Below, piece after piece: positions 1-24,606 of a DNA stretch of 24,606 nt. How positions within the stretch are numbered: the stretch's first letter is position 1; the number at the start of each line of letters is the position of its first letter. Origin of the DNA: a virus (taxonomy: Duplodnaviria > Caudoviricetes). The stretch spans positions 1 to 24,606 of IMG/VR virus record IMGVR_UViG_3300037458_000739. One strand, given 5' to 3'. The translations under genes were made by a program, and so were the position numbers. The notes beneath the pieces are model-generated. The model was not told the DNA's origin, did not search any database, and was given only the letters and a program-made list of their open reading frames with translations.

Positions 1-89
1 GCTGCTAGTAAATGAACATTAGCAATAGCTAATTCATCTGTATGCGCTCGTAGCTTCATATAAGCTTCATTCAAAGGATCAGTTGCCAT
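1..89 (-). CDS. Hypothetical protein, 5' portion only (MATDPLNEAYMKLRAHTDELAIANVHLLA...), runs off the window
   Basis: ATG at 89 overlaps the end of ORF 79-297; frame is open to the window edge. Confidence 0.55.
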   Translation of the reverse strand, partial: MATDPLNEAYMKLRAHTDELAIANVHLLA

Positions 90-297
90 CTTTAACAAGC
101 TCCACAAATTCAACATCTGACTTTTTGTAATAGACCGGCTCTACTGCTAATCTACTGTTTGGGTTTCGTAGTGAAACAACTCTTTGATGTACTTCTACAA
201 CTCTATACTTCGTAAGTGCGCTTGCTCCATATAGCTTTACAAACCATACTTGACCAGGTTCAATCACAGGCTTAAACTTTTTACTGTTATCAAACAT
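79..297 (-). CDS. Hypothetical phage protein (72 aa)
   Basis: ORF with AAGGAG Shine-Dalgarno just upstream. Confidence 0.75.
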   Translation of the reverse strand: MFDNSKKFKPVIEPGQVWFVKLYGASALTKYRVVEVHQRVVSLRNPNSRLAVEPVYYKKSDVEFVELVKDGN

Positions 298-312
298 AAT
301 AGCTCCTTGCGT

Positions 313-339
313 AAAAAAGCCCCCAGTTAAAACTGGGGG
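313..339 (-). terminator. Rho-independent terminator
   Basis: Minus strand CCCCCAGTT-TT-AACTGGGGG-C followed by TTTTTT, downstream of 435-992. Confidence 0.8.
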
Positions 340-434
340 ACATAAAACCTAGCAGCAGGTCTCTAGAAGAAGCAAGAGAGACCTGCCCTGGTTTTTACTT
401 TAGATTGACAGCCTCAAATGAGGAACTGGATCTA

Positions 435-992
435 TTACGCGGCTTCCTTGGCCTTCTTTTCAGCCGCCATCTTGGCACGATAGGCAGCCAGAGCTTCCGC
501 AGCCTTAGGCGGAATCTGACGCTTTTCAATGCCAGCTTCAAATGCCTCGAGAACAGCTTCCTTATTGGTAAGAATCCATTCAGCAAGCTCTTCATTACCT
601 TCCGAAGCAGCCGCCAGAGTATTACGAGCAGCAGTAGCCTTTTCTTCTTCAGTCATACGCTTGACTGACGGCCAACGGAATGAATCCATAATGGCTTGGG
701 CATGCTCAACAACAAAGGTGAACTTAGGATTGCCGGCTTCTTCAACAGCCTTCAGGGCTTTAGCAAGCTTTCCATGCTCAACCTTACTAACACGACGAAT
801 AGTGCCAGTCTCAAAGGCCATTTCTACGGTTTCTTGGTTAGCGATTAACCAGTCAACCAGCTCAGCATTATTCTTTGTGAGCTTATTCAGAGCTTCACGA
901 ATCTTCGGAAGGCGAACGTGATCTTGCGCTTCCTTCTTAGTAGCAAAGACCTTACCATCAGGCGTTACAAACGCTGCTTGTACGATAGACAT
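435..992 (-). CDS. Ala/Lys/Glu-rich helical protein with internal repeats (185 aa), function unknown
   Basis: Start placed at ATG 992 (AAAGGAAAATCG-ATG); repeats NAELVDWLIANQETVEMAFETG and NEELAEWILTNKEAVLEAFEAG; terminator downstream. Confidence 0.8.
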   Translation of the reverse strand: MSIVQAAFVTPDGKVFATKKEAQDHVRLPKIREALNKLTKNNAELVDWLIANQETVEMAFETGTIRRVSKVEHGKLAKALKAVEEAGNPKFTFVVEHAQAIMDSFRWPSVKRMTEEEKATAARNTLAAASEGNEELAEWILTNKEAVLEAFEAGIEKRQIPPKAAEALAAYRAKMAAEKKAKEAA

Positions 993-1008
993 CGATTTTC
1001 CTTTGTTT

Positions 1009-1217
1009 AAAAAATTGATGGAGAACGTCTCCATCTCTTCCTCTGAGATTCAGGGTTAATCTAACGGGATAGTCCCGCCAACGGCTATGACAGACAGAAC
1101 CCAACGACTGTCGCCATAGAGCCCCAGGAAGGTACCAGGTTGGACGCATACGCCACGACTGGCACCCTCCCCTAGCGCCCCTATTTCGGTGTAGAACGGA
1201 GGCACCCTGGGCCACTC
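1009..1217 (-). ncRNA. Candidate structured ncRNA or 5' leader, family unknown
   Basis: GC-rich intergenic island with several hand-identified helices and a terminal GATGGAGA-CGT-TCTCCATC hairpin plus U-tract. Confidence 0.55.
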
Positions 1218-1225
1218 TTCTTCAT

Positions 1226-1402
1226 TTATTTTTTAAGTTTATAAATAAGCATATTTGACCCCAGCCAATACCCTAGTGGATTTATAGCAGTGCCATTTTC
1301 TTTATTTATACGACGAATCTTAATAATGTATTCTGGTTCTTTAGCTTCCTCCTTTGAAATAGTTAGTGTTACTATAACATCTTTATCAAAGTATATATCC
1401 AT
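1226..1402 (-). CDS. Hypothetical protein (58 aa, MDIYFDKDVIVTLTISKEE...), not in ORF track
   Basis: Hand-translated open frame abutting the stop of the DHH gene. Confidence 0.6.
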   Translation of the reverse strand: MDIYFDKDVIVTLTISKEEAKEPEYIIKIRRINKENGTAINPLGYWLGSNMLIYKLKK

Positions 1403-2257
1403 TTACAACTGTGCTAATGAGTGTTTATTATCTACTCTAAACCCAGCGGCGTTAAGATGACCCCCTCCACCGTATTTAGAGGCAATTTCTGAAACATCTA
1501 CTTGCCCTCTGGCTCTTAAACTAAAAGTACGTCCTTCTTTTGTGTCATGGTACATTAATACAAAAGGCCACTCGCCCCTCTTACCTGATAGCATCTCCGA
1601 ACCAAGATCGCTAACTAGCATTCCTGGACAATCAACAAGAGGAATATTGTAACCTTCAAAATTAATTACTCTTGATGATGACTTAATAATAGAATCAATT
1701 ACATCCGTTCTATATCTAATAATCGCCTCACCTTCTTTAATTAATTCATTCCTTCCCTTTTTTGTATTTAATCTTTTGTTAAGGAAATCATAAGAGACAA
1801 TATTGCGAGGATATGAATACAATGCAGTATTTATCTCTTTAGAGTTATCAAGTTCAAATTTCCATAGATCTCTGTCTTGTATATATTGAATTAAAAGTGG
1901 AGGTTTCTTTGTACCATGGTAAGCTTTCCATGCAATCATTGCACCTGAATGTTGTAGTGTAGAGTGAGAAAGATTTAGATTAAGAATTTTTCCTGGCAAA
2001 TCCCAAATGTCATCAAGAGCTGATTTATGATGGTCTAATACTGCCACTCGTTCTGCATATTGACACAGCACTTTCAAAACATCTCTTTTTGGACAGAAGT
2101 CTAAGAATATAACATCTTTCTTATAAATATCCGGTAAAGGACCGCCGTAATTAGCTTCGTAATAAGAAGCACTAGCGCCAAGAGCAGACCAGACAGCCCA
2201 TGCAGCACCAGTTCCGTCAGAGCAATTTCCATGATAAATAAAGATAGAATTAGACAT
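1403..2257 (-). CDS. DHH/DHHA1-family phosphoesterase (nanoRNase-like)
   Basis: Motifs YHGNCSDG, FLDF, VLDHHKS and C-terminal GGGGHLNAAGF. Confidence 0.9.
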   Translation of the reverse strand: MSNSIFIYHGNCSDGTGAAWAVWSALGASASYYEANYGGPLPDIYKKDVIFLDFCPKRDVLKVLCQYAERVAVLDHHKSALDDIWDLPGKILNLNLSHSTLQHSGAMIAWKAYHGTKKPPLLIQYIQDRDLWKFELDNSKEINTALYSYPRNIVSYDFLNKRLNTKKGRNELIKEGEAIIRYRTDVIDSIIKSSSRVINFEGYNIPLVDCPGMLVSDLGSEMLSGKRGEWPFVLMYHDTKEGRTFSLRARGQVDVSEIASKYGGGGHLNAAGFRVDNKHSLAQL

Positions 2258-2468
2258 CGTAGTACTGTTCTTTCATTTTCTCAAGAATTTCAACAGCTAT
2301 ATTAGACCAAGTTTTTGAAGATACGAAATTATTTTCTGGCATTGGGTTGTCTTTTACAAATTCAGAGTATCTTTGGATAGCTAATAAAATGAATCCTTGT
2401 GTTAATTCACCATATTTTGAATACTCCATTAAGTCAGTCACAAACTCAACATTATTTTTTCTCTTCAT
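2250..2468 (-). CDS. Hypothetical protein (probable start MKRKNN)
   Basis: Start moved to ATG 2468 to avoid a long overlap with 2452-2643. Confidence 0.65.
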   Translation of the reverse strand: MKRKNNVEFVTDLMEYSKYGELTQGFILLAIQRYSEFVKDNPMPENNFVSSKTWSNIAVEILEKMKEQYYDV

Positions 2469-2643
2469 ATACGATATCCATTTTACTAGGATGTTGATTG
2501 CTGATATAGCAACCATCCCTAGTGTATTGATGTAATTCACCCCTTTCATCTAGAAAGACTAAGGGGTGACTCTCATTGGAGCTATAGGCAACAAGTGTTA
2601 CTTTTATATTGCCCTTAGTCAGAAAAGAGTCACCTAACTTCAT
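2452..2643 (-). CDS. Hypothetical phage protein (63 aa)
   Basis: ATGA overlap with the upstream gene (translational coupling). Confidence 0.7.
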   Translation of the reverse strand: MKLGDSFLTKGNIKVTLVAYSSNESHPLVFLDERGELHQYTRDGCYISNQHPSKMDIVYEEKK

Positions 2644-3629
2644 TCAAAAATCTCGTCTAATAGTTTAGCAATATAAGTAGAATCAACTTTCTCTTTTGTA
2701 TTTTCAAGAGATCTAATCAGCTGCCACATGTAAGCTTGATCCACACCAATAAGCTGATCTCTTAGCACTTGATGATTTTTGAGATCCAGTTCATTTACCT
2801 GCCATACCATCTTCAAGATCTGGCCTGCAGTGATTCTCCATCCTCTTTCAATAAACTTCCGAATACGGAAAAGAGATGCAATTGGATAGAGACTCCCATT
2901 ATAGACAAGTGTTTTACTAAGAATACATTCTAATGCTTCTCTTGGTAATTCAAGTGTGTCAGTTTTGTAATCATAGTAGCACATTGTATGTGCAAAGTCA
3001 AAATTCTTATGGATCTCTTCTGGAGTTCCATAGAACCTAATTATGATTTGTATTTTATGGTTTAATGTAATTGCATTCTGAGACAAGAATACAGGTACAT
3101 ATTTCTTATCTGTAAGCTCTTTCTTTAGATCTTCAGCTGTTGAAATAGGATCCTTTTCAAACTCATCAGTAAGCGTATCTTCCTTAAGTGAGGATATAAA
3201 GTTATCTGTTGTATACTCTTCTTCACTTTCGAAATATGAGTACTCTATCTGTGACTGTGAAGCTACACCTGCAGACTTTATATAGATTACAAGTCTACGT
3301 TCTACTTCACCTCTTATGTTCTTAATCTCTTCAATTTTTAAATCTGGCTTGTAGGACTTAACTCCAGACTTTACAGTTAATTCTTTTAAAAGATTAAAAA
3401 GAGATACGTAAAAGGATGCAACTCGTGTAGCTGCTTCGAAAGTCTTAAAGTAAATATCATAATCATTTGGAGAGTCACCTTGTAACAGAGATGTAATCGC
3501 ACCACCACTTACAATTACATTATCTTTCACAAGAGTTTGCATCTCCTTCTCTTTAAAGGTATTGTCTACCCAATGGTCTATCTTATTGCGAATAATTTTC
3601 TTAATCGTACCTGTCTTAAATCCCATCAT
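2640..3629 (-). CDS. Pol-beta-superfamily nucleotidyltransferase-like protein
   Basis: hhhGGAI...NDYDIYF signature (GG plus DxD) and later NFDF motif as in CCA/poly(A)-type NTase heads; substrate unknown. Confidence 0.7.
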   Translation of the reverse strand: MMGFKTGTIKKIIRNKIDHWVDNTFKEKEMQTLVKDNVIVSGGAITSLLQGDSPNDYDIYFKTFEAATRVASFYVSLFNLLKELTVKSGVKSYKPDLKIEEIKNIRGEVERRLVIYIKSAGVASQSQIEYSYFESEEEYTTDNFISSLKEDTLTDEFEKDPISTAEDLKKELTDKKYVPVFLSQNAITLNHKIQIIIRFYGTPEEIHKNFDFAHTMCYYDYKTDTLELPREALECILSKTLVYNGSLYPIASLFRIRKFIERGWRITAGQILKMVWQVNELDLKNHQVLRDQLIGVDQAYMWQLIRSLENTKEKVDSTYIAKLLDEIFE

Positions 3630-4522
3630 TACTCCTTAAAGTCCATTTCATCCCTGAAGCCAACTGCTCTTGGAAATCTAGGAAGATCTTTCATTCCATA
3701 TGTCATAAACCTAAACTTAAGATATTTATATTTAAATGTATCTTGAAACTTCCACACAAACTTTCTTTCATCATGTGTGAATTGTCCTGGTGCAACTTTT
3801 AGCTCTTGTTCTTTATACTTTACAATAAACTTTCCAAGAGTGTCAGCTGGTACCATTCCTTCTTTCTCATACGACCTTTTTGCATAGCCAAGTTCATCTA
3901 TTTCAAGAGCGTTAGTATTTGTATACTGTTCTTCAAAGCCGATGATCTGCGCTTCATCTTCTTGGAATCTTTTGAGTTTATAGATAATACCTTCTCTCCA
4001 TGTAGCTCTACCATTCTTGTAAGAACTAATGGGGGACCTCATCATAATACCTTCAAATCCCATTGCTAAGCAATATTTTTCATACTCAATAAGCTCTTCT
4101 TCATCTTCTACCAACTGCTGTTCTACAAGCCTTACATGTCCTAATAGATTCTGACGCTTTAATACATCATATCTCTCAAAGAACGGATGATGAAGATAAT
4201 CAGGATGAGTATAGTCAAAGACATAAAAAGCAAGATCTCCTGGTTTACCTTCTGACATTACATGGCTAAGAGTTCGATTATAAACATTTGAGTCAATCTT
4301 GCCTTCAATCAGCTCCCCGTCAAAATGCTCATATTTTCCGAACTCTTCCTGTACCTGATAAGAGGGTAGCATTTTTCCAGTTCTAGAGAGTGCAACACCT
4401 CCTTTAATTAAACATCTGATACCATCATACTTTGGTGAACAAAGCAAAGGATATCTTAATTCTTTAAAGTAATTTGGATACCTTAGGGGGTCTTCACCAG
4501 GTGCAAGTAGTGGTCTAAACAT
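3629..4522 (-). CDS. lig: ATP-dependent DNA ligase
   Basis: Motif I KYDGIR, III FDGEL, IIIa FYVFD, IV FEGIMMR, V KLK, VI PRFP. Confidence 0.93.
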   Translation of the reverse strand: MFRPLLAPGEDPLRYPNYFKELRYPLLCSPKYDGIRCLIKGGVALSRTGKMLPSYQVQEEFGKYEHFDGELIEGKIDSNVYNRTLSHVMSEGKPGDLAFYVFDYTHPDYLHHPFFERYDVLKRQNLLGHVRLVEQQLVEDEEELIEYEKYCLAMGFEGIMMRSPISSYKNGRATWREGIIYKLKRFQEDEAQIIGFEEQYTNTNALEIDELGYAKRSYEKEGMVPADTLGKFIVKYKEQELKVAPGQFTHDERKFVWKFQDTFKYKYLKFRFMTYGMKDLPRFPRAVGFRDEMDFKE

Positions 4523-4717
4523 TTACTTTAAGGTTGTTCCAACCGTCATGTTATCGGCGACCAAGGAAATTGGGTAATTCTTTGCCTCTTCTGCTAGAAG
4601 TTGAGTAAACATCATTATAATACCCTGAATTGCAGCAATATTGGCAGGAGAACCTGTTTGTGAATTCACAAAATCTCTATATAACTGATTACCACGATCA
4701 AACTCTTCTTTAGTCAT
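4523..4717 (-). CDS. Hypothetical protein (64 aa)
   Basis: ORF with GAGG SD, in operon context. Confidence 0.65.
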   Translation of the reverse strand: MTKEEFDRGNQLYRDFVNSQTGSPANIAAIQGIIMMFTQLLAEEAKNYPISLVADNMTVGTTLK

Positions 4718-4729
4718 GTATACCTCTAA

Positions 4730-4981
4730 TCAAAAAAGATTACCTTGTCCACCATAGTCTTCATCAGTCCCCATTCCGGCAGATGCTAATGCTGATTGAT
4801 GGTCTCCATCCATTTCGCCAGGATCTGGATCAAAATCTCCATTGTAAGAATCTAGAGCTTCATCTAAAGCTTCGCGAGCTGTCCTACATACACCAAGAAC
4901 TGAAGATCCATCGTTCTGTGTCATGGCCCATGCCCAATCTCCATAATCGGTTAACTGTAAAACAATTTTAGGATTACTCAC
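4730..4981 (-). CDS. Hypothetical acidic protein (83 aa)
   Basis: GTG start overlapping the upstream stop; C-terminal MDGDHQSALASAGMGTDEDYG segment. Confidence 0.7.
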   Translation of the reverse strand: MSNPKIVLQLTDYGDWAWAMTQNDGSSVLGVCRTAREALDEALDSYNGDFDPDPGEMDGDHQSALASAGMGTDEDYGGQGNLF

Positions 4982-5363
4982 CTTCTACCTCAACAACTTC
5001 TTCAATGGAACAAATGAGTTCTGATAAAACTGTATCTTCATCGAAATTTTCAATTTCATTAATACAGCTAGAAACATCATCTGCAGCTGACTCAAATATT
5101 TCTGCGTTATTTGTGTAAGACTCTGCTTTTGAGGATTGTTGTAAGTTTTCTGAAAGATTGTCAAATTTTTCTCTTTCTTCTTCTGCGATCTGAGAATATC
5201 CGTCAAACAAATCTGTCAAAGCCTCTTTAAGATCTGTCTTCGAAATCTCAGCCTTTATTTCTTCTATCGAGAACTCAGAATCTTCAAAAGCTCTTAACTT
5301 TTGAAGCTCAAAATTAACTGCATCTTGCAGTTTACAGAGCATACTTCTTTGTTGTTTGTTCAT
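4974..5363 (-). CDS. Highly acidic helical hypothetical protein (probable start MNKQQR)
   Basis: Open frame very rich in E/D; start moved to ATG 5363. Confidence 0.7.
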   Translation of the reverse strand: MNKQQRSMLCKLQDAVNFELQKLRAFEDSEFSIEEIKAEISKTDLKEALTDLFDGYSQIAEEEREKFDNLSENLQQSSKAESYTNNAEIFESAADDVSSCINEIENFDEDTVLSELICSIEEVVEVEGE

Positions 5364-5394
5364 GATTTTAAAAGGGTATCCGAAGATACCCTTG

Positions 5395-5754
5395 TTAGGC
5401 CCATACAATTGTATCATCTAGAGCTTTAGCAGATTCTGCTAAAATTTCTAGACGATACGCCCTTGATAACATGACTGAATCATGTTTATGATTTTCTCTA
5501 AAGACCTTTAATTTCTGAGATAGTTCTGAAATATTTTCAATCTCACCTACATAGACATCCATGTCTTCAGTGATAAGACTTAATTGTCTTAGCAAGTATA
5601 TCGCATTCACATTACTAAAATTAACATTAGGGTAAATATCTTCTGTCAAATACCTCGTATTATAAATTGGGTCTTCAGGTTCAGATGTATTAAAATCTGG
5701 ATTGGACACTTTTACTGAGGTATTATGGTTTTTCAAGAAGAATGTAATACTCAT
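5395..5754 (-). CDS. Hypothetical protein (119 aa)
   Basis: ATGA overlap with the upstream gene. Confidence 0.7.
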   Translation of the reverse strand: MSITFFLKNHNTSVKVSNPDFNTSEPEDPIYNTRYLTEDIYPNVNFSNVNAIYLLRQLSLITEDMDVYVGEIENISELSQKLKVFRENHKHDSVMLSRAYRLEILAESAKALDDTIVWA

Positions 5755-6020
5755 TTTTGAATTTCTCTCGCTATTGCAATAAAGTCTTTTGGAGATAGCC
5801 CAAATGCATCTAGAACTGTTACAGGTTGTTCATCAATTTTTACAAGAAATGAGATTAACTTAGAAGCTCTAATATATTCGTTTTCATGCTCACTAAGTGC
5901 AAGGTGTATAACTTTCATATGATGTATTGTTGCAAACCTTCCGTCTGAAAGGATGATCTCACTCTTTTTATCGGATTGGGCACATACCTCCAGCGCATTC
6001 GTCTCCAATTTCGAGTTCAT
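5751..6020 (-). CDS. Hypothetical protein (start uncertain; overlaps nrdJ 3' end)
   Basis: Fills the gap between nrdJ and the next gene; the ORF-track start at 6116 lies deep inside nrdJ. Confidence 0.55.
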   Translation of the reverse strand: MNSKLETNALEVCAQSDKKSEIILSDGRFATIHHMKVIHLALSEHENEYIRASKLISFLVKIDEQPVTVLDAFGLSPKDFIAIAREIQK

Positions 6021-8691
6021 CTCCTGACTTAACAGAGGTGATTGGAACAGTTTCTGAGACCAGTCTGTCATATTCTTCCTTTGTAATCTCCTCATAAGGA
6101 GCTTGAGCAAACCCATGATCAGAGTGTAGTAAGAAAGACAAGCTCTTGAAGTTATTAGAATAATTTTCTTCTAAGTATTTTCTAATAAGTGGGATCTCAC
6201 TCTTTCTGTAATACACTGTGCAAGAAACACTATTATCTGACCATACTGTTTGTAGCTGTTTGATAGTTTCTAATTGTTTAATTGCAGTCATCTGAGATGC
6301 CAATACAGTACCTTCAGGATATCTAAAGGGGAAAGTTACTACTACTGTATTATAGTCCTCAGAGCCATCAAAGTGCTTGGCAAACTCAACTGGGTACTTA
6401 TTACGTCTACATACTTCTGCTAGCTCATGGCTTGCAGCAATTCTAATTCTCCGATACATATACTGTGCATATGCAGGGTGAATTCCAGGAGTTACGCCTG
6501 GTAATAGACTTAAAGTACCGGATGGCTTAACTGTTGTGAGCTTAATGCTTGTATTAAAATCATTGAGCTCAGAGTAGCGATTATCAAAGTCCCTAAGATA
6601 ATTATAACCTTCATCGCACCACGACAATTGCTCTTGACTTGCTTGCAGAATTCCTGTGAGTCCAATTCCCATCCTCATATTTTTATGAACAATTCTTTCA
6701 GTCTCAGGGTTATGAGACGGAAGCAATAATGAATGTTTATTAATTCTATAAAGAAGTTCTAGAATATCAAGAAACTCTTCTTTTGAGTCTACGTTAGGTA
6801 AGAACACTTCTGCTAAGCAACATGTTTCAAATCTAGCTAATGATTGTTCCGCACACTTTATTGTTACTGGGACAAGTCATTTCTGCTTGTCTCTGCATGT
6901 TACCATGCAGAACAGACTATATCATCACCCATTTCTGGGGTTTATCGTCCGATTTTGTACTGAAAAGATGGAAGAATATATGGAGATACAATTTCTTCAA
7001 AAAGGTTTGAATACATATTTGGAATTGCCAAATCGTATCTCATTCCTTTTTTACGAGTATTTATCTCTAACCCAAGGGTTTCTTTTAAGCTCTTTTTTAT
7101 TAGCATAAGATCGCCATAACAGAGGTTGTTTAAATGTAGTCTATAAGATGGTGTTGCATTGTCCCATCTCTTATCTACATATCTACTTCCATCTGCCATA
7201 AATGCAATTGCTAAAAATTCCTCATCCATCAAAGTGAGCATATGTGGGTCAACCACCTTATGTCCGTTTAAATAAATTCTTTGATGTATTTTTGTAAAGA
7301 TTGGGTGATTATGACTTTGCAAACGTATTTGCTGTTGTCTATCGAACCCATCTTTTACATATATTTGAGGTAAGCTCTGTTTATAACCTACAGGCACTTC
7401 TTCCAGTGATTGTATGACTTTGTCTATGTAATCTTTATGCCTTTCTAACATATTGACTACTAAACACGCATTTGTTGAATTGCCGGGGAACATCAAATGC
7501 CCATCAAACATTGAAAAAGCATACAATCGTTTATTCAGATCTTTAATCATAGTCGTTACACTCTCCATATCGGATTAGCACGGTATTGTCCTTAAAGGAG
7601 TTTCACCGTTTTTAGATAAATTTTCTATAAGAATTACTTCTTAAAGCCCCTTATTGCAAAGGGTTATAACCCTCAACTTCTGGATCGGGATATTCTGTCT
7701 CATTCAATCTTCCAACTTCTCGTGAAAGTCGAAGATTGATCAAGCCATACGGTTCGCCTTTACCTTCGTAGCCATCCCAAAAGTATTCATGAAGATCTTC
7801 TAAATTATCTACAGCGACACTGTTGTTTGACATTCCTCGCCAGCTAGGAATATTACCCATATCCCAACGCTTTGCAAGCAAGTATTCTACATCATCAGGG
7901 TCACCTATTGCAATCTGTGCTGATCTACGAACATTTCCAGCCACGATTATATGGCCGATAATATTCATAATATCTAGAGCATCAATAGGTCTAATCTTCT
8001 TTCCACGCCTCTTCATCAATATCTCAGAGATCTTTCCTATACCCCACACTAAATCTTCAGGCCCGGATGCAACACCTCCAAACCCTTTGATAGGAGTACC
8101 CTTACCTCTGATTACCTGTGTAGAGAAGGTAAACGATCCCTTTTCCTTTGTTTCAGATAGAAAAGCTGCCTTGAGAGTTTTTCCTAGGAACTTTACCCAT
8201 CCTTCTCTAGAATCAGGAATAATGTAATCAGCACCACCATGATCAAGTCTGGTAGGTGCATGGAACCATTCTCTAACTACTGGAAGTTTGTTTATATTTT
8301 TCTTTTGTAAGTTATAACCTACTCCAGAGCCCAATGCTAGCATATCCATTGCCCAGCAGAAAGGTCGTACAGGAGAGTCTATCGTCGTAAAGGCACAATT
8401 TTGTAAAGAAGCTAATCCGAGTCTATCTACTGTCTTTGTACCTAATTGCCACAAGAATCTTCCAGCAACTGAGCCCTTTAGACTTAGAAAGTAATATCTC
8501 AGACGATCTTCTTCTTCTTCAGTAAAACCAACTTTTAGCTGATTCCTACAAGCTTCAATTACTCGTTCAATAGTTTCATTAAATTCTTCAGTTCTGTTCT
8601 CACCCTCTACTGGTCTTGCATATGTTCTCTTATATGTCAGATAACCAACAGAAGACCATGGAGTTGTAGAAGAACTTGGGATTGTTGCCAT
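5968..8691 (-). CDS. nrdJ: Class II (adenosylcobalamin-dependent, monomeric RTPR-type) ribonucleotide reductase, spliced: exon 1 8691-7660, exon 2 6855-5968 (about 639 aa)
   Basis: LQNC, VAGNVRRSAQI, GYNP|CAEQSL..ETCCLAEV restored across the intron, TTVKPSGT, C-terminal ECAGGMCPIR. Confidence 0.93.
6856..7659 (-). mobile_element. Group I intron in nrdJ (804 nt)
   Basis: P1 CCCU|U/AGGGG with U-G at the 5' splice site; P2 UAAGAA/UUCUUA; P3 UUUAUC/GAUAAA; P4 ACGGUG/UACCGU; R GUAACGACUAU; S GAUGAUAUAGUCU; P9 UCUGCAUG/CAUGCAGA; terminal G; excision restores the frame. Confidence 0.93.
6942..7550 (-). CDS. Intron-encoded double-motif LAGLIDADG homing endonuclease
   Basis: Two motifs LYAFSMFDG and LAIAFMADG; probable start MIKDL at 7550 with GGAGAG upstream (alternative start 7568). 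Confidence 0.82.
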   Translation of the reverse strand: MIKDLNKRLYAFSMFDGHLMFPGNSTNACLVVNMLERHKDYIDKVIQSLEEVPVGYKQSLPQIYVKDGFDRQQQIRLQSHNHPIFTKIHQRIYLNGHKVVDPHMLTLMDEEFLAIAFMADGSRYVDKRWDNATPSYRLHLNNLCYGDLMLIKKSLKETLGLEINTRKKGMRYDLAIPNMYSNLFEEIVSPYILPSFQYKIGR

Positions 8692-8750
8692 TGTTTGCCC
8701 TTTAACTGATTGATGAAACACTCCTTAGGTAGATCAATATACCTCTTGTT

Positions 8751-10394
8751 CTAACCGACACTAATAAACTCTTCTTCAATATCACTGTCTGAGGCTACTA
8801 GTCTGCCCGTGTCATAGACATAATAGGCACCTTTTACAGTACCTGTAAGACCGGTATACCTAGACTTAAGAACTCTCATTTTAATTGTATTTCTTATCTT
8901 TTCATTAGCTGCAGTAAGGTCTCTTGCAAATGAAATAACATCAAATGAAATCTGTTTAATAGAACCTGAGCCTCTAATATCATCTAATGAAGGAAGCTTA
9001 CCTTCTTCGAATGAAGACTTGCTTGTAGTCGAAGACTTCCGTAAGTGAGACACAAGACCTATCCAAACAGGATGTCGCTTAACTAGTCTTAGAAGATCAT
9101 TCATAACCTTGTCTTGGGCTTCATTGCCTGTAAGGTTATCAACCCCTTCTGACACTAGAATTGTGATGTGATCAATAAACAAGTACTTACACCCTGTAAG
9201 ACACATATACTCTAATTTATCTACAATTGAGGAATCATTCATTGCACCCTGATGGTCTAGTAATACTACCCTGTCTGATCCAAACACTTCGTCAAATCCT
9301 ACTTTCAGTTCTTCAAGGGGTATTTCTTCCTTTGCAGGATTTCTATTCAAGACCATTCCAGACAGTTTTCTTGCTGTTTCTGCAGGGGATTCTTCTAAAC
9401 TTACAACTCCGATTTTATCAGATGTTGTCGAGAGTACATGAAGCATTATCTCTCGCATGATTGTAGATTTGCCACTGCCTGTGCCAGAGATCAATAATGT
9501 TATTTCTCCCGGTCTCATTCCTTTTAGTTTGGTATTTACACCTTCTAGACAACTTGGGTATGGCAGTGATTTTACATTATTATAGTTTTCGAGAGATTGC
9601 CATAAAGTTTCTTTATTAATAATACCAGAGGGTACATAAGGAGCTGCATCAAATAAATATCCAATTAGCGCTGCTCCACTTTCTTTTTGTAATACTTCAT
9701 TGGCATCTTTATGTGGTAACTTTGCTATTTTTACCTTGTCAATACCGATTATTTTAATTGCATTCTGTGTTGCTTCTTCACCAGCCTTATCATTGTCTAG
9801 ACAAAGAATAACCTCATTAAACGATCTGATCCAGTCTCTGTTCTCTAGCAATGACTTTGTCATCATAGCCGAAGACAGACCAACTACTGGGTAGATCTTT
9901 CCATACTTTTCATAATTAGCCTGAGCAACGCTTAATGCATCAATCTCACCTTCTGTGATTATGAGCCTTCTGCCTGCACCATTAAATCTTTCTTTTCCAA
10001 ACAAGGCGCTTGTATGATTTACCCATGTAAACTTTTTCGGTAGTTCTCTAATCTTAAAAGATGTCTCATTTTCATATGGATAATAGTGTGCTTCAACAGC
10101 CCCGCTATCTGGATCGTGACTTACACGTACTTTAAAAAATTCTAAAACTTCCTTCTTAATTCTTCTATCACTAAAGCCACGAGATAGTGGAAAGTTCTTG
10201 ATTTCTTCGACAGAAATCTTCTTGGCAGGTTCTTTAACTACTTTTGGAATTTCCAATACATCACCTTCTTGTGGTTTAAACCACTGTCTACATGAGAAAC
10301 AGAATGAGGTACCATCTTCATAAATGTTACGTGCATCAGAAGATCCACAGTTATTGTCCAGACATCGGACGTGATACTTGACTATCTTTCCCAT
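8751..10394 (-). CDS. T7 gp4-like DNA primase-helicase
   Basis: N-terminal Zn finger (CLDNNC...FCFSC), TOPRIM IITEGEIDALS and LCLDND, Walker A SGTGSGKS, IDHI, VSHLRK, RGSGSIKQ. Confidence 0.95.
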   Translation of the reverse strand: MGKIVKYHVRCLDNNCGSSDARNIYEDGTSFCFSCRQWFKPQEGDVLEIPKVVKEPAKKISVEEIKNFPLSRGFSDRRIKKEVLEFFKVRVSHDPDSGAVEAHYYPYENETSFKIRELPKKFTWVNHTSALFGKERFNGAGRRLIITEGEIDALSVAQANYEKYGKIYPVVGLSSAMMTKSLLENRDWIRSFNEVILCLDNDKAGEEATQNAIKIIGIDKVKIAKLPHKDANEVLQKESGAALIGYLFDAAPYVPSGIINKETLWQSLENYNNVKSLPYPSCLEGVNTKLKGMRPGEITLLISGTGSGKSTIMREIMLHVLSTTSDKIGVVSLEESPAETARKLSGMVLNRNPAKEEIPLEELKVGFDEVFGSDRVVLLDHQGAMNDSSIVDKLEYMCLTGCKYLFIDHITILVSEGVDNLTGNEAQDKVMNDLLRLVKRHPVWIGLVSHLRKSSTTSKSSFEEGKLPSLDDIRGSGSIKQISFDVISFARDLTAANEKIRNTIKMRVLKSRYTGLTGTVKGAYYVYDTGRLVASDSDIEEEFISVG

Positions 10395-10551
10395 CGTGGT
10401 ATCTAATCATCCCTGAAATAATTGTAAAAGCTAATGAAACAATTAACAGATTTATAGGAGTCGGTTCAAAATGCAATAAGACTGCTATAACTGACCAGAA
10501 TGCGAATAGTAGAGAAAGTGCTCCACAGATTGCACTAAGTATTTTCTGCAT
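10351..10551 (-). CDS. Small membrane protein with two predicted TM helices
   Basis: Two hydrophobic stretches; overlaps both neighbours. Confidence 0.6.
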   Translation of the reverse strand: MQKILSAICGALSLLFAFWSVIAVLLHFEPTPINLLIVSLAFTIISGMIRYHDGKDSQVSRPMSGQ

Positions 10552-11068
10552 CTTTTGTCCTTTCTAAGACATCTTTCAATCTATTTTTATGTCTGGATGT
10601 AATTTGTTCCTTTACAGTCCAAGTCACCTTTTCAATTAGCGTATTGTAAAATACTTTAGAGGTAGGAGCCTCTACAAAACAGAGAGACCATGTCTCAGAG
10701 TATGATAGTGTTCCTTTTGTCTGATACTGTTCTAAGCAAATAAATTCAAACTCTTCTTTTGGTCTTACTTTTAGAAGTTCTGCTAGTAGTTTAGAAGAAG
10801 ATGTATACTTCTTCCAATTACTTTCTTTTCCCTTATTTAGCTGACCCATTCCTAGAAAAAGCTTTTTTCCAATATAGGCTCTATTTAGGATTGTGTCATA
10901 GATAACATACACAAATCCAACATATGGTGGCCCCATCTTTTCTGGAAAGTCCCAGTGTCCATTAGGGCCTGCTTGACCAACAAATTGAATTTTTGTTACA
11001 TTATCAGGTACTGTTGGTAGCTTACCTACAAACTTCATAGGTTTAGCAAATGTCTTAACACAGGCCAC
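10535..11068 (-). CDS. GIY-YIG-like nuclease family protein (start may be ATG 11038)
   Basis: GFVY-(10)-YIGKK motif, later conserved E and FYN. Confidence 0.7.
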   Translation of the reverse strand: MACVKTFAKPMKFVGKLPTVPDNVTKIQFVGQAGPNGHWDFPEKMGPPYVGFVYVIYDTILNRAYIGKKLFLGMGQLNKGKESNWKKYTSSSKLLAELLKVRPKEEFEFICLEQYQTKGTLSYSETWSLCFVEAPTSKVFYNTLIEKVTWTVKEQITSRHKNRLKDVLERTKDAENT

Positions 11069-11883
11069 TCCTTTGCACTAAAGTAATCGTCTGTAGTTCT
11101 TTGAAGATGTATCATTTTGGCATTAGAGAGGAGATAATCAAACCACTCATCTCCATAAAAGGCCATATAATGCTCTACAACGATTTCCTGCATTTCTGAT
11201 TCTTCTTTAGTATCTTTCAGATACTTTGTTGCTTTTACTTTACCAACACCAGGTATACCAGGAATGTTATCTGTTGAGTCTCCCATTAATAACTGTCTAT
11301 AGTATAAATGAAGAGACTCTAACACACTAATTTCTTTTATTTCACCTTTGTCAATTGATAGATTTTGCTTTATTGGTATTTTGTAATGCTTTCCTGGAAT
11401 ACACTCTAGATCTTTGTCAATAGAGCAGATAACATAAGGATCACCAGCAAGAGAGGCTTCTCTTGCCCAGATTCGAATATAGTCATCCGCCTCTCTGCCA
11501 TGAGCTGCAATTGCAAGACCTTCTGCGACGGCTAGTTCTCTTAATACTGGAACAAACATGTTAGTTTTTGTAGGATCTGCATGTCTATTCAACTTATACT
11601 CAGGATACAACAAATTTCTAAAATTATCTTGACCCTTTACAACCATGAGATAATCAGTAGCATAAAAGTGTTCTAATATTCTCTCTAAGTCTTTCTTAAA
11701 GTTTTCCCATGATTCTTCTAGGTAAGCCCTATCCTCTTGTACTGTAAACTCTAACGGTACTCTCTTCCCGTCATTGTCAAGTTGTACATAGTTTATACCA
11801 TCTATTACTCTTCCGGATTTTTCCCACCTAGATCTACATGCCTTATAGGCTAATACATCTCCATCAATAATTGGTAATAGCAT
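11035..11883 (-). CDS. 5'-3' exonuclease / flap endonuclease (T7 gp6-like)
   Basis: IIDGD, YKLNR, EADD, SIDKDL, GDSTDNIPGIPGVGKVKA (H3TH). Confidence 0.93.
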   Translation of the reverse strand: MLLPIIDGDVLAYKACRSRWEKSGRVIDGINYVQLDNDGKRVPLEFTVQEDRAYLEESWENFKKDLERILEHFYATDYLMVVKGQDNFRNLLYPEYKLNRHADPTKTNMFVPVLRELAVAEGLAIAAHGREADDYIRIWAREASLAGDPYVICSIDKDLECIPGKHYKIPIKQNLSIDKGEIKEISVLESLHLYYRQLLMGDSTDNIPGIPGVGKVKATKYLKDTKEESEMQEIVVEHYMAFYGDEWFDYLLSNAKMIHLQRTTDDYFSAKEWPVLRHLLNL

Positions 11884-11884
11884 T

Positions 11885-12103
11885 TTACAAATCTATAACT
11901 GAATGAATATGTTTATAATTTATATCATTACGAAATTCATAATCTTCTCTTACTTCACAGACTTTAGCAAGTTTATAAAATTGCCCATAAGGTACAATTA
12001 CTGTTGAACCTTCTTGAATAGGAATAGTAGATTTATATGTGTAGATTTTTGACCATCCACCTCTATCATAAAAAGCTGCACCTACTGCGTATATTTTTGT
12101 CAT
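11885..12103 (-). CDS. Hypothetical protein (probable start MTKIY)
   Basis: YTYK...GSTVIVP motif typical of small phage beta-rich proteins; start moved past the upstream hairpin. Confidence 0.7.
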   Translation of the reverse strand: MTKIYAVGAAFYDRGGWSKIYTYKSTIPIQEGSTVIVPYGQFYKLAKVCEVREDYEFRNDINYKHIHSVIDL

Positions 12104-12107
12104 ATTT

Positions 12108-12132
12108 AAAAAAGGGCAGTTACCTGCCCTTT
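12108..12132 (-). terminator. Probable intrinsic terminator
   Basis: AAAGGGCAG-GTAA-CTGCCCTTT followed by TT. Confidence 0.6.
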
Positions 12133-12171
12133 CCAAAGCGGCCGTATAGATAGCCGAGATAATAAAAGAAT

Positions 12172-12576
12172 TTAACCTTTAGCCTTAGCTTGAGGCTTCT
12201 TAATTTGCTTAAAACGATCTTTGACATGTTTCGACATATTGGCAAGTTCGCCATCAAAGATGCCAATTAACATGCCTTGTTGTTCCTCACCCATATTAGG
12301 CCACTCAAAAATCGCTCTAGTCCATTTAACTCCATCTTCTAATACTACCATTTCAAGCCTCAGTTCAAGAGGATTGGTTGTAGTCGGGATAGGAGCTCTT
12401 CCTCTAACCATTTCCTTTGAAATATTATTTAACTTTGTAAGAGCCCTAACCATACTATCTTCAAGATCTTCTACAACGCTAACCTTTTCAAGATTAGTCC
12501 AATTATAGATCTTAGGCTCTTTTACTTCACGACCGTCATCACCGTGAAAGGTGACTTTAGCAATAACTTCAAACAC
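12172..12576 (-). CDS. Hypothetical protein (probable GTG start at 12576)
   Basis: AAGGAG SD ahead of GTG; two loosely similar halves (..YNWTNL.. and ..FEWPNM..). Confidence 0.7.
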   Translation of the reverse strand: MFEVIAKVTFHGDDGREVKEPKIYNWTNLEKVSVVEDLEDSMVRALTKLNNISKEMVRGRAPIPTTTNPLELRLEMVVLEDGVKWTRAIFEWPNMGEEQQGMLIGIFDGELANMSKHVKDRFKQIKKPQAKAKG

Positions 12577-12586
12577 AATACTCTCC

Positions 12587-14452
12587 TTAGTGAACTTCGT
12601 ACCAGTTGTTGCCGATTTTAGCACCGCCGTCCATTATATTAATGCCATATAACTTAGGACCTTTTTCGAAACTGCTCTTCCCAATTTCTGCGGCTCTTTC
12701 TGCATATTCGTCAGGAACTAGAAACTCTTTCTCATCATGGTAATAAATCAATGGAATATAGGGTATGTTTTCTTGCTCTAGTTGACGAACGGTTAACATT
12801 ATGGCAGTAGAGCAAGTTATCTTTTCTGTTGCTTGTAAAAGATATACTAATAGTTTATGGAAGGAGTCTACGTATATTCTATTACCTACTAGTGAACGAA
12901 TATAACCAGGCCCATCTTGTGAAGTCTTAGCATATACTGCTGATAATTTATCAAGAAGCTCCTTAAATCCTGGAACTGCTTTGATAAATCCTTTCTTTAA
13001 CTCATTTCCATTCTTTACATCTATTTTTCCGAAGATGTATGACCAAAGTTTACCACCAGAAGCTCCAAACAAGAAAGCATATAATATTCTCTTAGCTTGG
13101 CCCCTAGCGACTACATGGTCAACACCCATTTCACTCAGCACTTTAGTAAGAACGTCTGCATTAAATTGATGAATATCACCTTTGGTAATAAGTTCAATGT
13201 ACTCTTTATTATTTAGATAATATGCAAGACCACGTGCTTGATTACCTGAAGAGTCACAGCCAATAATCTTCCATCCAGGCAGTGTAGTAAAAAGCTCTCT
13301 CATTTCTTTGCCCCATACTGCATCTGTACCTGGAACATTAACAATAATCTGATGCCGAGCTCTCATACTCGGTGTACCAATTAGCATACATGTGCCATGT
13401 ACACGATTATTACTGTCAACATTTTTTAACCATGTATCTACTACGGCATACCTCGATCTTGCTGTAAGAAAATTCAAATATAATTGACCATCACCACCGA
13501 GAAATTCTAGACTATCTTCAGTTATCTTAGGAGATGTCTTTTCTTTCTTTCCTGTTTCTTCATTAAACTTGAAGTTATACTGTGTAGGCACCCAGCCATG
13601 TCTAAATAAGAACAATTTTACATCTGCAACAGAGTCTAATGAAAGTGGCTCAAAAGAAACTCTACAGTAAGGGCCTTGGATTGGCTGTTCTTCTCCAGGG
13701 TATCCCGAGCATGGGTCAATTCCAAAATATCGAGATGTATGAACATCATAAAAGCCTTGTTTTGTCCATCGAGGGTATTTCTCCTCAACAGTACCTCTTA
13801 CTTTATCAAGTGCAACTGTTTTTGTTCCTAGCTTGTGTGTTAGTTGTTTATATGCATTATCTAGTTCAACCTTAAGAAGTGCTCTTAATTCTTCTGCCTT
13901 TGCAACATCAAAAGGCCATCCATACATTTCTGCCTTAGAAGTCCATTCATTTGCATACTGCTCTGCCTCGATGTATGTCAGTAATTCTTGTTTAAATCGC
14001 ATTCCTTCTTTTAATTCAGGCAAAAGTGTCTTATAAATTCTTACTGCAATTTCAGTATCCTTTGCACAGTACTCAATCATCTCTGGTGTACATTTAGAGA
14101 AGTCATCAAACTTGATTTTAGGATATCCTAAGAAAGAGCCCCATGCCTCAAGTGAATGCCCTTCAGGAAATCTTTTATAATCAAGTATCTGAGACATTAT
14201 TAGTGTATCTCTAATCTTGATTTTTCTATCTACTTTGTAATTGAAGAGTTTCTCTAATAATGGAATGTCAAATCCTGTTATATTATGCCCAATTAACACA
14301 TCACAACTATCAATGAGTTTTTTCCATCCTAAATCACCTTCAAGGAAGGTATAGGACTCTTGCGTATCAACATCAATAGCATGTAAGACCCACATCCTAG
14401 AGGCTGAGGGTAGTAGTCCGTCAGCCTCAATATCAAATACTATCTTTCTCAT
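12587..14452 (-). CDS. polA: Family A DNA polymerase with 3'-5' exonuclease
   Basis: ExoI FDIEAD, ExoII GHNITGFD, ExoIII YCAKD, motif A GCDSSGNQAR, motif B RGQAKRILYAFLFG (Tyr at the E. coli 762 position), motif C YHDE. Confidence 0.95.
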   Translation of the reverse strand: MRKIVFDIEADGLLPSASRMWVLHAIDVDTQESYTFLEGDLGWKKLIDSCDVLIGHNITGFDIPLLEKLFNYKVDRKIKIRDTLIMSQILDYKRFPEGHSLEAWGSFLGYPKIKFDDFSKCTPEMIEYCAKDTEIAVRIYKTLLPELKEGMRFKQELLTYIEAEQYANEWTSKAEMYGWPFDVAKAEELRALLKVELDNAYKQLTHKLGTKTVALDKVRGTVEEKYPRWTKQGFYDVHTSRYFGIDPCSGYPGEEQPIQGPYCRVSFEPLSLDSVADVKLFLFRHGWVPTQYNFKFNEETGKKEKTSPKITEDSLEFLGGDGQLYLNFLTARSRYAVVDTWLKNVDSNNRVHGTCMLIGTPSMRARHQIIVNVPGTDAVWGKEMRELFTTLPGWKIIGCDSSGNQARGLAYYLNNKEYIELITKGDIHQFNADVLTKVLSEMGVDHVVARGQAKRILYAFLFGASGGKLWSYIFGKIDVKNGNELKKGFIKAVPGFKELLDKLSAVYAKTSQDGPGYIRSLVGNRIYVDSFHKLLVYLLQATEKITCSTAIMLTVRQLEQENIPYIPLIYYHDEKEFLVPDEYAERAAEIGKSSFEKGPKLYGINIMDGGAKIGNNWYEVH

Positions 14453-14954
14453 CTAGGTATTTAAACATCTTGTCAGGTGAAACTGCCTTATTACCGTTCT
14501 TTATATAAGCGCAAAGAAAGGTAAGGTACCACCTAGCCTTAAGCAACTCTTGTAGTGAGTGATCTTTTTGCCCATTCCTGTCAAGATACTTTCTCACTTG
14601 CATTTCAACAGATGCAATAAACCTGTCTGGGTCTCTTAGAGTAGGTATCTTTGACATTGTTTCTAACCATTGATAGTCATCAACATAATTCTTATAATGA
14701 GAAGGGTCTACTGCCTTTTCAATCTTTTCAGGTTGCATACCTAATCTCCATACTGACCTCTCTAGAGTAATTGCCCATGACTCCATGTCATCTTCATCAC
14801 GGATTACATGGCCATATTTTTGCTCTAAACCATCAAACACTCTCACTTCAAATGGAGGAACATAGTCTGTAGGCTTGATTTCATTAATATCAGTAGAGAT
14901 ATACATGACTGGGCCAGAGTTATCTCTATAGTGTCGTTCGTAAAAGTATCGCAT
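14433..14954 (-). CDS. DUF3310 / T7 gp1.7-like (nucleotide kinase-like) domain protein
   Basis: C-terminal VDPSHY...KYLDRNGQKD...ELLKARWYL pattern. Confidence 0.7.
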   Translation of the reverse strand: MRYFYERHYRDNSGPVMYISTDINEIKPTDYVPPFEVRVFDGLEQKYGHVIRDEDDMESWAITLERSVWRLGMQPEKIEKAVDPSHYKNYVDDYQWLETMSKIPTLRDPDRFIASVEMQVRKYLDRNGQKDHSLQELLKARWYLTFLCAYIKNGNKAVSPDKMFKYLDEKDSI

Positions 14955-14962
14955 AAGATTTT

Positions 14963-14991
14963 AAGGGGATGTCTTATTAGGACATCCCCTT
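14963..14991. other. Strong intergenic hairpin (terminator or processing site)
   Basis: AAGGGGATGTC...GACATCCCCTT inverted repeat after ssb; no clear U-tract on the minus strand. Confidence 0.6.
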
Positions 14992-14997
14992 TGTTAA

Positions 14998-15504
14998 TTA
15001 GACAAATTCTTCGTCTGTATCTGCCGTATCAGGATCAACAACCTCTGTATCTGTCTGCTCAAACTCGTCACTTCTCGGAGGAGGCGTATAGACAACATGT
15101 TTTGTGATCTGAACACCCATTAGAATGCTTGCAACAGCATTCCTACCATCATCTTTCGGGTATGAATATTGGAAAATACGAACATTTCCAATAGAACCAT
15201 TTCCGATAGAGTTGGGATTAATGTCCTCTAATGCACCATTAATAACCTTTACAGGCTGGGCAGGAACATTTTCCTTTTCCTTAATGGACTTCTTCTTAAG
15301 GTTGACACGATAGTATGGTGCACTATCATCGTCAGGAACAATTGCCTTAACAGGAAGATTTAAAGCTTCCCATTCTTTCTTTACTTCTTTACTGGTAGTC
15401 CGAATCTGACATTCCCATGTCGGATTCTTCTTATTGTATTTATCGTTAGGACGCTTAGGATCCAGCTTGCAATAATACAATTCTACATTCTTGATAATTG
15501 CCAT
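14998..15504 (-). CDS. ssb: T7 gp2.5-like single-stranded DNA-binding protein
   Basis: IGNGSIGNV...LMGVQI core, acidic tail ending DEEFV, adjacent to the polymerase. Confidence 0.8.
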   Translation of the reverse strand: MAIIKNVELYYCKLDPKRPNDKYNKKNPTWECQIRTTSKEVKKEWEALNLPVKAIVPDDDSAPYYRVNLKKKSIKEKENVPAQPVKVINGALEDINPNSIGNGSIGNVRIFQYSYPKDDGRNAVASILMGVQITKHVVYTPPPRSDEFEQTDTEVVDPDTADTDEEFV

Positions 15505-15560
15505 TTTACGCCTTTAGTTAAGAAAGTTACGATCCCTTTAGGGTTAATGTAACGGGTTGG

Positions 15561-15869
15561 TTAAGTAAGAGCTTCAAGTTGCTCAGAAATTTTGACCTTA
15601 CGCGCATTTACTTCTGCAAGTTCTTTTTTCAATGTTTCTTCCAGTTCTTTCTTATCTGGTGCAGGAGGTTCAATAGAAAGCACTTCTGGCAAAATTCTAA
15701 TGACAGGTGCCTTACCTGTCATTTCAAGCTTTGTAATTTCATTATCATAATTAGATTTAATATTCAAACAATATGCATTTGACAACAACCTCAGTAGTGT
15801 AGTAGCATCTGTGTCATATACTTCAAAACAGATGGCAGCACTATAACCTGTACTAATTGCGACTCTCAT
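15561..15869 (-). CDS. Hypothetical protein with C-terminal coiled coil
   Basis: ATGA-coupled ORF. Confidence 0.7.
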   Translation of the reverse strand: MRVAISTGYSAAICFEVYDTDATTLLRLLSNAYCLNIKSNYDNEITKLEMTGKAPVIRILPEVLSIEPPAPDKKELEETLKKELAEVNARKVKISEQLEALT

Positions 15870-16072
15870 TCTTCATCTTCCTCTTTAAGTGTGTCCCATT
15901 CTTCTTGGACAATACCGGTTTTAATAAACTCACGTTCGTTAGGTGATAAATGTGGCATAAGATTTTGAATAATATCTTCTCCACGTTCCCATCTAGCTAG
16001 AACATCTGGAGAAACATCTACTTCCAATGTTCTAGTTTTTCCTGTCATTATGGAAGTTCTGGTGATTTGCAT
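15866..16072 (-). CDS. Phage hypothetical protein (68 aa)
   Basis: IQNLMPHLSPNEREFIKTGI..EEWD motif, resembling a recurrent small phage family. Confidence 0.75.
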   Translation of the reverse strand: MQITRTSIMTGKTRTLEVDVSPDVLARWERGEDIIQNLMPHLSPNEREFIKTGIVQEEWDTLKEEDEE

Positions 16073-16455
16073 CGTTGATCCTCTTCAGTTAACCCTATTG
16101 ACTTAAGGACATTTTCACTATTATTTGCAATATCATCTGGAATTAAGTATGTGTTTCCACCTGCATTATTTGTTGCAAGAAACACTTCAACAAACGTAAA
16201 GTTAAAGTACCATTGACATATATCAAAAACAGCCGGTGCCTCTGCTAACGAAGTTCTATTAACTGTTCTAATTTCTCTGAGGTCTTCAGGACTTTCTACG
16301 ACAAAAACATTGCCTCCAAAAACTTCGTTAAAAGGATATTTACCAATATTTTCTACTGTTTCGTAGGGTAGATAATCAACCATAATTTCTAAATATCTAT
16401 CTCCTACTAACTGGTTAAATTCCATTAATTCTTCTGCTGTTTTAAATTCTTTCAT
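16048..16455 (-). CDS. Hypothetical protein (135 aa)
   Basis: ORF with AGGAG SD directly after the RNAP gene. Confidence 0.75.
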   Translation of the reverse strand: MKEFKTAEELMEFNQLVGDRYLEIMVDYLPYETVENIGKYPFNEVFGGNVFVVESPEDLREIRTVNRTSLAEAPAVFDICQWYFNFTFVEVFLATNNAGGNTYLIPDDIANNSENVLKSIGLTEEDQRCKSPELP

Positions 16456-16463
16456 ATTAACTC

Positions 16464-18713
16464 CTATGAGAAAGCATACTCTGATTCAAGAATTGAAGTA
16501 ATGTCTAGACTTCCAAACTTAACCCCTTTCAAGTCACCATTCATTTCATTCATTAACTTATATATTGGATTTACACTATACAACTCTACAAATGTTTCTC
16601 TCACAAATCTGAATAAATCCGGCATATCTGCAAACAGACACCCGTAAGAATCATGAATTGTCGTAATAGGAAAATTACATTTATGGACTGTATAAGCTAA
16701 GTGGGCAGCATCTAAACTATGTATAATATTTGGACTTGCACTTTGTGATTGCTTTCCTTTTGATGGCACATGATCTTCTACAAAACAGATAGAAAGCTGT
16801 AATGTGTTTTCATAATACCCTGTACTAAGCTTTGGCCCTGTAGGCGGCCCATATTGTACGTATATCTTTTTAGTAATACCTTCAGTATAGTTTTGAACTA
16901 CTGGGAAGTTTGTCAAAGGAGTATGCCAAGAAAGAAACTTGCCTTCTTTTTCAGCCTTACTTCCAACTTCTTCAAATACTTTTAGTAGTTGCATAGGTCT
17001 TTCGAGAGACTTTCGACAATCTTCATAAATCTCTCTGCCTAGATAAGCGCCCCACCTATGCTCCATCTGGTATAATAGCTCAATTCCATGCTTCTTAGCA
17101 TCTGCAATCTGTTGCTCACCTAAACCATATGGTGTGCCTCCATAGGGTAGAGTCATTGTATTTCTTTTAACAATCTTTCTTCTATGCTTAGTATCTCTAA
17201 TTCGTAACCAAAACACTGGAGAAGCTAATGTAATTAAAGCGTCATTCTTTTGTTTAAACTCTTTTATTCGATTTACTAGATTCTTTCTTAATTCACTTTT
17301 ATAATCGACTGCTGCAATTTCCTTCTTAATCTCTATTAGCTTGTTAATAACATCTTCACAAACTTCTAGTTCTTCCTCGGAGTATTTTGCAACAATCCTT
17401 TCAAGTCTTTCCCATACGTGTTTCGCAACATATGCATATAAATCACCTGGGTATTGAGTTCTTACCAGATTCACATGAACAGCAGTCACCTCGTCTCTTG
17501 TTAAGGCAGCTAAGTGCTGACTTCCATTTGTACTACCATCTATAAAACCCTCTAAATGGCATTCATATTCATAGCTATCAAAATTACCATGTGTACTCCA
17601 CTGCCATTGTCTTAGTTTCTTTAACTCAACACAGCCTGCTAAGAATTGCCAAGGCTTATCAGCCTTCATCCATCCTTGGTTCTCTTTAGGTGCTTCTGCA
17701 TATGATAAAAATACTTCTTCATTTGTAATTGCCCAAAGATATCTTTCTTTTAGAGGTATTTTATCTGTCTTTAGCCCATCTTCTCTACCTGCATCATTGC
17801 CCCAATTAGAAGCTAAGCATACCATCAGCCAGAAGAAACCTTCTTTACCTAAGGCTTTCTTGTCTGCTCTTAATAGCAAGCCTCTAGCCAGGTCAGAACC
17901 TTGTTCATGTAGATAGGCAGTCGTTGGATATTTTCTACCCCTGAAATCGTAGTAATAAAGATGATAAAATTTCTTATCTATAAATCTTTTTGCAATATCA
18001 CCAATTGACCTGGCTTCTCTCAATTTTGTCAGCTTAGCTTCCTGACTAGCTAATTCCCATATTTCAGCAAAGGCTTCGGTACGATTTGCTAATGCCCAGT
18101 GATACACACTAAAAACGTCTTTGTTAACTGTCCAGCCGATTCTCTGTGCTCTATTTAAACATTCAAAAACAATTGGATGTGTCTCAGGCGTTAACTCATT
18201 TAACACTTCTTTAGAACCTGTTTTGACCATTGTCATTCCAGATTCATGACGAACAGATGTCCAATCTGCATAAGGGACTTCTGAGGGCAGTTTCTCAATG
18301 CCACTAGGAACAGTATTCCATAAGTTACAGAGTATCTCATCTTTAAGGACTTGTACAATATAAGTATGATGTCCTTTAAGTCCTTGGCCTAAAACAGTCT
18401 GAATTACGCCCTCTTTTTCAAAAGTATATAAAAGAAAGGCACCTGTTTTAGCTGCTAATGAAGAGTTTTTTGGAAGCTTTAACTTACTACGTAAACTATG
18501 CCCAAGGGCTGATATGACCTCTGTAAGGAATATTGCAGTATTGTAGTGTTTCTTCTTTGGTCTAGTATATAAATATACAATTCCAATTATTGTGTCAAGA
18601 TGATCCTCAATTTCAACTTCTTTTAGATAGATTAGAGGATTTCTGACAGATATTTCTGTCTCAATTCTATATCTATAACTCTGTAAAATACGTTCTCTTG
18701 TTAAGACATCCAT
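16464..18713 (-). CDS. Single-subunit (T7-type) DNA-directed RNA polymerase
   Basis: DFRGRKY, DKPWQFLA, motif A IDGSTNGSQH, motif B RKIVKRNTMTLPYG, PNIIHSLDAAHL, motif C IHDSYG. Confidence 0.95.
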   Translation of the reverse strand: MDVLTRERILQSYRYRIETEISVRNPLIYLKEVEIEDHLDTIIGIVYLYTRPKKKHYNTAIFLTEVISALGHSLRSKLKLPKNSSLAAKTGAFLLYTFEKEGVIQTVLGQGLKGHHTYIVQVLKDEILCNLWNTVPSGIEKLPSEVPYADWTSVRHESGMTMVKTGSKEVLNELTPETHPIVFECLNRAQRIGWTVNKDVFSVYHWALANRTEAFAEIWELASQEAKLTKLREARSIGDIAKRFIDKKFYHLYYYDFRGRKYPTTAYLHEQGSDLARGLLLRADKKALGKEGFFWLMVCLASNWGNDAGREDGLKTDKIPLKERYLWAITNEEVFLSYAEAPKENQGWMKADKPWQFLAGCVELKKLRQWQWSTHGNFDSYEYECHLEGFIDGSTNGSQHLAALTRDEVTAVHVNLVRTQYPGDLYAYVAKHVWERLERIVAKYSEEELEVCEDVINKLIEIKKEIAAVDYKSELRKNLVNRIKEFKQKNDALITLASPVFWLRIRDTKHRRKIVKRNTMTLPYGGTPYGLGEQQIADAKKHGIELLYQMEHRWGAYLGREIYEDCRKSLERPMQLLKVFEEVGSKAEKEGKFLSWHTPLTNFPVVQNYTEGITKKIYVQYGPPTGPKLSTGYYENTLQLSICFVEDHVPSKGKQSQSASPNIIHSLDAAHLAYTVHKCNFPITTIHDSYGCLFADMPDLFRFVRETFVELYSVNPIYKLMNEMNGDLKGVKFGSLDITSILESEYAFS

Positions 18714-18826
18714 TTAAATAGACCGGGGAACACTGCAGTTATTACATAAAACCCGAGGAAGTACAAACAGATAGCAATCCAAAAGGGTACAACTCCTTTC
18801 ATGTGCTTTAAGAAACTTTCAAACAT
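18701..18826 (-). CDS. Small membrane peptide (41 aa, MFESFLKHMKGVVPFWIAICLYFLGFYVITAVFPGLFKWMS) overlapping the RNAP start
   Basis: Hand-translated; single hydrophobic helix; stop overlaps the first RNAP codons. Confidence 0.5.
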   Translation of the reverse strand: MFESFLKHMKGVVPFWIAICLYFLGFYVITAVFPGLFKWMS

Positions 18827-18910
18827 CCCTTACGCTTTCACGTTAATTGGCTTAGGAAGCTGGTGCCAATTCGACACCAGCACGATGACTGATGTCGAGG
18901 GATACATTCG

Positions 18911-18967
18911 AAAAAAAAAAAATAAAGTTAGAAAATAAATACTACCACCCCCCTTAGGAGTGGTAGT
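18911..18967 (-). terminator. Intrinsic terminator upstream of the RNAP unit
   Basis: ACTACCACTCC-TAAG-GGGGGTGGTAGT hairpin followed by a U-rich tract and a 12-T run. Confidence 0.65.
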
Positions 18968-19253
18968 CAAGTTTCATCATATGAGCTGTAAGCTCATTCA
19001 TCTTCTTTAATAGCTCAGGATCTTGTGTTACACTATGCTTTTCAGCAATGATTGTAAACTCTCTGCTTAGTTCTGCAAATTCTTCTATCTTAGTCTTTTC
19101 ACACTTCACAAAATGTTTTTTGTAACTTTCATCGACCTCTTTCACGCAAGCATGGTACTCTTCCATGTTTACGAACCCCTTGGGCGTATCCAGAGGAGGT
19201 CCAATAAAGAACGCTCTGAACTTCGACCAAGGAGGAGGTTTTTTATTTGACAT
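18954..19253 (-). CDS. Hypothetical protein (99 aa)
   Basis: TAATG-coupled ORF. Confidence 0.7.
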   Translation of the reverse strand: MSNKKPPPWSKFRAFFIGPPLDTPKGFVNMEEYHACVKEVDESYKKHFVKCEKTKIEEFAELSREFTIIAEKHSVTQDPELLKKMNELTAHMMKLDYHS

Positions 19254-19666
19254 TACTGGCTAAACTTATGAACAACCCAGTCCTTCTGCTCGCGAAGCTT
19301 ACGGACTACTGTGTTATAAATAGTCTTTGATTCCGCGTCCAGATGGTCTTGATATGCCTTCGTCATGTCTTGCAAATCGCTTCGGTACTCTTGCACCTTA
19401 AGTTCGGCGGTTACAAGTTCATTAGACGTCTTAGCAAGTACTGTACTAAGCTCTTCAATTTGTTGTTGCTGAAGCTTAATTACATTATCACGCTCCTCTG
19501 CTTTTGCTTTTAGACTTACTACTTGTTCTCGCATCATCATGTAGTCCGTAGTTCCGACATACGCGAACGTACCAATCAGAACTAACAGTGCTACCTTCAA
19601 GTAAGTCTTTGCATCTTCCCAAAGGACACGCCATGTATAGGGACGATAAACGACAACAGTGTTCAT
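19253..19666 (-). CDS. Membrane-anchored coiled-coil protein
   Basis: AAGGAG SD; N-terminal TM helix followed by a heptad-rich region. Confidence 0.75.
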   Translation of the reverse strand: MNTVVVYRPYTWRVLWEDAKTYLKVALLVLIGTFAYVGTTDYMMMREQVVSLKAKAEERDNVIKLQQQQIEELSTVLAKTSNELVTAELKVQEYRSDLQDMTKAYQDHLDAESKTIYNTVVRKLREQKDWVVHKFSQ

Positions 19667-19680
19667 AGTAACTCCTTTGA

Positions 19681-19764
19681 TTAAATAATACCAGTTGAAA
19701 TAAACACAATCAAACCAATTATAATTATAATAGACACACTCCCGACTACTTTGTGAATATCCAT
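19681..19764 (-). CDS. Small hydrophobic peptide (27 aa, MDIHKVVGSVSIIIIIGLIVFISTGII)
   Basis: TAAGGA SD; hand-translated. Confidence 0.45.
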   Translation of the reverse strand: MDIHKVVGSVSIIIIIGLIVFISTGII

Positions 19765-19777
19765 ATGTTTCCTTATG

Positions 19778-19810
19778 TGGTAGGCCGGATAGGATTTGAA
19801 CCTATGACCA
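19778..19810 (-). pseudogene. 3' half of a split tRNA (variable loop, T arm, acceptor strand, ACCA)
   Basis: TGGTC-ATAGG-TTCAAAT-CCTAT-CCGGCCT-A-CCA; acceptor strand pairs with GGGCCGG at 20378-20384. Confidence 0.88.
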
Positions 19811-19814
19811 AAAA

Positions 19815-19890
19815 CGGTATGCCAGCTCGGAGTCGAACCGAGGATCAATATCTTATGAGGATACTGCTTTAACCACTAAGCTACTGGCAC
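19815..19890 (-). tRNA. tRNA with CAT anticodon, probably tRNA-Ile2 (lysidine-modified); ends A-CCG instead of A-CCA
   Basis: GTGCCAG/CTGGCAT acceptor, GTATC-CT-CAT-AA-GATAT anticodon arm, CTCGG-TTCGACT-CCGAG T arm; C4-G69 and C5-G68 (TilS determinants); no initiator features. Confidence 0.85.
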
Positions 19891-20331
19891 ATTGAGAACA
19901 AATTTTCTTCTTGCTTCGATAGCTTCACTTTCAGTATTGAATCTTCCAATATAATGGCGTTTTCCGTTTATATTGTAATGTGCACTATACTTTTTACCAA
20001 CTTTCCAAACACCAACATTATCATGGTCAGATCTTTTTGAGTTTCTGTTATTTTCAGAAGCTGTTAAAAGTCTTAGGTTTTCAATTCTATTATCTGAGCG
20101 ATCACGATTGATGTGATCTACAGTAAAGTTGGCAGGAATTTCGTTGTTGAAATAGATCCATATCAGTCGATGAGCCTGATAAAATCTCATATCTAGTTTG
20201 ATATGAACATATCCTCTGGAATTCATTGTCCCAGCAACACTTCCAGACCTGACTGGACCTCTTTGTTCTTTCCAAAGCAAGAGACCGTTTTTGTATACGA
20301 ATACTTTTTGTAAGTATTCTTTCGTTATCAT
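19876..20331 (-). CDS. HNH-AP2 homing endonuclease (151 aa)
   Basis: Start at ATG 20331 after AGGAG; AHRLIW...VDHINRDRSDNRIENLR (HNH) plus AP2-like GVWKVGKKYSAH..GKRHYIGRFNTESEAIEAR. Confidence 0.88.
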   Translation of the reverse strand: MITKEYLQKVFVYKNGLLLWKEQRGPVRSGSVAGTMNSRGYVHIKLDMRFYQAHRLIWIYFNNEIPANFTVDHINRDRSDNRIENLRLLTASENNRNSKRSDHDNVGVWKVGKKYSAHYNINGKRHYIGRFNTESEAIEARRKFVLNVPVA

Positions 20332-20358
20332 TTTAACTCCTAAAGTTAATAGATAAAT

Positions 20359-20384
20359 ACTCTGACCATCTGAGCTACCGGCCC
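20359..20384 (-). pseudogene. 5' half of a split tRNA (acceptor strand and D arm)
   Basis: GGGCCGG-TA-GCTC-AGATGGTCA-GAGT, followed by no pairable anticodon arm. Confidence 0.85.
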
Positions 20385-20388
20385 TAAG

Positions 20389-20463
20389 TGGTGGAAGCAA
20401 AGGGTTTCGAACCCCTGACCTATACCTTGTAAGGGTACCGCTCTACCCCTGAGCTATGCTTCC
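20389..20463 (-). tRNA. tRNA-Val(TAC)
   Basis: Full cloverleaf GGAAGCA...GTACC-CT-TAC-AA-GGTAT...TGCTTCC-A-CCA. Confidence 0.93.
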
Positions 20464-20731
20464 TACATCTATTGCCTTTTTCTTCTTTCTGACGCTCTTC
20501 TAATGTGAAGGTTCTTGTATCTTCGCCAATAGCATACCAGTACACTTTATTATTTGATTCAATCGAAGCTGCTACTTTTCTTTTCTTAAAGTGAGAAAGA
20601 GTTGCTGTGACTTGATTATAGTTAAGCTTAGTCTTCTCCATAATCTGCCGTGCTGTCATAAAGTCATCTTCATTTTCAAGGAGTGTTTGTATCTTATGAG
20701 TACAGGTTTCTTCCTTGTTAACTCTCCTCAT
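20420..20731 (-). CDS. Small winged-helix-like DNA-binding protein; its 3' end runs into tRNA-Val
   Basis: MTARQIMEKTKLNYNQVTATLSHFKKRKV helix-turn-helix plus wing pattern. Confidence 0.65.
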   Translation of the reverse strand: MRRVNKEETCTHKIQTLLENEDDFMTARQIMEKTKLNYNQVTATLSHFKKRKVAASIESNNKVYWYAIGEDTRTFTLEERQKEEKGNRCRKHSSGVERYPYKV

Positions 20732-20964
20732 TAAAAACTCCTCAAAAGCCCATCCTTAAATGTCCACAAAACTATAGTATTTCGACAGGCAGGAGAATTT
20801 TCATATCTGTTGTAGTCTTCACCGGGATACACTACCCCATAAGCAAAGGCTCCATCAAACATATTATTGTAACGAATAACTTTTACTGCTCTTGTAAAGT
20901 CTCCAGGATAAAGACCCTCATTTGCAATTATAGCCCTTGCAATGTTTTCTGTTACTGTTGACAT
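20731..20964 (-). CDS. Hypothetical protein (77 aa)
   Basis: GGAGG SD; TAATG coupling. Confidence 0.75.
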   Translation of the reverse strand: MSTVTENIARAIIANEGLYPGDFTRAVKVIRYNNMFDGAFAYGVVYPGEDYNRYENSPACRNTIVLWTFKDGLLRSF

Positions 20965-21134
20965 TATTTGGATTCCTCCTGCATAGTTGACCAGTCTTTA
21001 ATACTAACGGATGTGCTATACTCGGTGACAGCCACTACAGGCATTTGCCCATAACCACTGTCATACATTATCCAAACTTCTTTATTCCTATCCTGAATCT
21101 TAGTAAGTGCATCAATCATTTCTTGAACAGTCAT
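20964..21134 (-). CDS. Hypothetical protein (56 aa, MTVQEMIDALTKIQDRNKEV...), not in ORF track
   Basis: AAAGGA SD; TAATG coupling to the next gene. Confidence 0.7.
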   Translation of the reverse strand: MTVQEMIDALTKIQDRNKEVWIMYDSGYGQMPVVAVTEYSTSVSIKDWSTMQEESK

Positions 21135-21287
21135 GCTTCTTCCTTTATTGAATTAGAGAATAGTGGCTCACATAAAGCAGTGTTTCCTTGACTTGGAGTT
21201 AAATTAAAAACTGGCGCTAACCCAGTCCACCACTATTCTCTAAACTGGCCTCTCGAAGTGGGCTCGAACCACTGACCTACAGCTTAG

Positions 21288-21904
21288 CTTCCTACTCCCT
21301 ATTACTAGGACCAATTACTCTTTTAGAGATTATTGTTGTAGGCTGGACTATATCATCACCATTTCAGGCGGAAGGCGTATAGTCTCTACGGATCCCATTA
21401 ATCTATGGTTTCCTCGGAGTTGTCCTGAAATCTTTTAAATTTCATTAGGAGATTCTCCGATATAGCCTTCTTCATTTCATGGGTTAACTCATGGAGTTGT
21501 GCATATCTTGAGAACTTTCCAGAACAAGATCTAGAACAAAACACTCCATATTTCTTTTCAGATGTCTGGAATGCCAGCCTATATTCTCGCTCAAAGATAG
21601 TATCACAATGTGGACATTTTAAATAGCACATTGTAATACCTTGTTCAAGACCATGCAAACGATTATGCTCTCTTGAATCTAATACTTCTAGATTTTCGAT
21701 TACATTGTTTCGTTTATTTCCATCTTTATGATGTACAACTTCATTCTCTAACAAAAGTCTACCTAGGTAATTTTCCATCACAATACGATGATGAAATACA
21801 TAGCCTAGCTTAGTAGCCTTAGGATGCTCTGGCACTTTACAGTACCAATAGACTCCTTTGGAGATTAACTTTTGTATTTCCCACATGAACGCTCCTTTAC
21901 ATTA
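21288..21904 (-). mobile_element. Group I intron in the tRNA-Arg anticodon (617 nt, after U34)
   Basis: P2 UUCAUG/CAUGAA, P3 GAAGGC/GCCUUC, P4 UCGGAG/CUCCGA, R GUAGAGACUAUA, S GAUGAUAUAGUCC, P9 CCUAC/GUAGG, terminal G. Confidence 0.9.
21398..21886 (-). CDS. Intron-encoded HNH homing endonuclease with C-terminal Zn-finger
   Basis: HHRIVME..LGR.L...EVVHHKDGNKRNNVIENL; CPHC...FCSRSC; AAGGAG SD. Confidence 0.88.
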   Translation of the reverse strand: MWEIQKLISKGVYWYCKVPEHPKATKLGYVFHHRIVMENYLGRLLLENEVVHHKDGNKRNNVIENLEVLDSREHNRLHGLEQGITMCYLKCPHCDTIFEREYRLAFQTSEKKYGVFCSRSCSGKFSRYAQLHELTHEMKKAISENLLMKFKRFQDNSEETID

Positions 21905-22165
21905 AAGGCTGTTGTTCTATCCAACTGAACTATCGAGAGAATTACAACCCAAGGAGCACTTTTTAGAATGCCCTATGGGTTGTAACCCGAGAGATAACAC
22001 AGAAACTAGCTAAGAATCTATATAAATCTCGTCTTACAGCTTGCTAGCTACAGCTTTCTCAAGGCCATAGCATCACCGTACGGTTCAGGGTTGAGAGCCC
22101 TACATAATATAAGCTTCCTCCTTTAATTGTTTAACACCGTAAGTTCACAATTAAAGGCCATTATA

Positions 22166-22213
22166 GCATCTTACACCAGAGGTGTTTCGTTCTTTTGAAC
22201 TCATCAGAGATGC
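22166..22213 (-). ncRNA. Type I hammerhead ribozyme
   Basis: GCAUCU-CUGAUGA-GUUC-AAAA-GAAC-GAAA-CACC-UCU-GGUG-UA^AGAUGC: full conserved core, three intact stems, GUA cleavage triplet. Confidence 0.9.
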
Positions 22214-22215
22214 AT

Positions 22216-22291
22216 TGGTGCCACCTGTCAGACTTGAACTGACGACCTTCCGCTTACAAGGCGGGTGCTCTACCAACTGAGCTAAAGTGGC
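22216..22291 (-). tRNA. tRNA-Thr(TGT)
   Basis: Full 76-nt cloverleaf GCCACTT...CCCGC-CT-TGT-AA-GCGGA...AGGTGGC-A-CCA. Confidence 0.93.
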
Positions 22292-22325
22292 ATTATAACC
22301 CTCTTGTTAGAGGGTACTTCGGGAT

Positions 22326-22457
22326 TTACACCCGTTGGATTGTCACCTGGTAAGGTGCTTCTCCCTGATCCTGACACCATGCACAGATTGTCGCTCTTGG
22401 TACACTAGTCAGTATTTCCATGACACAATCAGAGAATAAGGCAATTACTCTGAACAT
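22326..22457 (-). CDS. Small hypothetical protein (43 aa, MFRVIALFSDCVMEIL...)
   Basis: AAGGAG SD; hand-translated. Confidence 0.55.
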   Translation of the reverse strand: MFRVIALFSDCVMEILTSVPRATICAWCQDQGEAPYQVTIQRV

Positions 22458-22587
22458 GTCTGCTCCTTCTGCCCTTTGGGCTTTTAGATCTGCACTATTA
22501 CAGACCTCTTAAGGATACATTCAAATACCCTTAAGAGGTGTACGTTTTTAACCCCGATGGAAAACGTACAAACCACCTCAGGAAACT

Positions 22588-22878
22588 TTACAGCTTAGAA
22601 ACTGTCTCTACGAAATCGTGAATGTCACAAAGATCCTTAGCCTCTTTCAAACCAATACCGAAAAGGCTTCGTAGGAGCTTGATCTGGTCAAGCTTTGTTC
22701 TTGTCAGCTTATAGAGGGCTTTCATTCCAACTAGTGGAACTGAGACTGACCTTTCACTGTCGTAGATAACATAGCAGATAGCAATGGTGTCAAAATGAAT
22801 ATTATTATATTTATAAGAAACTTTTGTTTCTTGGCTGTTTACTGCATCTTTAAACAATTGTCCAAGAGAATCAGTCAT
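22588..22878 (-). CDS. Protein with a ribosomal L7/L12 C-terminal-like motif
   Basis: IKLLRSLFGIGLKEAKDLCD resembles the bL12 IKxxRxxxGLGLKEAKDLVE motif. Confidence 0.6.
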   Translation of the reverse strand: MTDSLGQLFKDAVNSQETKVSYKYNNIHFDTIAICYVIYDSERSVSVPLVGMKALYKLTRTKLDQIKLLRSLFGIGLKEAKDLCDIHDFVETVSKL

Positions 22879-22895
22879 GCTTCTTCCTTTTTAAA

Positions 22896-22980
22896 TGGTG
22901 CGAACGGCCGGACTCGAACCGGCACGCTGTGAAGCGAGAGATTTTAAGTCTCTTGTGTCTACCTATTTCACCACGTTCGC
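22896..22980 (-). tRNA. tRNA-Leu(TAA)
   Basis: 85-nt class II cloverleaf, AGAGA-CT-TAA-AA-TCTCT, long variable arm, ACCA. Confidence 0.93.
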
Positions 22981-22989
22981 TTTCTCAGC

Positions 22990-23021
22990 TCTTCATATAA
23001 GATACCTTATTTTCCGCGTTT
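22990..23021 (-). promoter_or_regulatory. 32-bp repeated motif, copy 1 (putative phage promoter)
   Basis: AAACGCGGAAAATAAGGTATCTTATATGAAGA, 30/32 identical to 23733-23764; ends 9 nt before tRNA-Leu. Confidence 0.65.
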
Positions 23022-23159
23022 CTTTTCAGGAAATGTAGAAGGTTTAGTTCCTACATTATTTTCTGCTGCCCACTGTCTTACAATCTTATCCTTGAATTCC
23101 TGAGCAGCCCTCATTTCTTCAGGTGTCAGAATCCTTCCAATGCCAGGCCTTTTCTTCAT
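23007..23159 (-). CDS. Small basic hypothetical protein (50 aa, MKKRPGIGRIL...)
   Basis: ATGA coupling and AGGAG SD; hand-translated. Confidence 0.55.
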   Translation of the reverse strand: MKKRPGIGRILTPEEMRAAQEFKDKIVRQWAAENNVGTKPSTFPEKKRGK

Positions 23160-23398
23160 GTCAAACTCCTAACTTCTTCAATGATTTTCAAAGCTTCTTC
23201 AACTGATACATAACCTCTTATTACTTCAGTTAGTTCATCCCTTTTCCAATATGCAACCTCTGCATTCTTACAGTGGAGTGGTGTATCAATTACTTTCTTA
23301 TTATCACAGTCATTTATCCAATCCCAGTGAACAGAGACTGTGTATCCATTGTCAAGAACTAGGCTAAAGCCTCTCGTATTAGAAACAAACTTAGACAT
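23156..23398 (-). CDS. Hypothetical protein (probable start MSKFVS)
   Basis: NGYTVSV...AEVA...VIRGY phage-type motif; start moved downstream. Confidence 0.7.
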   Translation of the reverse strand: MSKFVSNTRGFSLVLDNGYTVSVHWDWINDCDNKKVIDTPLHCKNAEVAYWKRDELTEVIRGYVSVEEALKIIEEVRSLT

Positions 23399-23489
23399 AA
23401 GTAATAAACAAGTTGATAAACCACATCCACATATAGGCAAGAACACCAATGCCAACCAAGAACCAAACAGTATACATACGGATCTTCAT
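23391..23489 (-). CDS. Small membrane peptide (32 aa, MKIRMYTVWFLVGIGVLAYMWMWFINLFITYV)
   Basis: Hand-translated; fills the gap between neighbours; hydrophobic. Confidence 0.5.
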   Translation of the reverse strand: MKIRMYTVWFLVGIGVLAYMWMWFINLFITYV

Positions 23490-23491
23490 AA

Positions 23492-23704
23492 TTAACCTTT
23501 CACGCAATAATTACCTTGAGTAGACCATCCAGCAGGGCATGGCCCTTTCTTAGGAATCGATTGCTTTTCTTGTCGAACTGCAACACAGTAATTACCTTGA
23601 GTAGAGTATCCTGCAGGGCAAGAGCCTACTTTAGGAACTACATCCTTTGCAAACACATTAACACTCATAAATAAACAGACTAACAGTGTAACAAACGTCT
23701 TCAT
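23492..23704 (-). CDS. Small secreted protein with two Cys-containing repeats
   Basis: Signal peptide ending VFA, then two CPAG(Y/W)STQGNYCV units; AGGAG SD. Confidence 0.8.
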   Translation of the reverse strand: MKTFVTLLVCLFMSVNVFAKDVVPKVGSCPAGYSTQGNYCVAVRQEKQSIPKKGPCPAGWSTQGNYCVKG

Positions 23705-23732
23705 GATTACTCCTATTAAAGTCCCTTTTGGG

Positions 23733-23764
23733 TCTTCATATAAGATACCTATTTTTCCGCGTTT
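23733..23764 (-). promoter_or_regulatory. 32-bp repeated motif, copy 2 (putative phage promoter)
   Basis: AAACGCGGAAAAATAGGTATCTTATATGAAGA; intergenic, directly after the endolysin stop. Confidence 0.65.
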
Positions 23765-23767
23765 TAT

Positions 23768-24097
23768 TTACTTTACAGTTCGCTGAAAATGAGGATCATC
23801 TTTAAATCTTTTCCAAAACATTCCCGCCTGATTTAGAGGATCTAATGACTCCCAATAATTACCAAGTTCAGACGGATAAACAAGAGTACCATTTGACGTA
23901 AAGTGAAGATCTGCAGCACACTTGTTTAAATGCATACTATTCATTGTCATAGATCTGCCAGTCTTCATATAGATTTGCTGTTGCTCAGGTGTTCTATACA
24001 CTTCCCCAATACGAACACCATATCCTATTTCCTGGGCTTTTGTGATTAACATCACCAAATGTTTAGAGAATATCTCTTGGTGTTCACCTAGTGTCAT
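23768..24097 (-). CDS. M15-family peptidase endolysin (L-Ala-D-Glu peptidase-like)
   Basis: YRTPEQQ, SMH...AADL and DDPHFQ Zn-binding motifs. Confidence 0.88.
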   Translation of the reverse strand: MTLGEHQEIFSKHLVMLITKAQEIGYGVRIGEVYRTPEQQQIYMKTGRSMTMNSMHLNKCAADLHFTSNGTLVYPSELGNYWESLDPLNQAGMFWKRFKDDPHFQRTVK

Positions 24098-24606
24098 TAT
24101 CTTCTCCCCACACTCTTTGTAACAACTTCACCAATAACTTCATCTTTCCTTTGTGAAGATTTACTAGAACCATAAAAGAAGGAAATCATTTGTGAAATAA
24201 TTGTACCTAACATAAACCCTAAGATAGTATCAGCAAATCTGATGTTATCGGGAGGAATATTTCCAAATGTAAGAAACCCAATATAAGTCATCGCTCCAAT
24301 AGTCCAGGCCAATGCAAAGTAATATACAAATCTCTTAGCAAACTTATCATCTTGTTCTAATGCAGCGATCTGCATCTTTCTAGCACTATCTGAGTCTGCA
24401 AGATATGCCTTCTCAAGATCAATCTCCATTCTGCGAGATTCTTGGGCAATCTTTAGGAGTTCTTCTTCATGATCTAGCTGATATTGTCTTAATGTCAATA
24501 ATTGTTCACTACTTAGATCCATAGAATCTAAGCTTACACCTGTTTTCTTTTCAACCCAGTCCTTACCTTTAGCAAGTACTGCGTTACCTAAGAGATCCAA
24601 TCCTTT
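24097..24606 (-). CDS. Holin-like two-TM membrane protein, probably 5'-truncated by the window edge
   Basis: DSARKM followed by two TM helices and FFYGSS; adjacent to the endolysin; frame open to the edge. Confidence 0.65.
   Translation of the reverse strand, partial: KGLDLLGNAVLAKGKDWVEKKTGVSLDSMDLSSEQLLTLRQYQLDHEEELLKIAQESRRMEIDLEKAYLADSDSARKMQIAALEQDDKFAKRFVYYFALAWTIGAMTYIGFLTFGNIPPDNIRFADTILGFMLGTIISQMISFFYGSSKSSQRKDEVIGEVVTKSVGRR

Follow-up and report, generated by a model that had tools for sequence, protein, structure and literature searches.

The split-tRNA cassette described here is a real and recurrent, splicing-free variant of free-standing homing endonucleases. It lies in a 24.6-kb virus record (IMGVR_UViG_3300037458_000739) that encodes a single-subunit RNA polymerase and that was analysed over its whole length (hereafter the window); a nuclease gene and a complete tRNA gene stand there between the two halves of another, broken tRNA gene. 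Judged from its sequence, the cassette is probably a homing element, with a nuclease that likely cuts the intact tRNA gene and a tRNA of its own that likely escapes cleavage and replaces the lost one, without splicing. Selfish nuclease genes are usually harmless by splicing out or by intergenic position. The layout points to another route, in which the target is destroyed and a sequence-divergent copy is supplied.

Anatomy of the split tRNA gene and its insert

On the minus strand the order is tRNA-Val, 5′ half, short leader, nuclease ORF, complete CAT tRNA and 3′ half, with the following features.

20389..20463, minus strand: tRNA-Val(TAC), the upstream neighbour, 4 bases before the 5′ half and outside the cassette
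20359..20384, minus strand: 5′ half of the broken tRNA, covering positions 1 to ~26 with the D arm and the acceptor 5′ strand; it agrees with the intact CAT tRNA of locus L007 at 24 of 26 bases
20325..20357, minus strand: predicted leader hairpin of 11 pairs that would cover the nuclease ATG and its Shine-Dalgarno sequence (fold and covariation)
19876..20331, minus strand: HNH endonuclease gene, 151 aa, its HNH domain I-HmuI-like and its C-terminal domain probably AP2-like (Pfam, alignment, profile and model)
19816..19890, minus strand: inner tRNA gene, anticodon CAT, likely Ile2, ending in CC without the last A (ARAGORN and Rfam; 66.6 bits)
19778..19815, minus strand: 3′ half of the broken tRNA (anticodon-stem remnant, variable loop, T arm, acceptor 3′ strand, ACCA), 31 of its last 33 bases identical to L007

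An earlier note, made from the letters alone, had described tRNA halves flanking an HNH ORF and a complete CAT tRNA, and every part was recovered where that note had placed it. The 3′ half proper covers 19810-19778, to which 5 leftover bases (19815-19811) were added. The outer acceptor strands pair 7/7, G1-U72 among the pairs. Pairing of this extent between two unrelated tRNAs has a chance of 0.6% (200,000 draws from a tRNA library built from the fetched loci), and the 5′ strand of the window finds a 7/7 partner in 10 of the 662 library 3′ strands. Within the cassette, ARAGORN and Rfam call the inner CAT tRNA only and leave the orphan halves uncalled. The inner tRNA is complete in its fold, as had been claimed, with the correction that the gene stops short of the final A; it is the sole CAT tRNA called in the window, where ARAGORN finds four tRNAs (Leu, Thr, Val and CAT).

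The insert is 543 bases long and contains the ORF. Positions 27-38 of the outer tRNA are missing, that is, the 5′ strand of the anticodon stem and the loop are gone. No Rfam intron match was found across the insert, and none of the six group I core motifs tried was present in it; both halves of the earlier claim, a lost anticodon arm and an insert lacking a splicing core, thus agree with the sequence. The silence of Rfam by itself is weak evidence against an intron, because Rfam also failed to call an intron in a tRNA-Arg gene of the window, in which both group I core motifs tried as a control were present. Splicing is unlikely because positions 27-38 are absent and joined halves would restore no anticodon. 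The cassette lies outside any self-splicing intron or intein: it has neither the ribozyme core nor the rejoining exons of a group I intron. Nor is it the short, ORF-less insert with both stem strands kept that characterizes the tRNA-in-tRNA introns of Lak phages.

The tRNA-Arg(TCT) gene just mentioned (21939-21246, minus strand) is split after its first anticodon base by ∼617 bases and was missed by ARAGORN and Rfam. Its insert contains a second HNH ORF (21886-21398) and group I core-like motifs (21386-21378 and 21354-21345), and is likely a phage tRNA intron of group I. Together with the CAT cassette, it would place splicing and non-splicing nuclease inserts in one array. A hammerhead-like RNA with a recognisable core (22225-22147, minus strand; Rfam HH9 E 0.015, under the gathering score) lies directly behind tRNA-Thr, and ∼200 non-coding bases separate it from tRNA-Arg.

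The nuclease ORF matches HNH_3 (E 7.6e-20) and, by profile, I-HmuI (1u3e; E 2.2e-6), and the HNH motif residues D72, H73, N81, N85 and N94 are invariant in 12 of 12 aligned sequences. The AP2 assignment of the C-terminal domain is plausible but weak. The Pfam match in the window nuclease (E 0.11, 13.2 bits) falls below the cut-off of 33.3, an AP2 match at E≤1 is found in 6 of 12 family members (best 1.3e-4), and the predicted model of three strands and a helix gives Foldseek AP2 matches of probability 0.97-0.99 but E 0.2-0.5. Of the HNH-AP2 label given earlier, the first part therefore stands and the second stays below threshold. A 174-aa ORF opening at 20400 was rejected as the start, since the alignment of all 11 homologues begins with the Met at 20331.

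The nuclease stop codon occupies positions 13-15 of the inner tRNA, giving a 15-base overlap, and 9 of 11 close homologues have a C-terminal x-Ala, as a stop inside a tRNA D arm would give (read from the proteins only). Compared with the nuclease of locus L008, dN is 0.21 and dS ∼2.2 (pN 0.19, pS 0.71), with synonymous sites near saturation; on these sequence comparisons the gene is under purifying selection. The left junction is found at the same place, 50-56 bases upstream of the ATG, in the window, L008 and L009. In the predicted leader hairpin, 2 of the 11 pairs are changed on both sides among four cassettes and so covary, and the folding z scores are only −1.5 to −2.0 in the three sequences folded singly. 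T4 homing endonucleases are regulated by such ribosome-binding-site hairpins, according to the accessible text of PMC2988022.

Both tRNAs are likely Ile2. The pairs G3-C70, C4-G69 and C5-G68, which serve as Ile2 identity rules and are said not to be universal (PMC1635315, in part), occur in the outer and the inner tRNA together with A73, so that the TilS determinants read earlier in the broken and the nested gene are all present in both. The assignment is made from sequence, and C4-G69 with C5-G68 is also seen in 63 of 544 non-CAT tRNAs. Identity could not be taken from the acceptor stem, a route that was rejected because only one of the five intact tRNAs carrying the outer acceptor reads CAT (one reads TCT and three TTT). 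A 27-base pattern from the 3′ half, free of anticodon information, returned a single locus, the intact CAT tRNA of L007 in an unrelated phage, which agrees with each half at all but two bases. This match supports a CAT type for the nearest intact allele of the broken gene, as the earlier note had predicted.

The cassette in relatives of the nuclease and across phages

Of 309 candidates in a protein search for the nuclease, 42 matched, with 12 others at 60-83% identity, and alignment-based scans for the family gave 61 viral and 6 metagenome loci. tRNAs were called beside nuclease relatives in L008 (= L069), L009, L011, L070 and L074, and the full layout with the same nuclease family was found in L008 (69% identity) and L009 (44%). 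L010 has the 5′ half and leader as in the window, and its contig ends inside the ORF; the start of the same record does not continue that ORF. Branches in the nuclease tree are long, and the placement of L010 beside L009 is all that was taken from it. Searches of genome contigs returned neither a nuclease relative nor a nested pattern.

The DNA match between the window and L008 (658 columns, 74.8%) spans the cassette and its halves with short margins, and the two inner tRNAs differ at 5 of 75 bases. Only one of the 30 window proteins, the HNH protein, matches the 47-kb L008 record (68% complete), and the upstream neighbour there is tRNA-Leu vs. tRNA-Val in the window. A cassette common to the window and the otherwise unrelated L008 shows sideways movement between genomes. 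The outer T stems of the two differ by paired changes, so the halves derive from different intact alleles; those of L008 also have a C4-A69 mismatch. The cassette fits among free-standing homing endonucleases in its nuclease domain with an intact catalytic motif, the lack of an intron and sideways spread.

L009 and L070 come from kin phages: a window protein is found in both at 58-62%, yet their HNH proteins are more distant (44 and 51%). The L009 inner tRNA has an acceptor stem other than that of the window and no ORF overlap, the nuclease gene of L070 overlaps a CAT tRNA and has no halves around it, and in L011 the order is another one, with a 5′-half-like piece and a CAT tRNA both preceding the nuclease gene. 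The comparison with L008 supports the view of nuclease gene and inner tRNA as a single unit. That earlier claim holds for the unit shared with L008 and is loosened by the pair without halves in L070, the other order in L011 and an inner-type anticodon arm that often occurs without a nuclease.

CAT tRNAs beside this nuclease family share the two pairs closing the anticodon loop in 5 of 5 cases, compared with 7 of 135 library CAT tRNAs. Most frequent in that library (37/135) is the arm found in the intact L007 type; the inner anticodon loop itself is the common one, and it is the stem pairs that differ. A scan for the inner-type arm gave 120 loci and 75 CAT tRNAs, of which only two, both already known, are nested, and the arm was rejected as a private mark of nested cassettes. 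A nuclease ORF stands directly upstream of 12 of 62 distinct inner-arm CAT tRNAs vs. 6 of 95 other CAT tRNAs (Fisher p 0.019, among kin that are not independent), a modest enrichment. Counted over the ORFs upstream of inner-type tRNAs, 14 of 30 are nucleases, two of them nested. The inner tRNA of a further layout, L331, retains the common arm. In L349, L399 and L407 a TAT-anticodon tRNA lies just upstream of an HNH gene, which is followed by an inner-arm CAT tRNA; both tRNAs could read AUA.

The layout recurs well beyond this nuclease family. In 4 of the 64 parts of the viral collection, 124 loci fitted a pattern in which the end of a tRNA is succeeded by another T arm and CCA. After removal of one duplicate, a tRNA with an orphan 3′ half was found at 14 distinct loci (the inner tRNA of L080 being read by eye): seven had an upstream 5′ half and an ORF, one was nested without an ORF, and six had no upstream half that was seen. 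A CAT-specific scan (119 loci, 23/64 parts) added L245, L255 and L331, and a record search added L325. The total, 14 full layouts in 13 records, answers the search for 5′ half, HNH gene, tRNA and 3′ half that the earlier note had proposed, and covers seven amino-acid types (inner tRNA CAT in six, Leu and Pro in two each, Lys, Phe, Ala and Val in one each). A rough extrapolation from seven layouts in one sixteenth of the collection suggests about a hundred in the whole. In line with the earlier note, no description of the nested layout was found in the literature searched; it is less unique than it had seemed, recurring with many kinds of tRNA and nuclease.

Twelve of the 14 ORFs match HNH, EndoVII, DUF559 or endonuclease-I-like families, some weakly, and two match a family of unknown function. 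The latter, the nested ORFs of L081 and L325, are phrog_23051, with relatives in Lak, GAP32 and other large phages; their position suggests that phrog_23051 is a nuclease. The L255 ORF has an internal stop and was counted as a decayed case. The outer halves pair 7/7 in 11 layouts and 6/7 in three, although pairing helped to locate the halves, and for the three 6/7 cases the pairing by itself does not exceed chance (a partner was found in 18-70% of shuffles). Polarity is identical in 14 of 14. Compared with 679 intact tRNAs, the nearest intact tRNA of the halves is of the inner type in 11 of 14 layouts and in 6 of the 8 non-CAT cases, with a library that is CAT-enriched and cases that may be kin; in one of the three misses, L245, a CAT loop is visible in the 5′ piece.

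An automatic loose filter for 5′ halves gave positives in 110 of 700 shuffles and overlooked non-standard halves; halves were therefore read by eye and then checked. Left out of the 14 were the duplicates L069, L075, L260 and L400 (= L008), L200 (= L162) and L390 (= L245), the ORF-less nested L129, and 10 rows without CCA after the second acceptor, two of which were viewed. Also excluded were eight loci with an orphan 3′ half behind a tRNA and no upstream half or nuclease seen (L077, L099, L104, L123, L324, L328, L329 and L330), possibly eroded cassettes.

Six of the 14 layouts (L080, L081, L082, L255, L325 and L327) carry an ATAAAT motif between the 5′ half and the ORF start, which we take to resemble a T4 late promoter, and several of these leaders look like hairpins over the ribosome-binding site. 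Nine loci have tRNA-shaped, CCA-ending inserts in the anticodon loop, with both stem strands kept and no ORF (L129 1214-1366, L078 1233-1366, L088, L140, L176, L116, L079, L161 and L181). In L129 a whole tRNA-Phe lies within tRNA-Arg. These inserts resemble the Lak phage introns and look common.

Among cultured phages, BLAST of the region matched tRNA and HNH pieces only, and 0 of 67 records covered 80% of it. The full layout was found in 0 of 8 isolate regions around related nucleases, and two isolate HNH matches were not near tRNAs. In Acinetobacter phage AM101 (L468 417-1159), a nuclease insert of 664 bases, with a 2-base duplication, interrupts a CAT tRNA gene at its anticodon; the locus is annotated as endonuclease only. 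The insert is present in 9 of 98 matching isolate records (AM101 and eight others), the next 27 among the matches listed match both flanks only, and the one flank-only record fetched, AB-Navy1 (L472 188-264), has an intact CAT tRNA gene. For the AM101 element an empty allele thus exists at the same locus in sister phages; for the window, intact alleles were found only in unrelated phages (L007). The AM101 insert has no replacement tRNA, and no intact CAT tRNA was found among the seven Rfam matches in that phage, so replacement is not required. The AM101 case shows that nuclease genes do enter CAT anticodons.

A probable homing mechanism and its rivals

We propose that the nuclease would cut the intact tRNA gene of a co-infecting phage, in or next to the anticodon arm; the target is put there because this arm is the part missing from the window, L008 and L009. 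Repair would then copy the cassette by using the leftover halves as short homology arms, to be renewed from every new recipient. With other pairs in its anticodon stem, the inner tRNA would keep the RNA fold and change the DNA site, and ordinary tRNA processing with CCA addition would free it to take over the lost function. The leader hairpin may damp translation of the nuclease, and the stop codon inside the tRNA would tie the two genes together. The break-and-replace homing put forward in the earlier note gains from a CAT intact allele, from the unit shared with unrelated L008, from type-matched recurrence and from the lack of a splicing element, and is weakened by L070, in which the nuclease and CAT tRNA also occur without halves.

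The main rival is a passive landing, followed by a two-step origin. In the former, a pre-linked nuclease and tRNA were patched into a tRNA break by microhomology repair, the nuclease cuts elsewhere, the halves are leftover debris, and the match in type comes from selection against tRNA loss. Nuclease-tRNA pairs without halves are indeed common, as L070 and most of the 14 nucleases among 30 upstream ORFs illustrate, and the inner CCA of L008 coincides with the 3′ strand of the anticodon stem of common CAT tRNAs, likely a microhomology. Illegitimate repair at microhomologies and distant cut sites are described, and free-standing nucleases often cut far from their own gene (PMC2988022, in the part consulted). 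We nevertheless regard a passive landing as unlikely, given the same left junction in the window, L008 and L009 together with the L010 arrangement, though the halves come from different alleles, and given a single polarity in all layouts and the type match in 11 of them. A two-step origin, with an AM101-like break-only nuclease first and the tRNA captured later as a changeable compensating passenger, would fit AM101 and the eight records whose insert lacks an inner tRNA, as well as the different acceptor stem and absent overlap in L009. It appears distinctly improbable: the window and L008 share the inner tRNA (70/75 bases) despite near-saturated synonymous divergence, 9 of 11 close homologues end in x-Ala (inferred from proteins), and such steps could also be the origin of the homing cassette that we favour.

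The gain might instead be defensive, a tRNA arm left uncut by host anticodon nucleases, with the HNH gene hitchhiking. Phage tRNAs have been proposed to evade such nucleases (PMC10264068, in part), SegB has been linked to tRNA amplification under this defence (PMC13096335, in part), and the inner-type arm is common in free phage tRNAs. This account is very unlikely, as it explains neither a split rather than an in-register replacement nor selection on the nuclease, and the inner anticodon loop is the common one. Excision of the ORF and inner tRNA with ligation of the outer halves, as may hold in Lak phage tRNAs, is hardly tenable, even though the outer halves are well preserved and ORF-less tRNA-shaped inserts in anticodon loops exist (nine seen here; PMC6784885, in part). 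Those inserts keep both stem strands; the outer tRNA here lacks positions 27-38 and would gain no anticodon on joining, its insert has no group I core motif, and the L008 halves carry a C4-A69 mismatch.

Known systems and other features of the window

Several known systems share parts of this layout, as far as the accessible portions of the cited papers describe them. T4 SegB, SegF and MobE are likewise encoded outside introns, with an HNH fold related to I-HmuI and a predicted ribosome-binding-site hairpin (PMC2330249, PMC2988022). SegB also resides among tRNA genes, splitting none according to the earlier note, and cuts and co-converts them; it is described as lying between these genes and cutting near their 3′ ends, whereas the window nuclease lies inside a broken tRNA with an overlapping replacement (PMC2330249, PMC2988022). 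The mobE gene in Aeh1 nrdA and mobA in T4 gene 60 also sit in a critical part of a host gene without splicing; there the pieces are expressed as reassembling polypeptides, in contrast to the window halves, which lack the anticodon and whose insert brings a new gene (PMC2988022). Fungal mitochondrial homing endonuclease ORFs stand between an intact gene and its duplicated terminal fragment (PMC6279837, PMC8393795), but these are organelle protein genes with one-sided partial duplicates, and the window has a whole divergent tRNA between two orphan halves. Lak phage introns place a tRNA-shaped sequence inside a phage tRNA gene, with no nuclease ORF described in the accessible text and with removal restoring the tRNA, unlike the broken tRNA here, which loses the anticodon arm (PMC6784885). 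The AM101 nuclease also splits a CAT tRNA at the anticodon, and its 5′ half equals that of L008 at 25/25 bases; it differs in being endonuclease-I-like, with both halves complete, a 2-base duplication and no replacement tRNA.

The nested tRNA/nuclease/tRNA layout is apparently undescribed. It was not found in the literature searched (nested, split or halved phage tRNA with endonuclease), a search that covers subscription papers poorly and papers in part, and supplements such as the Lak intron table and the SegB lists could hold cases. It is possible, and we put it forward tentatively, that such break-and-replace cassettes are widespread and unannotated: unrelated nuclease folds would each be paired with a recoded tRNA of the destroyed type, the halves would serve as portable homology arms between little-related phages, and insertion would be neutralised without intron, intein or split protein. 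If so, nuclease loss from such cassettes could be one source of the Lak-type tRNA-inside-tRNA introns. They would explain orphan tRNA halves, which ARAGORN and Rfam left uncalled here, and odd tRNA alleles in phage arrays, and would place selfish elements next to codon usage and anti-defence among the causes of tRNA turnover in phages. The nuclease target would be predictable from the flanking halves alone, that of phrog_23051 included. By our own comparison, homing drives equipped with a recoded rescue gene would be the natural counterpart of the cassette.

The window RNA polymerase has a top isolate match of 34% identity, and a search with it gave one IMG/VR relative, L001 (57-68% identity). 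No tRNA match was found in this complete record, which hence offers no empty allele at the locus of the window. In L001 the RNA polymerase gene is interrupted by a stretch (9566-10290) that encodes another HNH relative. Twenty-four sequencing runs, 20 of them recorded as RNA, share 0.06-0.61 of a 4-kb stretch; these run-level shares were left out of the evidence. At 6893-7669 (minus strand), a 208-aa ORF (6942-7568) with no PHROG hit is flanked by two weak Rfam group I intron matches, and the ORFs on either side resemble, by eye, the halves of a ribonucleotide reductase gene.
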